Source: Bradymonadia bacterium (lineage in GTDB: Bacteria > Myxococcota_A > Bradymonadia > UBA7976 > UBA1532). Taken from it: a DNA stretch of 64,000 nt. Both the position numbers and the translations under genes were made by a program. Positions within the stretch are counted from its first letter, which is position 1. Every line of letters begins with the position of its first letter. Where the stretch lies: the NCBI GenBank assembly GCA_046290225.1, contig JBKAGE010000048.1, positions 25,304 through 89,303 on the forward strand. The letters are read 5' to 3'. Below, piece after piece: positions 1-64,000 of this stretch. The notes under the pieces were generated by a model, which had not been told where the DNA came from, searched no databases, and was given only the letters and a program-made list of their open reading frames with translations.

Positions 1-7
1 ATCATCT

Positions 8-895
8 GTGATGAGATCTTTCTTCCGAGCCTGGCCTGTCCTCTCGAGGGCATGGCCTCTGACCGTGCTGGCGCTGTGTTGCTGGGCTTCGGTGTGCGCA
101 GCCTCGCCGAGTGAGGCGGCACGTCGCGACGACATGGCGCGGTTGGCGGGTCTCTATGTCGAAGGGCAACAACCCGATCGCGCCCTCGAACTCTATGGGC
201 GGCTCGCTGCAGAGGAGCCGGATCAGGTCGAGTGGTGGCGACTGCAAGCAGAGTTGCTCGAGCGCCAGCCGGCGCGTCATCAGGCGTACTTCGATGTGCT
301 CAAGCAGTGGTGGACTCACCATCGAGGTGATCTGGAGCCCGGTGAGCGGCTGGTGGACTACTACTTGAAGCACTCCACCCCTGCCCATGCCCTGAACATG
401 GTGAGCCGGGTGCATCGGCATCACCCGGATGCCATCGACGTCCTGCGACAGATGGCTCATCTTCAGGCCGTCACCGGTGACTCGGCGGCGGCGTTGAGCA
501 CCAGGGCGCAGATTGTACGACACCCTCAGCGCACAGCAGATGATCATCGCGAGCACCTCGAGGCCATGGCCACGGCAAAGCCGTCGATGAACCTTACCGA
601 GGCGTGGGCCGAGCTGCACCGGCGCTTCCCCCGTCATCCCGACATCGTCTACGGCTGGGCAGAGTCGCTGGTGAGCCACGGTCGTATGGATGTCGCCGCG
701 CCCATCGTGGAGCAGGGCTTGAGGCGTCACCCCGGTGAGGGGCGCTGGCGCGCGCTCAAGCGAGATATCGATGCTGAGCATGCAGAGGCCGCTCGGGCCC
801 GACTGAAGGTGGAGACCACCCGCCGACGCGATCGCACTGGCCGCCTCGATGCCGAGGCCCGCCGTCGGCGACTGCGCCTCTCGGAGGATTTCTGA
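8..895 (+). CDS. Secreted tetratricopeptide-repeat (TPR-like) protein, Pel-cluster associated
   Basis: Signal-peptide-like N-terminus (LTVLALCCWASVCAA), helical TPR-like repeats (ALELYGRLAAEEPDQVEWW), TGATG overlap with the next gene. Confidence 0.7.
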   Translation: MMRSFFRAWPVLSRAWPLTVLALCCWASVCAASPSEAARRDDMARLAGLYVEGQQPDRALELYGRLAAEEPDQVEWWRLQAELLERQPARHQAYFDVLKQWWTHHRGDLEPGERLVDYYLKHSTPAHALNMVSRVHRHHPDAIDVLRQMAHLQAVTGDSAAALSTRAQIVRHPQRTADDHREHLEAMATAKPSMNLTEAWAELHRRFPRHPDIVYGWAESLVSHGRMDVAAPIVEQGLRRHPGEGRWRALKRDIDAEHAEAARARLKVETTRRRDRTGRLDAEARRRRLRLSEDF

Positions 896-2076
896 TGGCG
901 CGGGGGCGCGAGCATACCCTGGGGCATTGGGCCTTCCTGGTCGAGGGGGCCGCCTTCATGGGGATCATGGTGATCCTCAACCTGAGTTTCGTCAGTGAGT
1001 CGCCAGGCTTCGCAGGGTGGAGCCCTCACCCCTATCTGCTGGTCATCTTGCTCATCACCGGGCGCTATGGCTTCACCTCTGGCGTACTCGTGGGCGCCCT
1101 CGCCAGCGCGATCTACTTCACCCAGCTGGTGGTGGGGGTCGATGTGGTGTCCTGGCGTGACTTCTTGTCGCTCGAATACGGGCAGCCCGTCATGATGATC
1201 ATGGCCCTGGCCTGTGTGCTCGGCATCATCATCGATCATCACCGTCAGCAGCTCTCCACCGCACAAGCCGCCCTCGCCGAGGCCGAGCATCGTCTCGAGG
1301 CGTTGACGAGTGATCATGCCTCTCTGAGGGCGGCGAACGTGGCCCTGGCAGATCGGGTCGTCGGCGCCGACGCCACCGTGCCGATCCTGTATCGCTACGC
1401 TCGACTGCTCAACTCCACCCAGCCCGAAGAGATCTACCGGGGCGTGCTCACCATCCTCGCCGAGGCCTTTCGGGCAGAGCGCGCGGCGCTCTACACCCTG
1501 GTGGATGGTCAGCCGGAGAAACTGGTGGGCACTGGCAGCGATCGCCCACCGTTGTGGAGCCACCTCGCCCGCGCGCTCACTCAAGGCGGCATGGTCACTG
1601 TGGAAGATCTACCCGGCCATGGTGAGGGGACCCCGCCATTGTATCTCGCAGGCAGCCTCCGTGAAGGCCTCGACGGGCCTGTGGTGGGGGTGCTCATCGT
1701 CGAGCAGATGCCCTTCATGAAATACAACCGCGCGGCGATCCGGCTGTTCCAGTCTTTGCTGGAGTGGGTGTCGAACAGCCTCGGGAACGCCGCTCAGCTG
1801 CAGCAATTGCCCATCGGAGCGCGTACTGCCTTCATCGAGGCGGCCCATCAACAAGGCCGCAAGATGGCCGAGCGGCTGCGGCGCGAAGGTGAGCTGACCT
1901 TGGAGAACATCTTCGAGTCGTGTGATCTCAGTGGCGGCGTCACCTCTGAGGTGAGCGCGAACATGTCCGACGTCGTCGACATCCTCGAGCATGATGTACC
2001 CCGCGGCGGTCACACTCAGCCCGATCTGGCACCCCTGCAGCACACCACTGGAGCACGTTTCGGAGAGCGGTCGTGA
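895..2076 (+). CDS. pelD: PelD-like inner-membrane protein (TM helices, coiled coil, GAF domain; no evident GGDEF-like domain)
   Basis: N-terminal TM segments with PHPYLLVILLITGRYG, coiled coil, GAF-like region ending VEQMPFMKYN; lies upstream of pelE/F/G. Confidence 0.7.
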   Translation: MARGREHTLGHWAFLVEGAAFMGIMVILNLSFVSESPGFAGWSPHPYLLVILLITGRYGFTSGVLVGALASAIYFTQLVVGVDVVSWRDFLSLEYGQPVMMIMALACVLGIIIDHHRQQLSTAQAALAEAEHRLEALTSDHASLRAANVALADRVVGADATVPILYRYARLLNSTQPEEIYRGVLTILAEAFRAERAALYTLVDGQPEKLVGTGSDRPPLWSHLARALTQGGMVTVEDLPGHGEGTPPLYLAGSLREGLDGPVVGVLIVEQMPFMKYNRAAIRLFQSLLEWVSNSLGNAAQLQQLPIGARTAFIEAAHQQGRKMAERLRREGELTLENIFESCDLSGGVTSEVSANMSDVVDILEHDVPRGGHTQPDLAPLQHTTGARFGERS

Positions 2077-3077
2077 AGGCTCTCGCTCTGGCGGTGGTGG
2101 GCGTCTTCGTCGAAGGGGCCATGGTGTTTCGTGCCGAGGGCATGCCGAACCTTACTGCAGGTGGAATCGCCTTTGTGCTCGGTCTGCACTTCGCCGCCGC
2201 TGTCTTGTGTGGTGAAGCGTTGAGGGCGCGCATGCACGCTCATCTCCCTGAAGGCGGGCTGTACGGGCTCGGCCTGGGCATGGCGCTCTTGATGCCTATT
2301 TTCGGTGTACTCGGCGTGCTCTCCATGGTGCTCGTGCCCCCACGACACACGACACGGCGCAAGGCCCTCGACACGCCAGAGCGGGCTCGGGCCCGAGCCC
2401 AACAACGCGCCAGGGATACGCGGAGAGCAGCCAAGTGGTTCACCGCCGATATCGAGGTCATCGCCGAGGCCCTCGACGATGCCGACGTGCAGCTGAGGCT
2501 CGGCGCCGTGGAGGCGCTGGCCCGTCGGACCGATCCCGAGGCTGTGCGGTTGCTGCAGCGCGCTCGGGAGAACGCCTCTTTCGAAGTGAGGTTCAGGGCG
2601 GTCTCCGCACTCGGCACGCTCGGGCTGCGGTACAGCCGCCGGATCGCCCAGGCTCGCCGGGCCCTCGAAGAGAGGCCCGCTGATCTCGACCTGCGGGTGG
2701 CTCTGGCGAAGCTGTATCTCGAGTATCACCGACTGGGCGTTGAGGATGCACAGGCTGGGCGCACCATGCTCGACGCCGCCAACGCGTTGTTCCAGCAGGT
2801 CTCCGAGCACCAGCGCTTGCCCGTGAGCGAGCTCGTCGACTGGGCGCGCTGCATGACGGAGCTGGGACGGCCTGCAGAGGCCTTCGAGCTGCTGTCTCAG
2901 CGAGAGCGGGCTGGTGATACCGCAGGTGAGTTGCTCGCCACCCTCGCGGAAATCTGCTTCCACCGAGGCGCACTGGACGAGGTGAGGCGGTACTCGAGAG
3001 AGGCTCTGGCCACAGGGGCGCTCAAAGCAGCCACCCGTGACACCTTACAGCACTGGGCAGAGGAGAGGGCGGCATGA
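2073..3077 (+). CDS. pelE: PelE-like membrane protein with HEAT/TPR repeats
   Basis: N-terminal TM helices with LLMPIFGVLG, HEAT repeats (ALDDADVQLRLGAVEAL), GTGA/ATGA overlaps, sits between pelD and pelF. Confidence 0.7.
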   Translation: MKALALAVVGVFVEGAMVFRAEGMPNLTAGGIAFVLGLHFAAAVLCGEALRARMHAHLPEGGLYGLGLGMALLMPIFGVLGVLSMVLVPPRHTTRRKALDTPERARARAQQRARDTRRAAKWFTADIEVIAEALDDADVQLRLGAVEALARRTDPEAVRLLQRARENASFEVRFRAVSALGTLGLRYSRRIAQARRALEERPADLDLRVALAKLYLEYHRLGVEDAQAGRTMLDAANALFQQVSEHQRLPVSELVDWARCMTELGRPAEAFELLSQRERAGDTAGELLATLAEICFHRGALDEVRRYSREALATGALKAATRDTLQHWAEERAA

Positions 3078-4612
3078 GTCATGACGCCCAGGTGGCAGAC
3101 GTTTGCCTCGTGGTGGAGGGCACCTACCCCTTCGTGCGTGGTGGGGTATCGAGCTGGGTGCACAACCTCATCAGCGGCATGCCCGAGCTGACCTTCTCGA
3201 TTCTGCTCATCAGCGCCGAGCGCACTGAGCAGGCGCCCAAATACACCCTGCCAGAGAACGTGCTCTCGCTGTGCGAGGTCTTCGTGCACGAAGCGGTGTT
3301 GCCTGGGGCGTCGAAGGTTCGACGTTGGGGCCGTGGCCGACAGAGGCGGGCGTTCTGGTCGAGCATCGAGCAGATGCATCGCTGCCCTGTGTCCGATCCG
3401 GCCTACTTCAAACACTTCGGTGCCGTGCTTGAGGGGATCTTGAGCCAGCAAGTGATCAGCACCAGCGACGCGCTGTTCTCTCGAGAGACGTGGCAGACGG
3501 TCTGCAAACGCTATGAAGCGCTGTGCCCCGAAGACAGCTTCATCGACTTTTTCTGGACCTGGCGGGCGGTGCACGCCCCCATCTTGCAGCTGCTCCACGC
3601 CGAGATCCCCCCAGCGCGGTGCTACCACCTCGTGAGCACTGGATACGCGGGCCTGCTCGGGGTGCTGGCCAAGATGCACACCGGCCGCCCCGTGCTGCTC
3701 ACCGAGCACGGCATCTATGTCCGGGAGCGGGCCATCGACATCGCCCAGGCAGACTGGATCTACGAGGAGCCGGTGCCCCTGAAGGCCGTGAGCAGAAGCC
3801 CCGGCGCGCTGAAAGATCTCTGGACCCGGTTCTTCGTGCGTCTGGGCGAGATGACGTATGCCGCCGCCGACGAGGTCTTCACTCTCTTCGAAGGCAACGC
3901 CCAGCTCCAACGTGAGCTGGGTTGCCCCGAGTCGAAGCTCTCGGTGGTGCCCAACGGAGTGCGGGTAGATGTCTTCGACGCGGTGCGCCATCAACCGCGG
4001 CCCAATGACGGCATTCTCCGGGTGGGCTTCGTGGGTCGGGTGGTGCCCATCAAAGACGTGAAGACCTTCGTCAGGGCCTGCGCGGTCGTCGCGCGGACTC
4101 TGCCGGAAGCTGAATTCTACGTGTGTGGCCCCCTCGACGAAGATCCGGTCTACGCCGCCGAATGCGAAGCCCTCAGCGAGAGCCTGGGGCTCCGAGGGCG
4201 TTTGAAGTTCACCGGCAACGTCGATGTGCGTGAGTGGTTCCCTTGTATGGACGTCTTCGTGCTCACCAGCATCAGCGAGGGGCAGCCGCTCACTGTGCTT
4301 GAGGCTGCCTGTGCAGGGGTGCCCACCGTGGCCAGCGACGTTGGTGCGTGCAGAGAGCTCATCGAGGGCCGCACCCCGGAAGATCGCGCCTTGGGGCATT
4401 CAGGCATCGTCACCGGCGTCGGTGATCCCGAGGGCACCGCTCGGGCCATCGTGGAGATCCTCACCGACGAGGGCAGACGGCAGGCCATGATCGAGGCTGG
4501 TGTCAATCGGGTGAGGCGCTACTACCGCCAGTCCGGGGTGATCGACACCTATCGGCGCATCTATGGGCAGTGGTGTCACGTGGCCACCCTCGAGCCGGCG
4601 AAGGCAGGGTGA
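3074..4612 (+). CDS. pelF: Pel polysaccharide GT4 glycosyltransferase
   Basis: EGTYPFVRGGVSSW, STGYAG, LTEHGIYVRER, GRVVPIKD and SISEGQPL motifs typical of PelF. Confidence 0.93.
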   Translation: MSHDAQVADVCLVVEGTYPFVRGGVSSWVHNLISGMPELTFSILLISAERTEQAPKYTLPENVLSLCEVFVHEAVLPGASKVRRWGRGRQRRAFWSSIEQMHRCPVSDPAYFKHFGAVLEGILSQQVISTSDALFSRETWQTVCKRYEALCPEDSFIDFFWTWRAVHAPILQLLHAEIPPARCYHLVSTGYAGLLGVLAKMHTGRPVLLTEHGIYVRERAIDIAQADWIYEEPVPLKAVSRSPGALKDLWTRFFVRLGEMTYAAADEVFTLFEGNAQLQRELGCPESKLSVVPNGVRVDVFDAVRHQPRPNDGILRVGFVGRVVPIKDVKTFVRACAVVARTLPEAEFYVCGPLDEDPVYAAECEALSESLGLRGRLKFTGNVDVREWFPCMDVFVLTSISEGQPLTVLEAACAGVPTVASDVGACRELIEGRTPEDRALGHSGIVTGVGDPEGTARAIVEILTDEGRRQAMIEAGVNRVRRYYRQSGVIDTYRRIYGQWCHVATLEPAKAG

Positions 4613-4615
4613 GCC

Positions 4616-6091
4616 ATGGCAGGCATCGGCTTCAGTTTGCGGCGTCTCATGGCACCGGGCACCTACAGCGCCTACGCCAAGGCCTATGTCTACGCCGCCC
4701 TCGTGGGGACGGGGCCGTGGTTGCTCAGCGTGGTCTGCCTCGCCCTGCTCGGTGCCTTCGCCGTCGATCCCGACGACTTCGCGACGCGGCAGATCTTCGC
4801 CAGCACTGTGGTCTACGTGTTCGGCGGCACCCTGGTGATCACCGGACCGCTCCAGATGGTGGTGACCCGCTACCTCGCCGATCTGCACTACACCGGTGAC
4901 ACCACCCGCATCGGTGAGACCTTCCTGCCCGTGTTGTGCATCACCGGAGGGCTGGTGGCGTTGTGTGCCGTGCCTTTCTTCGGCCTCGCTGATGTCTCTG
5001 TGCTCTATCGACTCGGTGCCATCGCCCTGGCGGTCATCATCGGCTGCACATGGCAGGTCATGGTGTTCCTCACCACCGGTGGCCACTATCGCGTGGTGGT
5101 GGCGGTCTTCGCCGTGGGTACGGTGGTGAGCACCGTGGCGAGCATCTTCGGCGGTGAGCGATGGGGCCTCGAGGGCTATCTGCTCGGCTACACCCTCGGC
5201 CAGGCGGTGATTTGCGTGGCTCTGGTACGCCACGTCCTGAGCCGCTTCGGCTACCCCCAGAGGCCCGACTTCGGATTTTTGGGCCACTGTCAGCGATACC
5301 CGGCGCTGCTGGCCCTGGGCTTCACCTACAACCTGGCCATCTGGGTGGACAAGTTCATGTTCTGGGGGGCCGATCTGCCCGAGGCCTTCATGAACAACAC
5401 CATCGCCGGGCACCTCGCCACAGCGCCAGCATACGACAGCAGCATGTTCATGGGGTTCCTCACCGTGATCCCCGCCCTCGCCCACTTTCTGCTGGTGGTG
5501 GAGACCGAGCTGGCAGAGCGCTTTCATCAGTATTACGACGCTGTCTGCTTCAAGCACCCGCTCGAAGAGATCGAGGCCGCCCGGCAGGCGCTCACCCGGC
5601 AGGTGGCGCTGGCCTTCGGCGGCATCTTGAAGGTGCAGGCCTTGTTCACAGGGCTCTGCCTGTGCCTCGCGGAGCCGATCCTGAAGATCTTCGAGATGCC
5701 CTACAGCCAGGTGGCGCTGTTTCGGTACGCCTGCTTCGGGGCGCTGCTGCTCAGCTTCATCATGTTCACCATCGTCACCCTGCTCTACATGGATCGTCGT
5801 CGAGACGCGTTGATGTTAGCGGTGCTGTTCCTGAGCACCAACGTCATCTTCACCGGGGCGACCCTGTACACAGGCTTCGCGTACTACGGCATCGGCTTCG
5901 CAGGCTCAGCATTGATCACGTTGGCGGTGGGCCTCGCGATCCTCTTCAGGCGTCTCGAAGATTTGTCCTTCATCACCTTCGCCGGCACGCCACTCAACGG
6001 CCAGCGGCGCCTGAAGCGAGGGCACCTCGCCCGACAAGATGGAGGTGTGGGCCGTTATCACCCGATCCATCGCAGGCAGGAGGGCGCATGA
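4616..6091 (+). CDS. pelG: Pel exopolysaccharide transporter
   Basis: MAGIGFSLRRL start, GPWLLS, TRYLAD and WVDKFMFW motifs, about 12 TM helices. Confidence 0.93.
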   Translation: MAGIGFSLRRLMAPGTYSAYAKAYVYAALVGTGPWLLSVVCLALLGAFAVDPDDFATRQIFASTVVYVFGGTLVITGPLQMVVTRYLADLHYTGDTTRIGETFLPVLCITGGLVALCAVPFFGLADVSVLYRLGAIALAVIIGCTWQVMVFLTTGGHYRVVVAVFAVGTVVSTVASIFGGERWGLEGYLLGYTLGQAVICVALVRHVLSRFGYPQRPDFGFLGHCQRYPALLALGFTYNLAIWVDKFMFWGADLPEAFMNNTIAGHLATAPAYDSSMFMGFLTVIPALAHFLLVVETELAERFHQYYDAVCFKHPLEEIEAARQALTRQVALAFGGILKVQALFTGLCLCLAEPILKIFEMPYSQVALFRYACFGALLLSFIMFTIVTLLYMDRRRDALMLAVLFLSTNVIFTGATLYTGFAYYGIGFAGSALITLAVGLAILFRRLEDLSFITFAGTPLNGQRRLKRGHLARQDGGVGRYHPIHRRQEGA

Positions 6092-7149
6092 AGCACACCA
6101 TCATCTGTGCCGTGTTGTTGCTGGTGGCCCCTGCCCACGGCCAGGACGCCCCCTGGTCGGTCTTCGGTCAGGTGGGCGCCCTCACCGGTGGTACGAGCAA
6201 TCTGGAGCAGACCCAGGAGGGCAGCGGCGAGGCCCTGATGCAGATCGAGGGCTCGGCCTGGGCCCAAGGCTTCGACCGGCGCCTGCGTATCCAGGGCAAC
6301 GGCAGCTTCCGGCAGCCGCTGACCGGGGCGGAGCTGCGACAAGGGCGAGGACACCTGACGGTGGACTATGGCCACCCGCTGGCCGATGGCTTCGAGATCG
6401 GGGCGTCGAGCAGACTCGCCGCCACCGAGCAGGTCGTGCTGTTCAACGAGGCTGGGGTGCTCCCTCGGGGTCGATCACGCCGCAGCATCGGCGGCCGAAC
6501 GCGCCCCCGCGTGGCCTGGACTCAAGGCCCCTGGCGGCTCGAGGTCGACGCGCTGCTCTCACGGAAGGGGGTCTCCGGGGCGGATGACTTCCACTTCACT
6601 GATCTCGGTGGGGGTGGCGCCGTGCGCTGGTCCCAGTCACCTGATCTGTGGGTCCGGGTGTTCAGCGAAGGCTTCCAACGACAATTCGATCAGTTCCTCG
6701 CTCGCGATCGGTTCGGCGATTTTCGAGAGGAGAGTCCGACACTCTCGCTGGCCATGACAGACTTCGGTGTCGAGCTGGGCAGCGCCCCGGACGATGTGGT
6801 GCAGGTGAATGGCCGGCTGGTGGCTCGACGCACGTGGGACACCTTCGATGGTTTCCACAGCGGCTGGCGTGTGAGCGCCGAAGGGGGCCTGAGCTGGGTG
6901 CCGGAGCGCAGGCTCAACCTCGACCTGGGCGGCTGGGCGAGCCAGCGCACCTATCACCGACGCCAATCCTCACCGGGCGTGCCCACCTCGGAGTTCGAGT
7001 CCGGTGGCTGGCTGTCCATGGGCTGGCGCCTGCCCCGCGGGCTTATGCCCCAGGTGCGCTATGAGGCCAACGCGGCCTTCACGGATGTCGACGCGGCGCT
7101 GTATACGGAGCATGTGCTCTTGATGGGCGTACAGATGCTGATGCAGTGA
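6088..7149 (+). CDS. Putative outer-membrane beta-barrel protein
   Basis: ATG at 6088 overlaps the pelG stop; signal peptide (MKHTIICAVLLLVAPAHG); alternating hydrophobic/aromatic beta-strand pattern through to the C-terminus. Confidence 0.6.
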   Translation: MKHTIICAVLLLVAPAHGQDAPWSVFGQVGALTGGTSNLEQTQEGSGEALMQIEGSAWAQGFDRRLRIQGNGSFRQPLTGAELRQGRGHLTVDYGHPLADGFEIGASSRLAATEQVVLFNEAGVLPRGRSRRSIGGRTRPRVAWTQGPWRLEVDALLSRKGVSGADDFHFTDLGGGGAVRWSQSPDLWVRVFSEGFQRQFDQFLARDRFGDFREESPTLSLAMTDFGVELGSAPDDVVQVNGRLVARRTWDTFDGFHSGWRVSAEGGLSWVPERRLNLDLGGWASQRTYHRRQSSPGVPTSEFESGGWLSMGWRLPRGLMPQVRYEANAAFTDVDAALYTEHVLLMGVQMLMQ

Positions 7150-7286
7150 GCCTGCAAATGTGCAGCTCGCCCCTGCAACGTTGAGCGTTGAAGTTCCCCG
7201 CACATCCGTCAAACTGGCATTACATCGAAAGTTTCAACAGTGATCTCAACGCGGTGTCTATCAGAGACACCAGGGAGACGTGCGCC

Positions 7287-7799
7287 ATGCCTGCCCTGAC
7301 CGTGAGCCGGGAGATGCCATTCGCAGCCGAGAAGGCCTGGTCCCTCATCGACGATTTCTCCAACACCTGGATCTATCACCCTGTGGTGAAACACTCCCAA
7401 TGCACGAATGGCACTCCGCAAGGCCTCGGCGCACGGCGACAATGCACCATGTACTCCGGAGGCACCGTCGAAGAGCAAGTGGTGCGTCACGACGCCGAGG
7501 CCATGACCACTCACATCGAGGTGGTGGTCTTCGGGCCGTTCCCGCTGACCCACATGGGCGTCACCATCGAGGTCGATGCGCTGGCCCCTGATCACTGCGC
7601 GGTGCGCTACATCGCCGACTTCACCCCCAAGTTCGGCCCGCTGGGGTGGGTGATGGGCCACGTGGCCATGAAGCCCAACTTCAAGAAGATGCTCACTCAG
7701 CTGCTCGCAGGCATCGAGGCTCATCTCGAGAGCGGCCGCGTGGTGGAAGAGGGTGGTACCCTGGGTGAGACCTTCGAGCAGAGTATGCTCGCTGCCTGA
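7287..7799 (+). CDS. SRPBCC/polyketide cyclase family protein
   Basis: AWSLIDDF..W.YHP, GLGARRQC and PKFGPLGWVMG patterns; GGGAG RBS before ATG 7287. Confidence 0.8.
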   Translation: MPALTVSREMPFAAEKAWSLIDDFSNTWIYHPVVKHSQCTNGTPQGLGARRQCTMYSGGTVEEQVVRHDAEAMTTHIEVVVFGPFPLTHMGVTIEVDALAPDHCAVRYIADFTPKFGPLGWVMGHVAMKPNFKKMLTQLLAGIEAHLESGRVVEEGGTLGETFEQSMLAA

Positions 7800-7817
7800 A
7801 CGGAGTACGAGAGGTCG

Positions 7818-8696
7818 ATGGCCAACTTCACGCTCGACAACTGGGACGACTTACGGCTGTTCCTCATCGCCGTGCGGGCAGGCTCGATCAGCGCCGCCGC
7901 TCGCTGGCTGAGCCTCGATCCCACCACGGTGAGTCGACGCCTGTCAGCCTTCGAGACGCATTCGGGGGTGAAGCTGTTCGAACGCCTGCGCGGGGGCATC
8001 GTGCTCACACCCGTCGGGGAGACGATCCACCGTCGGGCTGAGGCGGTGGAGATGCAAATCAACGCCATGGAGCGTGAAGCGGCGCGGAGCGAGATGGAGC
8101 TTGAGGGTGTGGTGCGCGTCACCCTGCCCGAGGTCTTCGCCTATACGATCTCCAAGGGTCTGCAGGACCTCTCCCGCCGGCTGCCGAGGGTCTCTCTCGA
8201 GATCCTCGGCAGCGAAACACTGCACAGTTTGTCAAAGCGCGAAGCGGACATCGCCTTGAGGGTGACGGATCAACCTCCAGAGCATCTCTACGGCCGCCGC
8301 CTCGGGCCTCTGGCCATCGCTGCATATGGCAGCGCCTCACTCGCTGGCCAGGGGGTGAAGTCTGCCCCCTGGGTGGGTTGGGCAGGATACGGCGACGATG
8401 AAGGGACGACGGGGCGCATGCGGTCCCGGCTCGGTGCCACTGGGCCCTACATACTCTATGTGAGCACCTACGGCTTGCTGATGCGCTTCATCAGAGACGG
8501 CGCTGGCCTCGCGGCTCTACCGTGCATTCTGTGTGATGGAGATCCGGATCTGATGCGCTTCTCCACGCCAGAGCTTCTGGAAGGGCAGCTCTGGCTGCTC
8601 ACGCACCCTGATCTCAAAGACGTACCTCGGGTGAAGGCGGTGATGCAGGCCATGGCTGGCTTGATCGATGGGCTACGGGCTGGGCTGATGGGATAG
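7818..8696 (+). CDS. LysR-family transcriptional regulator
   Basis: WDDLRLFLIAVRAGSISAAA HTH, TTVSRRL, READIALR, WLLTHPDL. Confidence 0.95.
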   Translation: MANFTLDNWDDLRLFLIAVRAGSISAAARWLSLDPTTVSRRLSAFETHSGVKLFERLRGGIVLTPVGETIHRRAEAVEMQINAMEREAARSEMELEGVVRVTLPEVFAYTISKGLQDLSRRLPRVSLEILGSETLHSLSKREADIALRVTDQPPEHLYGRRLGPLAIAAYGSASLAGQGVKSAPWVGWAGYGDDEGTTGRMRSRLGATGPYILYVSTYGLLMRFIRDGAGLAALPCILCDGDPDLMRFSTPELLEGQLWLLTHPDLKDVPRVKAVMQAMAGLIDGLRAGLMG

Positions 8697-8737
8697 AAGA
8701 ACGCGTAGAAGGTGAATAGGGCAGGCGCATGTGTTTT

Positions 8738-9229
8738 GGCTGAGCCTTTGTAGGCAGTCGTCGCTGCGCTCCGCCTGCGTAGGCAGCTCTGTCGGCCGGC
8801 CTTTGGCCCGCCTTGGAGCTGCGTACACGTCGGCACACTCGCTGGCGCGAGCAGGCCTCCGGGTAGGCAGGATCGCTCAATGCTGACGCATTGATTGCTC
8901 GCTCCCCTGCGTAAAAAGTCAGTTCTGGTGTGGTTCTGTGCTGCTTTCAACGCTGTTGGGGCTTGCGCCCAACGTTGAGACTCAGAGGCCTGCACGTTCG
9001 CGGCAGGTCGAATCCCGGTGGGGTTCAGCAACAAGATACAGAAGAAACTCTCTACGCAGGGGAGCGAGCAAGAAGGGCGAAGCCCTGAGCGACCCTGCCT
9101 ACCCGGAGGGGTTCCGCGTAAGCGGATGCCCGAACGTGTACGCGCCAGACGAGGCGCATCGAAGATGTGCCGAAGGCCGGGCGCCTACGCAGGCAGAGCG
9201 AAGCGATGACTGCCTACAAAGGCTCAGCC
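8738..9229. repeat. Large imperfect intergenic inverted repeat (~175-bp arms), REP/REPIN-like
   Basis: 8738-8759 GGCTGAGCCTTTGTAGGCAGTC pairs with 9208-9229; 8856-8879 pairs with 9086-9109; 8895-8913 pairs with 9053-9071. Confidence 0.85.
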
Positions 9230-9267
9230 CCTACACCCGTCTCTGTTCAGCTCTTTGAGACCGCCGA

Positions 9268-10137
9268 CTACAAAAGCAAGTCCGCCAGCGTCTTCCCGGT
9301 CATCTTTCGCTTGCCCACCTTGATGCGGTGCAGCGCATAGGCCCCCTCGCCACAGCGCAGATGGGCACGGCCGTTCCAGATGAACAGCGAGCCCGGCTCG
9401 AGCGGTTTGAAGGGCCCGCTGTCCACTGGTTTGCCCGAGTAGACCACCACCAGCTCGTCCTCCAGGCCCGTAAAGGCCCCAGGCACCGGCGCCGACGCCC
9501 GAACCAGTTGATCCACCGAGTGGGCGCTCTCGTTCCAGTTGATCTCCACGTCGTCTTCAGGGACCAGAGGCGCCCAGGTGATCTCACCCTTCTGAGCTTT
9601 GCCCTTCAGCGTCTCCCCCGCGAGCAAGCGGCTGGCGATCTCGGCGATGTGCTCGGCGCCCGCTGCCTCGAGGCGCTCCGACAGTTGCCCCGCCGTCTCT
9701 CGTGGCTTCACCTCATAGGGCCAGCGGGCGAGGATGTCGCCTTCGTCGAGCCCTTCAGTGAGCCAGTGCACGCACACCGCCGTGGAGGTGTCGCCGCTGC
9801 GGATCGTCCAGAACGTCGGATCAGGCCCGCGCCAGCGGGGCAGATCGCTGGGGTGCACGTTGATGCCTGGAGCCAGGTCGAGCACCGCTTTGGGGATCCG
9901 CCTCGGGTAGAACGAGGCCACGATGAGGCTCGGCTTCAGGGCCTTCAGGGTGGCGACAAAAGCCTCATCTTCGAGGTCTGGCAGAAGCCAGCGAGGCATA
10001 TCCAGCGGTTTGAGGCGGGCCATCAGCGCAGGCCAGCCCACGCCCCCTTTGCGGCCGTGGATCACCCCCACGAGGGGCAAGTTGCGATCGAGCAGGTGCA
10101 GGGCCCCTGCCGGGTCTCCAAAATACAGGATGCTCAT
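9268..10137 (-). CDS. Formyltransferase (Fmt/ArnA-like)
   Basis: INVHPSDLPRWRG, LDEGDI catalytic motifs and a C-terminal EINW..A domain. Confidence 0.85.
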   Translation of the reverse strand: MSILYFGDPAGALHLLDRNLPLVGVIHGRKGGVGWPALMARLKPLDMPRWLLPDLEDEAFVATLKALKPSLIVASFYPRRIPKAVLDLAPGINVHPSDLPRWRGPDPTFWTIRSGDTSTAVCVHWLTEGLDEGDILARWPYEVKPRETAGQLSERLEAAGAEHIAEIASRLLAGETLKGKAQKGEITWAPLVPEDDVEINWNESAHSVDQLVRASAPVPGAFTGLEDELVVVYSGKPVDSGPFKPLEPGSLFIWNGRAHLRCGEGAYALHRIKVGKRKMTGKTLADLLL

Positions 10138-10161
10138 CTCAGGACACTCTTCGCACGGCGT

Positions 10162-11295
10162 TCATCGGCGTGCGCTCTCGTACAATTTGATGGATCGGGC
10201 GGCGATGGCCGGCCATGTGAAGCGTTCGAGAACCAAATCACGACCACGGGCGCCCATGGCCTCGCGATCTGTGTGCTCGAGCACCTCGAGCAGGGCCTCG
10301 GCGATGGCTGGCGGATCGAGGGCCACCACCCGGCCGGCATCCGCCTCGGCGACCTCTGGGAAGTTGCAGGTCTCGGTCACCACCGCAGGCTTGCCACAGG
10401 CGAGGGCTTCGGTGATGGCCATGCTGAAGCCCTCTTCGCGGCTGGTCAGGCAGAAGAGGGCGCTGTCGACGAGGGCCTGCAGCTTGTCGGTGCCAAAGGT
10501 GGGGCCGATGAAGTGCACGCGATCGGTGATCCCCAACTCGGCGACGAGGGCTTCGAGGTCGCTCTTGTATCCCTTGTCGGGGCCGGCGACGACGAGGCGT
10601 ACGGTCTCGTGTCGCTCGGTCACCTGAGCGAAGGCGCGGGCGAGCAGATCGAGGCCCTTCTGGGCGTGGAGACGACCCAGGTAGAGCACAAAGGGATCTT
10701 GCCCCACCTCGCGATGAAAGAACCGGAAGCGCCCTGGCGCCGGCAGGCGCTCGAAGGTCTCAGGCATCACCCCGTTGGGCAGCACGTGTATCCGCTCAGG
10801 CTTCACCAGGCCCCACTCGGCCACCGCCGCCGCCTCTCGGGTGTTGAGCGTGTGCACAGCGCCGGCCCGCCGGATCACGTCACGGTAGCCCAGGGCTTTC
10901 ATGGCCACCTGCTTCTTCAGGGCTTTTCGGCCGAAGTTCGCCGGGCTGAGCATACCGTGGGGGGCGAAGACATAGGGCACACGTTGTAGACGGCAGAGGC
11001 GGGCCGCGGCGTTTACCAATGGCGGCCAGAGCCCGTGCAGGTGCACCCCGTCGGCTCGACGCAGCACCCTGGTCAGGGCGGGCAGGCCCTGTGGCAGGGG
11101 GCAGCTGATGCGTCGATAGGGCCCCAGGATATGGTCGCGCAAGAAGCCGTCCACAGGATCACTCTGCGCCGGATCTGTGCTCACGAGGGTGATCTCGTGG
11201 CCGAGCCGTCGCTGACCCTCGGCGAGGCCGGCGATGACGAAGGGGGGCCCCCCGTTTCGCGGGTCGAGGGTGTCGTAGAGGTGTACGATGTGCAT
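10162..11295 (-). CDS. GT4 family glycosyltransferase
   Basis: Starts MHIVHLYDTLDPRNGGP (ATG 11295); LGRLHAQKG and SREEGFSMAITEALACG motifs. Confidence 0.92.
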   Translation of the reverse strand: MHIVHLYDTLDPRNGGPPFVIAGLAEGQRRLGHEITLVSTDPAQSDPVDGFLRDHILGPYRRISCPLPQGLPALTRVLRRADGVHLHGLWPPLVNAAARLCRLQRVPYVFAPHGMLSPANFGRKALKKQVAMKALGYRDVIRRAGAVHTLNTREAAAVAEWGLVKPERIHVLPNGVMPETFERLPAPGRFRFFHREVGQDPFVLYLGRLHAQKGLDLLARAFAQVTERHETVRLVVAGPDKGYKSDLEALVAELGITDRVHFIGPTFGTDKLQALVDSALFCLTSREEGFSMAITEALACGKPAVVTETCNFPEVAEADAGRVVALDPPAIAEALLEVLEHTDREAMGARGRDLVLERFTWPAIAARSIKLYESARR

Positions 11296-11352
11296 CGTTG
11301 GGAGGGTGACCCCCTCGCCGCCTGCTTGCAAGAAAGAGCCTCGGCATCGCCC

Positions 11353-12363
11353 ATGGGTCCTCAGCTGCCGCCCCACGTCATCGACCTGCACATCGACACC
11401 TTCATCCCCGTGAGGCTGTGGCGATACGACGTGTTGCGCCATCATGGCAGGGGCCCGCTGAGAGGACGCTTCTTCGGTCACCTCGATCTGCCGCGGATGA
11501 GAGAAGCGGGCCTCACCGGAGCCATGTGGTCCATCACCACCAACCCGTTCCGCACCGCCCGCAGCCGGTGGCGGGTGTTTCAGCACAACATGGAGCGGAT
11601 CGACGCCCTCGTCGCTGAGAGCGGTGGTCAGCTGGCTTGGGCCACCGACGCCGCGGGCTATCACCAGGCCCGAGCGCGAGGCGCCCACGCCATGTTGCTC
11701 TCCATCCAGGGCGGCAATGCCCTCGAGGCGCCTCTGAGAGCCGGCACGGTGCCCACAGAGCTGCTCCAGCGGCTCACCCGCGTCACAGTGGTGCATCTGA
11801 CCAATGCCAGCCTCGGCGCCACCTCGAGCCCTGCCCATTACATGCGGCGGGACAAGGGCCTCACCGATCTCGGCCGTGATCTGATCGCGCTGCTCAATGC
11901 CCATCGGGTCTTCGTCGATTTGGCCCACGCGCACCCTCGCACTTTCTGGGATGCCGTGGAGGCCCACGACGGCAGCCAGCCGCTCGTCGCCACCCACACT
12001 GGCATCTGTGGTGTTCGACCCCACTGGCGCAACCTCGATGACGCGCAAATCAGAGCCATCGCCGATACAGGCGGGGTGGTGGGGGTGATCTTCGCTGCAG
12101 CGTTCTTGCGACGAAGGGGTGGACCCAGAGGCCCAGAAATGGTGGTGGAGCACCTTGAGCACATCCGGAACGTCGGCGGTGAAGCATGCCCGGCCATTGG
12201 CAGCGACTACGACGGCGCCATCATCCCCCCGCGGGGGCTGCGGAGCGGGGCAGAGCTGCCCGCGGTGGTGCAGGTGATGACGCAGAGAGGGTGGACCACG
12301 GGGCAGATTGAGGGGGCGTTGGGGGGCAACTTCTTAAAGGCCTTCGAGGCGCTGAGGCACTGA
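11353..12363 (+). CDS. Membrane dipeptidase (peptidase M19) family
   Basis: DLHID, VDLAH, ATHTG, RNLDD and IGSDYDG motifs. Confidence 0.9.
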   Translation: MGPQLPPHVIDLHIDTFIPVRLWRYDVLRHHGRGPLRGRFFGHLDLPRMREAGLTGAMWSITTNPFRTARSRWRVFQHNMERIDALVAESGGQLAWATDAAGYHQARARGAHAMLLSIQGGNALEAPLRAGTVPTELLQRLTRVTVVHLTNASLGATSSPAHYMRRDKGLTDLGRDLIALLNAHRVFVDLAHAHPRTFWDAVEAHDGSQPLVATHTGICGVRPHWRNLDDAQIRAIADTGGVVGVIFAAAFLRRRGGPRGPEMVVEHLEHIRNVGGEACPAIGSDYDGAIIPPRGLRSGAELPAVVQVMTQRGWTTGQIEGALGGNFLKAFEALRH

Positions 12364-12489
12364 CTCTAGCGACCCATTGTCATGCTCCACGTCGTCGTCC
12401 TGAACAGTGCACTTGATTTTGACAGCCTGTAAGAAGTGCGAAGTGTTGCCTCTGGTTGCCGGTGAACAGATTGGGCCAGGAGCTACATC

Positions 12490-13494
12490 ATGAGAATCGC
12501 CTTCACGCTCATCACCGTCGCCGCTGCTTCACTGATGAGTCTGCCTCATGTCATGGCCTGCTCAGGGCCCGGACGAAGCTTCGTGTATGCAGTGCCGGAC
12601 ACCGGCAGCTTGCCTGCCAACAGCCCCATCGTGCTGCACGGCTACACGACGCTTGAAGACGTCGAGGCCACCGTAGATGGTGTGCCCGCCGTGGTGATCG
12701 AGCTTGAGAGCATCCCGGGCATGCCTGAGATCGAACAGATCAGCCCAACCTCCGGGTTTGCGAACAAAGACATGTTCATTCGTCTGGAGCCCGAGCCCCC
12801 GGTGGGGTCCAGCGTGCACCTCCGAGTCGACCCTTGTGGCGATGGATCTCCAGAGGCCGAATCGTGCGTCAGCACGTTCGAATACGAGATCGTCGAGGCC
12901 GACGAGAGCGCCCCAGGGGAGGTACAGAATTTTGTCTTCGACGCATACGACTATGCGCGCTCCTGGTGGGGTGACAGCTGTGGCGGTGAGGCAGATCACA
13001 CCACTCACTTCGAGGGCTCGCCTTCAACACATCAAGAGGGTGGTGCTCAAGAGTACGTCGTCCTCTCGCGCAAAGAGGGGGATGGGCCATGGGTGGTGAA
13101 GAGGCTGCTCTGGGTCGGTATGGGTGGCATCAACTGGAATCTGCCGAGTGACGATGAGGAGGCGCTCGTCGACGGCGTGTGTTGGAAAGCCGAGCAGATC
13201 GATCTCGCGGGGAACCGCAGCGACGTGCCGAGCGTTCAATGTGCACCGTGTCGGGTCTTACAAGAGGACGCAGGGGCACGCTACGTCAACTGGTCCGGAG
13301 TGGAGCCGTTTCCTCGGGGCTCCTGTGCTGGCCAGACGCTCGATGAGGGGCAAGATGTGAGCACTGCACCCATAAAAGCTGAGTCCTCCGGGTGCGCTCT
13401 GTCTGCAGGTCACAGCGGTGGCCCATTGTGGGTTTTCTGGGTGATGATGGGGGGCTGTCTTGTGCGTAGGCGAGCTGATGGTGGGCCTCATTGA
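12490..13494 (+). CDS. Secreted Cys-containing protein with MYXO-CTERM-like C-terminal sorting signal
   Basis: Signal peptide; C-terminus SSGCALSAG, then a hydrophobic stretch and RRR. Confidence 0.7.
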   Translation: MRIAFTLITVAAASLMSLPHVMACSGPGRSFVYAVPDTGSLPANSPIVLHGYTTLEDVEATVDGVPAVVIELESIPGMPEIEQISPTSGFANKDMFIRLEPEPPVGSSVHLRVDPCGDGSPEAESCVSTFEYEIVEADESAPGEVQNFVFDAYDYARSWWGDSCGGEADHTTHFEGSPSTHQEGGAQEYVVLSRKEGDGPWVVKRLLWVGMGGINWNLPSDDEEALVDGVCWKAEQIDLAGNRSDVPSVQCAPCRVLQEDAGARYVNWSGVEPFPRGSCAGQTLDEGQDVSTAPIKAESSGCALSAGHSGGPLWVFWVMMGGCLVRRRADGGPH

Positions 13495-13627
13495 CGCTCG
13501 AAAGAGGTCCACTTACCCCAGATGAGAGGCAAGAGGGTCTTCAGTGACTCATTTTAAGTTCCGCTTCTTTCGTTTTGTTGTATTTCGTCCGTATCTCATG
13601 TGTCACTAAAATCCATGAGGCACGACA

Positions 13628-13816
13628 ATGACCCAGCTCAATCAGTTTATGAAGCTCCGGCAGTCCCGACCCGGCGCCGCCATTTTGATCGGGGCGCTGG
13701 TCATTTGGGGGCTGAGCGTCTCCTCAGCGAAGACGAGCAACGCCTCTGAGGCTCCCGAGCAGGCGGTGACGAATGTGTCCGCCGCTCAGGCAGGTGGGGT
13801 GCTCAAGCCCAGGTGA
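13628..13816 (+). CDS. Small hypothetical membrane/secreted protein
   Basis: GAGG RBS, single hydrophobic segment, AT-rich upstream region; overlaps the 3' end of the convergent gene. Confidence 0.35.
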   Translation: MTQLNQFMKLRQSRPGAAILIGALVIWGLSVSSAKTSNASEAPEQAVTNVSAAQAGGVLKPR

Positions 13817-14427
13817 GCCACCACAGCCTCTGAAGTCACCGGATAGGGTCGCTCCACTGGGATCATCAGACGCTCGGCGTCGCCCCGATGTGCGCGCTGC
13901 TCGGCGACGAAGTCAGAGATGTCATCAATGCTGATCACCCACTCCGTGCCGTAGAGGCGCAGCATCTCGTCTCGCAGCCCCAGCTGAATCGCGCGGCGCT
14001 CCGTCTTGGCGCCGTTGGGCACGTGATCTGGGTCCCATTGCAGACGCACTTGCGAACTGCGCAGGCGCGACTTCCACGTGGGCTGGTCGCCATACACCTC
14101 AGCGACGAAGTTCGAATGTACGCATTGCCGGAGCATCTCGTCGAAGCCCTCTCGAAGGATGCGCACAGCGAGAGTGACCTCCTGGTTCGGCTTCACGCCC
14201 CAGCCACTGCGATACATCATCCAGAGGAAGTTGGGCTTCACCCAGCTCATGCGGGTGAAGCTGAAGTCGCCGCCGAAGCGACCATGGGTCGCGGCATAGT
14301 GACCGATGTACCGGTTGTAGGCCTGGTACACCACGATGGACGTCTCGTCGTAGTGGGCCATGATGTGGCGCCCTGAGGTGGGCCAGAGGGCCCGTTGCGT
14401 GGCATACGAGGCGGTTTCAAAGTTCAT
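13786..14427 (-). CDS. DUF4291 family protein
   Basis: VYQAY, RMSWVKPNFLWMMYRSGWG, VRLQWDPDH and RRAIQLGL motifs. Confidence 0.9.
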   Translation of the reverse strand: MNFETASYATQRALWPTSGRHIMAHYDETSIVVYQAYNRYIGHYAATHGRFGGDFSFTRMSWVKPNFLWMMYRSGWGVKPNQEVTLAVRILREGFDEMLRQCVHSNFVAEVYGDQPTWKSRLRSSQVRLQWDPDHVPNGAKTERRAIQLGLRDEMLRLYGTEWVISIDDISDFVAEQRAHRGDAERLMIPVERPYPVTSEAVVAHLGLSTPPA

Positions 14428-15898
14428 CAGGATCTTTTTCTTCGAGTAGCTGTGTGCTCGGCGTGATCAGCGGCAGCGTGACCGACTCGAGCAGCTTGCC
14501 CTTGCGGTGATGGATCTCCACCCGCAGCGCGTCATCGGCCATGGTGATCCGGGTGAAGCAATCTGTCGAGTGCACGCGGGTGACTGCCTGTGGGAGATAC
14601 ATGATCTCATCGTGGGTGAGCTCGATCGGATCATGTTGTTCGATCAACCAGCTGGGCAGATGAATCGCTGGCCAGAAGAAGGCCGAAGAGACGATGGAAT
14701 ACACCTGAAAGTCGGGATCGGGCAGATCGTCATCGCCGACGGGCACCGTACAGTCGAGACGGGCGGCCACAGAGGCGTGGAGATCACCGCTGAGGAACAC
14801 CACGGGGCTCAGGCGGCGCTGACGGATGTGCTCCAGCACGCGCAGGCGCTGAGCGCTGAAACCGTTCCACTTCTCTTTGCTGATCTTCGAGTCGGGGAAG
14901 AATGGCACCGACGAGACCACGAACTTGAGCCCCTCGGTAGATTCGAGCCACGCCAGTAGAGCGCCCATCTGCTCATCGCTGATGATCTGTGGTGGATCGG
15001 CTCGTTTGAAGCGCTCGGTGCGGGTATCGAGCACGAAGAACGACGCGGCCCCTTGCTCGAAGGTGTACCAGTATGGTCGAGGCGGCTCTTTGTCTTCGAC
15101 GTTGTAACGGGGGCCGTGGATCGCCTGATAGCTCTCGTACGACTGGGTGGCGGCGATGAACAGGCTCCGGGTCTCGGCGTTGTTCAAAACCCGATCCTGG
15201 CTCCAGTCGTCGTCGATCTCGTGATCGTCGAGGATCATGTACGTGGGCACCTGCCCCATCAGGCTGCGCAGGTGATGCTCGGTGAAGGCGGCGCGGTAGC
15301 GCGCGCGGAACGCCTCCAAGGTCTCGTCCGGAGCCACAGGACCCAAATCATCGGCGTAGATTTGATCGCCCACCATCAACAGCAAGTCGGTGATTTGTCC
15401 GTCGTGTATCTGGTCGAGGATGCTGCCGAAGGCCTTGTCGCCCCGGTCGTCGCCGAAGTGGCCGCCGAGGATCGAGAGCATGTATCGACAGGAGCCGAAG
15501 ACGAAAGAGATCGGGTGATCGGACGGCGGTGAGGTGCGCACGTGATGGATGGGCAGCAGATCCCAGTTGATGCGTGCCGCCTCGACGTCGTCGGGCTCGC
15601 CGCTGTGATAAACCACGCCCACTTGATAGGCATACCGGGTGTGGGCGGTGAGATCGGTCATGTCGACGACGCCGGTGAAGTCGAAACGCGCCCGGAGTGG
15701 GAATGCTCGATGGGGTGACCACTCACCACCAGGAGGACACACCCGGGCCACGCCATGGCATCGCAGGGGTCGATCCACCTCGGACATGAAGTCACCGCGG
15801 GCCCAGAGCCTGATGGTGGTCTCGGTGGTGTGGCCGACGATGGGGCCCACTGTGGGCATGTCGGCGATGAGGGCGATGTCGGGTGGGGTCACAGCCAC
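14417..15898 (-). CDS. PhoD-like metallophosphatase/phosphodiesterase, no signal peptide
   Basis: GPIVGHT, FGSC, GDQIYAD, DDHEI, LDTRTER and LSGDLH motifs. Confidence 0.9.
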   Translation of the reverse strand: MAVTPPDIALIADMPTVGPIVGHTTETTIRLWARGDFMSEVDRPLRCHGVARVCPPGGEWSPHRAFPLRARFDFTGVVDMTDLTAHTRYAYQVGVVYHSGEPDDVEAARINWDLLPIHHVRTSPPSDHPISFVFGSCRYMLSILGGHFGDDRGDKAFGSILDQIHDGQITDLLLMVGDQIYADDLGPVAPDETLEAFRARYRAAFTEHHLRSLMGQVPTYMILDDHEIDDDWSQDRVLNNAETRSLFIAATQSYESYQAIHGPRYNVEDKEPPRPYWYTFEQGAASFFVLDTRTERFKRADPPQIISDEQMGALLAWLESTEGLKFVVSSVPFFPDSKISKEKWNGFSAQRLRVLEHIRQRRLSPVVFLSGDLHASVAARLDCTVPVGDDDLPDPDFQVYSIVSSAFFWPAIHLPSWLIEQHDPIELTHDEIMYLPQAVTRVHSTDCFTRITMADDALRVEIHHRKGKLLESVTLPLITPSTQLLEEKDPDEL

Positions 15899-16911
15899 TG
15901 CTCTATCCCTTCTCGAATCAACCCGCTGAGCCAGACGTTCAGCTGCTTGCGGTCGGCTTTGTCGAGGGCGCCCATTGCGGCGCGGTGATCTGCAGCGAAG
16001 TCCTTCATCAGATCCTGGGTGTAGAGCCCCATCAAACGTTTGAGGTTGTGCTGCGCGCCCTGCAGCTCTTTGGACAAGACCGCGTGTAGCCGCGCTTCGG
16101 TGACGTATTCACCAAGGCGCTCTGCGACGGCCTGGGCCTCGGGGGAGAGCGTGCTCAGCGACAGCCGCGAGCGCTTGCGGGCGAGGGCGTCAGTGCGCAC
16201 GCGCTCGGTGAAGCGCGCGTTCTTCTTCTTGAAGATGGGCCGCAGCGTCGGGTCGGCAGGATCACCCGCCCACCGACGAATCACGATGCCCTCGCAGATG
16301 TTGTCTGCCCGTGGGGGCAGGCCCAGCGCTTCGGGTACGCCGGTGATGAAGGCATCATCCTGAGCGAGGGCTTCTTTCAAGCTGCCCCGAAACAGGATCG
16401 GCAACACCGGGATCTGTGCCGCTTCGAGGTGAGCGCGGCCGTCGCCGCAATCGAAGAAGCGCAGCCCCTCAGCGCCGAAGGTGGCGAGATCGAAGGCGAA
16501 GAATCCATAATCTGGCCGGTAGTGCACTCCGTATTGGACTGACTGCAGACCCTCGATGGCGGCAACGTCAGGGTGATCGTAGATGCCGCCGTAGAGCTCT
16601 CCGAAGACCACCCAGCCCTCGACATCTGCAGTGGTCTCAGATGCCAGGGCCTCGGCGAGGGCCCTGAGCGCGGGCTCGAGGCGACGCTGCAGCGCTTCAA
16701 AGTCGTAGAACGATTCGCCCTCGGACAAGAGCGCGTTGCGTCGGCCGCACCGTATCTCGCCTGTGCGGCTGATCCAGAGTGAGAAGTTCGAGCCGTGCAC
16801 CTTCTCCGTGGCCACCCATACGCCGGGCGCGGCGTGATCAGCGGCGATGGCCTCGGTGCGGGCGCGGGGATCGTTTTCCTGCTTCAGGCTGGGGTACGGA
16901 TAGAACTGCAT
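15889..16911 (-). CDS. Rnl2-family ATP-dependent RNA ligase
   Basis: N-terminal YPSL, motif I EKVHGSNF, GELYGG, FAFD, EGIVIR, KKKN..F and a C-terminal YVTEARL..VLSK domain. Confidence 0.9.
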   Translation of the reverse strand: MQFYPYPSLKQENDPRARTEAIAADHAAPGVWVATEKVHGSNFSLWISRTGEIRCGRRNALLSEGESFYDFEALQRRLEPALRALAEALASETTADVEGWVVFGELYGGIYDHPDVAAIEGLQSVQYGVHYRPDYGFFAFDLATFGAEGLRFFDCGDGRAHLEAAQIPVLPILFRGSLKEALAQDDAFITGVPEALGLPPRADNICEGIVIRRWAGDPADPTLRPIFKKKNARFTERVRTDALARKRSRLSLSTLSPEAQAVAERLGEYVTEARLHAVLSKELQGAQHNLKRLMGLYTQDLMKDFAADHRAAMGALDKADRKQLNVWLSGLIREGIEQWL

Positions 16912-16934
16912 GAACTCGATGTGTCGGTGGAAGG

Positions 16935-17219
16935 CTAGAGCGTACGGCGGTGCTTCCCGTGCTTCACTTGCTGCGCGCGATCGGGATCCGGAGTCACCTC
17001 GGTGTCGTCTTCGCTCTGCTCGTGGTGAACAGGCAAGGGCGTCTCGGTGTGGCCTGCCATCGTGTCTGAATGGGCAGCCTCACGGCGCGCCGCTTCTCGC
17101 TCGGCGGCCATCTCGGCATCGAGGACCGCTTCGGCGCGGCGGATCTCTTCATCTTTGGGTCGGATGGCGTCCCGAGCCACCTTGGTGGCGATCTTGGAGA
17201 GTCGCGAGAGTACGCCCAC
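16935..17219 (-). CDS. Small hypothetical protein
   Basis: GGGGG RBS, helical N-terminus, co-oriented between the regulator and the ligase. Confidence 0.6.
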   Translation of the reverse strand: MGVLSRLSKIATKVARDAIRPKDEEIRRAEAVLDAEMAAEREAARREAAHSDTMAGHTETPLPVHHEQSEDDTEVTPDPDRAQQVKHGKHRRTL

Positions 17220-17298
17220 GTGGCCCCCTGCGTGTGGTGATGTTGCCTACGCAGAGTGTGGTGCAGCGATGGGGAGAGAGCAAGTGTGGGGCAGCGCC

Positions 17299-17931
17299 TC
17301 AGCCTGTGGGTAGGCGCATGCGTCGGACGAGTGAGGCCGCCTTCACCACCCAGGTACCCACACCCTCGAGGGGGCGAGTCAGAGTAGAGGGCCGACGGAT
17401 GGCGATGAGCATGCGCAAGAGGGATTGCGCCATGTCGGTCATGGTGAGCAGCAAGCGCATACGGTCGAGATCATAAGGAATATGACCGCGCTCGGCGGTC
17501 ATGTCCTCCGCCTCTTCCACCGCTGACTCGAGGGCTTGCCGGGCCCCTTCGAGCAGCATCCACTCTCGGCTGCGGAGCACATCGGCGATGGTGGGCCAGA
17601 CGTCGAGGTGGGCGGTGTAGGGTGCGTTGCGGTGATCGGAGACGGGCTTCACGAGCCCGTAGCCCGTCAGCTCGGAGATCGTGGTGCTCACCAGGGAGCG
17701 GCTGCAGCCGAGGATGTCGGCCACCTCGGTCTGAGAGAGGGGATCCGAGTGCAGCGCCAGCAAAGTCCAGACCTTGCCGTGGATCGATTTGAACCCCCAG
17801 TACTCGATGAACTGCCCCACGGCGTCGCCGACGTGCAGCACGCGGCGGGTGAGTGGATCGGTCGCTGAGGTGTGTTGTGCAGCAGCCACGTCTGACTCCT
17901 CCAGGGTTCGGCGTTGATCAGCGCCGGCCAA
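17299..17931 (-). CDS. GbsR/MarR-family transcriptional regulator
   Basis: VGQFIEYWGFKSIHGKVWTLL, LSQTEVADILGCSRSLVSTTISEL wHTH. Confidence 0.88.
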   Translation of the reverse strand: MAGADQRRTLEESDVAAAQHTSATDPLTRRVLHVGDAVGQFIEYWGFKSIHGKVWTLLALHSDPLSQTEVADILGCSRSLVSTTISELTGYGLVKPVSDHRNAPYTAHLDVWPTIADVLRSREWMLLEGARQALESAVEEAEDMTAERGHIPYDLDRMRLLLTMTDMAQSLLRMLIAIRRPSTLTRPLEGVGTWVVKAASLVRRMRLPTG

Positions 17932-17939
17932 CGAACAAC

Positions 17940-17961
17940 TTGTTCATGGTGTCGTGAATAA
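17940..17961. promoter_or_regulatory. Palindromic operator 1 (TTGTTCA-N8-TGAATAA)
   Basis: Inverted repeat just upstream of the regulator start; near-identical copy at 18031-18052. Confidence 0.7.
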
Positions 17962-17996
17962 TGACCGATTGGTTCAGTGTATTCAAGTGCCAAGCC

Positions 17997-18025
17997 TTGA
18001 AAACACAGGATGCTGTCGCTATACC
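17997..18025 (+). promoter_or_regulatory. Putative sigma70 promoter of the men operon
   Basis: TTGAAA-N17-TATACC immediately upstream of operator 2. Confidence 0.45.
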
Positions 18026-18030
18026 TGAGC

Positions 18031-18052
18031 TTGTTCATGATGCCGTGAACAA
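18031..18052. promoter_or_regulatory. Palindromic operator 2 (TTGTTCA-N8-TGAACAA)
   Basis: Perfect 7-bp arms, 18 bp upstream of the menF ATG. Confidence 0.72.
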
Positions 18053-18070
18053 CGGAAGGCGCAGACTCTG

Positions 18071-19597
18071 ATGGACTCTCGCACAGCCCCGGAATCATTC
18101 GATCCTCAGCGCAGCTTCGCCGGCGATGCCCTGGTGCGCGCGGTGCACGCTGCCGCTCAGAGGGCCCAGGAGACCGGTCATGACACCGTGCTCCGGGTGC
18201 ACCGACCACTCCATGTCGATCCATTCGAGGGTGGGCAGGGGGCTATGCTCAGCAGGGGCGAGCAGGGGCCCGTGTTCACGTGGTCTGATCCCCGAGATGG
18301 CCTCGACTTCACGGCCATGGGTGTCGTGGCCCGGACCACGCCTCGCGGGCGTCGGCGCTTTGAGGTGGCTCAGCAAGTTTGCACAGCCTGGCGGCGATCC
18401 ACTGTCGAGGCGGCGGCGTGGGGATACGGCACTCCTGCAGAAGATTTGCCCATGGCCGTGATGTGGTTCGCCTTCGCAGACGAGGTGAGCGGCCACTCGA
18501 TGTGGCGCCGCTGGCCTCGAGCAGAGGTGATCCTGCCTCGCCGTGTGTTGTATCGCCGCAGAGGTCATCATGGCCCGCGCTATGGCGAGATCCTCACGGT
18601 GCCAGTGCGCATTGACCAGAGCACGGGCGCTGTCGATGTAGAGGCGGCGATCCGCGAGGTGACTCGACCCTTCGAGCCTCTGCCCGAGGCCACTCACGAA
18701 ACGGTGGGCGCTGAGCCCATCGCTCCTGGGGCCATGGATCCGCACTGGCACACACTGGTTGAGGCGGCTCGAGCGGCGATCACGTCAGGCCAGATGGGGA
18801 AGGTGGTCCTGGCCCGCTCCATCGAGGTGCAGGCGCCAGAAGGCCACGGGTTCGACCCGGTGAGCACCTCTCGGGCGCTTCGAGGGTTGGATCCCGAAGC
18901 GGTGGCGTTTGGGGTACAGGGCACCGAGGGGGCCTTCATCGGCGCCACCCCCGAGGTCCTGTTCCGCGCCCGGGAGCGCTGGTTGTCCACCCATGCTCTC
19001 GCAGGCACCGCGCCCCTCGGCGAGACCGCAGAGCAGGCCTCGGACCTGGGCCGGGGCCTCATGGCCAGCGCCAAAGATCGTCACGAGCACGCCTTGGTGG
19101 TCGACGCCCTGGTGAACGCCCTGGGGCCCTACTGTGAGAGCGTCGAAGCGGCACCTCGCCCCCGCCTGCGCCGGTCGGGCAAGGTGCAGCATCTGGAGAC
19201 GCCGGTCTCCGGGCGCCTTGCTGCTGGCGCTTCGCTCATCAGCCTGCTTGGTCGGATGCACCCCACGCCGGCCCTGGGCGGGGTGCCCCGTGGCGCCGCG
19301 TTGAAGTGGCTCGCCACGCACGAGGGTTGGGATCGAGGCCCGTATGGTGGCCCTGTGGGTTGGGTCGCCCCTTCCGGTGACGCTGCCTTTGCCGTGGCGA
19401 TCCGCTCGGCGCTGTTGCAGGGGCCCCAGGCCTCGCTCTTCGTCGGCGCTGGCCTGGTGGCCGACTCGGAGGCCGCGGGCGAATGGCAGGAGACGGCCAT
19501 GAAGGCCCGCACGGTCGGTGAGGCGCTCCGGTTGCGGCCTCTCAAGGCCCATGTGAGCGACACGCCCGAGGACGACGCCGAGGTGAGCGATGGCTGA
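18071..19597 (+). CDS. menF: Isochorismate synthase
   Basis: KVVLAR, GATPE, ALAGT, KDRHEH, HPTPALGG and AVAIRS motifs; first gene of the men cluster. Confidence 0.92.
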   Translation: MDSRTAPESFDPQRSFAGDALVRAVHAAAQRAQETGHDTVLRVHRPLHVDPFEGGQGAMLSRGEQGPVFTWSDPRDGLDFTAMGVVARTTPRGRRRFEVAQQVCTAWRRSTVEAAAWGYGTPAEDLPMAVMWFAFADEVSGHSMWRRWPRAEVILPRRVLYRRRGHHGPRYGEILTVPVRIDQSTGAVDVEAAIREVTRPFEPLPEATHETVGAEPIAPGAMDPHWHTLVEAARAAITSGQMGKVVLARSIEVQAPEGHGFDPVSTSRALRGLDPEAVAFGVQGTEGAFIGATPEVLFRARERWLSTHALAGTAPLGETAEQASDLGRGLMASAKDRHEHALVVDALVNALGPYCESVEAAPRPRLRRSGKVQHLETPVSGRLAAGASLISLLGRMHPTPALGGVPRGAALKWLATHEGWDRGPYGGPVGWVAPSGDAAFAVAIRSALLQGPQASLFVGAGLVADSEAAGEWQETAMKARTVGEALRLRPLKAHVSDTPEDDAEVSDG

Positions 19598-21425
19598 GGC
19601 GGACACCAGCGCCGCTGGGGTGGCAGAGATCAATGCCATCCTCTCAGCCCGGATCATGGCGGGTCTCGCCAGGGGTGGGGTGCGTCATGTGGTCGTCTCG
19701 CCGGGTTCCCGCAACACGCCGCTGGTCCTCGCTGCGGCGAGGGGGCCTTTCGAACTGCACCGGATCGTCGACGAGCGCGTGGCTGGGTTCTTCGCTCTGG
19801 GCCTCGCCCGAGGTGCCGGCGCGCCAGTGGCGCTCATCTGCACGTCGGGGAGCGCCGGAGCTCACTATCTGCCGGCCCTCGTCGAGGCTCGACAGTCTCA
19901 TGTCCCGCTCGTGGCCATCACCGCTGATCGGCCTGCGGACCTGCAGGGACTCGGTGCCCCACAGACGGTGCCTCAACAAGGCTACTTCGGGCCACACGCA
20001 GGCTTCTCGGCCCACATCGAGGCGCCACTGCCCGGTGCCGAGCTACGCTGGGTGGGCCCGTTGGTGGCCCGAGCGGTCCACGCTGCACCTCAGGTGAGTC
20101 ACCTCAACGTGGCGTTTCATCAGCCGCTGTGGTCGCCAGATGTACCCGCCGTCGCGTTCGACGATGCGCCCGTGGTGGTCTCGGCGACGCCCCAGTTGGG
20201 GCCAGCTGTGCTCGCCGAGGTGGCCCGAGGCATGCGCGCTCGAGGCCCTGGCGTCATCGTGGTGGGGCCCATGGAGCACGCCCGTGGTCCCCGGTGGGCC
20301 CAGGCCATGGCCCGCCTCGCCGACGAGACGGGGTGGCCGATCATCGCTGATCCTGCCTCGCAGCTTCGTTTCGAGCCGGCGCTGCTCGATCATCCTGCCC
20401 TCGTCACCACCGCCGATGTGCTGGCTCGAGGTGCAGCCGTGGCGCCCTTGTCGGCGCTGAAGCCCGCTCAGGCGCTGTGTTTTGGTCGAGTGCCCACATC
20501 GAAGCACGTGGCGCGCTGGCTGGCCGATGCCTGCGCTGGTGCCATGGTGGTCGTCGACGCGTACGGCGACTGGCACGATCCCCATGCTGCAGCAGCAACC
20601 CTGGTGGTTGCCGAGCCCATAGGCTTCGTCGAGGGGCTGTGTGAGGCCCTCGCAGACAATCCTGTGCCACCGCCTGAGGGCTGGGTGAGTCTCTGGGCTG
20701 CCGCTGAAGGGCCCGCCCGCAGGGTGCTGGCATTGCAGTGCGACGTGGGCGATGCAGGAGAGACGGTGTCGTTGTGGGAGGCCGCGGTGGCGCAACACAC
20801 CCTCAGCGCTGTGCCCGTTGGGGGCATCATGCACTCCGCCAGCAGCATGCCGATCCGTGATCTCGACGCTTTCGGCGCTCCCGAGGCGGCCCAGGGGCCG
20901 ATCCGGGTGTGTGTGAGTCGTGGCGCCAATGGCATCGACGGCACCTTTGCCACAGCCCTCGGCGAGGCGGTGTCCACGGGGGTGCCTGTCGTGATGCTCG
21001 TGGGCGACGTGGCCACGCTGCACGATGTCAGCGGGGTGCTGGCCACCGCCGAGGTCGAGGCCGAGATCAACCTCACCGCCGTAGTGGTGGACAACAGTGG
21101 CGGCGGCATCTTCGACTTCCTGCCCATCGCCGCAGGCGCTGTCGATGGTGGGATCGAGGGTGCCTATCGGCGTTTGTTCCGGACCTCGCAGTCGGTGCCC
21201 GCCCAGGCCATCGGAGAGGTGGCCGGTGCCCGGACGGCGACAGTGAGCACCCTTGCCGCTCTGGATGGTGCCCTGGCAGAGGCTGTGGAGCGTTGTGGGG
21301 TCGATCTCATCGTGGCGAAGGTGCCCGCTGATGGCTCGAACGTGGCCCGTCACCAGCGCGCCTTCGATGCTGCCCTCGAGGTGGCCGCCCATGCCGTGGC
21401 GCGACGCTTGGGGGGAGAGGCATGA
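19590..21425 (+). CDS. menD: SEPHCHC synthase
   Basis: VVSPGSRNTPL, DERVAGFFALG, CTSGS, TADRP, SMPIRD, RGANGIDG and NSGGGIF motifs. Confidence 0.96.
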   Translation: MAEADTSAAGVAEINAILSARIMAGLARGGVRHVVVSPGSRNTPLVLAAARGPFELHRIVDERVAGFFALGLARGAGAPVALICTSGSAGAHYLPALVEARQSHVPLVAITADRPADLQGLGAPQTVPQQGYFGPHAGFSAHIEAPLPGAELRWVGPLVARAVHAAPQVSHLNVAFHQPLWSPDVPAVAFDDAPVVVSATPQLGPAVLAEVARGMRARGPGVIVVGPMEHARGPRWAQAMARLADETGWPIIADPASQLRFEPALLDHPALVTTADVLARGAAVAPLSALKPAQALCFGRVPTSKHVARWLADACAGAMVVVDAYGDWHDPHAAAATLVVAEPIGFVEGLCEALADNPVPPPEGWVSLWAAAEGPARRVLALQCDVGDAGETVSLWEAAVAQHTLSAVPVGGIMHSASSMPIRDLDAFGAPEAAQGPIRVCVSRGANGIDGTFATALGEAVSTGVPVVMLVGDVATLHDVSGVLATAEVEAEINLTAVVVDNSGGGIFDFLPIAAGAVDGGIEGAYRRLFRTSQSVPAQAIGEVAGARTATVSTLAALDGALAEAVERCGVDLIVAKVPADGSNVARHQRAFDAALEVAAHAVARRLGGEA

Positions 21426-22333
21426 GCACCCACGCTTCGCCCATGCCAGCCGATCGCCCTTCTACCTTCAAGGTGTGGTTGCTGGCGATTCGCCCAGCCA
21501 CGCTGGTCGCTGGGGTGACGCCGGTCGTCGTGGGCACCGCCCTTGCCGCCGCCGTGGGTCGCATGCATCTGCTCGCCGCGCTGGCGGCGCTGCTTGGGGC
21601 GTTGCTGATTCAGATCGGCACCAACCTGTTCAACGACTATCAAGACTTCGCTCGGGGGGCCGACACTGAAGATCGCATGGGCCCCGCCCGGGCCACCCAA
21701 CGGGGCTGGCTCACTGCGCGACAGGTGCTCCAGGGCACGCTGGTGGCCTTCGCCGCTGCGGTGCTCGTGGGGTGTTATCTGGTCTGGCACGGTGGCTGGC
21801 CCGTGGTGGCCATCGGGGTGGTGAGCGTACTCAGCGGCCTGGCCTACACTGGCGGTCCCATGCCCCTGGCCTACCATGGCCTCGGCGATCTCTTCGTGGT
21901 GGTCTTCTTCGGCGGTGTGGCGGTCTGCGGCACCTACTACGTGCAGGCCTTCGAGCTGAGCACCGGGGTGGTGCTGGCGTCACTCGCCGTCGGGCTCATG
22001 GCCAACGCGATCCTGGTGGTGAACAACTTGCGGGATCGACCCACCGACATCGAAGCCAACAAGCGCACGCTGGTGGTGCGCTTCGGCGATCGATTCGGCC
22101 GCTTCGAGTACGCCGCCATGGTTTTTGGGGCGTATGGCCTGCTCGTGGCGGCCTGGGCGCTCGGCCATGGCGGGGCCGGCTGGTTGCTGCCGCTGGCTTC
22201 GTTGCCCCTCGGCGCGTTGTTGGTGAAGGTGGTCTGGGGGCTCGAAGGCAAGGCCCTCAACCCTCACCTGGGCACCTCGGGCCGACTGGGGTTGCTCTTC
22301 GGCGTGCTGCTCTCCGTGGGGGTGATGCTGTGA
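21422..22333 (+). CDS. menA: DHNA polyprenyltransferase
   Basis: WLLAIRPATL, QIGTNLFNDYQD, YHGLGD and VVNNLRD motifs. Confidence 0.96.
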   Translation: MSTHASPMPADRPSTFKVWLLAIRPATLVAGVTPVVVGTALAAAVGRMHLLAALAALLGALLIQIGTNLFNDYQDFARGADTEDRMGPARATQRGWLTARQVLQGTLVAFAAAVLVGCYLVWHGGWPVVAIGVVSVLSGLAYTGGPMPLAYHGLGDLFVVVFFGGVAVCGTYYVQAFELSTGVVLASLAVGLMANAILVVNNLRDRPTDIEANKRTLVVRFGDRFGRFEYAAMVFGAYGLLVAAWALGHGGAGWLLPLASLPLGALLVKVVWGLEGKALNPHLGTSGRLGLLFGVLLSVGVML

Positions 22334-23388
22334 AGATCACCCGCATCGGACTCTGCCCCTATCGCGTACCCCTCGGCGCACCTGTGCGTGGCGTTGCCGA
22401 GCGCACTGGCTGGTGGATCGCCGTAGTGCTCGACGACGGCGCCATGGGCCTCGGTGATGTGGCGTGTTGGGCTGGGTTTGGCGCCGGTGAAGCCGAGGTG
22501 AAGGGCCAGCTGGAGTCCATCGGCAGACTACACGGTGCCTCGACGCCTGATTCGGTGCTTCAGCTCGACGCGTGGCTGGTGGCAGAGGGCTGGCTGCCCG
22601 AGGTGCGCCATGGGGTCTCCCTGGCATTGCTCGACGCCCTTGGCCGCAGCAGAGGTCTCTCCCTGGCCACTCTGCTCTGTGGTGCCCTCGGCGGCATGCC
22701 AGAAGAGACGATCTGGCTGCACCGGCAGGTCTCCACCGCTACAGAGGCGACCGCGGCCATCGCCGATGGGGTGTCTGCTCTCAAAATCAAGGTGGCCCAG
22801 GGCGATCTCCACGATGACATGGCCCGGATCTCTGCCATCCGCGCCGCAGCGCCCAGCGCTTCTCTGCGCCTCGACGCCAATGGGCGCTGGCCCCTGGGTG
22901 AGGCGCCGCGCATCCTCAAAATGCTCGCGGACTTCGACATCGCCTGGGTCGAGCAGCCTGTGGCAGGCCTGAAGGATTTCCTGACCCTGGCAAAGCTCGA
23001 TCCGCCCATCACCCTCGCCGCCGACGAGTGCATCACTGACGAGGCGGCGCTGCAGGCCGTGCTCGCGTACGACGCGGTGGAGACCGTGGTGCTCAAGCCC
23101 ATGTTCCTCGGTGGGCCCGTGTCCACAGTGCGGATGGCGCGGATGGCCACCGAGGCCGGGCGGCAGGTGGTGATCACTCACGCTCTGGAGTCGGCTGTGG
23201 GCCGTGCTGGGGCGGTGCAGGCCGCTGCCGCTGTGGGTGAAGGGCTCAATTTCTGCGGCCTTGGCGCCATAGGCTCCGCCCCGATCAGCATTGCTGTGGA
23301 TGATGCTCCGGGCCATGGCCTCGATCTCGGGGCCTTCACCAACGGGCACGATGGCGCCGGCTGGCGGTGGTGGGGGGCACGATCATGA
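22330..23388 (+). CDS. menC: o-Succinylbenzoate synthase
   Basis: GTG overlaps the menA stop; KIK, LRLDANG, EQP, AADE and VLKP enolase-superfamily motifs. Confidence 0.88.
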   Translation: MKITRIGLCPYRVPLGAPVRGVAERTGWWIAVVLDDGAMGLGDVACWAGFGAGEAEVKGQLESIGRLHGASTPDSVLQLDAWLVAEGWLPEVRHGVSLALLDALGRSRGLSLATLLCGALGGMPEETIWLHRQVSTATEATAAIADGVSALKIKVAQGDLHDDMARISAIRAAAPSASLRLDANGRWPLGEAPRILKMLADFDIAWVEQPVAGLKDFLTLAKLDPPITLAADECITDEAALQAVLAYDAVETVVLKPMFLGGPVSTVRMARMATEAGRQVVITHALESAVGRAGAVQAAAAVGEGLNFCGLGAIGSAPISIAVDDAPGHGLDLGAFTNGHDGAGWRWWGARS

Positions 23389-25204
23389 CCTTCATCCCAC
23401 ACCCCATCGCCAGCGCGGCGAGAGGCTGCCCAGATGGCCTCGCGCTGGTGTGCCCCGACACCATGGAGCGTTTCAGCTGGCGTCAGATGGCCGATGCTGT
23501 CGCCCGAAGGGCAGGGGCCCTCGCCGCTGGTGGCGTAGAGGCGGGCCAGCATGTGGCCCTCGCCGGGGTCTGGACGAGCGGTTGGGTGATCACGTGTCAC
23601 GCTCTGGGGTGGCTCGGCGCCACCGCGGTGCTCCTGCCACCTGACGATGCTGATCGTCTCAAGGCCCTCGAGGTCCTCGAGCCTGATCATGTCATCGATG
23701 TGGACGATGCCCGCATCGAGGCTCTCGAGCTGGGCGTGCAACACCCCGAGCCGAGTTGGGGCTTCGAACAACCCCTGGTGGTGATCTTCACCTCAGGCAG
23801 CACTGGCCGGCCTCGGCCGGTGACCCTCACTGTGGGCCAGTGCTTCTTCGGCGCCATGGGGTCTGCTCTGCGGCTGGGGCATTTGCCCGGGGATCAGTGG
23901 CTGTGTTGTCTGCCGCTGCATCACATCGGCGGCCTCTCGATTCTGCTGCGGACCGCTTTCTACGGCACCACGACGGTCTTGCATCGGCGCTTCGACGCCC
24001 AGGCTGTGGCGGCGGCCCTTGATGGTGGTGAGATCACGCACATCTCGCTGGTGCCCGCCATGTTGCAGCGGGTGCTCGATGCTCGCCCGGCACAGCCGCT
24101 CCCTCAGGGCCTGCGGGCGATCCTGCTCGGCGGCGCCGCGGCGCCGGCATCGCTGCTCAAGCAGGCCCAGGCCCTCGGCGCCCCTGTGTCCACCACGTGG
24201 GGCATGACCGAGTCCGCGGCCCAGGTGGCCACGAGCGCCCCCGGTGAGATCGTCATCGGCGAGGTGGGTCCGCCGCTGCCCTTCGCGGTGATCTCCGAGG
24301 TCACCGAAGGGCCCGACAGCGGAGCGCTGCAGATTCATGGCCCTGCTGTGGCCGGGGGCCACCTCGTCACCGGCGATCGTGGCCACGTCACGGCTGAGGG
24401 TCGCGTCGTGGTGCACGGGCGCCGCGACGGCGTGATCATCAGCGGTGGAGAGAACATCGATCCGGTGGAGATCGAGCAGCGCCTGCTCGCGCACACTCAC
24501 GTTGCCGAGGCCGTCGTGGTTCCCGTAGCGAGTGCGCAGTGGGGCCAACGTCCTGGGGCGCTGCTGGTCCCTGCCGAGGGGGTCGAGGACACAGAGCTGC
24601 CGACGACCGATGCGCTGAGGGCCTGGTGTCGAGAGCTGCTGCCGGGCTTCAAGGTGCCCGATCGCTTCCTCTGGCACCACGAGCCCCCTCGGAGTGCGCT
24701 GGGCAAGCCGCTACGCCCCGCCATCGTCGGGCTCTTGCAGGCCCTCGATGAGGCCCAGGCGACGGAAGCCGTCGAGCAGGAACTCCGGGAGCGGCCGGGA
24801 CTTGAAGGCCGCCATGTCGATGGCCACGTGCACCACCTTCACCGTGGCGTGGGGGGTGCCGTCGGGGCCACGGACGTCGTAGTCCAGCGTGAAGGTACGC
24901 TCAGTGAGAGCGCTCACGGTGAGGGCGATGTGCAGGGGTTGCCCCATGCGCATGGGCTTCTTGTAGTCGGCGCTGGTGTGCACCACCGGGGTGCCGAAGC
25001 CCAGATCATCGAAGGCGGTGATCAGGCCCTTGCCCTCGGTGAGGGCGGCCCAGAGCTCTTCGTAGACCACATGACAGTATTCGAACACACGCCCGAAAAA
25101 GGCGATGCCCGCTCGGTCCACTTCGTGGAATCGGGGGGTGATCACCCGCTCGAAAGCAGCGGGGGGGGTGGCGCTCATCGGCGTTTACCTCCAGGGGACG
25201 AAAG

Positions 25205-25208
<4 letters not shown>
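23385..25208 (+). CDS. menE: OSB-CoA ligase with a long C-terminal read-through extension antisense to a thioesterase
   Basis: FTSGSTGRP, LPLHHIGG, WGMTE, TGDRG, IISGGENI and ALGK motifs; the recognisable domain ends near 24750 but the frame stays open to 25208. Confidence 0.88.
24711..25178 (-). CDS. 4HBT-type acyl-CoA thioesterase, probable DHNA-CoA hydrolase (cyanobacterial-like)
   Basis: PRFHEVDRAGIAFFGRVFEYCHVVYEE and PVVHTSADYKKPM hotdog motifs; strong GGAGGT RBS. Confidence 0.85.
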   Translation of the reverse strand: MSATPPAAFERVITPRFHEVDRAGIAFFGRVFEYCHVVYEELWAALTEGKGLITAFDDLGFGTPVVHTSADYKKPMRMGQPLHIALTVSALTERTFTLDYDVRGPDGTPHATVKVVHVAIDMAAFKSRPLPEFLLDGFRRLGLIEGLQEPDDGGA

Positions 25209-26320
<1,112 letters not shown>

Positions 26321-26335
26321 GAAGGAGGCCCTGTC

Positions 26336-27361
26336 ATGTTGATCGTGCTCAATGATGGCGCCGATCTGAAGCGGGTACAGAAGAAGCTCACGGTCATGGG
26401 CCTCTGGACCCAGCCCCTCGCTGGGGTAAAGGGCCAGCACGCGCTCACCGTGGGCGCCCACAGCCCCTCTGTCTCCATCGACGCCATCCGCGCCGTTGAT
26501 GGCGTGGCGGATGTGTTGATGCCTCCGAGCGCCCACCCCAAGGTGGACGCCTGTGCCGGCACCTCTGTCACCGTGGCAGGCGTGTCCTTCGGCGTCGACT
26601 CGGCCCCGGTGCTCATCGCCGGCCCGTGCAGCGTCGAGTCTGAGGAGACTGCTCACCGCGCTGCCGAGATCGCCGCCGCCCGGGGTGCCCGCCTGATGCG
26701 GGGGGGTGCCTTCAAGCCTCGGACCTCGCCTTACAGCTACACCGGCCACGGTCGTGAGGCCCTGCGCTGGATGCGCGACGCCGCCGACGCCCACGGCCTC
26801 GGCGTGGTCACCGAGGTCATGAGCGAGGCCGAAGCCGAAGCCGTAGGCGAGCTCGCCGACGTGTTGCAGATCGGCAGCCGGAACATGCAGAACTTCGCCC
26901 TGCTTAAGCGGGTGGGACGTCTGGGCATGCCGGTGCTGCTCAAGCGGGGCATGAGCGCCCGCACTGAGGAGTGGCTGCTCGCCGGAGAGCATCTGCTCGA
27001 TGCCGGCGCGTCAGGCGTCATCTACTGCGAGCGCGGGGTGCACGGCTTCGATGCGGCCACCCGCTACATGCTCGATCTCGGCGCCGTGGCGCTGCTGAGC
27101 CACGTGCATCGCCTGCCGGTCATCGTCGACCCGTCTCACGGCACCGGCCGTCGCGATCTGATCCGACCCATGAGCCGGGCCGCCCGGGCCTCTGGCGCCT
27201 GTGGCCTCATCGTCGAGGTGCACCCCGACGTCGAGCAGGCCCGCTCCGACGGCCCCCAGGCCCTTACCCCTGAGGAGCTGACCCACGTGGCCGCCGATCT
27301 CGGCGTGCTGCCCACCAGCCGCACCAGCGAGGCCCATTGGCCTCAGGAGGCTCACCGATGA
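26336..27361 (+). CDS. aroF: DAHP synthase type I-beta
   Basis: IAGPCSVES, RGGAFKPRTSPY, QIGSRNMQNF and DPSHGTG motifs. Confidence 0.93.
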   Translation: MLIVLNDGADLKRVQKKLTVMGLWTQPLAGVKGQHALTVGAHSPSVSIDAIRAVDGVADVLMPPSAHPKVDACAGTSVTVAGVSFGVDSAPVLIAGPCSVESEETAHRAAEIAAARGARLMRGGAFKPRTSPYSYTGHGREALRWMRDAADAHGLGVVTEVMSEAEAEAVGELADVLQIGSRNMQNFALLKRVGRLGMPVLLKRGMSARTEEWLLAGEHLLDAGASGVIYCERGVHGFDAATRYMLDLGAVALLSHVHRLPVIVDPSHGTGRRDLIRPMSRAARASGACGLIVEVHPDVEQARSDGPQALTPEELTHVAADLGVLPTSRTSEAHWPQEAHR

Positions 27362-28113
27362 GCGCTGCCGCCAACCAAGCTGCAACTGACCAGAACCTCT
27401 CCGGGGCACCCCGCGACGGCAGCGGCGAGATGTTCGACCGCATCGCCGACAAGTACGACCGCCTGAACCGCGTGATCAGCCTCGGCATGGACCGCGGCTG
27501 GCGCAAGAAGCTGGTCCGGGCGCTTCAGCCCGACGGCGCCGCGGTGAACCGCGTGCTCGACGTGGCCACAGGGACCGCCGACGTGGCCCTCGACATCGCC
27601 GACGCCTACCCCGAAGCCCACGTCGTGGGCCTTGATCCCAGCGTGGGCATGCTCGACGTGGGGCACCGCAAGGTGGCAAAGCACTTCGCCGACGCCGAGC
27701 CTCGTGTCGAGCTGGTGGTGGGCGACGGGCAGGATCTGCCCTTCGAAGACGATCACTTCGACGCGAGCTGCATCAGCTTCGGCATCCGCAACGTGCCCGA
27801 CCGGGCCAAGGGACTCTCTGAAATGGCCCGGGTGACCCGCCACGGTGGCCGCGTGGTGGTCCTCGAGCTGAGCGAGCCCGAAGGTGCGGGCCCCATGGCC
27901 CTGGGCGCCCGGTTCCACATCCACGTGACGATGCCCATGCTGGGCCGCCTGTTGTCGAGCGCCCACGAGTACCGCTACTTGCAACAGTCGGTGTCGGCGT
28001 TCCCACCGGCTCCGGAGTTCGCCGAGATGATGCGCGACGCCGGCATCGAGGTCCGGGCGGTGAAGCCGCTGGCTTTTGGCGCGGCGTATCTTTACGTGGG
28101 CATCAGCCGCTGA
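27358..28113 (+). CDS. menG: Demethylmenaquinone methyltransferase
   Basis: MFDRIADKYDRLNRVISLG, LDVATGTAD, SFGIRNV and YRYL..S motifs; ATGA overlap with aroF. Confidence 0.93.
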   Translation: MSAAANQAATDQNLSGAPRDGSGEMFDRIADKYDRLNRVISLGMDRGWRKKLVRALQPDGAAVNRVLDVATGTADVALDIADAYPEAHVVGLDPSVGMLDVGHRKVAKHFADAEPRVELVVGDGQDLPFEDDHFDASCISFGIRNVPDRAKGLSEMARVTRHGGRVVVLELSEPEGAGPMALGARFHIHVTMPMLGRLLSSAHEYRYLQQSVSAFPPAPEFAEMMRDAGIEVRAVKPLAFGAAYLYVGISR

Positions 28114-28211
28114 TCTTCAAGCGCGGTCACCTCGCCCAGCTTTAAGACCTCTTAAGGTGAGCGTAAGCCCTGTGGTGTGCACCCTGATGATCGAGTCATC
28201 AAGGAGACACC

Positions 28212-30302
28212 ATGCGCCAGACCCTCTCAGTGCTCGTCGCCACATGCCTGCTCACCACCGGGTGCATCTCTCGCGAGGTCGCCAGCGAGTTCGAAGAGGC
28301 AGACAACCCTGGTGTCGAAACGCCAGCAGGTGGAGCCGTTGGGCCTGCAAAGACACCAGGCACGCCACCAGAAGAGGTCGGTGCCCCGAGTGCAGGGCCT
28401 GAGGCGCCTCGAGCCCCTGATGGCCAGGGGTCCGAAATCGAAGATCCTGAGGTGGAGCCCCCCGAAACGCCCGCTGAGGAGGCTGACTGCTCTGAGGTGG
28501 ACATCAACACTCTCGCTGATGCTGTGGTGCTCGGCGACCGGCTGCTCTACTCCGATCGAAATGGTGCGGTGTACATCGCCCGGTGGTCCGAAGGCGCCTT
28601 CAGAGCACCAGTGCTGCAGCAGTCGCTTGATCACCACCACGCCGATGTGGCCATGCACCGTGGTTTCTTCGAACTGCACCCCACCAACGTAGAGGGCACT
28701 CGAGCCATTCGTTTGCTCACCGGCGAGGCCCAAGAGCAGGTGGCGGTGGAGTGGCTCGATCTGCCCGAGCAGGGCCAGGCCTCAGTGTTGAGCAGCACGG
28801 TGCTCCCCGGCCAGATCGCAGCGGTACATCAAGGCATGGTGTATCTCTGCAACTGGGGAGAGCTGACGCGATTCGATGTCGCCGCCGGTGAGCGAGAGGA
28901 CTGGGGATCACATCGCATGTGCGAAGGTGATGGGGTAGCCCCTGGGCAGGCCTACGCGGTCTCCTGGACCCATCAGCAAGGCAACCACATCCCGTCCTTT
29001 CAGGTCTGGGGGTTCGATGCCGGCTGGCCATACAACCGTCGGGACTTCGGCTTCAACCCCAGCGGGGTCCACCGCTATGGTGACATCGTCAGCGCCGCCG
29101 TCAGCGAGAGCCGGTTGGTGGTGGACACCCAGAGCGACACGTACTCGTGGGTGCTCGAGTTGACTCCAAATGAGGCCATCATCAACGCCCCAGCCATGCC
29201 TTTGAGCGGTGACGAGGTGTTGCTCGGGGTGGAGCGGCAGCTGGCTTTCTATGCCGACGGAGCCGACCTGATCGCCATCGATCTCGCCGAGCCCGCTCAG
29301 CCTGCGCGTCTCTCGAATGTATGGCCGCTCGGCGGCAGCGAGAGCGAGTGGGCGCACACCCCAGAGGTGCTCTTCTCCAACGCTGAGTGGCTCATTTATC
29401 GTGATTGGTCATCGCGTCTTCACATTCGACGTATGGCAGGTGGCGGTGATGTGAGCATTCTGGAGTGTGGGGACACTGCGAGTATGGGCGCCGCGTGCTC
29501 AGGTGACGATGCGCGCTGTGATGACTGGGACAACGACTGCGATGGTCTCACAGACGAGGGCGTGCACTACTGTGGCCTGGTCATGCCCAATGGAGACGAG
29601 ATCGACATGGTCGCCATCGCCGGTGGCCGCTTCTGGATGGGCTCTGATACGGGGGAGGAACACGAGGGACCAGCGCGTCAGGTGAGCGTGCAGGGGTTTT
29701 GTATGGGCCGTAGTGAGGTGACCATCGGTCAATACCGCGCCTGCGTTGAGGCGGGGGTGTGTCGTGCCATCGACACCGCCTGGGGGCGTTGTACTGCAGA
29801 TAGAGGGCCCCAGACCGAAGATGCCCCGAGAGATTGTGTGTCGTGGGCAGACGCCAACACCTTCGCCGAGTGGGTGGGGGCGAGGCTGCCCACCGAGGCC
29901 GAATGGGAGTATGCCGCCCGGAGTCAGGGGGCAGACCGAATCTACCCCTGGGGTAACGCAGAGCCGAGCTGCGCGCGGGTCGTGATGAGCAGCGTCAACG
30001 AGCCTGAGTGTGGCATCAACCCCGTACGCTCAGTGTGTAGCATGCCCGATGGGCACACCGAGCAAGGACTGTGTGATATGGCCGGTGGCCTGTCGGAGTG
30101 GGTCGCAGACGTCTTCGGTCCCTATGAAGATGCGCCGAGAGATGGCAGCGCACGCACGGGCTCGGGCGGCGAGAAGGTCATCCGCGGCGGCAGCAGAAAT
30201 CACTCGGGACACTCACCCGAGCTGCGGACCACGAGCCGGCGCTCGGTACAGCCGGAAGAGGCAAACAACCGATTGGGTTTTCGGCTGGCCATTGGGCTCT
30301 GA
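28212..30302 (+). CDS. Lipoprotein with a Cys-rich CDxxDNDCDG motif and C-terminal SUMF1/FGE-like domain
   Basis: Lipobox LTTGC; CDDWDNDCDGLTDEG; FWMGS, RLPTEAEWEYAAR and GFRLA motifs; lacks the FGE catalytic Cys pair. Confidence 0.85.
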   Translation: MRQTLSVLVATCLLTTGCISREVASEFEEADNPGVETPAGGAVGPAKTPGTPPEEVGAPSAGPEAPRAPDGQGSEIEDPEVEPPETPAEEADCSEVDINTLADAVVLGDRLLYSDRNGAVYIARWSEGAFRAPVLQQSLDHHHADVAMHRGFFELHPTNVEGTRAIRLLTGEAQEQVAVEWLDLPEQGQASVLSSTVLPGQIAAVHQGMVYLCNWGELTRFDVAAGEREDWGSHRMCEGDGVAPGQAYAVSWTHQQGNHIPSFQVWGFDAGWPYNRRDFGFNPSGVHRYGDIVSAAVSESRLVVDTQSDTYSWVLELTPNEAIINAPAMPLSGDEVLLGVERQLAFYADGADLIAIDLAEPAQPARLSNVWPLGGSESEWAHTPEVLFSNAEWLIYRDWSSRLHIRRMAGGGDVSILECGDTASMGAACSGDDARCDDWDNDCDGLTDEGVHYCGLVMPNGDEIDMVAIAGGRFWMGSDTGEEHEGPARQVSVQGFCMGRSEVTIGQYRACVEAGVCRAIDTAWGRCTADRGPQTEDAPRDCVSWADANTFAEWVGARLPTEAEWEYAARSQGADRIYPWGNAEPSCARVVMSSVNEPECGINPVRSVCSMPDGHTEQGLCDMAGGLSEWVADVFGPYEDAPRDGSARTGSGGEKVIRGGSRNHSGHSPELRTTSRRSVQPEEANNRLGFRLAIGL

Positions 30303-30484
30303 GCATATGGTGCGGTGACGTCCGACGCATGCACGAAGAGCCATGCTCAAAAAACGCACGTCGTGTGAATAAACCGCCCTGAAAACCGAACATGTCACCT
30401 GCAAATGGCGGGGTGTCGCGCTCACTTGACACTTTCCCTGCTTCAACGCTGAAAAATCCCTACACATGCGTCTCCGAGGGAAGT

Positions 30485-30500
30485 TGGCACGGTCGCTGCT
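30485..30500 (+). promoter_or_regulatory. Putative sigma54 promoter
   Basis: TGGCAC-N5-CTGCT (-24/-12) 46 bp upstream of ATG 30547. Confidence 0.6.
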
Positions 30501-30546
30501 CTAGTGTCTGAGTGTCTGACCGAACCCAAACCAAGGAGACGATGCG

Positions 30547-30924
30547 ATGTCCTTCAACACTTTCATCATCAAGAGCCTCTTCGCCCTCACCTTCGCTTTC
30601 GGCGCCACCGCCGCCGTCAGCGTCGCCGCCCCCAGCGAGGCTGAAGCGGCTCCCCGCCATCAGGTAAAAGCCCGGGCCAAAGTGAAGGCCCGCCAGCACA
30701 ACCAGAAACGTCGAGTGAAGAAGGGCGTGCGCAAGGGCCAAATCACCAAGGGGGAGGCCCGGGCCCTCAAGGCGGAGCAGCGGCACATCCGCCGGAGCAA
30801 GCGGCGCATGCTCAAAGACGACGGCCGGCTCGATCGGCAGGAGCGTCAGGCGCTGAACCGGAAGCAGAACCGGGCCAGCCGTCACGTGCACCGCGCCCGC
30901 CACAATCAGCGAACCGCCAACTGA
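30547..30924 (+). CDS. Small, highly basic secreted helical protein
   Basis: AAGGAG RBS, signal peptide, GVRKGQITKGEA...DGRLD..ER..L pattern. Confidence 0.75.
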   Translation: MSFNTFIIKSLFALTFAFGATAAVSVAAPSEAEAAPRHQVKARAKVKARQHNQKRRVKKGVRKGQITKGEARALKAEQRHIRRSKRRMLKDDGRLDRQERQALNRKQNRASRHVHRARHNQRTAN

Positions 30925-33360
30925 TCAGTCCACGGTGAGCTTCATCAGGAAGATCTCGCCGTCAGGACCATTCCCCTCGTTCCCCTCAAGCGTGTCGAGG
31001 GGCATCGCGCCGGTGCCCTCTACGCCTTCCGTGCCCTCCAGCGGCGCTCCGCTCAGATCGAAGATCCCGTTGAACGACGGCACCATGTTGAAGTTGCGGT
31101 CCTGAGCGGCGGCCTCATCGGCGTTCACCAGCCCGCGGTTGCCCTCCGGCATGTTGAGGGTGGCCTCGGGGATCAACTCGAAGCCGAAAGTGCACGCATC
31201 ACCAGGGCCACAGTCCGCCGCACAGGCAGCGTCGCCATCAGGGCAGTAAGTGCTCCAATCGAAGGGGCGATCATCCTCGGCGTCGCCGGGCTTGCGCGTG
31301 GCGTCGTACCAGTACCCGTGATACCGGAAGTGGTTGTTGGGGTTGGTGTAGGCCTGTCCGGCGACGAGCAGCTCACCCTCGGGGCCCACAGCCACGCCCT
31401 TTACACGGTGCTCGCCCATCTCCTCGGCGCCCTTACCGGTGTAATAGAAGGTGGCCCAAGTCAGCTCGCCGGTGTCTTTGTTCGCACGGACCAGCAAACC
31501 GTCGCCGAACTGCGCGTCGTACTCGCTCACCCCCACGCGGCCGCCGATGTAGAGCTGATCTCCCACGACCTGCACCACGTGGGTGTTGTCCTTGTCGCCT
31601 GCACCCGTGGGATGGAAGCTACGTCCCCAGCGGAAGTTGCCGTCGCGATCCACCTGCATGACGCTGAATGACGTGTTGGCCCCACGGCGGTCGAGCGACA
31701 AATAGGCGTTGCCTGCGTCATCCACATCGATGTGGTTGATGTTGCTGCCCACGCCCATATTCACCCGGCGAGCCCACCGCAGCGAGGGGCGGTTTTCGCG
31801 AATGCCCGTGACGTACATCAGCAAGCCACGGCCGTTGGTCAGCCCGCCGATGAAGGCCCCATCACGGCCATCAGCCTTGATGGCGTAGCCGCGATCGTTG
31901 CTGCCGGCGGCCACCTCGATGTTTCGCTGGAACTTCACAGAACCATCCTGGGGGTCGAGGCCGAGGAACAACACCTTGGCGTTGTCTTCGTCCACACCGG
32001 TCACCAGCACGTGGTCTTCAGTGACGTCGACCCCATAGGCTTCGTTGCCGTCCCGGGCGATGCGGGGCCCCGAGGTGTTGCCCCAGGTCTTCTGCCACAG
32101 CACCTCCCCGGTCTCGCCGTCGAGCTTGATGACCAGACTCCAGAACAGGCTGTTGCTGCTCGTGGCGCTGTGGCTGCCCACTACGTACACATCACCAGCG
32201 CCGTCGATGGCGATCGAACCTGCGCCGCCACCAGTCTCGGCGTTCTGCCCTGGATCACGGCTGTAGTCCTGGAACTTGCCGCTCCAGGCCTTGAGCCACG
32301 CGAGTCGGCCACTGGCGTCGACTTTGCCCACCACGATGTCGTGGGCGAAGTTGTTGATCACCTGGGTGACGTTGGCGGTGAAGATCAGATTGCCTTCGGC
32401 ATCAGCCACCATGCCGCCCATCAACTCGTCGGTGTCCATGCCACCCAGAGCCATCTCCCACTGACTCTGCCCATGGGAGAACATGGTGGTGGCCCGAGGG
32501 CGGGCCCGGCCCGATGCGGTGAATCGGTAGGTCTCACCGTCATCGTAGGTGATCACCACGTCGGCCTGTCGCGGCGCCTGACACACACCCTCGAGGCAAT
32601 ACTCACCGCGGTACCGGATCGGTGGGCAGTCCATGTCGTCGGCGAAGCAGCCGCAGTCTCGGTCCTCCTGGCAGGCATACTCTTCACCTTCAAAGGGCGG
32701 CAGGTCACCACCCACCGAGTAGAAGCACAGGTCGAAGTCCACCGATTCGCCTGGGGCGATGGTGGCCCCAGCGATGATCTGCTCGTCGTTGTCGTTGAGG
32801 CAGTTCCGGATCGTGAACTCCTCGGGCTGAATGCCTTCGGGGTACTCGATGTGGATGTCATCGATGTTGACTGGCGCGTCGCTCTCGTTGGCTACGGTGT
32901 AGATGTCACCATAGAACGAGAAGAGCGGGGTCCGGGCGTTCCCGGCGTTCATGGGATGGAAGTAGCCACCACCGCTGTCGACGTCAGTGCCGCCCACCCG
33001 CACCTGAATCGGATGTGATGCTGTGGGGCCACCACCGCCGGCGCCACCCTCGTCGCCACCAGCGCCGCCTTCACCTCCACGACCTCCACCGCCTTCACCG
33101 CCCATTTCTCCGCCGGCGCCGCCCTCTGGCAGACCGCCCATGGGCTCGCCGCCAGCACCACCTTCCAACTCACCGCCCATGCCTCCTTCGGGGGCGCCAC
33201 CCATCCCCATGTCGTGAGCCGCGCTGCCTGCTGCGCCATCCTCAGGGCATGGCCCGCCGTCACAGCTGTCGCTGCTGGTGTCACACGCGCTGAGGCTCAC
33301 GGCGAGCGCTGCAGACAGGGTCAAACTGGCAAGACGACGGCGGCTCCATTGAGATGCCAT
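30925..33360 (-). CDS. Large lipoprotein with a Gly-rich linker and beta-propeller-like repeats
   Basis: GGAGGAG RBS before ATG 33360, lipobox LSAC, GGAGG linker, repeated D..GN.Y..G blades. Confidence 0.8.
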   Translation of the reverse strand: MASQWSRRRLASLTLSAALAVSLSACDTSSDSCDGGPCPEDGAAGSAAHDMGMGGAPEGGMGGELEGGAGGEPMGGLPEGGAGGEMGGEGGGGRGGEGGAGGDEGGAGGGGPTASHPIQVRVGGTDVDSGGGYFHPMNAGNARTPLFSFYGDIYTVANESDAPVNIDDIHIEYPEGIQPEEFTIRNCLNDNDEQIIAGATIAPGESVDFDLCFYSVGGDLPPFEGEEYACQEDRDCGCFADDMDCPPIRYRGEYCLEGVCQAPRQADVVITYDDGETYRFTASGRARPRATTMFSHGQSQWEMALGGMDTDELMGGMVADAEGNLIFTANVTQVINNFAHDIVVGKVDASGRLAWLKAWSGKFQDYSRDPGQNAETGGGAGSIAIDGAGDVYVVGSHSATSSNSLFWSLVIKLDGETGEVLWQKTWGNTSGPRIARDGNEAYGVDVTEDHVLVTGVDEDNAKVLFLGLDPQDGSVKFQRNIEVAAGSNDRGYAIKADGRDGAFIGGLTNGRGLLMYVTGIRENRPSLRWARRVNMGVGSNINHIDVDDAGNAYLSLDRRGANTSFSVMQVDRDGNFRWGRSFHPTGAGDKDNTHVVQVVGDQLYIGGRVGVSEYDAQFGDGLLVRANKDTGELTWATFYYTGKGAEEMGEHRVKGVAVGPEGELLVAGQAYTNPNNHFRYHGYWYDATRKPGDAEDDRPFDWSTYCPDGDAACAADCGPGDACTFGFELIPEATLNMPEGNRGLVNADEAAAQDRNFNMVPSFNGIFDLSGAPLEGTEGVEGTGAMPLDTLEGNEGNGPDGEIFLMKLTVD

Positions 33361-33481
33361 GGATACACTCCTCCACTGAGTTGGGATCATGCGGAGCTGC
33401 ACATGCGGCTCCGGTGCTCAGCAGGGGGTTACAGGGAGAGTGGGAGATTCTTTTGGGTGAGGCGAAAAAATGCGCGAGTGA

Positions 33482-34867
33482 TCAGTGAACGATGCCGTAC
33501 ACATCCTCGAGCGTGTGCCATCTGAGACCCTTGATGTCGGTCTCCGGTCGATTGCGAGTGAAGGCTCTCAATCCCACAGAGGCATTGTGCGGGTTTGGAT
33601 AGAGCTTACGCTTGCGTTGAAGCTCGGCGAGTAGAGCAGGTGCCGAAGATACTGTGCCCCATTTGCACTCACCGAGATCGACCCAGTCATCTGCCCTCAC
33701 ACTCACCACATCGATCTGGACCTGAGCGTTCCAGAACTCTCCGATCTCGAAGGTCGTCGAGACGCCCTCTTGAGCATAGAGCGCAGGCAGGGCTAGACGG
33801 CACATCCGTTCGAAGCACAGGCCAAAGTGACCGGGCAGGTGAGGCTTGATGGCATGGTCGAACAAGGCTGATGGGCCTTGCTGAGCAAGGGCGCTCTGAT
33901 GTGGAAACACAAAACGGAACCAGAACTTCAACAATGGATCGTCGAGGGTATAGCGGACTCGGCGTCCCCGTCCTGCGCCTGGTGAGAGAGGTTGGCGCCG
34001 GCGTACATAACCCAGTCCTTCGAGCTGTTGCAGATAGTAGGGCAGGCTGCGTTCGGGCAGAGCTGTGGCTCTGGCAAGCGTCGAGACTGATGCGGAGCTC
34101 CGAGCAAGCGCCATCAAAATGGCGTGATAGTTTCGGACCTCTCTCAATTCTTCCCGCAAGAGAAACTCAGGCTCCCGGTAGAGAGGTGCAAACTCATCGA
34201 GCAGCTGCGACCTGATGTTCATCTCTACAGAGCATTGGTCGTCGAACGTCTTCAGATATTGAGGGACACCACCACAGATGAAGTGCGTGCGAGCTGCGTC
34301 AGCGAGGCTGTAGTTGGGGTGAAATGCCCGTGCTTCGCGGTGCCCAAAGGGCTGAAGGTGGATCTGTGCTGTGCGCCGACCGAAGAGTGGGCTCTCCTGA
34401 CCGAGCACTTCACGCTCCATGAAGCCGATGAATGACCCGCAGAGCATGATCAGGGTGGGTTGATGGCGCCAATGCTGATCCCAGAGTCCTTGTAAGACCG
34501 AGGGCAACTCCGGGCTGGCCTCAACAGTCCACTGAAACTCGTCAAATGCAAGGAGCAATGGGCGACCAGCAGGCCAGCGCTGAGTGAGTGTCAGCAAGCA
34601 CGTATGCCAGTCACTCGCGTCGATGTGTGCGAGGAGGGGTTCGTCAGCAGCAATGGCGGCGTTTTGAAGGAAGGCTCTGCGTTGCAACTCGGCAGGTGCT
34701 TTTTGCCCGAGGTGATAGACCCCAAGGTGTTCGCTGAGCAGTTTGATGATCAGCGCGCTCTTACCGACACGTCGACGACCATAAATGGGGATGAGATCAC
34801 CAGATGTGCTGGTGGCTGCGCGACGCAGCAAAGACAACTCACGCTCTCGGCCAATGAAAGGATCCAT
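33482..34867 (-). CDS. Archaeal-type AAA ATPase with wHTH and C-terminal PD-(D/E)xK (DUF234-like) domain
   Basis: FIGREREL, Walker A GRRRVGKS, Walker B AFDEFQ, LFGRRT, GGVP.Y, FWFRFV and QIDVV...GECKW motifs. Confidence 0.92.
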   Translation of the reverse strand: MDPFIGRERELSLLRRAATSTSGDLIPIYGRRRVGKSALIIKLLSEHLGVYHLGQKAPAELQRRAFLQNAAIAADEPLLAHIDASDWHTCLLTLTQRWPAGRPLLLAFDEFQWTVEASPELPSVLQGLWDQHWRHQPTLIMLCGSFIGFMEREVLGQESPLFGRRTAQIHLQPFGHREARAFHPNYSLADAARTHFICGGVPQYLKTFDDQCSVEMNIRSQLLDEFAPLYREPEFLLREELREVRNYHAILMALARSSASVSTLARATALPERSLPYYLQQLEGLGYVRRRQPLSPGAGRGRRVRYTLDDPLLKFWFRFVFPHQSALAQQGPSALFDHAIKPHLPGHFGLCFERMCRLALPALYAQEGVSTTFEIGEFWNAQVQIDVVSVRADDWVDLGECKWGTVSSAPALLAELQRKRKLYPNPHNASVGLRAFTRNRPETDIKGLRWHTLEDVYGIVH

Positions 34868-34896
34868 ACGTTGAGGTTAGGGTGGCCCCTCCTCGT

Positions 34897-34961
34897 TTAC
34901 AAGTCGTGACTCGACAAGTCGTGACTCGACAAGTCGTGACTCGACAAGTCGTGACTTGTAA
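34897..34961. repeat. Tandem 15-bp quasi-palindromic repeat (ACAAGTCGTGACTCG)x3 plus ACAAGTCGTGACTTGTAA over the ATPase promoter
   Basis: Units start at 34899, 34914, 34929 and 34944; minus-strand TTGTAA-N17-TAACCT-N6-ATG. Confidence 0.85.
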
Positions 34962-34966
34962 TCCTC

Positions 34967-36502
<1,536 letters not shown>

Positions 36503-36589
36503 GATGGGCCTCCGCAAGGCTGCAGGTGGGTCAAGACGCTCAGAGTGTAACAAGCTTTGTGGGGCACGCGCCTGAAATCTACCAGCAGG

Positions 36590-37867
36590 TCAGTCGTCGT
36601 CTCGGGACATCAGGTGGTGGTGAAAATCTCGGGCTTCTTCGGTGGGGAAGTACGCCTCGGGTCTGCGTGTCAGATGATAGCGCCGAAAGGCTGCCGTGAA
36701 GTCCGCAGGATCAGCATCGAACCACGCCTCGAAGTGACCCGAGCCCCGCATCAGTCGGCCGAACCGCAGGTGGGCGACGAGCAGAGATGCCACCTTGATG
36801 CCATCGTGCTGGGCAGGCACGGGCAGGGGCCCAGGTACATCCTCGGGCCAGAGCGCGAGGAGCTTCGATGTGGGGTCCGTGGCGCAGAGCCCATGGAGCA
36901 TGGCCTGTTCGAAACGCGCCCAGCGTGCGGCATCTACAGAGGGGAGTGTGGAGGCGGCTTGAGGGTGGCGGGGCGTGGTTGCGGTGCCATGGGTGTCGAT
37001 GACTGAGCGGGCCCGAGCCATTTCTTCATAGAGCACGGGCACATCAACAGGCGTCACCGTGCCTTCCATGCGCTCGAGGTTCACCAGCTGCAGGTGCGGG
37101 CATCTGGGCAGCACCCACTCCAGCAGATCCCAGACTGGCTCGGGGATGGCGTCGCTGTGGGCATCGAGGCGTACAGTGCGACCCTCGGGCAGCCAGCCCG
37201 GCGGGCTCTCGGCGCCACCAGAGATGTGGATCTCGATGACCTGCCTCAGGTCGAGCTGATCGAGCCAGGCTCGCGGGTCGAAGCCCAAGTTGAGGCCCAT
37301 CGTGTAGACGTTGTGCAGGTCGAGCAACAGATGGCCGCCGGCGAGATCGAGTGTGCGGCGCAGGTGAGCAGGCTCATCGAGTGGATCCCCGAGAGTGAAG
37401 CAGGTCACCGTGTTCTCAACCCCCACCTCGGGCACCACCTGTCGTAGCCGTTGCAATCGGTGCGCGACGACAACGCTGGCGTCTGTGATGGGGGGCAAAG
37501 GCATGGGCTGGGCGAGGTTCTGGCCCAGTGGGGCGCTCAAGCCATGATGATCGGTGTACCAGCGAAAATCGAACTGATGATGTGTCCGGGCGATGGCGTC
37601 GAGCCAGCGATCGAAGCGGGCGCCATCTTCAGTGCTCGCGCTTCCAACAGACAAACCCACACCATGAGCCACACAGGGCTTGCCGGTGCGCTGTTGTAGT
37701 TCGGCGAAGCGTTGGAAGAAGCCGTTTGGGTGCAGAGTGCCGTCCTCGTCAGCGTACCAGAGGGTCTCTGGCGCCACCTCGTACACGTCAGGTACGTGCT
37801 CGATGAGATCGGCGAGCAGATCGAGAAAGCCCTCGTCGGGCTGCAGGGTGAATCCGAGGGCGATCAC
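36590..37867 (-). CDS. DUF692 / multinuclear non-heme iron oxidative enzyme (MNIO) with a fused C-terminal helical domain
   Basis: EVAPE, HGVGLSVGS, TDH, VEN, LLDLHNVY, EIHISGG, DAH and LER iron-ligand motifs; GTG overlaps the upstream stop. Confidence 0.9.
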   Translation of the reverse strand: MIALGFTLQPDEGFLDLLADLIEHVPDVYEVAPETLWYADEDGTLHPNGFFQRFAELQQRTGKPCVAHGVGLSVGSASTEDGARFDRWLDAIARTHHQFDFRWYTDHHGLSAPLGQNLAQPMPLPPITDASVVVAHRLQRLRQVVPEVGVENTVTCFTLGDPLDEPAHLRRTLDLAGGHLLLDLHNVYTMGLNLGFDPRAWLDQLDLRQVIEIHISGGAESPPGWLPEGRTVRLDAHSDAIPEPVWDLLEWVLPRCPHLQLVNLERMEGTVTPVDVPVLYEEMARARSVIDTHGTATTPRHPQAASTLPSVDAARWARFEQAMLHGLCATDPTSKLLALWPEDVPGPLPVPAQHDGIKVASLLVAHLRFGRLMRGSGHFEAWFDADPADFTAAFRRYHLTRRPEAYFPTEEARDFHHHLMSRDDD

Positions 37868-38814
37868 CACTTGTCGTCCAGAGCATAGAAGTTCAAGAAG
37901 CGCCGACCTGCATCCGGTACGTAGCCCAGGCCGCACATCTGGCCTTGTTGGTATTCAACGACAGGATCTGGATGCTCGACGTGCTCACCACAGTGGGTAC
38001 GCACTGCCCACAGGGCAGAGCGGACGGGGATTTTGTGATCTCGGGTGCGGCGATACACCAGCTCGGCGAGGGCGATTTTGAGAGACATCCAGTGAGGGGC
38101 TTCACGGGCTGTCACAGCCTGATAGACCAGAGCTGCCCCTGCTTCGATCTGTTCAGCGCCCAGCGTCTCGCCCGCAGAGAGAGCAGCGCGAATCATCTCG
38201 GCCTCCTCACCGAGCGCTACAGTGGCTTGTGCCACATAGACGTCGAGCCGATCAGGCAGCTGAAGCGTGGCCAGCATCTGGCGTCCGGTGAAGTTGAGTT
38301 GAGCGCCATAGACTTGGGGCAACAATTTGGATGCCCGTGGCCTCGGATCCGGATCAGCGTCGTCGAAGAGTCGACGCAGCTCGCTGGGGGTCCCGAGCTC
38401 GAGGGCGTCCACCATGCCGTACGCTCGCATTGTGTCGGTGTCTACGCGCACCAGCAGTGGATCCTCGACTTTAAAATCAGGAAACACCTGCTGCAGGGTG
38501 TGTCTACGGGCAGCGATGATGTCGCACAGCGCCAACGGGGCGATCAGGTCAGGCCCGGCGTGCATGAAAAACTCACCCCACACTCGACCCCGATCGTAGC
38601 CCACACCATAGCGATCATCGGGCACCACCAGAATGAGAGCAGGGCGCCCTGCGGTGCGGGCAGAGGCGAGCACCTCACGCAGGCGCGTGAGATCATCAGG
38701 CTCGTAGTTCAAGAGATCGAAGATCGAGGCGCGCAGCGTCCGTGGGGTGGCGGTGACGAGGCCTGCGGCGAAGCCCATCAGGCCCTTGAGGGTGGTGCGC
38801 CGGTCGACCTTCAT
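37864..38814 (-). CDS. Tat-exported protein, paralog A (candidate MNIO substrate)
   Basis: MKVDRRTTLKGL twin-arginine signal; C-terminus HCGEHVEHP...MCGLGYVPDAGRRFLNFYALDDKW. Confidence 0.8.
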   Translation of the reverse strand: MKVDRRTTLKGLMGFAAGLVTATPRTLRASIFDLLNYEPDDLTRLREVLASARTAGRPALILVVPDDRYGVGYDRGRVWGEFFMHAGPDLIAPLALCDIIAARRHTLQQVFPDFKVEDPLLVRVDTDTMRAYGMVDALELGTPSELRRLFDDADPDPRPRASKLLPQVYGAQLNFTGRQMLATLQLPDRLDVYVAQATVALGEEAEMIRAALSAGETLGAEQIEAGAALVYQAVTAREAPHWMSLKIALAELVYRRTRDHKIPVRSALWAVRTHCGEHVEHPDPVVEYQQGQMCGLGYVPDAGRRFLNFYALDDKW

Positions 38815-38852
38815 CACACACCTCCCTGGTGCCTGTGCCGTCTATATCCGGG

Positions 38853-39854
38853 CTACCACTCGTCTTTGCTCACGTAGAAGTGCAAAAAACGGGACGTCTT
38901 CGCCGGCACATGGCCCATGCCACAGCCCACCGCCACCATACGGCGGCCGAACTTCACCTCGCCATCTTCAGGCTCGGGCTCGGGCGGATACTCGATGCGG
39001 GTGCCACAGCCCCCGGAGTTGGCCCACAGCACCCCTGCTGGGGTGTGGAAGTCCTTCATGCGGGCGTGCACCACGGGGGCGAGCATGGCCCCAGCGAAGT
39101 CGATGGTGGCGGTCTTCGAGACGTGGTGCACATGGTGCAGCACCACCGCGGCGCCTGCGGTGGCGAGATCGAGGGGCACTGTCTGCCCATCGTCGAGGTA
39201 CTGCTTCAGGGTGCTGCGCTGAAGGGGCGTCATGGCCGCCTGAGCCTGCTCGGCATACCCGGCCATGCGCTCGGTGTGCACTCCGAGCAGGTCGCTGAAT
39301 TGCTCGGCGATGACCGCGATGCGGCTCTCGACGAGCTCGGACTCCTTCTGTGATCGCTCTTCCCACGTCAGCTTCGCCGTCTCCGGCGTCGCCATGCGCG
39401 GGTTGTACGTGTCGGGGAGCTTGGCCATGGGCCCGTCGAGGCGGTGCACCGTAGCGGGCACCTCGTGGGTGTCCACCACCACCGCCATGGCCTCTTTGCT
39501 GCCCACCTGAGGCACCACGGCCTTGAGGGTTTTGTGCTTCACCGCCACGATCTCGGCCATGGCCAGGGGGGCGAGGTGGTGTGGCCGCCCGTGGTTGAAG
39601 AACGAGCCCCAGGCGCGGCCACGGGTGTAGCCCTCGGTGTAGTCGTCCTCGGGGATCACCAGCACCAGCAGTGGGCGTCCGGCCTTGCTCGCCCGCTTGT
39701 AGGCGCCCATGAGCACAGCGCGCTCCTCATCGGCTGTGCAGCAGTCGTCATCGGCCTTGGGCCCTGCAAGAGCGGTCTGCACCCAGCCCGGCGCCACGGC
39801 GAGGCCTGCGACGAAACCAGTGAGCCCCAGGAACTTGCGTCGATCCGCACGCAT
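38853..39854 (-). CDS. Tat-exported protein, paralog B (candidate MNIO substrate)
   Basis: MRADRRKFLGL twin-arginine signal; C-terminus GCGTRIEYP...GCGMGHVPAKTSRFLHFYVSKDEW; TGATG overlap with the upstream gene. Confidence 0.8.
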   Translation of the reverse strand: MRADRRKFLGLTGFVAGLAVAPGWVQTALAGPKADDDCCTADEERAVLMGAYKRASKAGRPLLVLVIPEDDYTEGYTRGRAWGSFFNHGRPHHLAPLAMAEIVAVKHKTLKAVVPQVGSKEAMAVVVDTHEVPATVHRLDGPMAKLPDTYNPRMATPETAKLTWEERSQKESELVESRIAVIAEQFSDLLGVHTERMAGYAEQAQAAMTPLQRSTLKQYLDDGQTVPLDLATAGAAVVLHHVHHVSKTATIDFAGAMLAPVVHARMKDFHTPAGVLWANSGGCGTRIEYPPEPEPEDGEVKFGRRMVAVGCGMGHVPAKTSRFLHFYVSKDEW

Positions 39855-40846
39855 CACTCCACCTCCATCATCATGGGAAACGGTTGCTCGGGCGACACGA
39901 TGGCCGGACGCCCCTCGTGCAAGCCCACCTGGGCTACACTCACCCAATCATCGGCACCAGTGAGGACCAGCCGGCCTTCGTCGTCGCGGTCGTACGCACC
40001 GCGGATCACCGTCTGGTTGCCCTTGGCCTTCTTGCACAACGAGAAACGCCCCGCGGCGTCGAGGATGAGCCGGCTGCCATGCGCATCGACATACTCACCC
40101 ACCCAGTCCACCGGACGGATATGTGTACCCTCCACAGGCGTGATCTCGGTGGGACGGGCTCTCCCTACCAGCCCGAGGCCCATCGCGCCACTGCCTGTGC
40201 GGCCGTCGATGTTGGGATCACCAGAGAGGTTGCCCAGCGTGGTGGGCGCGTCGAACACCGAGCCACCTTGCTGATCGTAGAAGGCGGCCAGCTCGTCTTT
40301 GGAGCTGAACTCGACCTGTGCGGGGCGGGGGCCGGTGTGCACCACCACGCGGCCTGGGCCACCAGCGTACAGCACCGGTGAGATGCCACGCAGATTGTCC
40401 GGAGCCTGCACCATGGCCGAGAGATATGTGGCCTCAGGGGCGTCGACGGCCCATCGACCGTTCACCTGCGTGGCCTCGCCACCGATTTGGTCAGCCAACG
40501 ACTTCGCCGCCCCCTGGCCCCCATTTACCCAGAGACGGTCTGTGGCGCCGAGGATGGTTGGGCGAGCGTCGGCGCCTTGCAGCCACAGGACCTGCTGAGG
40601 CTCGAGCTGAAGCAACTGCCGTACTCCAGGGCCCACGAGCCAGACCTCTTCATCTGCATAGGCTGCGTAAGGCAGCGGGCCCTCGTAGCGCTCGCCGGCA
40701 GTCTCCACGGCATAACCTGCAGATCGGGCCTCTTCATCGAGGAGCACGAAGCCCGTGCCCTCGGGGTCTGGAGCATCGCACGAGAGCATGCACAGGCTCG
40801 CGAAGGCCCAGGCTGCGGGCCGCGCGATGGCAGAGCGAATCTTCAT
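39854..40846 (-). CDS. Hypothetical lipoprotein, first gene of the MNIO operon
   Basis: GGAGG RBS, lipobox-like MLSC, translational coupling to paralog B. Confidence 0.75.
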   Translation of the reverse strand: MKIRSAIARPAAWAFASLCMLSCDAPDPEGTGFVLLDEEARSAGYAVETAGERYEGPLPYAAYADEEVWLVGPGVRQLLQLEPQQVLWLQGADARPTILGATDRLWVNGGQGAAKSLADQIGGEATQVNGRWAVDAPEATYLSAMVQAPDNLRGISPVLYAGGPGRVVVHTGPRPAQVEFSSKDELAAFYDQQGGSVFDAPTTLGNLSGDPNIDGRTGSGAMGLGLVGRARPTEITPVEGTHIRPVDWVGEYVDAHGSRLILDAAGRFSLCKKAKGNQTVIRGAYDRDDEGRLVLTGADDWVSVAQVGLHEGRPAIVSPEQPFPMMMEVE

Positions 40847-40990
40847 GGGGGCGCCTCCGGTGGGGTGTGTGGTGGTCTACGGCCACACGACGAAAACGAT
40901 CTCTCTCCACAACGGTGTTTGCTCCGACAACATAGATCGAGGGAAAGTTCCCGAAGAATGCCCTTTGAGGGACGAGATTGGAGGAGTGCC

Positions 40991-42304
40991 ATGAGCTGGC
41001 GCGATCTCAAAGCGCGGTTGAGGGCCCGACGGGCGGCGTTGAAGGTGTACTTCAACGACACGATCTGGGTGCCTCTGCCCCCCGATGCACCGAACTGGGC
41101 CCGGGCCCAGAGGCGCCTGGCGCGTTTCTCGTGGCTCGGCGCCCAGCGGCTCTCCGACGGGGAGATCTTCAGCCGATCGGCCTCGCTCACCTTTCACGTG
41201 CTGTTGTCCATCGTGCCGTTACTGGCGGTGGCTTTCTCCCTCTCGAAGGGCTTCGGCCTCGAGATGCAGTCCCTCAGGGAGATGCTCAAGCAGCTCTTCG
41301 TGGGCCACGAGGAGATCGTCGATCAGCTGCTCAACTACGTGAACCGCACCGACGTGCGGGCCCTGGGCACCGTGGGTTTGTTGATCCTGGTCTACTCGGC
41401 GGTGTCGTTGCTTGGGCGCATCGAGGGCAGCTTCAACAAAATCTGGGGGGTGAAGCGGAATCGGCACTTCGTGCGCAAGTTCGCCGACTACCTCAGCGTC
41501 ATCTTGATCTTCCCACTGTTGATGTTCGCCGCCACCACCATCACCGCCAGTGTTGGGTCCACAGATGTAGGGGTATGGCTCAAAGACTCGGCCATCACCT
41601 CGGTCCTGGTGGGGCTGTTGCCCTTCGTGATCGTCTGGGCGGCTTTCACCTTCATCTACGTGTTCATGCCCAACACCCGGGTGAACCTGAAGGCGGGCAT
41701 GATCGGCGCCCTGGTGGCGGCGGTGGTGTGGTCCATCGCCCAGTGGGGCTACATCTATTTCCAGATGGGGGTCTCTCGATACAATGCCATCTATGGCACC
41801 TTCGCGGCGCTGCCCATTTTTCTGGTCTGGCTCAACCTCAGCTGGACCATCGTGCTGCTGGGCTGTGAGATCGCCTTCATCGTGCAGCACGAGAAGAGCT
41901 ATCACCCTCGCCGACACGACGCTCCGCCCCTGAGCATCGCCGCCCAGGAGAAGATGGCGTTGTTCTTCGTCTCTCACGTCTGGCAACGCTTCAGCGATGG
42001 CGAGCCTGCTTACTCAGCGGGGGCCCTCGCCGCGGAGGCTGATCTGCGCATGTCGGACTGCCTCGAGATCGTCGAAGGCCTCACCCTCGCGGGTCTGCTC
42101 ACCTGGGCCAGAGAGCCCGAAGAGGGCCTGATGCCCGCCCGAGATCTCGGCGCGCTCTCCGTGGGGCAGATTCTGGTGCTCTACCGCCAGCGTGGCGGCG
42201 CGGAGGACGGCGAGGTGGGCCCGGAGCTGGCCACGGCCTATGCCGAGATCGACGCCGCCATCGAATCTGGCCTCGCCGCGGAGCTCGCCGCGCTCAAGGG
42301 CTGA
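40991..42304 (+). CDS. YihY/virulence factor BrkB family membrane protein with C-terminal wHTH-like domain
   Basis: SLTFHVLLSIVP, IEGSFNKIW, YNAIYGTFAALPIFLVWL motifs. Confidence 0.92.
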   Translation: MSWRDLKARLRARRAALKVYFNDTIWVPLPPDAPNWARAQRRLARFSWLGAQRLSDGEIFSRSASLTFHVLLSIVPLLAVAFSLSKGFGLEMQSLREMLKQLFVGHEEIVDQLLNYVNRTDVRALGTVGLLILVYSAVSLLGRIEGSFNKIWGVKRNRHFVRKFADYLSVILIFPLLMFAATTITASVGSTDVGVWLKDSAITSVLVGLLPFVIVWAAFTFIYVFMPNTRVNLKAGMIGALVAAVVWSIAQWGYIYFQMGVSRYNAIYGTFAALPIFLVWLNLSWTIVLLGCEIAFIVQHEKSYHPRRHDAPPLSIAAQEKMALFFVSHVWQRFSDGEPAYSAGALAAEADLRMSDCLEIVEGLTLAGLLTWAREPEEGLMPARDLGALSVGQILVLYRQRGGAEDGEVGPELATAYAEIDAAIESGLAAELAALKG

Positions 42305-42351
42305 GCAGGTATCTTTTTGGTGACCCCTCTCAAGGGGTTTACGATCACCCC

Positions 42352-43623
42352 ATGATACCGAAGAGCCTCAACCTGAATCTCCGGGGGCTGCCTCGATCAG
42401 CCACCCTCGCCATCAACGAGCGCTCCAAGGCTTTGCAGGCCGAGGGGCGTCGGGTCTACCGGTTCGGGCTGGGGCAGTCGCCCTTCCCAGTGCCCGAATC
42501 CGTGGTGCAGACCCTCAGGGATCACGCCGCCGAGAAGGACTATCTCGACGTGGCGGGCTTGCCGGCTCTGAGAGAGGCTGTGGCCCGGTTCCATCGCACG
42601 CGAGATCATGCTGCGGTGACCGCCGACGGGGTGCTCATCGGCCCCGGGAGCAAGGAGCTGATGTTCCTGCTGCAGGTGGCCTTCTATGGTGACCTGGTGG
42701 TGCCGACGCCCTGCTGGGTGAGCTACGGGCCTCAGGCTCGGATCCTCGGCCGGAAGGTGGTGACCCTACCCACCCGCTGGGAAGACCGCTGGCGTTTGAT
42801 GCCTCATCAGCTCGAGGCGATGTGTCGGCAAGACGAGCAGCGCCCCCGAGTGCTCATTCTGAACTATCCTGGCAACCCTGAGGGGGCTTCCTACAATCAG
42901 ACCGAGCTGGAGCAGATCGCCGAGGTGGCCCGGACGCACCGTGTGGTCATCCTCTCCGACGAGATCTACGGTCTGCTGCATCACGACGGCAACCACACAT
43001 CGATCGCCCGCTACTACCCCGAGGGCACCATCATCTCCGGCGGCCTGTCGAAGTGGTGTGGCGCCGGCGGCTGGCGCCTGGGCACCTTCGCGTTCCCCTC
43101 GGCCCTGAGTTGGTTACGAGACGCCATGGCCGCCGCCGCCAGTGAGACATACACCTCGGTGAGCGCACCGATTCAGTACGCGGCGGTGACGGCCTTCGAT
43201 GGTGGCCCGGAGATCGAGGACTATCTGTATCACAGCCGTCGCATCTTGAAGGCGCTCGGCCGCTGGATCGCCACCACTCTGGCTGCATTGGGGATCAAGG
43301 TGCACAGCCCGGAAGGAGCGTTCTACCTGATGCTCGATTACAGCGCGTTGCGCGATTCACTTGAGGCGAAGGGGATCCGCGGGAGCCGAGCGCTGGTGGA
43401 GCGCTTGCTCGACGACACTGGGGTGGCGATCTTGCCCGGGGCAGACTTCGAGCGCGCGGACGATGAGCTGATGGCCCGCATGGCCTATGTGGATTTCGAT
43501 GGTGAGGCTGCGCTGAAGGCGAGCGCGGCGCGCCCTGACGGGGATCTCGACGAAGGGTTTTTGCGGCAGTGGTGTGCGCCGGTCTACGAGGGGGTCACGG
43601 CTATGGCAGGCTGGTTGAGCTGA
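42352..43623 (+). CDS. PLP-dependent aminotransferase class I/II (aspartate aminotransferase-like)
   Basis: SATLAINE, GPGSK, NYPGNP, SDEIY and GLSKWCGAGGWRLG motifs. Confidence 0.93.
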   Translation: MIPKSLNLNLRGLPRSATLAINERSKALQAEGRRVYRFGLGQSPFPVPESVVQTLRDHAAEKDYLDVAGLPALREAVARFHRTRDHAAVTADGVLIGPGSKELMFLLQVAFYGDLVVPTPCWVSYGPQARILGRKVVTLPTRWEDRWRLMPHQLEAMCRQDEQRPRVLILNYPGNPEGASYNQTELEQIAEVARTHRVVILSDEIYGLLHHDGNHTSIARYYPEGTIISGGLSKWCGAGGWRLGTFAFPSALSWLRDAMAAAASETYTSVSAPIQYAAVTAFDGGPEIEDYLYHSRRILKALGRWIATTLAALGIKVHSPEGAFYLMLDYSALRDSLEAKGIRGSRALVERLLDDTGVAILPGADFERADDELMARMAYVDFDGEAALKASAARPDGDLDEGFLRQWCAPVYEGVTAMAGWLS

Positions 43624-43709
43624 GCAGCATCAGGTGTGTCGGCAGCCTCGCGTTCCTGAGTCGATCTTATGACAATGCCTTTGATGAAGTGAGCCATCTG
43701 TTTGTCTCT

Positions 43710-44378
43710 TTACTCCGCGACCAAAGGTACACTCAACCCGATCGGGCACGTCACCCCCGTACCACCCAGCCCGCAATACCCATTCGGGTTCTTCGCCAAG
43801 TATTGCTGGTGATACTCCTCAGCATAGTAGAACGTCGGCGCATCCAACACCTCGGTCGTAATCGTCCGCGCGTGTCCCGCTTCATCCAACGCCGCGCCGT
43901 ACATCTCCAGCGAAGATTGCGCCGCCGATTTCTGGGCCTCGTCGTACACGTAGATGCCTGAGCGGTACTGTGTGCCTACGTCGTTCCCCTGGCGCATGCC
44001 CTGGGTTGGATCGTGGTTCTCCCAGAACACCTTCAGCAACCCCTCGTAGCTGATCTTCTGCGGATCGTAGACCACAAGCACCACCTCGTTGTGGCCGGTC
44101 ATGCCCGAGCAGACCTCCTGATAGGTGGGGTTGGGCGTGTACCCCGCGGCATAGCCCACAGCGGTGCTGTGCACCCCAGAGGTCTGCCAGAACTTGCGCT
44201 CGGCCCCCCAGAAGCAGCCCAGGCCGAACATCGCCGTGGCCATGCCCTCGGGGAAGGGAGCCTTGAGGCGGTTGCCGTTGACGAAGTGGGCCTCAGGCAC
44301 GGGCATCTCCGCCTCGCGGCCGGGGAGGGCCTTCTCTGGCGTGGGCATCTGCTTCTTGCGGGGGTCGGTGAAGAACAT
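43710..44378 (-). CDS. msrA: Peptide methionine sulfoxide reductase A
   Basis: [40 protein letters not shown] and [12 protein letters not shown] motifs. Confidence 0.97.
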
Positions 44379-44458
44379 GTGGAGGACTCCTGGAAAGGGG
44401 TTCGTGACCCAGACGCCGGAAGTGTAGGGTAGGTTGCAGTGGGGTTGTAGGTGGTAGA

Positions 44459-44996
44459 CTCGCTTCGCTCGCAAGAGAGTTTTTCGGGCACGGGCACGGG
44501 CACGGGCACGGGCACGAGTTTTACGGATGTGGGCAGTGCAGCCTGAGGCTGCATGTCTTGGAGCGAGTGGAGGGCGGCGCAGCCGGCCGGAGGGAGCGGA
44601 AAGACACCCGTAGGGCTGTCCACTGTTTGGCCTGACAGTGCAGCCTGAGGCTGCATGTCTTGGAGCGAGTGGAGGGGGGCGCAGCCGGCCGGAGGGAGCG
44701 GAAAGACACCCGAAGGGCTGTCCACTGTTCAACCTGACCCGTGGTCCTTCCTGGATTCAGGACACAGGCTGCAATTGAAGCTGAGATGATGTGTTTCTGA
44801 ACAACCTGAGAGTTCAGGTCTTGGGGTGTATGGAGGCCAAAACCTCCAATGAGAGACATATGAGGCCCAGTAGAGCCTTCATCATCACAACGTGATGAGC
44901 GGAGTCATGCTGGGCTACGGGTCAGAGTATGTATCAACTCGTGCCCGTGCCCGTGCCCGTGCCCGTGCCCGAAGACTCTCTTGCGAGCGAAGCGAG
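44459..44996. repeat. Composite intergenic element: ~62-bp terminal inverted repeats with (GGGCAC)5, enclosing a 102-bp tandem duplication
   Basis: 44459-44520 is the near-perfect reverse complement of 44936-44996; direct repeats at 44534-44635 and 44636-44737. Confidence 0.9.
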
Positions 44997-45016
44997 GATA
45001 CCGCCGGACAGCAGCA

Positions 45017-45379
45017 TCAAACGAACTTGAACAGCACCCCTGTCGTCAGCCCCATGGCCAGCGCCATCAGGGCCAGCGCCTTGATGCCTTCGAACTTGAG
45101 TTTGTCACCCAGGCGGTCGTCCACGAACTTCAGCATGATCATGTTCACCACCAGCGCCACCAGCGGATAGGCCAGCCAGGCCACGCCGAGGGTTGCGATG
45201 CCCAGGATCTTGAAGGCCAGGCCCAGCAGGAAGCCCACGACGATGTTGGCCAGCCCGAAGAGGCCGGCGCCAGCAGCTGCGGCGCCCCAGTTGCGGACTT
45301 TGATCTGAGGAATCACGGCCGCCATGAGGACGAAGGCGCCGGTGAGGATGCCCCACCGGATGAGCATCTTGATGACCAT
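45017..45379 (-). CDS. 4-TM phage-holin-like (YvlD-type) membrane protein
   Basis: Four TM helices, LFGLANIVV...TLG...LVVN pattern. Confidence 0.75.
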   Translation of the reverse strand: MVIKMLIRWGILTGAFVLMAAVIPQIKVRNWGAAAAGAGLFGLANIVVGFLLGLAFKILGIATLGVAWLAYPLVALVVNMIMLKFVDDRLGDKLKFEGIKALALMALAMGLTTGVLFKFV

Positions 45380-45425
45380 GGGAGCCCTTTCGAGGTGATT
45401 GCGATGTGCCTAGCATAATCACCGA

Positions 45426-46112
45426 TCAGCGGCGATCCACTCCCAGGCCTCCACCATCACGTCCCGCGAGGGCCAGCACTCGGGCAGGGCGACCCTTGTC
45501 ATCATCTAGAAATCGCAGGGCTTTGACCGTGAGGCTCGCCGATTCGAACGCCAGCAGCAGCGCCGTGAGATGACTCGCGTCGAAGACGAAGCACACTCGG
45601 CCCGTGGGACTCAGAGCGTAGGCGGCGGTGCGGGCGAAGTCGGCCACGTCGCCCGCGAGGGCGTGGGTGGCTCCGGCGTACTCGGGGTGTCGCTCCGTAC
45701 GGCCCCAACCTGCGGGATAGAATGGTGGGTTGCTCACCACCAGATCGAAGGCCCGAGGCGCCACGGGGATCGAGCGGATGTCTCCGCGGATCACGGCGAA
45801 GCCCCCTGGGGTCAGGCGGCCGTTGCGGTGGCTCTGGTCGAGCATGCGCTCGGCGATCTCCACGCCGATGCACGCCCCCAGCTCGGGGTGTACCTGTCGC
45901 ATCGCTGCGAGGAGTACGCCGTTGCCGGTGCCCAGGTCGAGCACGCGATCACCAGCGCGGGCAGGGGTGAAGCGGGCCAGATCGAAGGCCCAGGGGCAGG
46001 GCACGAAGCCCTTCTTGTGGCGGATCAGCCAGCCATCGCCGAAGGGGTCGACTTTTTCGCCTTTGGCGATCTCGACGCCTGCCTCTCGGGCGGCGGTGAG
46101 GCCAGCTCTCAT
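45426..46112 (-). CDS. SAM-dependent N6-adenine methyltransferase (tRNA m6A37 YfiC/TrmN6-like)
   Basis: VLDLGTGNG and VSNPPFY motifs. Confidence 0.8.
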   Translation of the reverse strand: MRAGLTAAREAGVEIAKGEKVDPFGDGWLIRHKKGFVPCPWAFDLARFTPARAGDRVLDLGTGNGVLLAAMRQVHPELGACIGVEIAERMLDQSHRNGRLTPGGFAVIRGDIRSIPVAPRAFDLVVSNPPFYPAGWGRTERHPEYAGATHALAGDVADFARTAAYALSPTGRVCFVFDASHLTALLLAFESASLTVKALRFLDDDKGRPARVLALAGRDGGGLGVDRR

Positions 46113-46121
46113 GACGGGGCC

Positions 46122-46724
46122 TCAGAGAGACTCGAGCACGGCCTCGGCGCGGTCGTTGAGGCGGCCGGTGATCTCGTCGAGGGCGGATTTCTCTTCAGCC
46201 TCGACGGTGAAGAACATGCCGAAGAGGCCGCCGCTGGCACGGGCCACGGTGTGGGCCATCTTGGTGAGATCCTTCTTGGCGGCCTCGGCCTGATCGGCGG
46301 GCAGGCTGCCCATGAGGGCCTTCACGTAGCTCATGGCGGCGTCGCACAGCTCTTTCGAGGGGGCGGTCTTGAGCAGGCCCTCGAAGGCCTCGCCTACGGG
46401 GGTGCCGGCGAGGATGCCGCAGCGGGCGGCCTCACGGCGGAGCAGATCTTCCTCGGCGGCCTGGATGGCGCCGTCAGCCCACGCCACCTGGAACAGCGGG
46501 ATCAGGTGCATGAGGCGCACGGTGTCGGGGGTGATCCCCACGGCGGCGAGCTCTTCGAGCACGGCCTTGTCCTGCACGTCGTCGCTGTGCTCGGCGAGGG
46601 CCTCGGCGCCCTCCTCGACCTTCAGGCGATGGCGCAGTTTGCCGAGCAGCTCCTGGCTCTTCTTGAAGAAGTGACCTTCTTCGTTGGCGCGGGTGAGGAC
46701 GTGCAGGGGGTTCTCGTGGGCCAT
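46122..46724 (-). CDS. TerB-like helical protein
   Basis: EEGHFFKK, LIPLFQVAWADG.IQ.AE and VARASGGLFG motifs. Confidence 0.75.
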   Translation of the reverse strand: MAHENPLHVLTRANEEGHFFKKSQELLGKLRHRLKVEEGAEALAEHSDDVQDKAVLEELAAVGITPDTVRLMHLIPLFQVAWADGAIQAAEEDLLRREAARCGILAGTPVGEAFEGLLKTAPSKELCDAAMSYVKALMGSLPADQAEAAKKDLTKMAHTVARASGGLFGMFFTVEAEEKSALDEITGRLNDRAEAVLESL

Positions 46725-46804
46725 GTCAATGCTCCAGAGCGTAGTGCGAGGTTGATAGGGGCGCTTTTACTGCAAGGCCGATTGAGCGGCAAGGGGCAGA
46801 GACC

Positions 46805-47737
46805 CTACGCCTCGACGAAGAGCCATCCGCCGACATCGATACGGCCCACGCGCTGTGCTGTGCGCAGTGACGCAGTGTTGCTGGCGGCGATGGTCCCGAA
46901 GAGCAGACCACCCTCTGGCGCGAGCTGTTCGATGAGGGCCTGCTGCAGCGCCACACCCCAGCCCTGGCCTCGAAAGCTCTCGTCGAGCAGCATCTCGTGC
47001 ACCACGAAACCCTCAGCGCCGAAGAGCGTGCTCGGATCGGCGGCCACGACGCCGGCCCAGCGATCGTCGATGAAGGCTTCGTACACATGTCCCCGAGCCA
47101 CCACTGACCGGAGATCGTCTTCCGTGGACACGTGGATGGGGTCGTCTGGAGGCCGGTGGTGTGCGTTGAACGCCGTGTACGTGGCGCGGAAGCGTGCGTA
47201 GAAGGCCGTGTCGACACAGCGTCGAAGGGTCAATCGATAGGCCTCAGGGTGTTTTGGCGTTGCATGGAGCTGCTCAAGGGGCCCGGCGAGGATGCGTTGA
47301 TCGCATGCCACGTCGAAGTGAGCACTCAGTGTGGTTTCGGTCTCGGCTCGACCAGTGCGCAGTCGCACGCGCCTCGGGGCAAAGACGGCGTATGCATCAC
47401 ACGCGGCTCGGAGGCATCGGCGCAACGCATCGATATCGTCGAGGGGGAAGCTCGTGGCGAGCACATCGACAAATGGGGTGTTGGGATCGAGCCCCAGGAA
47501 GCGGATGCCCACCAGGGCTTCGTGTGTGCCCAGGTCGAGACGTTGTCCGAGGTAGTTTTGTGGCTGCGTGTCAGGGACAGGGCACAACGCCGCAAAACGC
47601 GTGGCGGCATCAAGGTCGGTTGTGTGTCGTCGAGCGTGTTCGAACTCGGCAGCCAGCGCCATGTGGAGATCAGAGTGCGAGATCCACGGCCTCAGCTGAG
47701 GTGAGATCTCTGCGAGGGCTGTCTCAATAAGGTTCAT
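46805..47737 (-). CDS. GNAT family N-acetyltransferase
   Basis: C-terminal FRGQGWG and N.ASLRTA motifs; probable start ATG 47737. Confidence 0.8.
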   Translation of the reverse strand: MNLIETALAEISPQLRPWISHSDLHMALAAEFEHARRHTTDLDAATRFAALCPVPDTQPQNYLGQRLDLGTHEALVGIRFLGLDPNTPFVDVLATSFPLDDIDALRRCLRAACDAYAVFAPRRVRLRTGRAETETTLSAHFDVACDQRILAGPLEQLHATPKHPEAYRLTLRRCVDTAFYARFRATYTAFNAHHRPPDDPIHVSTEDDLRSVVARGHVYEAFIDDRWAGVVAADPSTLFGAEGFVVHEMLLDESFRGQGWGVALQQALIEQLAPEGGLLFGTIAASNTASLRTAQRVGRIDVGGWLFVEA

Positions 47738-47747
47738 CGTCAGCCAC

Positions 47748-48488
47748 TCAGGAAAACCGGCGAGATAGAAGCTGAGCGACATGATGTGCCTCTTCAGACG
47801 TCAACACGGTGTGGCTACGAGCGTATATCGAAGCGCCGACGTCTTCTGTCTCGCAATGGGCTGCGAGGAAGCTGAACAGCGGGAGGGTATCGGCATGGGG
47901 CAGGAGTCGCTCGATGAGACTGGTTGACAGCGTCTTACGCTCTGTGACTGCAAGCAGCCGCTTTGCCGATGACAGTCGATGCCTTGCCGAGCCCTCACCT
48001 GAGAAGTCGTGCACGACTTCGGCTTCGATGAAGCGCATCAGAATTTCGATGTGTGGCTGATCTTTGGGTCGGTTGATGGTCAGTTTGTTGGCCAACAAAT
48101 CGAACGGATCTGCAATGGGGACACTCAACCCAAGAGATTGGATGTGGAATTCTCGTGCGGTGCGGGTCAAGACTTCAGGCTCAGGCAGGCCAAAGGACGA
48201 TGTGAGCGCGTTGATCTCCAAGCCGTGCCAGTCGATCAAGGCTACAGGAACGGCCCTTGGCTTCGGGCGCTTGAGTACATGTGCACCCTGCCGCTCGGCC
48301 CACCTCAGCAGCTCATTCAGAGCGTCTTGAGAGAGATATAGATCGAGAGCGGCAGAGAAGACCGCCTCGCCTGCGATGCGTGCGTATGCCCCGACTGCAC
48401 ATCCACCGATGACCGTGTATTCGGTGCCTTCTCGCTCGGCATGTCGAAGAAACTCGCCGAAGTCGGTCAGATCACGTGGTTGAGACAT
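47748..48488 (-). CDS. Nucleotidyltransferase-fold protein (AbiEii/DUF6036-like), possible toxin-antitoxin component
   Basis: VIGGCAV..Y, ALDLY and LLANKL..NRPKD..H motifs. Confidence 0.7.
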   Translation of the reverse strand: MSQPRDLTDFGEFLRHAEREGTEYTVIGGCAVGAYARIAGEAVFSAALDLYLSQDALNELLRWAERQGAHVLKRPKPRAVPVALIDWHGLEINALTSSFGLPEPEVLTRTAREFHIQSLGLSVPIADPFDLLANKLTINRPKDQPHIEILMRFIEAEVVHDFSGEGSARHRLSSAKRLLAVTERKTLSTSLIERLLPHADTLPLFSFLAAHCETEDVGASIYARSHTVLTSEEAHHVAQLLSRRFS

Positions 48489-48682
48489 CGCTTGCGGCAG
48501 ATTTGAGTGAAGTGTTCGTAACGCGCCTGCACCTCCTCGGTGCTGGCACCAGGGGCGCATTTGGTCGGGTCGAGTGTATCCCAGAGGTTGGGGGACGGGA
48601 GTGGGCGGCCTGCTGCTTTGGCTCTGGCGTTGGCCTCTCGTTGAGCCATAGCCCTCGCCTCTTTGTCTGATAGAGCGGACAT
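48467..48682 (-). CDS. Small hypothetical protein, putative partner/antitoxin
   Basis: 71 aa, overlaps the start of the nucleotidyltransferase-like gene. Confidence 0.55.
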   Translation of the reverse strand: MSALSDKEARAMAQREANARAKAAGRPLPSPNLWDTLDPTKCAPGASTEEVQARYEHFTQICRKRCLNHVI

Positions 48683-48737
48683 GCGATCAGAGTGAGGAAA
48701 AACAGCTGGTTATGCAAGACATGGCCGCTGACATGGA

Positions 48738-49877
48738 TCAGCGCAGGTCGTCGATGACTGCGGCGAGGGCATCGAGCGTTGAGGCGCCAAGCTTTCGGCA
48801 GCGCTCAGGGGACCAGCCGAACTCCGGGTTCGGGGCGTTGGCGTTGTCTTTAAACGGCATCTCGAGGGTCATCGACAGGCAGCCGAAGCGGTGAGCGATT
48901 TGCGCCGTGCACATCGACAGGTTGCCCTTGCCCGGGCGGGCGACGGGGTAGCCGTGCTGCGTCTGAAAGTCGGGGTTGGCCCGCACATAGGCCGATTTGA
49001 AGCGCTCTTGAAGGCTCAGCTGCTTCTCGGTGAAGCCGGGGATGCCCTCGGCGCCGGCGATGAAGTTGTAGGGCAGGGCCTCGTCGCCGTGCACGTCGAG
49101 GCAGAAGTCCACCCCCGTGGCGTCCATGCGATCTCTCACCAGCGCCACCTCGGGCTCCGTCTCCATCTTCGGATCGTGCCAGACGCGGTTCAGATTCACC
49201 CCTGCGGCGTTGGTCCGCAGGTGGCCCCGATATGAGCCGTCGGGGTTCATGTGAGGGACCACATAGAAGACTGCCTTTTCACGCAGGCTGCGGGCCAGCG
49301 GATCGTCGGCGTCGAGCAATCGGGGCAAGAAGCCCTCCATCCACCACTCCGCCATCGACTCGCCGGGGTGCTGCCGGGCGATGAGCCAGAGGTTGAGCTT
49401 GCCTTCCGCCGGCTCACCCACCTGCACCAGATCGAGATCCCGGCCGTCTAGGGTGCTGCCCAGGCAATGCAGCGTGGCCAGGGGCGATTCGCCGCAGCGG
49501 GCCACCAGATCACGGTGGCGCTCGAGGCTGTAGGGCGCGAAGTAGGCGTACCAGACTTGATCATGATCGGGCGTGTGTTCGATGCGGAGCACCCCGGCGT
49601 CGGCATCCCAAGTGGTGGGCACGCGTCGCCAGTGCACGCGATCTGTCGACGCCACGGCGTGGTAGTTCACCCAGCCGCCGGTGTAGCTCGCCCCACCGGC
49701 GTTGGTAAGCTCGAGACCCAGGGGCACTCCTCGGGCACCAGAGACCCGAAAGTGAAACCACTGGTAGTGCTCGGAGTTGTGGTCTTTGACGATGGCCAGC
49801 TTCACCTTCTGAGGGTTGCTGGCGTCGAGGACCTGAACGTTGCCGGCGTCGAAGCCAGCGCTGATGTGCAGAGTCAT
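48738..49877 (-). CDS. M14-type cytosolic carboxypeptidase
   Basis: FDAGN, QWFHF, YFAPYS, ARQHPGE, NPDG, NLNR, DVHGDE and TLEMPFKD motifs. Confidence 0.95.
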   Translation of the reverse strand: MTLHISAGFDAGNVQVLDASNPQKVKLAIVKDHNSEHYQWFHFRVSGARGVPLGLELTNAGGASYTGGWVNYHAVASTDRVHWRRVPTTWDADAGVLRIEHTPDHDQVWYAYFAPYSLERHRDLVARCGESPLATLHCLGSTLDGRDLDLVQVGEPAEGKLNLWLIARQHPGESMAEWWMEGFLPRLLDADDPLARSLREKAVFYVVPHMNPDGSYRGHLRTNAAGVNLNRVWHDPKMETEPEVALVRDRMDATGVDFCLDVHGDEALPYNFIAGAEGIPGFTEKQLSLQERFKSAYVRANPDFQTQHGYPVARPGKGNLSMCTAQIAHRFGCLSMTLEMPFKDNANAPNPEFGWSPERCRKLGASTLDALAAVIDDLR

Positions 49878-49954
49878 GTGGGCTCCATGAGGGGCGAGAT
49901 GTTGGGGAAGACGGTTCGGAGGGATGCCTCAGGGGGCTCGAGCGATGCGTACAG

Positions 49955-50575
49955 TCAGGCGTCGTCGCGATCCCGGCGCGTGAGAAAGTCCACGAGGCCA
50001 TGGCGTACCGGATCGCTCAACACGATGGTGCCCAACATACCTGCAGCCACGCCGATGAAGAGGCTCGCTGTCGTATCCACCAGAGCCACCTCGTCGCTGA
50101 GCACCAGACCGATGAGGGGCAGCAGCAGCGCCGCCATCACATAGCCCACGCGGAGCACCGCCCGATCAGCGTCGCCTCGACCTACGAGGGCACAGCCAAC
50201 ACCGCTGAGCAGGAAGGCGCCACCAAAGGCGGGCAGAGGCCAGCCCGCAGGGAGCCAGGGGCGCTTGGCCTGCATGGCGAGGAACAGCCCCACGAAGCAG
50301 AGCAGCGAGAGGTACGAGCCAAAGCGCACCGCGGCGTCTTTTCCCAGCTGTCGGGCGCGTTCCAGGGCGTTGAGCAGGGTGGTGGCGCACACGGCGATGG
50401 CGAGGCCCACGCCCACCACGTAGTAGGGCATCACCCGGGCCATCTCCGCCGTTTGAGTGGCGAGATCGTCAGGGCTCAGATCGGGGTAGTATGCCGCCGC
50501 CGTGTGGCGGATCTCCGCCTCGTCACAGCCGGCGAGCAGGGCCACCAGCGGGAGCAGTGCCCACAGACGCCTCAT
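49955..50575 (-). CDS. Hypothetical membrane lipoprotein
   Basis: Lipobox LAGC plus about 5 TM helices; ATGA overlap with prmC. Confidence 0.7.
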   Translation of the reverse strand: MRRLWALLPLVALLAGCDEAEIRHTAAAYYPDLSPDDLATQTAEMARVMPYYVVGVGLAIAVCATTLLNALERARQLGKDAAVRFGSYLSLLCFVGLFLAMQAKRPWLPAGWPLPAFGGAFLLSGVGCALVGRGDADRAVLRVGYVMAALLLPLIGLVLSDEVALVDTTASLFIGVAAGMLGTIVLSDPVRHGLVDFLTRRDRDDA

Positions 50576-51459
50576 GCGCGGATCGCCTCCACCACCCGAT
50601 CGCGCTGCCCGTAATCTTTGTGCACCTTCACGGCGACGAAGCGATCGTCCGCTTCGCAGATGGCCTGAGCGCCCGGGCCTTGATCAGCGCCGATCTCGAA
50701 GAGCAGGCGGCCGCCGGTCACGAGGCGCTCTGCCGCCTGGCTCACCAGGGGGCGGATGAGGTCGAAGCCGTCGGGGCCGCCGTCGAGGGCCAGGTGGGGC
50801 TCGTGATCGCGTACGTCGAGCATCAGCTGCTCGATGTCGCCCCGCTCGATGTAGGGTGGGTTGCTCACGATCAGCTCCACGGGCTTGTCCGCGGGCACTG
50901 GGGCCAGCAGATCACCCTTGAGGCAGGCCACCCGCTCTGTCAGCTCGAGGGCCGCCACGTTCTCGTGGGCCACCGCCAGGGCGTCAGGGCTGATGTCGAG
51001 GGCGGCGATGCGGGCTGTGGGCAGCTCGCTCGCCAGGGCCAGGGCCACGCAGCCGCTGCCGGTACACACGTCGACGATGCGGGGGGCATCAACTGCGTTC
51101 AGCGGGGGCACCTTGAGCGCCTCGAGGGCCAGCTCTACGAGGCGCTCCGTCTCCGGACGGGGGATCAGCACCCGAGGATCGACCTTGAGATCGAGGGTCC
51201 AGAAACCCTTGTGCCCCGTGATGTAGGCCACGGGCTCACCGGTGGAACGACGCTTCACCCGGCTGCGGATGCCCTGCAGCTCTGCCTCTTCGAGGGGCTG
51301 GTCGAAGCGCAGCAGCACCTGGTTGCGATCGATGCCCAGGGCGTCGCCGATGAGAAAGAGAGCATCTTGCTTGGGGCTCGACAGGCCACGCTCGGCGAAG
51401 AAGCCCGAGGTCCACTGGTAGATGCGGCGCACCGTCCAGGGCGCATTGGGGTTGCTCAC
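50572..51459 (-). CDS. prmC: Release factor glutamine methyltransferase
   Basis: GEPVAYITG, LIPRPETE, DVCTGSGC, SNPPY and EP.LALDGG.DG motifs. Confidence 0.96.
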   Translation of the reverse strand: MSNPNAPWTVRRIYQWTSGFFAERGLSSPKQDALFLIGDALGIDRNQVLLRFDQPLEEAELQGIRSRVKRRSTGEPVAYITGHKGFWTLDLKVDPRVLIPRPETERLVELALEALKVPPLNAVDAPRIVDVCTGSGCVALALASELPTARIAALDISPDALAVAHENVAALELTERVACLKGDLLAPVPADKPVELIVSNPPYIERGDIEQLMLDVRDHEPHLALDGGPDGFDLIRPLVSQAAERLVTGGRLLFEIGADQGPGAQAICEADDRFVAVKVHKDYGQRDRVVEAIRA

Positions 51460-51466
51460 GGGAAGG

Positions 51467-52120
51467 TCACTCTTCTTCTTGGCGGCTCTGGAAGTACCGT
51501 CGGTTGAACTTGGCGATGGCGAACTGCTTTCGATACACCCGGGTGCAGTCGCTCGCGTCGATGCAGCGCTTGATGGCGTTGAGATCCATGCGCTCGAAGC
51601 GCGCGCGGTCGATGCCCAGGATCAGGTAGGGCTTGATCTGCTCTTTCGCTCGACGGCGACCTTTGAGCTGGCCCTTCTTCGGGTCGTCTCGGATCACCTC
51701 GTGGAACACCACCACCACCTGCTTGGCGTTGGGCAGCTCACTGAAGATGCCCCGCACCCCAGAAGCGTACTGGGTGCGGCCGAAGACGAACCAGTCCACC
51801 GCGCGGGTGATCAGCTCAGCCTCGCTCAGGCCCTGCACAGGCTGCCAGTACGACAGCTGCACGATGCCGCGCTGGAACTCCACCCGCTCGGAGGTGTGCC
51901 GCATCGGGGGCTCGATCATGTAGAAGCCCATCAGATCTTCGATGCGCAGCTTCACCGGCGCGATCGGATCGTTCCCGTAGACGTTGGCCTTTCGGGGCCG
52001 AGCGGTGTCGGTGCGTTGATTCGCAGCTCGGTTTTGGGGCCGCTTGGGCTGCCCGTGTGCTGCCCAGAGCGGCATCACCGTGAGGGCCGCGAGCAGCAGC
52101 GCGCGCGTTCGAAGGCTCAT
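51467..52120 (-). CDS. Hypothetical secreted basic protein
   Basis: Signal peptide, coupled between gpsA and prmC. Confidence 0.7.
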   Translation of the reverse strand: MSLRTRALLLAALTVMPLWAAHGQPKRPQNRAANQRTDTARPRKANVYGNDPIAPVKLRIEDLMGFYMIEPPMRHTSERVEFQRGIVQLSYWQPVQGLSEAELITRAVDWFVFGRTQYASGVRGIFSELPNAKQVVVVFHEVIRDDPKKGQLKGRRRAKEQIKPYLILGIDRARFERMDLNAIKRCIDASDCTRVYRKQFAIAKFNRRYFQSRQEEE

Positions 52121-53121
52121 CCGCCCTCCCGCTCGCGCTTCAGGCGGCGGCCCATGAGATCGGTGAGGGCCTGCGCCGCGGGCTTGCCCTCGTAGATCAT
52201 CTGGTACACCTGCTCGCTGATGGGCATCTCGACCCCCTCGCGACGAGACAGGTTGTAGACGCTCTTCGCGGTCTTCACGCCTTCGGCCACCTCGCTCATC
52301 GACTCCAAGATTTGCTCGATGGTCATGCCCTTGCCGAGCATGGTGCCCACCCGGCGGTTGCGCGACAGGCTGCCGGTGCAGGTGAGCACCAGATCGCCCA
52401 TGCCGGAGAGGCCGCTGAGGGTGAGGGGATTGGCGCCACGACTCACGGCGAGGCGGCTGATCTCTGCGAGGCCTCGGGTGAGGAGGGCCGCGGTGGTGTT
52501 GTAGCCCAGTCCCAAGCCGTCGGCGGCGCCAGCGGCGATGGCGATGACGTTCTTGAGGGCGCCGCCGAGCTCGACGCCGGTGACATCTTCAGTGGTGTAG
52601 CAGCGGAAGTACGGGGTGCTGAAGCGCTGCTGCACCTGCTCGGCCACGTCGTGGTAGCGCGCGGCGATGGTCACCGCCGTGGCCATCTGCTGCAGGGTCT
52701 CCGCGGCAAAGCTCGGCCCCGAGAGGAACGCCAGATCACCGCGGTTGGCCCGGGGCAGGGTCGAGGTGAGCACCTCTTCCATGGTCTCGAGGGAGTCGTT
52801 CTCGATGCCCTTGCTGGCGCAGACCACGAGCGTGCCCGCCTTGATGTGGGGGGCTAGCTTCGACGAGATCAGCCGGGTCACGTGGCTGGGCACCACCATG
52901 ACCACCATCTCGGCGCCATCGATGGAGCCCTCGATATCTGTGGTGGCGGTGATGCGCTCCGGCAGTGGGTGATCGCTCTGGTAGCGGGGGTTGCGGTGCT
53001 GGGTGTTGATCCCCTCGACCACGTCGGGCTCCCGGGCCCAGATGCACACGTCGTCTTTCTGCGCCAGGACCGAGGCCAGGGCCGTGCCCCAGCTGCCTCC
53101 ACCGATGACTGTGGCCTTCAC
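52117..53121 (-). CDS. gpsA: NAD(P)H-dependent glycerol-3-phosphate dehydrogenase
   Basis: GGGSWGTALA, SKGIE, SGPSFA, LKNVIAIA, GDLVLTC and SRNR motifs; GTG 53121 with AGGAGG RBS. Confidence 0.97.
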   Translation of the reverse strand: MKATVIGGGSWGTALASVLAQKDDVCIWAREPDVVEGINTQHRNPRYQSDHPLPERITATTDIEGSIDGAEMVVMVVPSHVTRLISSKLAPHIKAGTLVVCASKGIENDSLETMEEVLTSTLPRANRGDLAFLSGPSFAAETLQQMATAVTIAARYHDVAEQVQQRFSTPYFRCYTTEDVTGVELGGALKNVIAIAAGAADGLGLGYNTTAALLTRGLAEISRLAVSRGANPLTLSGLSGMGDLVLTCTGSLSRNRRVGTMLGKGMTIEQILESMSEVAEGVKTAKSVYNLSRREGVEMPISEQVYQMIYEGKPAAQALTDLMGRRLKREREGG

Positions 53122-53164
53122 TGCATACCTCCTCGTGGTGCGTGGGGCGATGATAGCCGGGGGA

Positions 53165-53725
53165 TCACGCCCCGGGGAACCCCACCTGGGCAAAATACAG
53201 CCCCAGCACCGCCAGGGTCTTCCCGTCGTGGATCGCCCCACGACGCATCATGTCGGCGATCTCCGCGAGGGTGAAGTGCACCACGGTGATCGACTCACCC
53301 ACATCGAGAGACTGCTCGCCGGCGGTGAGCCCCGTGGCCAGCCACGTGTGCATCTGCTCGGTGCACGTACCCGGGCTCGGGTAGAAAGTGCCCAGGCGCT
53401 CGATGCGGGCGGCGGTATAGCCCGTCTCCTCGGTGAGCTCCCTGCCTGCGGCGTCGTACGGATCTTCACCGATCTCCAGGGTGCCCGCGGGGACCTCCAG
53501 GAGATCACCGCCCACGGCGTAGCGGCGGTTCTTGATGAGCACCACGCGACCATCATCGGTGATGGGCAGCAGGACCACCGAGCCGGGGTGCAGCACCAGG
53601 TCGCGATCCACCGGGCCTTCTTCGGTGTCGATTTGCACCTTCTGGATCGTGATGCGGCGGCCGGTGAAGACCGTCTCGCCCTCTGGTGGCGAGGGGGGCG
53701 GAGGCAGAATCAGATCGTCACGCAC
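53165..53725 (-). CDS. Nudix hydrolase (ADP-ribose pyrophosphatase-like)
   Basis: Nudix box GTLEIGEDPYDAAGRELTEETG, SPG and DGKT. Confidence 0.92.
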   Translation of the reverse strand: MRDDLILPPPPSPPEGETVFTGRRITIQKVQIDTEEGPVDRDLVLHPGSVVLLPITDDGRVVLIKNRRYAVGGDLLEVPAGTLEIGEDPYDAAGRELTEETGYTAARIERLGTFYPSPGTCTEQMHTWLATGLTAGEQSLDVGESITVVHFTLAEIADMMRRGAIHDGKTLAVLGLYFAQVGFPGA

Positions 53726-53777
53726 AGGAACCTCGCAGGGTTGGGCGTCGGTGTTCGAGAGATCGGTACTTGAGTGA

Positions 53778-54485
53778 TCACTGCTCGAGCAGCCATCGGG
53801 CGCCAGCGACGCTGTGGATCTCTGCAGAGTCGAGCAGGGGTGGCAACCCCGCTGTGCCAGGGGGCAGCAGCAACCCCAGCTCGGTGCAGCCCAGAATCAC
53901 CGCTTCGGCGCCAGCCTCCGCGAGATCTGATACGACGCGGGTCAGGTGCGCTCGGGATGCCTCGGTGAAGTGGCCGAGGCACAGCTCCTCGTAAATGAGC
54001 CGGTTCACCTCTGCTTGATCCTCGGCATTGGGCGTGAGCACCTCGGCGCCATGGCGGGCGGCGATGCGATCCCGATAGAAGCGCTGCGACATCGTGAAGC
54101 GGGTGCCCAGCAGGCCCAAAGTACCAGCACCGATCTCTCGGGCGGCGTCAGCGACGGCGTCACCAATGTGCAGGAAGGGCACCCCGAGCTCGGCGAGAGG
54201 CTCCGCCACTTTGTGCATGGTGTTGGTGCAGAGCATCAACGCCCCTGCGCCGGCGTCGACCAGCCGGCGGCCGCCCTCGGCGAGGTAGGCCCCCGCTTCG
54301 TCCCACCGACCCGCAGACTGTCGCTCGGCGGTGGTGGCCATGTCGACGCTCCACAGCAGCAGGTGAGCCGAGGTCAGCCCGCCGCGGGCCGTGTTCACGA
54401 GGGTGTTGATGCGTTGATAGTAAGACTGCGTCGACTGCCAGCTCATCCCACCGATGAGGCCGAGCGGCTGGCCTTCAGAACTCAT
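53778..54485 (-). CDS. Aspartate/glutamate racemase family
   Basis: GLIGGMSWQST, LCTNTMH, LGTRFTM and ILGCTE motifs. Confidence 0.93.
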   Translation of the reverse strand: MSSEGQPLGLIGGMSWQSTQSYYQRINTLVNTARGGLTSAHLLLWSVDMATTAERQSAGRWDEAGAYLAEGGRRLVDAGAGALMLCTNTMHKVAEPLAELGVPFLHIGDAVADAAREIGAGTLGLLGTRFTMSQRFYRDRIAARHGAEVLTPNAEDQAEVNRLIYEELCLGHFTEASRAHLTRVVSDLAEAGAEAVILGCTELGLLLPPGTAGLPPLLDSAEIHSVAGARWLLEQ

Positions 54486-55113
54486 CCGCAGCACCCTCGA
54501 GGCCGGTCTGGTTCTTCAGCGCCTTGATGGCCCCGAAGCCTTGGAACATCGAGATCAAGAAGAAGACCCGCATGGCCACGCCGCCAATACCGCGCTGGGT
54601 CATGGCGTAGGCCCAGATCATCAGGGCGGTGTCGAGGAGCACCAACGCACAGGCCACGGCGAGGGCCGCCTGGGAACGCTTCTGAGTGCCATACCCGAGG
54701 CCCAGGAAGATCACCCCGGCGCCGGCGCTGATCCAGCCGAGGCCCAGGTCGAGCAGGAGCCCCACTTTGCCCAGCTCCGCCACGAGGCCGAGAATGATGG
54801 CGATGGCCCCGAGGAAGTAGATGATCCCGGCTGCGAGCTTGAGCTTGGTCTCGGGATCTCCCCCGGAGCCCGGCAAGGCCCGACCGCTCACCGAGACCTG
54901 AAGCTCGGTTTGCATGCCGGTCTTGAGCCTGATCTCGAGGGGGCGGCCGTCGGGAAGCGTGAAGGCGCGGCCTTCTTTGAGGGCCTTCTGGTTCTCGATG
55001 ACCCCCAATGTGTCACCGTTGTACCTCACCTGGATATTCTTCCAGATGCCCTTCCATTCGAGCTCTACAGAGTCGGAGCCACCTTTACGGAGCACGAACA
55101 CTCTCTTGGGCAT
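54475..55113 (-). CDS. Hypothetical membrane protein
   Basis: Soluble N-terminal domain plus four TM helices; overlaps the racemase start. Confidence 0.7.
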   Translation of the reverse strand: MPKRVFVLRKGGSDSVELEWKGIWKNIQVRYNGDTLGVIENQKALKEGRAFTLPDGRPLEIRLKTGMQTELQVSVSGRALPGSGGDPETKLKLAAGIIYFLGAIAIILGLVAELGKVGLLLDLGLGWISAGAGVIFLGLGYGTQKRSQAALAVACALVLLDTALMIWAYAMTQRGIGGVAMRVFFLISMFQGFGAIKALKNQTGLEGAADEF

Positions 55114-55231
55114 GGCGATACGCTTTCATGGCGCGTTATAAGAGGTCCTCACAACCATGGCTCGGTCCGCCGTTGTGTGAGGACCTCTAAGAGCTTGCTC
55201 AATATCATGAATCCCACTGGGAGCATATGAG

Positions 55232-55804
55232 ATGGCTATGACCGGCAAGATGATCAGTGGGGTGTTGTTCACCCTGACCCTGGTGGGCTGCGGTGGGATG
55301 GATTCGCTCCGCGATCTCACCAAAGACACCCTGGGCCTCGAAGAAGAGAAGGAGCCGGTGGCCTACGGCACCGACGTGACGCCGGAGCAGAAGGCCCAGA
55401 TGGAGGCCGCCGAGGCTGAGAAGCGTCGCGAGGAAGAGGCGGCGGCCTCTGCGAGCGCCAGTGGTGGCATGCAGATGAACGCGGGTATGGCAGGCATGGT
55501 GAAGATGCCCGAGATGCCGCAAATGCCCCAGATGCGCCAGCACAAGACCGGGCGTCAGGTGGGCTCGACGCAGTCGAACCAGAGCAGCTCGAGCAGCGCC
55601 CACTGTTGCGTGAACAAGCGCTACTACACGTGCAAGTCCGCCGCTGATGCGGCTCAATGCCTCGGCGAGCCCATGAACCTCATGAACTGCCTGGGCAAGT
55701 GCACCGGTGGCCCGAGCTGTGAAGAGACCTGCATGCGCAAGCACGGCCCCGACACCCGGGCGTGTGATCGAGACAGCAGCCGCGATGGCGAGTGTCGCCG
55801 CTGA
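55232..55804 (+). CDS. Cys-rich lipoprotein with a Met-rich linker
   Basis: Lipobox LVGC; MQMNAGMAGMVKMPEMPQMPQM; 10 Cys in the C-terminal domain. Confidence 0.75.
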   Translation: MAMTGKMISGVLFTLTLVGCGGMDSLRDLTKDTLGLEEEKEPVAYGTDVTPEQKAQMEAAEAEKRREEEAAASASASGGMQMNAGMAGMVKMPEMPQMPQMRQHKTGRQVGSTQSNQSSSSSAHCCVNKRYYTCKSAADAAQCLGEPMNLMNCLGKCTGGPSCEETCMRKHGPDTRACDRDSSRDGECRR

Positions 55805-55828
55805 GCGAACTCCAACGAGAGGGAAATC

Positions 55829-56191
55829 ATGATGCGTAATTTGATGATGATGGCCATCTGTGTCGTTCTGGCGGGGTGTGGCAGCAAGAGCGAAGGCGAG
55901 AAGGCCGAAGGGGAGAAGGCCGAAAAGCAAGGCCCGCAGACCTTTGCCCAGGCCATGACCGTGGTCTGTGACGCCCCTGATGATCTCGCCGACGAGCTCG
56001 ACAGCACCGCGCCGGAAGACAAGCAGATGAAGTTGGCGAATCACATCAAGAGCAACGTGACCAATGTCGAGGTGGCCACACTCTTCAAGATGATGGCCAC
56101 CACCAGCCCCGCCCAGCGCAAGGGTATGATGGAGGCCGCGGCGAAGAAGGCCGGCATTGAAGAGTGCAGCATGCTCAGTGTTTTGGATTAG
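55829..56191 (+). CDS. Small lipoprotein
   Basis: Lipobox LAGC, GAGGG RBS. Confidence 0.75.
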   Translation: MMRNLMMMAICVVLAGCGSKSEGEKAEGEKAEKQGPQTFAQAMTVVCDAPDDLADELDSTAPEDKQMKLANHIKSNVTNVEVATLFKMMATTSPAQRKGMMEAAAKKAGIEECSMLSVLD

Positions 56192-56198
56192 AGCCGCT

Positions 56199-56645
56199 CT
56201 ACGGTAGGAGCATCTCGGCTTCTACGTGGGCCATGCCCTCGCGATGATGCACGTACCAGGCCTCGATGGCCTCAGCCATCCGGGCATCGTCGGTGGTGAG
56301 GGTGAGGGTTACCCCCACAGGCCCTTCGGCGACGTCGAGGGTGAAGGGCCCTACGTCCATCGGGCACCGGAGCGTGGGCGCCCGAGGGTTGTCGCTCGGG
56401 GTCTCGTGGCAGTGGAACAAGGTGCCCACCGCTTCTCGACGTTCTACGCCTCGATCGAACTGCACAATGAAGGTGTTCTCCGAAGCCTTCAGATCTCTGA
56501 TCTCGTGCCACGGCATGAGATCACACCGACCATCAGCACATTGCAGGCCCTCCGCGGGGAGCGGGGCGGGTGTTGGCGCGCCGGCGCAGCTGAAGAGATA
56601 GGCCATGGCGCCAACGAGGTAGAGATAGAAATAGATGGTCTTCAT
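56199..56645 (-). CDS. Hypothetical lipoprotein
   Basis: AGGAGG RBS before ATG 56645; LFSC lipobox-like. Confidence 0.65.
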   Translation of the reverse strand: MKTIYFYLYLVGAMAYLFSCAGAPTPAPLPAEGLQCADGRCDLMPWHEIRDLKASENTFIVQFDRGVERREAVGTLFHCHETPSDNPRAPTLRCPMDVGPFTLDVAEGPVGVTLTLTTDDARMAEAIEAWYVHHREGMAHVEAEMLLP

Positions 56646-56859
56646 GGCGACCTCCTGAGCCCACACATCGAGGACACCTGTTCGAGGAGCATGGAGTGTG
56701 CCGGGCCAGAAACCGCCAGCCACCGTCAGTCGTGTTACCGTCTGGTGATGTGTGCAGTTGTGGAGGGGGGAGATGCGACACATCACATCGTGAAGCATCG
56801 AAGGAAGGGCGCTGCATAGAGAGGCGTATCGAGCTCAAAGGGCGATGGCACCTCGAGGT

Positions 56860-57915
56860 TCACCTCACTGAGTGAAGGCCCGCTCTGGCCTGACCTGCCT
56901 GTACGCCGTTGAGGAACGTCACTGTGTTTCGCCCCAGATGCGGGGTGTAGTACCCACCCTCCTGCACGACCACCGTGGGCAAACCCAAGGCCCCGAGTCG
57001 CTCGCCCATCTCGGCGTAGTCCTCGGTCTTGAGCGTGAAGTGGCCTACAGGATCTTTGTGATAGGTGTCGAAGCCCGCAGCGATGATCAGCGCATCAGGG
57101 GCGAAGTGCTGCACTTGGGGGATCACGTGCTGGTCGAGCAGGGCCATATAGGCTTGAGCGTCGGCGCCTTCTTCGAGGACCAGGTTCTGGTTGAAGCCTG
57201 CGCCGGGGCCCTTGCCCGTCTCGTCGGGGTAGCCCGCGAAGAAGGGGAAGTAACTGCGTGGGTCTCCGTGGATCGACACCGTGAGCACCTGTGGATCTTG
57301 ATAGAACAGGCTCTGAGTGCCGTTGCCATGGTGAAAGTCTACGTCCACGACCGCAACACGTCCGCTGTGTTTGAAGCTCCGCGCGGCGAGGCCGGCGTTG
57401 TTGAAATAGCAGTAGCCTCCAAAGAGCCCCTGAGTGGCGTGATGCCCTGGCGGCCGTGACAGCGCATAACTGAGCCGGCAGTGCCCCTTACGCACCACAT
57501 CGGCGGCGTTGCGAGCGCTCGCGGCGCTCCAGAGGGCAGCTTCGAAGGTCTGAGCGGCGAGGGGCGTGCCCGAGTCGAAGCAGAAAGCGCCTGCATGATG
57601 CAGGTTGGTGGGATCTGCCCGACCCTGCTTCTCCCGGGGAAAGACCATGGGAGAGAAGGTGACATCATCGTCGAGGGTCTTCGCGGTGTTGTAGAGCGTA
57701 ATCAGGGTGTTGTCGTGCTGCTCCATGAGGGTGGACATCGACAAGGGTCGGGGCTCTCTGATCTCGAACCGCGCGGGATCGCGTTGGAGGGCGGCGAGGA
57801 TGCTCTCTGCCCGGGCGGTGGTCTCGGGGTGGGTGATTTTCTCACCAAAGGCCCACTCATAGCGGGGTTTGAACTCGAGTTGGGCCTCGTTGAAGAACAC
57901 GGGAATGGGCTGCAT
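56860..57915 (-). CDS. Histone deacetylase family / acetylpolyamine amidohydrolase-like
   Basis: HPE...RA, RPPGHHA, GGYCYFNN, DVDFHHGNGTQ and QEGGY motifs. Confidence 0.93.
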   Translation of the reverse strand: MQPIPVFFNEAQLEFKPRYEWAFGEKITHPETTARAESILAALQRDPARFEIREPRPLSMSTLMEQHDNTLITLYNTAKTLDDDVTFSPMVFPREKQGRADPTNLHHAGAFCFDSGTPLAAQTFEAALWSAASARNAADVVRKGHCRLSYALSRPPGHHATQGLFGGYCYFNNAGLAARSFKHSGRVAVVDVDFHHGNGTQSLFYQDPQVLTVSIHGDPRSYFPFFAGYPDETGKGPGAGFNQNLVLEEGADAQAYMALLDQHVIPQVQHFAPDALIIAAGFDTYHKDPVGHFTLKTEDYAEMGERLGALGLPTVVVQEGGYYTPHLGRNTVTFLNGVQAGQARAGLHSVR

Positions 57916-58072
57916 GGGGCTCCGAGCGGCGGGTTGTGGCCGCTGCTCTGAGATACCACAGAGTCACGAAGGTGGAGGCGTTGATACGATTTCTTTGACC
58001 TCGAATGATTTGAGGTCAAATTGTTTGCCCGCTATACATCCCCGCATGTTTGACCACCCGTGGAACCGCATC

Positions 58073-58924
58073 ATGAACATCACCCCTGCCCACACCCTCA
58101 ACCTCGATCTGCCAGGAGAAGAGCCTGTCGAAGTGCTCAACGATGGCTACTCGGATCGGGTACGTTGTGATCACCCTCAAGTCGATGATGGTGAAGAGCT
58201 GGGCCACGCCCTCATCGAGACCGCGGTCAACCTGAACCGAGGTCGCGTGATGGTGATGGCGTCCACCGAGTTACAAAGAGGGTTGCAGCACGCTGGGCTC
58301 GCCACTGAAGGGGTGATCCCGGGGTTCTATCGAGGGCAGGCCGACTGCGCGGTGATGGGCTGGTGGCAAGATGCAGATCGTCGATCACTCGCTGACGCCG
58401 ACGGGGTTCAGCAGGTGATGGATCTGATGGCGGAGCGTGCCAATGCACCGACCGCCGAGCGTCTCTCGGTTGAGACGGCCCGGGCGACGGTGGAAGATGC
58501 TGAGTCCATTGCGGAGCTGCTCGGCGAGACTTTCTCGCAATACCCGACCCCCAGCGATGATCCGGCGTATGTGGCCCAAGCCATTGAGGCAGGCCACCCC
58601 TTCCGATGCGTACGTGACGAGGGCGCTCTCGTGGCGTGCGCCAGCGCTGATCTGGTCTTCGACGCCCACACGGCGGAGCTCACCGACTGCGCCACGCGCC
58701 CGACCCACCGTGGCCAAGGGCTCATGCGGGCGCTCCTCGATGATCTGATGGACGACCTCAGGGATCTCGATTACCCCACAGCCTTCACCCTGGCCCGTGC
58801 TCGGATTCCCGGCGTCAATCTCGTGTTTCAGCGACTGGGCTTCGAGCTGCGCGGCACCATGACCCGCTCATGTCGCATCGGCAACGGCTTGGAAGACATG
58901 AACATTCTCAGTCGGACGCTCTAG
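58073..58924 (+). CDS. Putative beta-lysine N-acetyltransferase (AblB/YodP-like)
   Basis: EG.IPGFYRG, F..YPTP..DP.Y, AELTDCAT.P.HRGQGLM, TLARA and EDMNI motifs. Confidence 0.82.
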   Translation: MNITPAHTLNLDLPGEEPVEVLNDGYSDRVRCDHPQVDDGEELGHALIETAVNLNRGRVMVMASTELQRGLQHAGLATEGVIPGFYRGQADCAVMGWWQDADRRSLADADGVQQVMDLMAERANAPTAERLSVETARATVEDAESIAELLGETFSQYPTPSDDPAYVAQAIEAGHPFRCVRDEGALVACASADLVFDAHTAELTDCATRPTHRGQGLMRALLDDLMDDLRDLDYPTAFTLARARIPGVNLVFQRLGFELRGTMTRSCRIGNGLEDMNILSRTL

Positions 58925-58945
58925 AACGCTATACTCCCGCCCGCC

Positions 58946-59893
58946 ATGGGCTCAGTACTGACCTACATCGCAATCCTGTTCCTCGCGGTCCTCTTCGGAT
59001 GGGCGGCGCACGGCGGCCATATGTGCACAGTGCGCTCCATGGGCCTGCTGATTCAGCACCGAAACCCCCGAGTGCTCGTCGCCTTGATGCACGTGGTCCT
59101 CTGGTCCGCGGCGGCTCTGATGGCCCTCTGGTGCACTGATGTGATCCCCAACCCCACAGTGGCGCTCGATCATGGTCACGTGACCTGGATGGCCCTCGCC
59201 GGCGGCCTCGTCTTCGGCGTGGGGGCGGCGTGGAACAAGGCCTGCGCGATCTCCCTCATGGCCCGCCTGGGCTCGGGAGAGCTGGTGATGTTGGGCACGC
59301 TGGCGGGTTTCGGCACAGGGGTGGTGGCTGGCGGCTGGCTGGAGATGGGGTGGATGGGCCCTGACGGCATGTCTCCTGATCCGCTGGTGCAGGGCTGGCT
59401 GCTGCCGATTCTGCTGTGGCACTGGTGCGCGTGGGCGTTGTTTCGCCTTTGGCGAGATGGGCAGATTTGGCGACCAACACCCCGAGAGCCGGAGTCCGCG
59501 GCGATGTGGATGGGGCTGTCGAATGCTGCCCTCATCTGGGTGGTGGGCGGCCCCTGGATCTCGCTCATGCTGGTGGGGTGGGCTGCCCGCTGGGCCTTCG
59601 GCTTCGAGACGATGCACCCACCGCTGACGCTGGCGCTCTCCTTTGTGGGTGTGCTCGTCGGTGCGTCGTGGTCAGCATGGCGCAGAGGGCAGTTCACGCT
59701 GCGTCTGGGCGGCCCCTGGCTCCGCTCGATGATCGCAGGTCTGGTGATGGGCTTCGGCGCCGGGATGATCCCTGGCGGGAACGATGCGCTGATGTTGCAC
59801 GGCTTGCCCATGTTGATGCCGCAGGTGGCGCTGGCCTTCGTGATGATCCTGGTGGGGGTCGGGCTGGGGCTGATGATGACCAGAGGTAGATGA
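58946..59893 (+). CDS. YeeE/YedE (sulfur-compound transporter) family membrane protein
   Basis: MCTV, GGLVFGVGA..N.AC and MGFGAGMIPGGND motifs; multi-TM. Confidence 0.82.
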   Translation: MGSVLTYIAILFLAVLFGWAAHGGHMCTVRSMGLLIQHRNPRVLVALMHVVLWSAAALMALWCTDVIPNPTVALDHGHVTWMALAGGLVFGVGAAWNKACAISLMARLGSGELVMLGTLAGFGTGVVAGGWLEMGWMGPDGMSPDPLVQGWLLPILLWHWCAWALFRLWRDGQIWRPTPREPESAAMWMGLSNAALIWVVGGPWISLMLVGWAARWAFGFETMHPPLTLALSFVGVLVGASWSAWRRGQFTLRLGGPWLRSMIAGLVMGFGAGMIPGGNDALMLHGLPMLMPQVALAFVMILVGVGLGLMMTRGR

Positions 59894-59925
59894 TGTTGCC
59901 TGTTCTGCTGCTGTGCAGCGGAACC

Positions 59926-60765
59926 TCATGGCAGGGCGTCGAGGCGTTTGTGGTCTTTCATATAGGCCAGGTAAGCCACCACCTGCTTGATCTTTGCCTC
60001 ACCCAGGTGTCCGAACCCGGGCATCTTGTCCCGGGCACGCCAGGCTGAGGGGTTGGCGATGAACTGCGCCAGCCAGGCTGGGTCACGATACTCGGTGATG
60101 TTCTTCGGGATGTTCAGCTCTGGCCCCACCACACCCCCCTGCAGATTCACGCCATGACATGAGAGGCAGTATGTACGGAAGGTGGCATAGCCCTGCGCCA
60201 CGTCACCGCCTTCCGGCGCCCCAACGGGCACCATGGCGTCGTACTGTGTCGAAGCGTCGAAGGGCGATACTGAGACCACCTCGTAGGGCCAGCTGAACTT
60301 GGTGTGGTCCGGCAACTCCTCGGCAGACTTCGGCGTGGTGGCGATCACCATGAAGGGGCTGGGATCATGGGGCCCACGATCGAGGGGCAGAGGCGAGAAG
60401 TGACCCTGCTTCGGGAGAGGGTGCTCGGCGATGGCCAGCGCCAGCCCCAGAGGCGCAACGTCTGCTCGGGCCACCACTGGCCGGTATCCGTCGACACATC
60501 GAAACCTGATTTGTGGTTGAGTCCAACCCAGGTGGTCGAGGACCGGGGCCAGTGGGATCGACTCGAAGGTCATGTCTTTGCCATAGAGCGGATGAAGCAC
60601 GGTCACGCGTCGAGTCGGGAACGTCTGCTTCAGCCACGTCACCGTGACGGTACGCTCCAGATTGCCCTGCTCGAAGGTGAAGGTGCGCTCGTCCGCTGTG
60701 TCGGCGAGAGCCGAGGGCGCCCACAGCGTACACAGCAAGATCGCCATCAGGCAGCGAGCCACCAT
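59926..60765 (-). CDS. Secreted c-type cytochrome with N-terminal molybdopterin-oxidoreductase-like domain
   Basis: Signal peptide, F.C.DGY, WPY, single CLSCH heme motif, GPEL and distal MP. Confidence 0.85.
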   Translation of the reverse strand: MVARCLMAILLCTLWAPSALADTADERTFTFEQGNLERTVTVTWLKQTFPTRRVTVLHPLYGKDMTFESIPLAPVLDHLGWTQPQIRFRCVDGYRPVVARADVAPLGLALAIAEHPLPKQGHFSPLPLDRGPHDPSPFMVIATTPKSAEELPDHTKFSWPYEVVSVSPFDASTQYDAMVPVGAPEGGDVAQGYATFRTYCLSCHGVNLQGGVVGPELNIPKNITEYRDPAWLAQFIANPSAWRARDKMPGFGHLGEAKIKQVVAYLAYMKDHKRLDALP

Positions 60766-61268
60766 CAGTACTCTCGCTCCTCGAACCAGCGGGCCACCAC
60801 CTCGGTGTGCAGGGGGAAGGCCAGAGATCTGGGCGCAGTGAGCACCGTGCGGGCAGAGGTCTCGCTCGTACCGGTGAAGGGAGGCAGTGTGCCCTCGGCG
60901 AGGGGAGGGGCCAGGCCGAAGATGAGCACCGTGCTGTCGGGGGCGCTCCTCACGTCGAAGGGGACGATGCGGCCCTCTTCGATGCGCACACCTGTCTCTT
61001 CGTACAGCTCCCGAGCGGCGGCGCTCGTCCACGACTCGCCGAGATCGATGAAGCCGCCCGGCAGGGCGAGCAACCCCTTACGGGGCTCGATGGCCCTGCG
61101 GATGGCCAACAAGCCGAGCTCGCCGGCGCTGTGTCGTACAGGCTGTAGCAAGACCGCCACCGGGGTGGGATTCAGATATCGCGTGTGACCACACGCCGCG
61201 CAGGTCCGTGGCCAGGGCCCGCCGGCGTCGGGGTAGGGGGTGCCACAGTTTTCACAATGCGTGCGCAT
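60765..61268 (-). CDS. Nudix hydrolase with N-terminal zinc ribbon
   Basis: CENCG...CAACG, LPGGF and RELYEETG motifs; TGATG overlap with the cytochrome gene. Confidence 0.9.
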   Translation of the reverse strand: MRTHCENCGTPYPDAGGPWPRTCAACGHTRYLNPTPVAVLLQPVRHSAGELGLLAIRRAIEPRKGLLALPGGFIDLGESWTSAAARELYEETGVRIEEGRIVPFDVRSAPDSTVLIFGLAPPLAEGTLPPFTGTSETSARTVLTAPRSLAFPLHTEVVARWFEEREY

Positions 61269-61524
61269 GGAAGCTCCTGACTGAACACACGCCACAGAAA
61301 GCTTCCGTGCTCAGGTGCGTTGTGGATGAACGAAATATCGTCACAACGTGATTTCGGTGCCCGCTGGCAACGCAATCTCGGTGAATCGGTCGCTGAGGGG
61401 CCGAAAAACCGCAGAGTCACGTTGCCGAAATGTTGGCACGGTCTGTGACTATACACAGGGCAAAACCAGCCACCAACCTGGGGCGCTCTCCAGGACTCGT
61501 GGCCCCCAAAGATTGGAGTATGTC

Positions 61525-62961
61525 ATGGCCATCACCCTCGCTCAGCAGCCCTACGACGTCGACGTCGCCATCATCGGCGCCGGCAGCGCCGGCCTCCGGG
61601 CCTATCGTGCCGCCCTCGCCCACACAGATCGCGTGGCGCTCATCGAAGGCGGCCCCTACGGCACCACCTGCGCCCGCGTCGGGTGCATGCCCTCCAAGCT
61701 GCTCATCTCGGCAGCAGACGCTGTACATCACGTAGAGCAGGCAGGCCTGTTCGGCGTCGAGGTCGACGCCCCAGTGGTCAACGGCCCCGCGGTGATGGAT
61801 CGGGTGCGGCGAGAGCGGGATCGGTTCGTGGGCTTCGTCGTCGAGAGCACCGAGGCCATCGACGAGGCCCACCGCATCAAGGGCTACGCCCGGTTCATCG
61901 ACGCCCACACGCTGCAGATTGGCGATCGCCGGCTCACGGTGAAGTCGGTGGTCATCGCCACGGGCTCTCGCCCCAACGTGCTGCCCATGTTCGAGGGCCT
62001 CGGCGATCGGCTCATCGTCAACGACGACATCTTCGACTGGACCGACCTGCCTGCATCGGTGGCGGTCTTCGGCCCGGGTGTCATCGGCCTTGAGCTGGGT
62101 CAGGCCCTCGCCCGCCTCGGGGTGAAGGTGCGCATCTTCGGCAAGGGCGGCTTTGTGGGGCCCATCACCGATCCGGTACTCCTCGCCGAGGCCACGGCGC
62201 TCTTCCAAGAAGAGCTGGCGCTCCAGCCCGACGCCGAGGTCCACAGCCTGGAGCGCGTCGAGCAGGGCGTGGCCGTCACCTTCGACGATGCCAATGGCGA
62301 GCGCGTCACCGAGATCTTCGAGTATGTGCTCGCCGCCACGGGCCGCCGGGCAAACGTCGACTCCATCGGTCTGGAGCACACGGGGCTGACGCTCGATCGC
62401 CGCGGGGTGCCCGTCTTCGACAGCTCGACGATGCAGGCGGGCAACAGCCACATCTTCATCGCTGGTGACGTAAACAACGATCGTCCGCTGCTTCACGAGG
62501 CCGCAGACGAAGGCGCTATCGCCGGAGACAACGCCGCCCGCTGGCCCGCCGCTGCGCAGGCTGGCCTGCGTCGCAGCCCCATCGCCGTGGTGTTCTCGGA
62601 CCCTCAGATCGCGCTGGTGGGCCAAACCCATCGAGCCCTCGTCGTCGAGGGAGCCGACTTCGTCATCGGTGATGTCAGCTTCGCCGATCAGGGCCGCAGT
62701 CGGGTGATGGGGGTGAACCGTGGCAGCCTGCGGGTGTACGCCTCGGTGCAGACGGGCCGCTTCCTCGGCGCGGAGATGGTGGGTCCCCGGGCGGAGCACA
62801 TGGCGCATTTGCTGGCGTGGTCACATCAGCAAGGGCTCACGATCGACCAGATGCTCGACATGCCCTTCTACCACCCCGTGGTGGAGGAGGGCCTCAGAAC
62901 GGCGCTTCGCAACGCCCAGGCTGCGCTGCGTACAGCCTCGCGTTTCGAGGCCAGCGCATAA
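61525..62961 (+). CDS. Dihydrolipoyl dehydrogenase-like flavin disulfide reductase
   Basis: [25 protein letters not shown] and YHPVVEEG motifs. Confidence 0.92.
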
Positions 62962-63067
62962 CGCATACATTTCACAACCACACCCATACATCACACATCA
63001 AACATGTGAGCTCGTCAGAGCTGCTCAAGCGGAGCTGCTGGAGACGGGCCCCTCAAGGAGAAGAGAA

Positions 63068-63802
63068 ATGTTCGAGAACCGCGAAGGGCAGCGAGTGCCC
63101 GAGGTCACCTTCCCCACCATCAACGGCCACGAGTGGAGCAAGGTCTCCACCTCTGATCTGTTCGCCGGCAAGACGGTGGTGGTGTTCTCGCTGCCCGGGG
63201 CCTTCACGCCCACCTGCAGCAGCGCCCACGTACCCCGCTACAACGAGCTGGCACCGGTCTTCGCCAGCCACGGCGTCGACGACATCATCTGCGTGTCGGT
63301 GAACGACACCTTCGTCATGAACGCCTGGAAGGTGGATCAAGAGGCCGACAACATCACCTTCCTGCCCGACGGCACTGGTGAGTTCACCGAGAAGATGGGC
63401 CTGCTCGTGGACAAGAGCGCCATCGGCTTCGGCAAGCGCTCCTGGCGCTACTCGATGCTGGTGAAGGATGGGGTGATCGAGAAGATGTTCATCGAGCCCG
63501 ACGAGCCCGGCGACCCCTTCAAGGTCTCCGACGCCGACACGATGCTCAACTACATCGCCCCCGAGGCCGCTCATCAGCCCGACATCCTGCTGCTCACGAA
63601 GCCGGGCTGCGGCCACTGCGCCCGGGCCAAGGCGGCCCTCGCCGAGGCTGGCCTGGCCTACGACGAGCTGCCGACGACGCCCCGCACCCTGCGGGCGGTC
63701 TCGGGCACGCCGACGACCCCTCGCGTCTTCGTCGACGGTGAGCTGATCGGCGGTGCTGATGAGCTGGTGAGTTGGATTGGCTCCAGGGCTTCAACCACGT
63801 GA
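63068..63802 (+). CDS. Hybrid peroxiredoxin (Prx5)-glutaredoxin
   Basis: [28 protein letters not shown] and C-terminal Grx CGHC...TTPRVF..G..IGG. Confidence 0.94.
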
Positions 63803-63846
63803 GTGACCGCCTTGGCTCCAGGGCTCCAACCGCGTGAGTGACCGCC
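63777..63846 (+). repeat. 35-bp tandem duplication spanning the peroxiredoxin stop codon
   Basis: 63777-63811 versus 63812-63846, two mismatches. Confidence 0.8.
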
Positions 63847-64000
63847 AGCGCCGCGATCTGCGGCGTCTGAGCGGCGCCTCAATCCTCGACGTAGCCTTTG
63901 GCTCTGATCGTCCTACACATCTTTTGGTGTAGTGGTGGATTGGTTAGCGGCGAGCCAGCCCAGCTCGAACATGAGGATTTTTTCGAATCCTCGACCAAGT

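Follow-up and report, generated by a model that had tools for sequence, protein, structure and literature searches.

The systems that most resemble the locus reported here, as far as the cited passages describe them, are those of ChrH, DybH and MelH: they too combine an MNIO (DUF692) with a small C-terminal domain, fused or separate, and a two-Cys motif with CG[ML]G close to the C-terminus (CPxCGxG in relatives), carried by N-terminally diverse substrates that include one secreted protein of >30 kDa (PMC13056109, PMC10214503, PMC13733907, PMC12636315). MelH/MelHc is described as modifying the 34-kDa secreted protein MelA1 of Melainabacteria at a C-terminal CPACGMG, so that MNIO action on a large secreted protein is an idea already in print (PMC13056109) and the lack of precedent implied by a preliminary description of this DNA falls away. 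In the ChrH-type chemistry the second Cys reacts first and ring closure comes last, with CGM as the reactive sequence of ChrH (PMC13733907). DybH is reported to accept CPPCGMG, CPAACGMG and a GFP fusion, ring enlargement being shown there for one inserted residue only (PMC12636315), as against 11-35 here. What ChrH-type products do is not known, according to PMC13056109. Bufferins (BufABC) and oxazolins (HvfABC) are likewise described with signal-peptide-bearing substrates whose Cys are modified before export, the order precursor > MNIO > partner, tandem precursors and some long precursors; the Sec signals, DUF2063 partners and frequent DoxX given for them (PMC12452194) were not seen at our locus, nor was any genomic hint of the copper binding that is also described for them. 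What is new here is the predicted Tat route, the scaffold, an internal motif with a fixed follower, and a Cys spacing of 14-38 residues.

Within the window (the whole stretch of 64,000 nucleotides that was analysed), four ORFs on the minus strand lie in the order lipoprotein > paralog B > paralog A > MNIO. The co-orientation, two overlaps and one gap of about 40 bp noted previously were all recovered: a TGATG overlap joins the lipoprotein and paralog B genes (39852-39856), a GTGA overlap joins paralog A and the MNIO (37864-37867), and 35-38 bp separate paralog B from paralog A. GGAGG sites lie 5' of the lipoprotein, paralog B and paralog A. Paralog B (P0002; 38853..39854) has 333 aa, in keeping with the size of ~320-330 aa first given for both; paralog A (P0003; 37864..38814) falls short of it, with 316 aa from its ATG or 317 aa if GTG 38817 is the start. 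The conserved lipoprotein (39854..40846, minus strand, 330 aa), for which the ChrH, DybH and MelH systems show no counterpart in the cited passages, has a lipobox Cys23 that is invariant in 20/20 aligned rows. Its model (pLDDT 69.9) predicts an N-terminal beta domain, a disordered linker and a C-terminal lipocalin-like beta-barrel (residues 245-330 against 4gzv: Z 9.6, rmsd 2.6, 86 aligned); no conserved metal ligands were seen in it. An iterative HMM found a homologue in 38/60 loci (L031-L090, duplicates and close kin counted).

The last gene (36590..37867, minus strand) encodes P0004, a protein of 425 aa whose assignment as an MNIO was confirmed by a PF05114 match over residues 53-289 (117.8 bits, cut-off 25; catalytic domain at 36995..37867). 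The iron ligands are intact: H68, H107, E151, D183, N186, H214, D235, H237 and E265 are invariant in 36/36 rows, and all are present in a ChrH-type Hymenobacter enzyme; the DybH ligands are numbered H65/H102, D179/H210 and D228/H230 (PMC13733907). Residues ~305-425 (~115 aa; 36590..36955, minus strand) form a fused partner domain with a conserved DG-x6-L-x3-LRFERL core, which is a separate ORF directly 3' of the MNIO in most other loci. This fused domain had been overlooked in the preliminary description. Atlas matches (0.81-0.85) gave SCO6045_C / MbnC-like proteins as leads only, and hhalign against 60 ChrH-type tails returned a probability of 0.3%; the architecture, fused or separate, is alike, but no profile similarity to the ChrH helical bundle was detected.

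In a midpoint-rooted tree, whose branches are long and whose ChrH rows are biased in composition and mostly from Hymenobacteraceae, the P0004 subfamily, 10 ChrH-type and 8 Myxococcota MNIOs split from 17 other MNIOs (100/99), P0004's own group (weakly supported, 67/48) adjoining, but lying outside, the clade of ChrH and the 8 Myxococcota enzymes (100/99). This one tree suggests kinship of the enzyme with ChrH, and would set bufferin and oxazolin enzymes apart from P0004, provided that those 17 MNIOs belong to these types. In profile comparisons P0004 reached 101.6 bits against NF050165 (ChrH; cut-off 600), with BufB (95.7) and HvfB (90.7) barely lower, and eight of its relatives scored 79-111 bits, whereas a true ChrH-type enzyme from Hymenobacter, whose precursor has CPACGMG, fell under the cut-off too but was far closer at 400 bits. 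Pairwise identity was 28-36% (about 30%) to ChrH-type enzymes and 27-40% to other MNIOs, with no excess for the ChrH type.

The common N-terminal block and tail ascribed to the two paralogs are present (31% identity, E 7e-38 in a pairwise comparison), and paralog A matched the family HMM at E 1.7e-65. Paralog B begins with a twin-arginine signal peptide, read from the sequence (39765..39854, minus strand), with DRRKFL and an AxA cleavage-like site at residues 28-30. Across the family, Arg5 is kept in 145/150 and Arg6 in 146/150 aligned rows, and a regular expression for RR-x-[FLWAV]-[LFIVM] matched 170/188 representatives; TIGR01409 at E<=0.05 matched 21/150 members, paralog B not among them. 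The signal proposed for paralog A as well has DRRTTLK and lacks the usual Phe. TatC scored over its cut-off in the genome (G000). On this motif we predict Tat export of the paralogs, versus the Sec/SPI or SPII signals described for the ChrH, DybH and MelH systems.

The monomer model of paralog B (pLDDT 86.6, pTM 0.83) predicts a thioredoxin-like domain at residues ~42-205, a helical insert at 208-268 and then the two-Cys tail; paralog A has the same architecture. A fold search placed thioredoxin-family proteins on top (Z 4-5.7; best Z 5.7, rmsd 3.1, 112 aligned), below the tool's mark of 8; Foldseek returned nothing for the model at E<=0.001, the Atlas leads were all thioredoxin-like at scores of 0.76-0.78, below 0.9, and the scaffold has no Pfam match. 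The predicted fold of residues 42-205 resembles DsbD-c, DsbH, Thioredoxin_7 and AGR2/3. As modelled, the scaffold is thioredoxin-like yet, unlike thioredoxin-fold proteins, lacks a CxxC where the second helix begins (residues 62-88 are free of Cys in paralog B and in the family consensus) and carries the extra helical insert and the Cys tail; MelA1-type proteins are described with TPRs instead. Scaffold positions G83, P68 and N87 are strongly conserved.

The tail of paralog B (38856..39026, minus strand) comprises W277, Cys283, a 28-residue spacing, Cys311-Gly-Met-Gly and the follower R322-F-L-x-F-Y; that of paralog A (37867..38010, minus strand) comprises W269, Cys275, a 19-residue spacing, Cys294-Gly-Leu-Gly and RFL-x-FY. 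The family pattern is W-x5-CG…CG[ML]G-x7-RFL: the W-x4-C spacing first given should read W-x5-C, as found in 196/212 database proteins, and the terminal D-x-W is no family feature, judging by the relatives' tails. The conserved Cys of the preliminary description were borne out (C283 149/150, C311 148/150 rows), as were G312 (150/150) and R322 (148/150); a Gly directly follows each Cys, and His315, after the second motif, is kept in only 122/150. Arg follows the second Cys at an offset of 11 in 139/146 tails, a regex-picked set that includes a few spurious frames. Unlike in the ChrH, DybH and MelH substrates as described, the motif lies a median of 22 residues (range 18-44) from the C-terminus with an RFL follower, and the Cys are mostly 14-21 and up to 38 residues apart, versus 3. 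Relatives carry CxxCG[MLR][GA] in 15 distinct tails, 12 of which are CPxCGxG, the chryseobasin motif; it does not occur in the window's paralogs (spacings 19 and 28). Short and long spacings stand side by side at one enzyme in 7 loci.

The protein family and the MNIO are reciprocally coupled. The family HMM matched 14 of the phylum's 401 genomes at E<=0.001, of which two with short partial matches (G182, G385) were dropped; an MNIO of at least 42% identity occurs in the same 12 genomes, adjacent in all 12, and in 0/389 others, as the proposed co-occurrence with DUF692 predicted. The MNIO lies downstream of the family gene in 44/47 GTDB loci and on another contig in the remaining three (372-471 bits). 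Conversely, when the 80 best MNIO-anchored metagenome loci (343 in all) were examined, 73 had a family match upstream; four of the other seven had no upstream DNA and three no upstream family match. The tail motif far exceeds chance: in a set of representatives clustered at 50% identity, 552 proteins matched at E<=0.001. Orphan paralogs remote from an MNIO (L042, L043; one genus) have lost both Cys motifs; the MNIO-adjacent paralog at L049 also lacks both Cys, and those at L126, L136 and L138 keep one only.

The tail is also a portable unit. It occurs before MNIOs of the same subfamily on a 78-aa peptide with a double-glycine-type leader (L140/L141, with two further relatives besides the near-copy) and on exported-looking peptides of 80 aa and ~96 aa (L154, L192); since such short precursors have the same tail, the tail would be what the enzyme reads. 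A tail HMM run over 224,354 stop-to-stop frames matched only the two paralogs in this genome (E 7e-11 and 3e-6; next 0.36): beyond the vicinity noted earlier, neither window nor genome yielded a short precursor with this tail, at a sensitivity of only 2/3 short control peptides recovered at E<0.001.

A complex model of the MNIO with a 72-residue tail fragment, whose own fold is uncertain, scored 0.72, the best of three controls reaching 0.00; the mark, roughly applicable here, was reached by 116/157 solved and 2/215 mismatched pairs. The preliminary description had asked whether the CG[LM]G[YH]VP segment enters the active site; the modelled tail (residues 300-317 and 319-328 of paralog B) contacts active-site residues, including H68, H107, D235, H237 and E265, while partner-domain residues 362-412 meet F323/F326/Y327 at an expected error of 1.2-2.3 A. 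At least 57% of contacts were common to the runs, partner pLDDT was 44-51, and Cys283 was not among the confidently placed residues. Because MNIO-partner-substrate complexes (TglHI, MbnABC) are solved in the PDB, the pass may partly reflect memory. In the model the tail would rest on the iron site and also against the partner domain, which is predicted to bind the RFL follower.

The indirect evidence of co-occurrence, Cys conservation, motif loss in orphans and the complex model together makes it very probable that these full-size, export-tagged proteins are the MNIO's substrates, with the tail Cys as its target, and that part of the original proposal is supported. Another part, modification of already folded proteins, finds no support: the residues that bind the partner domain in the complex model are those packed against the scaffold in the monomer model, which makes it likelier that the enzyme acts before the tail has folded in. 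Given the substrate relation, ChrH-type chemistry is probable, and the best overall explanation, which we favour with some reserve, is a ChrH-related protein-modification system acting before folding and followed by Tat export. In the cytoplasm, the MNIO and its fused partner domain would grip the RFL-x-F follower of each paralog, and Cys-Gly-Met/Leu would come to lie on the iron centre through the constant spacing of 11 residues between the follower's Arg and the second Cys. A four-electron oxidation of that Cys (-4 Da) would follow, most likely in the manner of ChrH, DybH and MelH: the thioaldehyde would rearrange with the next two backbone amides into a hydantoin, and the ring would be closed, as a thioaminal, by the first Cys, placed on a beta-hairpin and spatially close despite the 19 or 28 residues between them. 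The modified tail would then pack against the thioredoxin-like domain, and the protein, once folded, would leave through Tat and display in the periplasm a modified thiol site that is probably redox- or metal-reactive. The co-encoded lipoprotein may be its membrane partner, the weakest step. A fuller version, in which follower guidance yields a hydantoin and thioaminal cross-link over 14-38 residues, whose free thioaminal thiol is a cofactor replacing the lost CxxC, is possible but doubtful.

Rather unlikely, though the strongest competitor, is a different chemistry on the same substrates: a thiooxazole or oxazolone-thioamide of bufferin, oxazolin or methanobactin type at one or both Cys, or a hydantoin without the long ring, giving a copper or other metal site. 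The Gly after both Cys, as in EGKCG, the close BufB and HvfB scores and the harder ring closure at long spacing suit it. So do three ChrH-related Myxococcota loci (L105, L116, L205) where the upstream ORF has CGMG/CGRG at its end but lacks a first Cys, which means that not every member of the wider group closes a ring. Against it stand the CPxCGxG tails beside the same enzymes and the tree position apart from the 17 other MNIOs. Searches of Pfam and NCBIfam found no DUF2063, DUF2282, DoxX or EGKCG-type match in the four genes, no DUF2063, DoxX or copper gene is conserved among the neighbours, and no other neighbour is conserved either; with His315 kept in 122/150 rows only and the function of ChrH and DybH products not known, the copper link suggested at first finds no footing.

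It is improbable that the proteins are not substrates at all but have Cys that make up a structural disulfide or a metal site, and serve as receptors, carriers or chaperones for the product of a precursor encoded elsewhere. The well-folded model, the short precursors and Cys-less paralog of other loci, and the placement of both Cys in one region by covariation and secondary structure (E288-R322, I287-H325), which suits a disulfide equally, agree with this; the shared tail of those precursors, the failure of the tail HMM, at its imperfect sensitivity, to find one here, orphan motif loss, the complex model and CGM as ChrH's reactive sequence (PMC13733907, as cited above) speak for modification. 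Still less credible is the large protein as a carrier or leader from which the modified tail is cleaved, once exported, to give a small RiPP, which is plausible for the double-glycine-type peptide of L140 but for which, as for the cleavable core once proposed, no protease is conserved near 46 loci, while scaffold positions are strongly conserved and seem to have the tail packed against the folded domain (among the 45 strongest covarying pairs, 8 join tail and scaffold; tail pLDDT ~80 in the monomer model).

With the substrate relation we favour, a widespread family that lacks annotation becomes a biosynthetic system open to testing. Its folded scaffold and its lipoprotein, both conserved, and hosts that can be grown (Sorangium, Minicystis and Chondromyces are among the cultured carriers) open a way to the function of ChrH-type products, and Cys spacings of 3 to 38 beside one enzyme provide a natural test of the ring-size limit of MNIOs. 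An internal tag read through its follower would serve as a tool for protein cyclisation. If the long cross-link were real, the enzyme would close large rings inside any protein bearing a 25-residue tag, and Myxococcota, Planctomycetota and Acidobacteriota would have, in this family, a new class of cofactor proteins in the periplasm.

The four genes at 36590..40846 on the minus strand (lipoprotein, paralog B, paralog A and MNIO), their junctions and the motifs shared by the paralogs are all present as given in the preliminary description, with small corrections only. The sizes and C-terminal motif proposed there (~320-330 aa, W-x4-C) hold in outline, but paralog A (P0003) is 316 aa long, paralog B (P0002) is 333 aa and the spacing is W-x5-C. 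The last gene, P0004, had been described as DUF692 and does encode a PF05114 domain; it is 425 aa long because a domain of ~115 aa, missed at that stage, is fused behind PF05114. An equivalent of this partner domain is a separate open reading frame directly after the MNIO gene in most related loci and is fused in others, and a passage of PMC12452194 gives this position as the usual site of an MNIO partner. The iron ligands of P0004 are invariant in 36/36 aligned enzymes and equal to those of a ChrH-type enzyme. Pfam and NCBIfam assigned no family to the lipoprotein or to either paralog; by structure comparison, the C-terminal part of the lipoprotein is predicted to be a lipocalin-like barrel (Z 9.6). 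Scanning for promoters returned 0 promoter-like sites, and the 5 terminator-like sites (2.5 +/- 1.9 expected) were uninformative. A DUF362 gene that follows on the minus strand after a further 88 bp (36502-34967) was not counted as part of the system because it is not a conserved neighbour across 46 loci. ORF translations alone point to short repeats in tandem and to a ~90-bp duplicated element, located downstream of the DUF362 gene (~34890-34960) and ahead of an msrA-like gene (~43710-43950). Four more, distant MNIO genes are found at C79, C77, C40 and C82 of the window's genome, G000.

Paralogs A and B are members of a family that lacks annotation. Searches used the full-length sequence as query, a choice that favours the tail motif without demanding it, and gave 76 matches in a word-indexed database and 552 among representatives at 50% identity (E<=0.001). 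The family HMM picked out 14 of 401 phylum genomes at E<=0.001, or 12 once two short partial matches were dropped. An independent MNIO search of these 401 genomes found 52 at E<=1e-20, and those with an MNIO of at least 42% identity over the available stretch were the same 12, the two genes being adjacent in every one; the co-occurrence expected in the preliminary description was thus observed. Its concern that homologs might mostly lack a DUF692 neighbour was not realized, as the MNIO lies downstream of the family gene in 44 of 47 GTDB loci (chosen by the pattern [AG]CGMGHVP, which makes Cys conservation circular there; 10 are Sorangium and 3 repeat the phylum sample). The remaining 3 genomes have the cognate MNIO on another contig. 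In the reverse direction, 343 metagenome loci were anchored on the MNIO; of the best 80, 73 carry a family match upstream, sometimes weak (17-45 bits) and verified by eye, and the exceptions were 4 loci without upstream DNA, two with no match (L135, L176) and one with divergent copies downstream (L199). At locus L072, the family and MNIO genes are split into several frames, with a second fragmentary copy on the opposite strand, possibly through assembly error. Across 46 loci, the recurring genes are limited to those for the family, for the MNIO with its partner and for the lipoprotein. No gene for a protease, for copper or for transport is conserved among the neighbours, which leaves the previously suggested copper link without support. 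The system is patchy in distribution, since all 17 further genomes from the taxonomic family of the window's genome lack it.

In 150 rows chosen out of 212 family sequences, the tail is nearly invariant (Trp277 and Gly312, 150/150; Cys283, 149/150; Cys311 and Arg322, 148/150; paralog B numbering). A twin-arginine pattern occurs in 170/188 representatives sharing <70% identity, most of the others appearing truncated; TIGR01409 matches 21/150 members, and TatC is present in G000. The AlphaFold model of paralog B was confident (pLDDT 86.6), and its residues 42-205 resemble thioredoxin folds at a level below the tool's mark (best Z 5.7, rmsd 3.1, 112 aligned). Atlas matches, as leads only, were thioredoxin-like as well, Foldseek with the paralog model returned nothing at E<=0.001, and CxxC is absent from the thioredoxin-like region. 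In family alignment A4, the column of B residue 104 is Cys in 130/150 rows and Ala in paralog B, while columns 38 and 100 are partly Cys (64/150 and 48/150 rows).

Sequence comparison indicates that the tail is a substrate element of the MNIO. Two orphan paralogs of one genus, located away from any MNIO (L042:8846-9685 and L043), keep the Tat signal and scaffold and have lost both Cys motifs. Scaffold-free tails also exist upstream of the same MNIO subfamily, behind three kinds of leader: a 78-aa peptide (L140:3021-3257, also L141) with what we take to be a double-glycine-type leader, and exported-looking peptides of 80 aa (L154:1632-1874, Sec-like) and ~96 aa (L192:1905-2195, lipobox-like). 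The Cys-to-Cys distance ranges from 3 to 38, mostly 14-21, and the second Cys lies 11 residues from the follower Arg in 139/146 tails. Of 15 distinct short-spacing tails, CxxCG[MLR][GA], 12 are CPxCGxG; short and long spacings coexist in 7 loci. The preliminary description saw no short precursor near the operon, and we likewise found none in G000, including one that might act in trans; regex candidates there were judged chance frames.

We modelled P0004 and three irons together with paralog B residues 262-333. The complex scored 0.72 against 0.00 for the best control, with at least 57% of contacts shared and a partner pLDDT of 44-51; the mark for this score, reached by 116/157 solved and 2/215 mismatched pairs, is only roughly applicable here, and the score may partly reflect likeness because solved MNIO complexes exist. 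As the preliminary description had envisaged, the second-Cys segment was placed at the predicted iron-site residues: B residues 300-317 and 319-328 would contact the enzyme, including H68, H107, D235, H237 and E265, the lowest-error contacts being those of F323, F326 and Y327 on the partner domain. Cys283 was not confidently placed. In mean-field covariation (331 sequences, effective 275), 8 of the top 45 pairs join tail and scaffold, and E288-R322 and I287-H325 covary within the tail; the C283-C311 signal (z 4.7) was set aside as evidence because near-invariant columns mostly report joint loss. The follower appears packed on the scaffold in the monomer. Because this same follower is bound by the enzyme in the modelled complex, we infer that modification precedes final folding, compatible with Tat export of the folded product, rather than acting on folded proteins as originally proposed. 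The variable loop would bulge outward (pLDDT 54 at 301-310), keeping both Cys close.

We consider it fairly probable, taken as a whole, that the system carries out follower-guided, ChrH-type modification. The MNIO would alter Cys-Gly-Met/Leu by -4 Da, the distant first Cys would close the ring, and the paralog would fold, leave by Tat and display a reactive thiol site, with the lipoprotein perhaps handling it; of these steps, biological function has the weakest support. Portions of PMC13056109 describe CPxCGxG, which relatives' tails share, as the ChrH/DybH/MelH motif that is turned into a hydantoin and thioaminal macrocycle (-4 Da), and MelH with separate MelHc as acting on a 34-kDa SPI-secreted TPR protein. 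Excerpts from other studies report that the second Cys reacts first and ring closure by the first comes last (PMC13733907; PMC10214503), and that DybH tolerates CPPCGMG, a one-residue insertion and GFP fusion (PMC12636315).

P0004 stands next to the ChrH group in the enzyme tree without belonging to it: it scores 101.6 against the ChrH HMM cut-off of 600, is ~30% identical to ChrH-type enzymes, not above its identity to other MNIOs, and has a partner domain without profile similarity to the ChrH bundle. The ChrH model yielded no usable reference enzyme in 14 control genomes; references came from a Hymenobacter volaticus plasmid locus (NZ_CP095062.1) where a ChrA-related precursor (L214:2210-2377, NF050125 above cut-off), missing from the PLSDB gene table, lies upstream of a ChrH-type MNIO. 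The tree, of 61 enzymes, separates 26 of the P0004 subfamily, 10 ChrH-type and 8 Myxococcota sequences from 17 other MNIOs (100/99); within the former set, the ChrH-type and Myxococcota enzymes form their own clade without the P0004 subfamily (100/99). Just upstream of 4 of these 8 are Pro-rich ORFs ending CGMG or CGRG (L105 in G152, L106 in G270, L116 in G400, L205 in G401); three are without the first Cys of CPxC, and such ORFs would give a ChrH-like product minus the ring.

Another Cys chemistry or a metal site is an unlikely alternative. That the paralogs are non-substrates whose Cys pair forms a disulfide seems quite improbable beside the loss of both motifs in the orphans, the counter-examples being a paralog beside an MNIO with no tail Cys at all (L049:1680-2444) and operon paralogs that retain a single Cys and whose follower is longer (L126, L136, L138; three in tandem). 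Release of the tail as a peptide is more doubtful still, since no protease recurs near the 46 loci.

Action of an MNIO on a large exported protein has a precedent in MelH. Searches of the open (non-subscription) literature turned up no description of a Tat-exported, thioredoxin-like MNIO substrate or of this family, and PMC13056109, PMC12636315 and PMC12452194 do not use 'Tat', 'twin' or 'thioredoxin' anywhere in their main texts. Some P0004-subfamily members may figure in the supplementary ChrH-subfamily list or gene-cluster figures of PMC13056109, since its text speaks of small clusters in Myxococcota and Planctomycetota; in the accessible supplements of PMC12452194, only a genome-count row for Sorangium turned up. 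Still distinctive are export by Tat, a motif that lies internally and is read through its follower, and the natural range of Cys spacing. The short precursors of L140, L154 and L192 are possible new RiPPs, and the Cys-less, stand-alone paralogs may reveal the role of the unmodified scaffold.
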